Below are positions 1 through 10,259 of a stretch of 10,259 nucleotides of DNA, piece after piece. Numbering within the stretch: position 1 is the first letter of the stretch; each line of letters opens with the position of its first letter. Under the pieces are notes generated by a model that was not told the origin of the DNA, ran no database searches, and saw only the letters and a list, made by a program, of their open reading frames with translations. Source of the stretch: Giardia intestinalis. Lineage: Eukaryota. The stretch lies in NCBI GenBank assembly GCA_000002435.2, contig AACB03000031.1. One strand, given 5' to 3'. The translations under genes and the position numbers were made by a program.

Positions 1-670
1 AGACATTTCGGAGGCAACCAGCTACCAGGCGGTTCGATGAGTCTTTCGCCCCCATGCCCGGCTCCGACGAGCGATCTGCGCGTCAGCACCGCGGCGGGCC
101 TCCACCAGGCTTTCGCCCGGCCTCGCCCTCGCCGGGCATAGATCACCGCCTTTCGGGCCCACGCGCCGCGGCTCGGCCCGCGCACGCCCGCAGGGGGCGG
201 CGGGCCCGGGGCGTCTCGCGCTCGCTCCGCCGCGGGGGCTCCCTCGGGCTCGCCGCGGCGCGTGGCTCCTCGGTCCGTGTTTCGAGACGGGGCCGGCGGG
301 CCGGCGGCCGGCCGGGTTCAGGTCTTTTGAGCGGCCGCAGGGCGTCCTTTTCACCGTTCGCTCGCGCTACTTGGTCCGCTATCGGTCCCGGGGCGTATTT
401 AGCCTTGGAAGGGCCGCGCCTCCCTTCGCGCTGCACGCTCAAGCAGCGCTACTCGCCGCGCAGGCCCGGCGGCCGCCGTACGGGGCTTGCACCCTCTCGG
501 GCGGGGCCCTCGGGCCCCCTCGCGGCGGGCCTGCGCCTGCGCCCCACAGCGCGCCTTCGGGGCGGGCTCCTCCCGCGTCGCTCGCCGCTACGGGGAATCC
601 CGGTTGGTTTCTCCTCCGGGGCGTACTGATATGCTTAAGTTCCGCCCGTCGCCCCCGCCGCCTCGGGCCG
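1..670 (-). rRNA. Large-subunit (28S/23S-like) rRNA, 5'-proximal ~670 nt only. The gene runs off the window start. Its 5' end is near 665-675.
   Basis: The reverse complement of 621-650 reads GACGGGCGGAACTTAAGCATATCAGTACGC, matching the universal LSU 5' motif (CCCGCTGAAyTTAAGCATATCA), which lies about 25-45 nt from the LSU 5' end. Region 1-670 duplicates 5564-6234. Confidence 0.8.
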
Positions 671-728
671 CGCAGCCCGGCGGGACCGCCCCGGGGCGCT
701 CTCTGCGGCGCGGCGCGCGGCACGCGGC
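671..728 (-). other. ITS2 (about 58 nt). Boundaries inferred.
   Basis: Interval between the inferred 5.8S 3' end and the LSU 5' end. Very GC-rich with no conserved motif. Confidence 0.4.
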
Positions 729-868
729 GGGCGCCGAGGCGGCGGCGCCGGGGCGCGCTGCGTTCGAGGGTCGGTGCTTCTCGGGGCGGGCGGGTCCGCA
801 CCGCGTCTCGCGCTCCGCCGCGCTCTTCGTCGCCGCCCGGGCCGAGGCATCCGCCGGCGGGGCGTTCG
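729..868 (-). rRNA. 5.8S rRNA (about 140 nt, boundaries +/-10).
   Basis: Reverse complement of 817-859 reads GCCGGCGGATGCCTCGGCCCGGGCGGCGACGAAGAGCGCGGCG, aligning to the conserved 5.8S 5' half (GCGGTGGATCACTCGGCTCGTGCGTCGATGAAGAACGCAGC). Reverse complement of 755-769 reads CCTCGAACGCAGCGC, aligning to 5.8S CTTCGAACGCACTTGCG, with the expected ~60 nt between the two motifs. Confidence 0.6.
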
Positions 869-905
869 GGGGCCGACCGGGCCGCGGGGGCGACGCGCGG
901 GGCGC
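869..905 (-). other. ITS1 (about 35-40 nt).
   Basis: Interval between the SSU 3' end (GGATGGATC, reverse complement at about 910-920) and the inferred 5.8S 5' end. Confidence 0.4.
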
Positions 906-2358
906 GCGAGGGATCCATCCGCAGGTTCACCTACGGATACCTTGTTACGACTTCTCCTTCCTCCAGGCGCGGGGGCTCGCGGCCCTTCGCGCGTCCGGGG
1001 CGCTCGCCGCCGCGCCCAGTCGGTAGGAGCGACGGGCGGTGTGTACAAGGGGCAGGGACGCGTCCGGCGCGCGGTGGGGGCGGGCGCCTACAAGACATTC
1101 CTGGTGCGCGGGGGCGTTCCAGCCCGCGGTCCCGGCCACGGCGGGGGCTCCGCGCGTCCTCGCGGGCGCCGGCTGGCCCCGCCAGTGTAGCGCGCGTGCG
1201 GCCCAGGGCGTCTGAGGGCATCACAGACCTGCTATCGCCCCGCCGTCCTCCCGCTCGCGCGGGCCGTCCCGCGGCGCCCGCGGCCGGGGTCTCGCTCGTT
1301 GTCGCAATGGAGCAGACGGCTCGCGCCACGGGCTGGGAGCGGCCATGCACCACCGCCCGCGCGATCGCGAAAGCGCGCCCGGCTGTCGGTCCTCCGCGCG
1401 TCCGGGCCTGGTGAGGTGCGCGCGTTGAGTCAGATTGAGCCGCAGACTCCACGTCTGGTGGTACCCCTCCGTCAATGCCTTCAAGTTTCAGCCTTGCGGC
1501 CATACTCCCCCAGAGCCCGGAGCCTCCCGGTTTCCCTGGGCGGCCGGCGGGACGCGCGCGCCGGCCGCGGGGCGGCACCGTTTACGGCCGGGAATACGGT
1601 GGTGTCTGATCGCCTTCTAGCCCCCGGCCTTCGCCCTTGATTGACAGAGGCGGTCTTGGCAGGCGCCTGCGCGGCCGGCGGTCTCGGCGGGATCATCCTG
1701 TTTCACCCGTCCCCGGCCGGTACCGGTGCCCCCGCCCGCTCTCCTCGGGGCTGCCGCGGCGCGCCGCGCCCGCTGCGCGGTCCCACGCGGCGGGTCCAAC
1801 GGGCCTGCCTGGAGCGCTCCCGTTTCCTCGTGGCGGCGGGGGGCCAACTACGGGCGTTTCAACTGCAGCAGCGCCGCGCGACGCTCGCCGAGCTGGAATT
1901 ACCGCGGCTGCTGGCACCAGACCTTGCCCTCGGCTCCGCGGCGGGGGCTGTGGGCCCGCCTCGCTCGCGCGCTCCCCGTCGCTGCCTCGCGCGCCGCGCA
2001 TTGGGCAAGTTCCGCGCCTGCTGCCGTCCTTGGATGTGCGGGCCGTCTCGCAGGCCCGCTCTCCGGAGTCGAACCCTGATTCTCCGCCAGGCGTCGGGCC
2101 CTCGGCGCGCCGCGACCGCGCCGACCGGGTGATGCCCCGGAAGCCCGGGCGGGCCGTCGCTGCGTCACGCTGCTCGCCCGCGGGCGCCCGCCCTTGCGCG
2201 CACGTCTTGGCGCCGGGTTGCCAGCGGTGTCCGGCTAGCAGGGACCGCCGCGGGGGGTGCAACCGTTGTCCTGAGCCGTCCGCCGCGTCCCGGGTGAGCG
2301 GGCATGCATGGCTTCGTCCTTGGGGAGAGCGTCGCGCTCCGGCAGGATCGACCGGATG
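906..2358 (-). rRNA. Small-subunit (18S/16S-like) rRNA, complete, about 1453 nt, with minimal expansion segments.
   Basis: All motifs are read as reverse complement of the plus strand. SSU 5' end: 2341-2358 gives CATCCGGTCGATCCTGCC, followed by GGAG. 530 loop: 1890-1917 gives GTGCCAGCAGCCGCGGTAATTCCAGCTC. 1469-1493 gives GGCTGAAACTTGAAGGCATTGACGG. 1400 region: 1026-1060 gives CGTCCCTGCCCCTTGTACACACCGCCCGTCGCTCC. 3' end: 912-951 gives GTCGTAACAAGGTATCCGTAGGTGAACCTGCGGATGGATC. The 3' boundary is good to +/-5 nt. Confidence 0.92.
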
Positions 2359-2439
2359 GCCGGGCGCGGGCGCCGCGGGCCGGGCGCCTCCCTGCGCGGG
2401 GGCCGCCGCCTGGCACGGGGGCCGCCCCCTCCGTGCCCA

Positions 2440-2716
2440 TGCCGTGTCGGGGGTCCCCCCTATAGTGCCGGGCGGAGGCCGCCCCCCACAGCCCGGCCCG
2501 GGTCCGCCTGCACCACACTTTTTTGGATTCCCTTGGGGCCCTCTGCCCCCCTCCAAAAAACCGGCCCTCGCGAGATAAAGCACCTTGTCCTATATAGTGC
2601 GTGACGGAGGCCGGCCCCCACACACCCCCTGGAGTCCCCCTGCACCACATTTTTTTGAAATCCCTTGGGGGCGTCCGGGGGGCCGGGGGGCCGGTCCGCG
2701 GGGAGCGCCGGGGAGC
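2440..2716 (-). promoter_or_regulatory. Candidate RNA polymerase I promoter or upstream control region for the downstream SSU-5.8S-LSU transcription unit. Hypothesis only.
   Basis: Position: 100-340 bp upstream of the mature SSU 5' end on the transcribed (minus) strand. It holds the only AT-rich boxes of the proximal spacer. Minus-strand sequences are GGCACTATAGGGG, GGGAATCCAAAAAAGTGTGG, CGCACTATATAGG and GGGATTTCAAAAAAATGTGG. The duplicated architecture is typical of rDNA promoter/enhancer repeats. No transcription-start data are available from the sequence. Confidence 0.25.
2456..2690. repeat. Imperfect tandem duplication, two units of about 95-135 bp (2456-2588 and 2589-about 2690), roughly 80% identical.
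   Basis: Unit 1 (from 2458): cctata--gtgccgggcggaggccgccccccacagcccggcccgggtccgcctgcaccacacttttttggattcccttggggcc. Unit 2 (from 2589): cctatatagtgcgtgacggaggccggcccccacacaccccctggagtccccctgcaccacatttttttgaaatcccttgggggcg. Both carry TATAG/TATATAG and T6-7 boxes, which are rare in this 80% GC DNA. Confidence 0.75.
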
Positions 2717-3540
2717 CCGGGCGGACCCTGCAGGACTGCATATCACGGCAAACCCTCCTGTGCGGACCGCGTGTCCCGGGCTCCCTGCCGGTCGGGAGAT
2801 CCGCGCCCCTCGTTCTCCGTCCACCGTGCCCCGGGGAGGCCCTTGACTGCAAAACGATCGAATTGGAGGCTGACTGTGCATCCGGGCGCTCTGGGGGCCC
2901 TCTCCGGGGAGACCGCCCGAAACGGCTTCTCGCGGGGATCTCAGCAGCCGTGGCTATATACGGTCCGTCTCTAACCTATATGATTGCTGGCAGCGGGAGG
3001 GCACTGCGTGGGGGGCGGCCCCCCGGAAGGGCGCGGTCCGAGGAGGGGCCCCCGACCGGCCCTGGACCGACTGGGGCAGCCCCGGGTGCTGTGCGTGCGC
3101 CTGGCTGCAGCGGGGCCACGGGGGCGCAGGAGGCCGCAGGAGAGACCGGAGTGTTTACTGGCCCGGGGGATCGGCTGCTCTGGGCCGTCCGGGGGTCCTT
3201 CCGCGCTCTCCCCGCGGTCCCCCGGTCTCCTGCACCGGGCCTCCCCAGCGCCCGTCCCCGCACGTGGGCGTGTCTCCCGGTCGTGCGTGGCCTGCTGGAG
3301 GCGCTGGGCCTCCCTGCCGCCCTCTCTGTCTGGATCCCCCGGGCCGCCTCCCCCGGGCCCCCTGCGGTCCTGCGCCGCCCCCCTGCGCACACGGGCGTCT
3401 CTCTGTGCAAGGCAGACCCGGTGGTGGGCGTGCACTGCCCCCTGGCCACCCCTTGGGGCACCCTGCACTCCCTCAATCTTCTCTTTCCGCGCTCTGCCTG
3501 TCTGTCTGCCCCGCACCCCCCAGAGCAAGTGGGCCGCGCG

Positions 3541-3825
3541 CCCCGCCCCGCGCTCTGCAGGCGCGTCCCTCAGGCGATCGCAGGGCTCTGCGCCGTACAG
3601 GAGCGCCGCGCCGGGTGGTCTCCCCGGGCGGGGGCCGCTCGGCGACGGGGCACGGGGCTGGGGCGCGCGGCCGGGCGGGGCGCGAGGCGGGGTGCGCGCT
3701 TAGAGGCGGTCAGCGCAGGGCCCCCGGGCGCGGCGGCGCGGCGCTGCCCGGCCGGGCAACCGCGGGGCTGGCGGCCCGCGGCGGGCGTTCCTCTCGTACT
3801 GGCCCGCCGTGCTCTGGCCCCGGGG

Positions 3826-3878
<53 letters not shown>

Positions 3879-3928
3879 CCTTGAACGGGTGAACAATCCG
3901 ACGCTTCCGCGCCGGTGCGCGCGGACGG

Positions 3929-3961
<33 letters not shown>

Positions 3962-3979
3962 GCGTCGCTGCGGGCGCTC

Positions 3980-4018
<39 letters not shown>

Positions 4019-4460
4019 CCACCTCCGCGCCCGCGGCCGGGGCGGCGAAGGATCGGTAGGCCCCGCTTTCGCGGCCCGCGCCGGCACGGGGGGCGCGGGT
4101 CGGGCGGGCTTGTGCCCTTCTGCTCCGCGGGAGGTCTCCGTCCTCGCTGAGCCCGCCGTGGGACGCCTGCGGTCCGGTGTAGCAGGCGCGCCGCCCCAGC
4201 CGAACTCCCCGCCCGGGCGGGTCCCCGCGCGACCGGGTGAGCGGGGCGGCGGCGGCCGTCAGGGTGTCTCAGGGGCGCGGCCTCCCCTGTGCGCTGCGCC
4301 GGCCGCCCCGCCCCACAGGCCCGGGCTGGAGTCAAGCTCAAAAGGGTCTTCTTGCCCCGCTGGCCGGCCCTCGCCCGTTCCCGAGGCTGGAGGCTCGCGG
4401 AGGCGCGGCTCGGGACAGTGGGATCCTCGTTGGTCCATTCATGCACGTCGGAAATTGCCC

Positions 4461-4512
<52 letters not shown>

Positions 4513-6234
4513 AGGGCTTCGGCGGATCGCTTCACGGTGACGGTCGTGGCACTGGGCAGAAATCACGTCGCGCCAGCGCCGGGTGCGGCCCTCGCGACGC
4601 TGTGTTTCTAGTAAACAGTCGGGATCCCCGCGTCCGTTCCAGTTCTGACCCGGCGCGCCGTCAGAGCCACTCCTTTTCCCGAGGTTACGGAGCCGGCTTG
4701 CCGACTTCCCTGAGCCGCGTTCGCTCCCGCGCTAGAGGCTGCTGACCCCGGAGTCCTGCTGCGGTCGGTACGGCGCGCGGCCGGCGCCCCCCGGCTTTTC
4801 AGGGGCGGCCGGGGACGCGCGGGGTCCGCCCCCGGGCCCCCCTCTCCGCGCAAGGCGTCCGGGGGCTGCGGGGCGTTCGCGGGCCGGGGCGCCGCCCGCC
4901 GCGGTCCCCGTGCGCGTCGCCGGGGGGCGGGCGTCTCCGCGGGGGCCGCGCCTGCCGGAGTCTCCGCCGGCTCCCCGTTCGACGGGCGGGCACGCCCCTT
5001 CCCGGTCTTCACCCGCCGCTTAGGCCCGAGTCACCCGCGGCCAGATGCAGGCGCCGCGGAACCCGTCTCCCCCTCAGTCCTCCGGGGCGCGGAGTAGCGG
5101 CTACTGCTGCCGAGATCTGCACCAGAGGCCGGTCCGGCGGGGCCTGCGCGCCGCCTTCGCCCCCGGGGCCTCTGCGGCCTCCTACCCGCCGCGCGCGGCG
5201 GCCGGGCGCGGGTCCGGGGCTCCGGCGCGCTCCATTTTCCGGGCCGGCCGATTCGGCTGGTGGGTTGTTACACACTCCCTGGAGGATGCCGACTTCTGGG
5301 GCCACCTTCCAGCTGTCGGGACCGGCCGACGCCGTTCCGCGGGCCCCGGCGGCGCACCCTGGCCCGGCGTCCGGATCGTCCCGCCTCGCCCGTCCTGCTT
5401 ACCAGGAGGGGCCCACGCGCCGCCCGCATTCGCCCGCCCCGCCCAGGCCAGCGGCGGGGCGGCGCGGCCCTTCGGAGTTTGGGGGGCGGGCGAGGGGCAG
5501 GCCCCCCGCTCCCGCCGGCCAGCGCTCTACGGGCCGCAACTGCGGGGCGGCGGCTGTCCTGGGAGACATTTCGGAGGCAACCAGCTACCAGGCGGTTCGA
5601 TGAGTCTTTCGCCCCCATGCCCGGCTCCGACGAGCGATCTGCGCGTCAGCACCGCGGCGGGCCTCCACCAGGCTTTCGCCCGGCCTCGCCCTCGCCGGGC
5701 ATAGATCACCGCCTTTCGGGCCCACGCGCCGCGGCTCGGCCCGCGCACGCCCGCAGGGGCATGGCGGGCCCGGGGCGTCTCGCGCTCGCTCCGCCGCGGG
5801 GGCTCCCTCGGGCTCGCCGCGGCGCGTGGCTCCTCGGTCCGTGTTTCGAGACGGGGCCGGCGGGCCGGCGGCCGGCCGGGTTCAGGTCTTTTGAGCGGCC
5901 GCAGGGCGTCCTTTTCACCGTTCGCTCGCGCTACTTGGTCCGCTATCGGTCCCGGGGCGTATTTAGCCTTGGAAGGGCCGCGCCTCCCTTCGCGCTGCAC
6001 GCTCAAGCAGCGCTACTCGCCGCGCAGGCCCGGCGGCCGCCGTACGGGGCTTGCACCCTCTCGGGCGGGGCCCTCGGGCCCCCTCGCGGCGGGCCTGCGC
6101 CTGCGCCCCACAGCGCGCCTTCGGGGCGGGCTCCTCCCGCGTCGCTCGCCGCTACGGGGAATCCCGGTTGGTTTCTCCTCCGGGGCGTACTGATATGCTT
6201 AAGTTCCGCCCGTCGCCCCCGCCGCCTCGGGCCG
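3541..6234 (-). rRNA. Large-subunit rRNA, complete, about 2.7 kb. The 5' end at about 6234 is good to +/-10. The 3' end near 3540 is good only to +/-100.
   Basis: All motifs are read as reverse complement of the plus strand. Sarcin-ricin loop: 3787-3800 gives AGTACGAGAGGAAC. 3832-3899 gives GGATTGTTCACCCGTTCAAGGGATCGTGAGCTGGGTTTAGACCGTCGTGAGACAGGTTAGTTTTACCC. About 3701-3715 gives CTGACCGCCTCTAAG. 3990-4000 gives AGGGATAACTGGCTTGTGGC. 4463-4503 gives CGGGAGTAACTATGACTCTCTTAAGGTAGCCAAATGCCTCG. About 4328-4350 gives AAGACCCTTTTGAGCTTGACTCC. LSU 5' motif: 6197-6214 gives GGAACTTAAGCATATCAG. Confidence 0.82.
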
Positions 6235-6292
6235 CGCAGCCCGGCGGGACCGCCCCGGGGCGCTCTCTGCGGCGCGGCGCGCGGCACGCGGC
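6235..6292 (-). other. ITS2, second unit.
   Basis: Copy of 671-728 at offset +5564. Confidence 0.4.
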
Positions 6293-6432
6293 GGGCGCCG
6301 AGGCGGCGGCGCCGGGGCGCGCTGCGTTCGAGGGTCGGTGCTTCTCGGGGCGGGCGGGTCCGCACCGCGTCTCGCGCTCCGCCGCGCTCTTCGTCGCCGC
6401 CCGGGCCGAGGCATCCGCCGGCGGGGCGTTCG
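6293..6432 (-). rRNA. 5.8S rRNA, second unit (boundaries +/-10).
   Basis: Copy of 729-868 at offset +5564, with the same 5.8S motif alignments. Confidence 0.6.
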
Positions 6433-6469
6433 GGGGCCGACCGGGCCGCGGGGGCGACGCGCGGGGCGC
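6433..6469 (-). other. ITS1, second unit.
   Basis: Copy of 869-905. Confidence 0.4.
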
Positions 6470-7923
6470 GCGAGGGATCCATCCGCAGGTTCACCTACGG
6501 ATACCTTGTTACGACTTCTCCTTCCTCCAGGCGCGGGGGCTCGCGGCCCTTCGCGCGTCCGGGGCGCTCGCCGCCGCGCCCAGTCGGTAGGAGCGACGGG
6601 CGGTGTGTACAAGGGGCAGGGACGCGTCCGGCGCGCGGTGGGGGCGGGCGCCTACAAGACATTCCTGGTGCGCGGGGGCGTTCCAGCCCGCGGTCCCGGC
6701 CACGGCGGGGGCTCCGCGCGTCCTCGCGGGCGCCGGCTGGCCCCGCCAGTGTAGCGCGCGTGCGGCCCAGGGCGTCTGAGGGCATCACAGACCTGCTATC
6801 GCCCCGCCGTCCTCCCGCTCGCGCGGGCCGTCCCGCGGCGCCCGCGGCCGGGGTCTCGCTCGTTGTCGCAATGGAGCAGACGGCTCGCGCCACGGGCTGG
6901 GAGCGGCCATGCACCACCGCCCGCGCGATCGCGAAAGCGCGCCCGGCTGTCGGTCCTCCGCGCGTCCGGGCCTGGTGAGGTGCGCGCGTTGAGTCAGATT
7001 GAGCCGCAGACTCCACGTCTGGTGGTACCCCTCCGTCAATGCCTTCAAGTTTCAGCCTTGCGGCCATACTCCCCCCAGAGCCCGGAGCCTCCCGGTTTCC
7101 CTGGGCGGCCGGCGGGACGCGCGCGCCGGCCGCGGGGCGGCACCGTTTACGGCCGGGAATACGGTGGTGTCTGATCGCCTTCTAGCCCCCGGCCTTCGCC
7201 CTTGATTGACAGAGGCGGTCTTGGCAGGCGCCTGCGCGGCCGGCGGTCTCGGCGGGATCATCCTGTTTCACCCGTCCCCGGCCGGTACCGGTGCCCCCGC
7301 CCGCTCTCCTCGGGGCTGCCGCGGCGCGCCGCGCCCGCTGCGCGGTCCCACGCGGCGGGTCCAACGGGCCTGCCTGGAGCGCTCCCGTTTCCTCGTGGCG
7401 GCGGGGGGCCAACTACGGGCGTTTCAACTGCAGCAGCGCCGCGCGACGCTCGCCGAGCTGGAATTACCGCGGCTGCTGGCACCAGACCTTGCCCTCGGCT
7501 CCGCGGCGGGGGCTGTGGGCCCGCCTCGCTCGCGCGCTCCCCGTCGCTGCCTCGCGCGCCGCGCATTGGGCAAGTTCCGCGCCTGCTGCCGTCCTTGGAT
7601 GTGCGGGCCGTCTCGCAGGCCCGCTCTCCGGAGTCGAACCCTGATTCTCCGCCAGGCGTCGGGCCCTCGGCGCGCCGCGACCGCGCCGACCGGGTGATGC
7701 CCCGGAAGCCCGGGCGGGCCGTCGCTGCGTCACGCTGCTCGCCCGCGGGCGCCCGCCCTTGCGCGCACGTCTTGGCGCCGGGTTGCCAGCGGTGTCCGGC
7801 TAGCAGGGACCGCCGCGGGGGGTGCAACCGTTGTCCTGAGCCGTCCGCCGCGTCCCGGGTGAGCGGGCATGCATGGCTTCGTCCTTGGGGAGAGCGTCGC
7901 GCTCCGGCAGGATCGACCGGATG
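6470..7923 (-). rRNA. Small-subunit rRNA, second complete copy. It is 1 nt longer than the first because of a C-run difference at 7072-7077.
   Basis: 5' motif: reverse complement of 7906-7923 is CATCCGGTCGATCCTGCC. 3' motif: GGATCC at 6475-6480. The SSU motifs listed for 906-2358 recur at 7455-7482, 7031-7056, etc. Confidence 0.92.
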
Positions 7924-8004
7924 GCCGGGCGCGGGCGCCGCGGGCCGGGCGCCTCCCTGCGCGGGGGCCGCCGCCTGGCACGGGGGCCGCCCCCTCCGTG
8001 CCCA

Positions 8005-8276
8005 TGCCGTGTCGGGGGTCCCCCCTATAGTGCCGGGCGGAGGCCGCCCCCCACAGCCCGGCCCGGGTCCGCCTGCACCACACTTTTTTGGATTCCCTTG
8101 GGGCCCTCTGCCCCCCTCCAAAAACCGGCCCTCGCGAGATAAAGCACCTTGTCCTATATAGTGCGTGACGAGCCGGCCCCCACACACCCCCTGGAGTCCC
8201 CCTGCACCACATTTTTTTGAAATCCCTTGGGGGCGTCCGGGGGGCCGGGGGCCGGTCCGCGGGGAGCGCCGGGGAG
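8005..8276 (-). promoter_or_regulatory. Candidate Pol I promoter or upstream region, second copy. Hypothesis only.
   Basis: Same reasoning as for 2440-2716. Confidence 0.25.
8021..8250. repeat. Second copy of the ~130-bp spacer tandem duplication.
   Basis: 8021-8152 and 8153-about 8250 correspond to 2456-2588 and 2589-about 2690. It shows A5 where copy 1 has A6 (8120-8124 versus 2555-2560) and GACGAGCCGG where copy 1 has GACGGAGGCCGG (8168-8177 versus 2603-2614). Confidence 0.75.
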
Positions 8277-9097
8277 CCCGGGCGGACCCTGCAGGACTGC
8301 ATATCACGGCAAACCCTCCTGTGCGGACCGCGTGTCCCGGGCTCCCTGCCGGTCGGGAGATCCGCGCCCCTCGTTCTCCGTCCACCGTGCCCCGGGGAGG
8401 CCCTTGACTGCAAAACGATCGAATTGGAGGCTGACTGTGCATCCGGGCGCTCTGGGGGCCCTCTCCGGGGAGACCGCCCGAAACGACTTCTCGCGGGGAT
8501 CTCAGCAGCCGTGGCTATATACGGTCCGTCTCTAACCTATATGATTGCTGGCAGCGGGAGGGCACTGCGTGGGGGGCGGCCCCCCGGAAGGGCGCGGTCC
8601 GAGGAGGGGCCCCCGACCGGCCCTGGACCGACTGGGGCAGCCCCGGGTGCTGTGCGTGCGCCTGGCTGCAGCGGGGCCACGGGGCGCAGGAGGCCGCAGG
8701 AGAGACCGGAGTGTTTACTGGCCCGGGGATCGGCTGCTCTGGGCCGTCCGGGGGTCCTTCCGCGCTCTCCCCGCGGTCCCCCGGTCTCCTGCACCGGGCC
8801 TCCCCAGCGCCCGTCCCCGCACGTGGGCGTGTCTCCCGGTCGTGCGTGGCCTGCTGGAGGCGCTGGGCCTCCCTGCCGCCCTCTCTGTCTGGATCCCCCG
8901 GGCCGCCTCCCCGGGCCCCCTGCGGTCCTGCGCCGCCCCCCTGCGCACACGGGCGTCTCTCTGTGCAAGGCAGACCCGGTGGTGGGCGTGCACTGCCCCC
9001 TGGCCACCCCTTGGGGCACCCTGCACTCCCTCAATCTTCTCTTTCCGCGCTCTGCCTGTCTGTCTGCCCCGCACCCCCCAGAGCAAGTGGGCCGCGC

Positions 9098-9382
9098 GCC
9101 CCGCCCCGCGCTCTGCAGGCGCGTCCCTCAGGCGATCGCAGGGCTCTGCGCCGTACAGGAGCGCCGCGCCGGGTGGTCTCCCCGGGCGGGGGCCGCTCGG
9201 CGACGGGGCACGGGGCTGGGGCGCGCGGCCGGGCGGGGCGCGAGGCGGGGTGCGCGCTTAGAGGCGGTCAGCGCAGGGCCCCGGGCGCGGCGGCGCGGCG
9301 CTGCCCGGCCGGGCAACCGCGGGGCTGGCGGCCCGCGGCGGGCGTTCCTCTCGTACTGGCCCGCCGTGCTCTGGCCCCGGGG

Positions 9383-9435
<53 letters not shown>

Positions 9436-9485
9436 CCTTGAACGGGTGAACAATCCGACGCTTCCGCGCCGGTGCGCGCGGACGG

Positions 9486-9518
<33 letters not shown>

Positions 9519-9536
9519 GCGTCGCTGCGGGCGCTC

Positions 9537-9575
<39 letters not shown>

Positions 9576-10015
9576 CCACCTCCGCGCCCGCGGCCGGGGC
9601 GGCGAAGGATCGGTAGGCCCCGCTTTCGCGGCCCGCGCCGGCACGGGGGGCGCGGGTCGGGCGGGCTTGTGCCCTTCTGCTCCGCGGGAGGTCTCCGTCC
9701 TCGCTGAGCCCGCCGTGGGACGCCTGCGGTCCGGTGTAGCAGGCGCGCCGCCCCAGCCGAACTCCCCGCCCGGGCGGGTCCCCGCGCGACCGGGTGAGCG
9801 GGGCGGCGGCGGCCGTCAGGGTGTCTCAGGGCGCGGCCTCCCCTGTGCGCTGCGCCGGCCGCCCCGCCCCACAGGCCCGGGCTGGAGTCAAGCTCAAAAG
9901 GGTCTTCTTGCCCCGCTGGCCGGCCCTCGCCCGTTCCCGAGGCTGGAGGCTCGCGGAGGCGCGGCTCGGGCAGTGGGATCCTCGTTGGTCCATTCATGCA
10001 CGTCGGAAATTGCCC

Positions 10016-10067
<52 letters not shown>

Positions 10068-10259
10068 AGGGCTTCGGCGGATCGCTTCACGGTGACGGTC
10101 GTGGCACTGGGCAGAAATCACGTCGCGCCAGCGCCGGGTGCGGCCCTCGCGACGCTGTGTTTCTAGTAAACAGTCGGGATCCCCGCGTCCGTTCCAGTTC
10201 TGACCCGGCGCGCCGTCAGAGCCACTCCTTTTCCCGAGGTTACGGAGCCGGCTTGCCGA
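9098..10259 (-). rRNA. Large-subunit rRNA, 3'-proximal ~1.16 kb of a third unit. Its 5' part lies beyond the window end.
   Basis: Copy of 3541-4704. The sarcin-ricin loop reverse complement is at 9344-9357, GTGAGACAGGTTAGTTTTACCC reverse complement is at 9389-9410, and the GTAACTATGACTCTCTTAAGGTAGCC reverse complement is at about 10030-10056. Confidence 0.85.

Follow-up and report, generated by a model that had tools for sequence, protein, structure and literature searches.

Ribosomal DNA layout and a duplicated element in the intergenic spacer

The window, that is, the whole 10,259-nt stretch of the Giardia intestinalis contig AACB03000031.1 that was analysed, contains rDNA units in tandem, approximately 1.85 of them, and their rRNAs are encoded on the minus strand, with SSU copies at 908-2358 and 6472-7923. 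Since the SSU at 908-2358 and the LSU 3' end at 3675 are both on the minus strand, the repeated element between them belongs to the intergenic spacer; on the transcribed strand it lies 98-332 nt upstream from the 5' end of the SSU. A previous reading of this DNA (the sequence-only reading) had placed the proximal unit about 100 nt from the SSU 5' end, in agreement with this measurement. All of the module boxes are on the minus strand, 98-312 nt upstream of the SSU, as would be the case for a promoter of RNA polymerase I (Pol I). The same two modules were found in the second rDNA unit at 8022-8219 (minus strand), with TATA boxes at 8022-8031 and 8153-8162 and Box A cores at 8073-8090 and 8202-8219. 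The two spacer copies in the window differ in nine of 1363 alignment columns, mostly by one-base changes in homopolymer runs; the others are a single C/T substitution and, in the inter-box spacer of the distal module, a minor difference of CC versus T.

The GC content of the spacer was 74.5%, which is lower than the approximately 80% given previously; the module had 66.8% and the rest of the spacer 76.1%. The AT boxes listed in the sequence-only reading were all located where it had put them, between 2461 and 2656 (TATAG, 2461-2465; T6, 2519-2524; A6, 2555-2560; ATAAA, 2575-2579; TATATA, 2591-2596; T7, 2650-2656). The claim that they are concentrated in the modules was upheld, as five of the seven runs of at least five A/T in the 1316-nt spacer fall inside 2519-2656 (simulated clustering probability 0.009). 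The further claim that they are the only TATA-like boxes of the spacer was incorrect, since TATATA at 2955-2960 and TATAT at 2977-2981 lie approximately 400 nt upstream of the modules.

The results showed a direct repeat, 2461-2543 and 2593-2675, of 83 nt without gaps, 80% identical and with a spacing of 132 nt. The top diagonal score was 33 at offset 132, whereas 200 dinucleotide shuffles of the spacer gave a mean of 12.3 +/- 1.2 and a maximum of 17, which puts the repeat approximately 17 standard deviations above the shuffles. Outside the cores, identity drops to 20% over the 49 nt that complete each 132-nt period, and the entire period is 58% identical when compared without gaps. Thus, of the two tandem units of about 130 bp and about 80% identity proposed previously, the repeat and its period were confirmed, but the 80% identity applies to the 83-nt cores only.

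Anatomy of the modules

On the rRNA-sense (minus) strand, each module has Box A, CCCCAAGGGAWTYCAAAAAA-NN-GTGGTGCAG, upstream of a TATA box, CGCACTATA(TA)GG, and the two are separated by a GC-rich spacer whose length is fixed. The Box A pattern had four matches in the window against an expectation of 0, and the pattern ACTATANNGG, which describes the TATA boxes, had four against 0.01 expected.

In the proximal module, the TATA box ACTATAGGGG lies at 2457-2466 (minus strand) and is a candidate initiator for Pol I; its predicted +1 falls near A2461, 103 nt upstream of the SSU 5' end. Upstream of it are the GC-rich inter-box spacer at 2467-2507 (minus strand), variable in sequence and fixed in length, and Box A, CCCCAAGGGAATCCAAAAAAGTGTGGTGCAG, at 2508-2538 (minus strand), approximately -77 to -47 from the predicted start. 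The distal module has its TATA box, ACTATATAGG, at 2589-2598 (minus strand), which may be the initiator of a spacer promoter that would start near A2591, 233 nt before the SSU. Next upstream are an inter-box spacer at 2599-2639 (minus strand), likewise variable in sequence and fixed in length, and Box A, CCCCAAGGGATTTCAAAAAAATGTGGTGCAG, at 2640-2670 (minus strand), whose position of -298/-299 relative to the SSU is shared by all loci. On the downstream side of the distal TATA box is the conserved segment (GG)ACAAGGTGCTTTATCTCGCGAGGGCCGGTTTTTTGGA, 2552-2588 (minus strand), which carries the only sense-strand T6 (2555-2560). The palindrome CTCGCGAG (2567-2574) precedes this T6, approximately 95 nt upstream of the predicted start. 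Assuming initiation at the proximal box, the predicted 5' external transcribed spacer (ETS) would span 2359-2461 (minus strand), approximately 103 nt.

The module copies within a locus are 0.74-0.80 identical over the boxes and the inter-box spacer, and the identity falls to 0.29-0.41 downstream of the TATA box. As in spacer promoters, the upstream copies have the same orientation and are homologous to approximately +1 and no further. That the similarity ends at the TATA box is expected if the promoter, and not the transcribed sequence, was duplicated.

Conservation between two Giardia lineages

The region was compared with ten related contigs, four A-like and six B-like, which were fetched using spurious rDNA open reading frames (ORFs) as handles; the comparison spans these two deep lineages only. 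The contigs of the 99%-identical match to the SSU/ITS antisense ORF yielded one further A-like spacer (L019). The same ORF was used to search for more distant Giardia, and the two divergent contigs obtained (L017 and L018) end inside the SSU and lack the upstream region. A metagenome scan with the 21-mer CATCCGGTYGATCCTGCCGGA from the SSU 5' end gave six loci and no Giardia; five were coincidences in coding sequences, and the sixth, from an unrelated SSU, had no more than 19 nt upstream of the gene.

The SSU of the A-type window is 97.4-98.9% identical to that of the B-like contigs. The central part of the spacer, approximately 850 nt (about 2700-3550), is unalignable between the lineages (35-60% identical). 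From the distal Box A onward the two lineages are again alike as far as the SSU, most of all on the boxes, where identity peaks at 90-97%. The 125 nt of spacer adjoining the LSU are also conserved between A and B. In all 23 module copies from nine loci, CAAAAAA-NN-GTGGT and ACTATA(TA)GG were invariant, with no indel between them. Box A is at -167/8 and -298/9 from the SSU in every locus, with a further position at -430/1, and ACTATA is at -107/8 and -239/40 in all nine loci, with a further position at -370/1. The boxes are thus conserved relative to the surrounding spacer, with invariant spacing and position, as expected for a promoter. The sequence-only reading had named loss of the boxes with retention of their flanks between isolates as an outcome that would argue against it; the opposite was seen, as the boxes are 82-99% identical and the upstream spacer 35-60%.

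The identity between orthologous A and B copies was 0.82-0.87 for Box A (87% for the proximal one), 0.78-0.99 for the TATA box, and 0.62-0.67 for the inter-box spacer. In the central 35 nt of the inter-box spacer, A and B are 67% identical in the proximal and 62% in the distal module, whereas paralogous copies within a locus are 75% identical; the higher value for paralogs than for orthologs (67%) indicates concerted evolution. A and B agree at 99% of positions in the distal TATA box and its flanks, and the segment 2552-2588 is the most conserved stretch of the spacer (93-97% in 40-nt windows). The predicted 5' ETS (2359-2461) showed 78-93% in such windows, increasing toward the SSU. A/T positions are kept better (0.80-0.83) than G/C positions (0.68) in a background of 75% GC. 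The TATA-like pair at 2955-2981, used as a negative control, is only 35-50% identical to B and is mutated even in one A-like contig (L013), which shows that AT-richness alone is not maintained.

Coding and RNA content of the region

The five ORFs overlapping the region gave no match in a Pfam search, so that the genuine coding gene a few nucleotides downstream, which is characteristic of the AT-rich initiators of Pol II, was not found among them. Two ORFs were used as queries, one spanning both modules (2165-2881, minus strand) and one that starts between them and reaches into the SSU (1693-2583, minus strand), and their relatives came only from contigs bearing rRNA genes wherever Rfam was run. 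ORFs are present in all frames because of the GC content, and a protein-coding reading was rejected.

An Rfam scan of the spacer found no family, the only match being one to mir-647 at chance level (E=0.17). RNAalifold gave compensatory change in 0 of 11 pairs in the segment downstream of the distal TATA box, 2 of 41 in the inter-module region, and 1 of 40 in the putative ETS. A structured non-coding RNA gene in the spacer was thus rejected, being without a family and without covariation support, and the absence of compensatory pairs in 2552-2588 indicates that this segment is conserved at the DNA or sequence level. A processing stem between the 5' ETS and ITS1 was examined with RNAduplex, and its energies did not improve on those of shuffled sequences (-280.7 versus -288 +/- 11 in shuffles; -148.6 versus -147.6 +/- 6.5), a comparison that is uninformative in DNA so rich in GC. 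We also considered a Pol III-like mini-gene from TATA to the T-run on the plus strand and rejected it; conservation within the module is lowest between these two elements, so that no functional small RNA is encoded there.

Match of the proximal box to a known initiator

According to its citation in PMC9705513, a 2021 study in Acta Trop addressed this Giardia locus with a similar idea in mind, namely that the spacer holds sites for promoter factors. PMC9705513 (2022) states that, also after that study, the promoter of the G. duodenalis rDNA 'has not been identified', which agrees with the statement in the sequence-only reading that the Pol I start site is poorly characterised; our literature search did not turn up a mapped Pol I start for Giardia. 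What the present analysis contributes is the conservation across lineages, the two-part module, and the predicted start site. Giardia has TBP (GL50803_1721) and Rrn3 (GL50803_11742) and two weak UBF/Uaf30-like matches, and the TAFs of SL1 were not found (PMC9705513).

The sequence TATAGGGG is present at 2457-2464 (minus strand), in the proximal box only and once per rDNA unit (two matches in the window versus 0.07 expected). The B-like loci have TATAGGGGA at this position. In plants, the classic TIS signature of rRNA genes is TATAGGGGG (PMC8928438), the initiator consensus is TATATA(A/G)GGG, and the minimal promoter extends from -55/-33 to +6 (PMC7928365). The proximal box TATAGGGG equals the plant signature TATAGGGGG and fits the consensus TATATA(A/G)GGG. 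Pol I promoters generally evolve fast and have little sequence in common between groups, and for this reason the 8-nt match to the plant motif could be a coincidence; the expectation of 0.07 per window is not negligible for a match noticed post hoc.

The TBP of Giardia (gTBP) is missing the residues that canonical TATA binding requires and has a preference for single-stranded DNA (PMC12209930), which means that the 'TATA' may not be read as such. The sequence ATAGGGGGGA at the start, a G6 tract, fits the reported single-strand motif of gTBP, [AC]NNGGGGNN[AC]. This motif occurs 12-14 times per strand in the spacer, and we rejected it as specific evidence, since a match at the TATA box is not discriminating.

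A candidate RNA polymerase I promoter

Judging from the DNA itself, the modules probably represent, although we say so with limited confidence, the Pol I gene promoter and one or two upstream duplicate 'spacer promoter' modules, and the two-box element is the best candidate so far for the Giardia Pol I promoter. What the sequences show directly is the repeat with its anatomy, how selectively it is conserved, its constant spacing and location, and its match to the motif; dependence on Pol I, the start site, and the roles of each copy are inferred. The gene-proximal module would be the gene promoter, in which the Pol I initiation complex would recognise Box A (approximately -77 to -47) together with the initiator-like TATA^GGGG and start at or beside A2461 (minus strand), giving a 5' ETS of approximately 103 nt. 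The upstream module, of which B-like lineages mostly would have two, would be a duplicated 'spacer promoter' or an enhancer, and a short spacer transcript may end at the conserved sense-strand T6, approximately 95 nt upstream of the gene start. Alternatively, the conserved segment downstream of the distal TATA box may be an upstream control element of the gene promoter; thus, 2552-2588 could be either the beginning of a spacer transcript with its T-run stop or such an element. It is also possible that the main start is at about -233 instead of at the proximal box, since the distal TATA box and the segment downstream of it are the most conserved.

The proposal of a Pol I promoter or upstream element, which the sequence-only reading had made, survived the conservation comparison and gained a specific start-site prediction. 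It is strengthened by the selective conservation, the invariant spacing, and the match to TATAGGGG. The support is partial, however, because the conservation fits a longer 5' ETS equally well, because the analogy to the AT-rich initiators of Pol II is not where the evidence leads (the match here is to a Pol I initiator), and because the statements on the AT boxes as the only ones and on 80% GC were inaccurate.

The leading alternative is the longer 5' ETS, and we regard it as unlikely. The Pol I start would then be beyond 2700 or at the most distal module, and the boxes would be RNA-level signals, for instance for early cleavage or for docking of U3 and the processome. The conservation is unbroken from the distal Box A to the SSU, as expected for a transcribed spacer, and an ETS comprising the whole 330 nt with modules for processing or snoRNP binding would give the same pattern. 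Giardia keeps the U3 snoRNP and the Mpp10, UtpB, and Bms1/Rcl1 subcomplexes (PMC3879963), which need binding sites in the ETS, and 103 nt is short for a 5' ETS. On the other hand, only the 125 nt adjoining the LSU are conserved between A and B upstream of the modules, which leaves no other conserved sequence there that could act as the promoter, and RNAalifold showed no meaningful compensatory pairs across the modules. The exact spacing of boxes around freely varying sequence is more typical of a protein-DNA site, and the similarity between paralogs stops at the TATA box.

We consider it distinctly unlikely that the boxes are AT-rich initiators of the Pol II type or bidirectional cryptic promoters producing non-coding spacer transcripts, or a chromatin element such as a replication origin or a fork barrier. 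The modules are indeed the main AT-rich islands in a spacer of 75% GC, and the plus strand shows a TATA followed approximately 55 nt later by T6/T7, which superficially resembles a small transcription unit. That interval, however, is where the module is least conserved, and there is no credible gene to be served, given that the overlapping ORFs are without a Pfam match. Furthermore, the conserved motif is ACTATA(TA)GG with a G-run and not a generic A/T stretch, and the TATA-like pair at 2955-2981 is unconserved.

A terminator placed 100-250 nt ahead of the start site is found in many rDNA units, as with T0 in the mouse, T3 in Xenopus, and the Reb1 sites of yeast. The modules could by analogy form a promoter-proximal array of Pol I terminators or pause sites against upstream read-through, with the core promoter in the GC-rich 100 nt beside the SSU, and the conserved sense-strand T6 after the GC-rich palindrome between the modules (2555-2574) would be in keeping with this. 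We find this improbable as a full explanation, since each unit has a single sense-strand T-run and it is Box A and the TATA box that are repeated and invariant, and since the final 100 nt would have to hold both promoter and ETS, leaving almost no ETS. It is compatible with the promoter model for the proximal module and not exclusive of it.

A functionless tandem duplication by slippage or unequal crossing-over in the spacer is very improbable: repeats are common in rDNA spacers, the copy number appears to vary between 2 and 3 among lineages, and the inter-box spacer evolves in concert, but the boxes were kept across lineages while the surrounding spacer diverged beyond alignment, the motifs and their spacing are invariant in 23 copies, and the AT boxes have survived although TATA boxes free of constraint decay in DNA so rich in GC.

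Comparison with known systems

Under the promoter reading, the closest resemblance in sequence is to the plant rRNA promoter. In both, the spacer ahead of the SSU carries a TATA followed by a G-run on its transcribed strand, with an exact TATAGGGG(GG) at the proximal box of Giardia, and both are compact (-55/-33 to +6 in plants; Box A at approximately -77 to -47 plus the initiator in Giardia). In both, promoter duplicates are found upstream in like orientation; for the plant motif TATATA(A/G)GGG and the spacer promoters of the Arabidopsis type, a passage of PMC7928365 cites Doelling & Pikaard 1993/1995/1996. There are also differences. The start is mapped in plants and only predicted in Giardia, and the 5' ETS is approximately 1-2 kb in plants compared with the predicted 0.1 kb or so. 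Box A has no described plant counterpart, and the TBP of Giardia is highly divergent. As Giardia is a metamonad, common ancestry of the motif would be a conjecture, and we regard it as unlikely that a TATA-plus-G-run initiator is ancestral from plants to Giardia and serves there a minimal machinery (TBP and Rrn3, without recognisable SL1 TAFs) with an ETS of about 100 nt, the G6 tract being the docking site of gTBP.

A ribosomal initiator (rInr) was reportedly described by Radebaugh et al. in 1997 (J Biol Chem) in Acanthamoeba castellanii and other eukaryotes. The rInr is a core promoter element in which an A/T-rich stretch and then G residues straddle the Pol I start. The Giardia box may be a similar element, with its A/T-rich stretch and then G residues. 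Unlike that system, Giardia has no identifiable TAFs of TIF-IB/SL1 (PMC9705513).

The spacer promoters and enhancer repeats in the rDNA of Xenopus, Drosophila, and mammals (for example PMC5765358, PMC12326227, and PMC2120851) are tandem upstream copies of the gene promoter in the intergenic spacer, similar to it until near +1, variable in number, and evolving in concert. The modules share the arrangement, the point where the similarity ends, and the concerted evolution, and perhaps the variation in number. Giardia differs in having only one or two extra copies, which adjoin the gene promoter with a 132-nt period, and no separate enhancer arrays; a UBF-type architecture would be putative there.

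The AT-rich initiators of Pol II in Giardia are located 1-10 nt upstream of the ATG of a real gene (PMC12209930). They share with the modules the short AT-rich elements, the compact regulatory region, and a TBP that does not bind canonical TATA (PMC12209930), but there is no real gene beside the modules, and the modules have a specific ACTATA(TA)GG with Box A at a fixed distance.

Giardia, whose TBP is unlike other TBPs (PMC12209930), serves as a model for minimal gene expression in eukaryotes, and the predicted starts at approximately -103, approximately -233, and, in B-like lineages, -365 give experiment-ready coordinates for Pol I initiation. If the promoter reading is true, the modules would define the shortest known class of 5' ETS, would provide a Pol I expression cassette for Giardia genetics, and would bear on whether an rRNA initiator motif was already present before the major groups of eukaryotes diverged. 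If gTBP docks at the G6 tract, this would be the first defined natural target tying its binding of single-stranded DNA and poly(G) to promoter function. If the promoter reading is false, the modules are still the only strongly constrained non-rRNA elements of the spacer outside the approximately 125 nt proximal to the LSU, and an explanation would still be needed.

Number of modules

We also considered whether A has a third, degenerate module, with 'GTGATATGCAG' as an eroded TATA, and rejected it, as its in-register identity to the distal modules of B was 0.32-0.36 against a background of 0.29 +/- 0.04. The A-like loci have two modules. Among the B-like loci, L001, L004, L005, L015, and L016 have three and L003 and L002 have two, a difference that could result from collapse of the 132-nt tandem repeat in short-read assembly.

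Organization of the rDNA units

Rfam models placed eukaryotic SSU rRNA at 908–2358 and 6472–7923 and eukaryotic LSU rRNA at 3675–6213, with partial LSU copies at both window ends, all on the minus strand. At a period of 5565 nt, the window thus comprises approximately 1.85 tandem rDNA units. Its extremely high GC content, the length of the unit, and the diagnostic positions at the SSU 5' end are as expected for Giardia duodenalis assemblage A, which we take to be the source; in 1990, Healey et al. reportedly described a Giardia rDNA unit of 5.6 kb. In the first unit, the intergenic spacer occupies 2359–3674 (1316 nt); within it, on the transcribed strand, the region 2456–2690 precedes the 5' end of the mature SSU by 98–332 nt. 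The second-unit spacer (7924–9227) carries the same modules. Nine alignment columns differ between the two copies; one-base changes in homopolymer runs predominate, and the remainder comprises a short CC/T difference within the distal inter-box spacer plus a single C/T substitution near 2924. Such a pattern resembles either very recent homogenization or homopolymer noise in long reads, and because the spacers are nearly identical, the second unit adds no independent information.

The sequence-only reading had described two tandem units of approximately 130 bp and 80% identity. We found an ungapped direct repeat of 83 nt (2461–2543 and 2593–2675; 80% identical, spacing 132 nt), so that the description holds for these cores but not for the remaining 49 nt of the 132-nt period, which are 20% identical. 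The best ungapped diagonal of the spacer scored 33, at an offset of 132, against a mean of 12.3 ± 1.2 and a maximum of 17 in 200 dinucleotide shuffles. Five of the spacer's seven A/T runs of at least five nucleotides fall within 138 nt at the modules (simulated probability 0.009). The A/T boxes listed previously were all located where they had been placed, whereas the GC content, put at about 80%, measured 74.5%, and the modules do not contain the only TATA-like boxes of the spacer, as a second pair occurs at 2955–2960 and 2977–2981. The observation of a duplicated module is mostly real.

Related rDNA loci

Related contigs were retrieved by using spurious long ORFs of the GC-rich rDNA as search handles. 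The ORF at 2165–2881 (minus strand), which takes in both modules as well as the 5' end of the SSU, returned one cluster at 95% identity and seven at approximately 60%; a second ORF added further contigs. Every retrieved contig contained the Giardia SSU 5' end, and complete SSU and LSU genes were present in all three contigs checked with Rfam. A metagenome scan with a 21-mer from the SSU 5' end found no Giardia rDNA. The comparison covers two deep lineages, A-like and B-like, and the related sequences are all short-read contigs of a tandem repeat. The SSUs of the A-like loci L006, L013, and L014 are 99.8–100% identical to that of the window, and L019 was grouped with them by its upstream region (11 of 390 aligned positions differ from the window). 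Six usable B-like loci (L001, L003, L004, L005, L015, and L016) have ATC at SSU positions 22–24 and SSUs 97.4–98.9% identical to the window.

Two more divergent Giardia-like contigs, L017 and L018 (antisense-ORF identity to the window 66% and 49%), end inside the SSU, before the upstream spacer. The ENA scaffold L002 has a partial SSU (1166–1945), unrelated AT-richer repeats with an N run, and a complete SSU (2710–4161); it is probably an rDNA edge that is chimeric or was mis-scaffolded. All six frames of the rDNA contain long ORFs (e.g. 572 aa at 5260–6978, plus strand), which are annotated as genes in public assemblies. The relatives of three searched ORFs came only from rRNA-gene contigs wherever an Rfam or SSU 5'-end match was checked (the weaker hits P0011 and P0014–P0016 lay outside this check), and none of the five ORFs tested matched Pfam.

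Anatomy and conservation of the modules

We aligned 23 module copies from nine loci on the rRNA-sense strand. The consensus of Box A is CCCCAAGGGAWTYC-AAAAAA-NN-GTGGT-RYAG and that of the TATA box (C)GCACTATA(TA)GG; the inter-box spacer is GC-rich and variable in sequence, with zero indels in the 23 copies. On the minus strand of the window, the proximal module has Box A at 2538–2508 and its TATA box, ACTATAGGGG, at 2466–2457; the distal module has Box A at 2670–2640 and its TATA box, ACTATATAGG, at 2598–2589. Distances from the SSU are constant across lineages: the start of Box A lies at -167/8 and -298/9 (in B-like loci also -430/1), and that of ACTATA at -107/8, -239/40, and -370/1. Paralogous modules resemble each other as far as the TATA box; downstream of it, their identity is 0.29–0.41.

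Orthologous A-versus-B identity was 0.82–0.87 for Box A, 0.78–0.99 for the TATA box, and 0.62–0.67 for the inter-box spacer, where paralogs within a locus were more similar (0.75–0.77). Since the inter-box spacer is closer among paralogs than orthologs, the modules are homogenized within each lineage, and the repeat evolves in concert, the boxes alone staying constant across lineages. A/T positions were better conserved than G/C positions (0.80–0.83 vs 0.68), which, in DNA of approximately 75% GC where an unconstrained TATA pair has decayed, suggests purifying selection.

When the whole spacer was profiled in sliding windows against the B-like loci L001 and L003, identity was 93–97% over the first ~125 nt after the LSU (3674–3550) and 35–60% over the next ~850 nt (3550–2700), which are not alignable. 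Identity recovers exactly at the distal module (~2690) and stays at 70–97% up to the SSU, peaking at ACTATATAGGACAAGGTGCTTTATC (97%) and then at the proximal A6 box (90%). By the sequence-only reading's own criterion, loss of the boxes between isolates amid conserved flanking spacer would have refuted it; the modules withstand this check, being conserved where the upstream spacer cannot be aligned. The TATA-like pair at 2955–2981 (sense CATATAGG and GTATATAGCC), ~600 nt upstream of the SSU, is 35–50% identical to B-like sequence and already mutated in A-like L013, giving the conserved modules a negative control within the same spacer.

The LSU-proximal ~125 nt, whose second-unit counterpart is 9105–9227, could be a conserved 3' ETS, a terminator, or mature LSU past the end of the Rfam model. 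Another, moderately conserved block, at ~2875–2955 (sense ...GAGATCCCCGCGAGAAGCCGTTTCGGGCGG...GGATGCACAG), is 65–68% identical between A and B amid unalignable spacer.

Two modules are present in A-like loci, as in L003 and L002, whereas five B-like loci (L001, L004, L005, L015, and L016) carry a third at -371/-431. In L003, the single distal module joins the 5' flank of the 'third' module to the 3' part of the 'middle' one; two-module B contigs could reflect assembly collapse or unequal crossing-over. An in-register identity test rejected a relic of a third module in the A-like spacer.

A candidate Pol I promoter

A promoter copy placed directly upstream of the gene promoter, and similar to it only as far as +1, is the arrangement of the spacer promoters of plants, Xenopus, Drosophila, and mammals. 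The string TATAGGGG occurs in the proximal box and nowhere else in the rDNA unit; the window has two matches, in the proximal boxes of both units, against 0.07 expected by chance. Distal TATA copies read TATATAGGA, and some B-like copies TATATAGGGGG. The proximal TATAGGGG equals the plant rRNA start-site signature given in PMC8928438 and also fits the plant Pol I start consensus TATATA(A/G)GGG, for which -55/-33 to +6 is sufficient as a promoter in Arabidopsis (PMC7928365). This match is observed directly, as are the anatomy and conservation of the modules; from these we infer which polymerase acts, where it starts, and how the module copies share the work. On balance we lean towards the proximal module being the Pol I gene promoter, with Box A (~-77 to -47) as its upstream core element and the upstream module(s) as spacer-promoter or enhancer duplicates. 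Transcription would start near A2461, which leaves ~103 nt for the 5' ETS; start sites are predicted at 2461 ± 3 (-103) and possibly also at 2591 ± 3 (-233).

It is unlikely that the modules lie inside a longer 5' ETS. Conservation is indeed unbroken up to the SSU, and U3/processome components exist in Giardia (PMC3879963), but we saw no conserved candidate promoter farther upstream, spacing is fixed while the sequence between the boxes is free, and covariation was not found in RNA-level tests, which have little power in DNA this GC-rich. A role as AT-rich promoters of the Pol II type, as bidirectional cryptic promoters, or as some other chromatin element seems less probable still: AT-rich initiators are indeed used by Pol II in Giardia (PMC12209930), but no genuine gene would be served, conservation within the module is lowest in the plus-strand interval from TATA to T-run, and the conserved motif is specific rather than simply AT-rich. 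We give yet less weight to a promoter-proximal terminator array, with which T6 and a nearby palindrome are compatible, as it leaves the repeated invariant boxes unexplained. A neutral repeat is very improbable, being contradicted by the cross-lineage conservation.

Our literature search found no paper mapping a Giardia Pol I start or promoter, and the G. duodenalis rDNA promoter was stated in 2022 not to have been identified (PMC9705513). That paper, which recognizes TBP and Rrn3 alone of an SL1-type machinery in Giardia, credits Lagunas-Rangel et al. 2021 with TBP/TAF sites predicted in silico for the spacer; as far as this citation tells, the spacer TATA boxes may already have been pointed out there. 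According to PMC12209930, the TBP of Giardia does not bind canonical TATA boxes but single-stranded DNA and poly(G) tracts. Its reported motif is matched by the TATA-plus-G6 string, yet is found 12–14 times per strand in the spacer, so that the match is no more than a lead. The modules would constitute a new, unproven Pol I promoter with spacer-promoter duplicates, itself a known architecture.

The segment between the modules

The 37 nt following the distal TATA box are very conserved and end in the spacer's only sense-strand T6 (2560–2555, minus strand). This segment and T6 may represent a short transcript of the spacer together with its stop, or else an upstream control element of the gene promoter. 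A perfect 9-nt inverted repeat, TTTTTTGGA / TCCAAAAAA (2519–2527 and 2552–2560, plus strand), encloses a 24-nt stretch between T6 and the proximal Box A. RNAalifold pairs its U6 with its A6, and the changes in L005 and L015 are uncompensated. Just upstream of T6, at 2567–2574, lies the palindrome CTCGCGAG, which reads CTCATGAG in A-like L006, L013, and L019 and CTCGCCGAG, CTCATGGAG, or CCCGCGGG in B-like loci, its dyad being partly preserved across lineages via paired CpG transitions.
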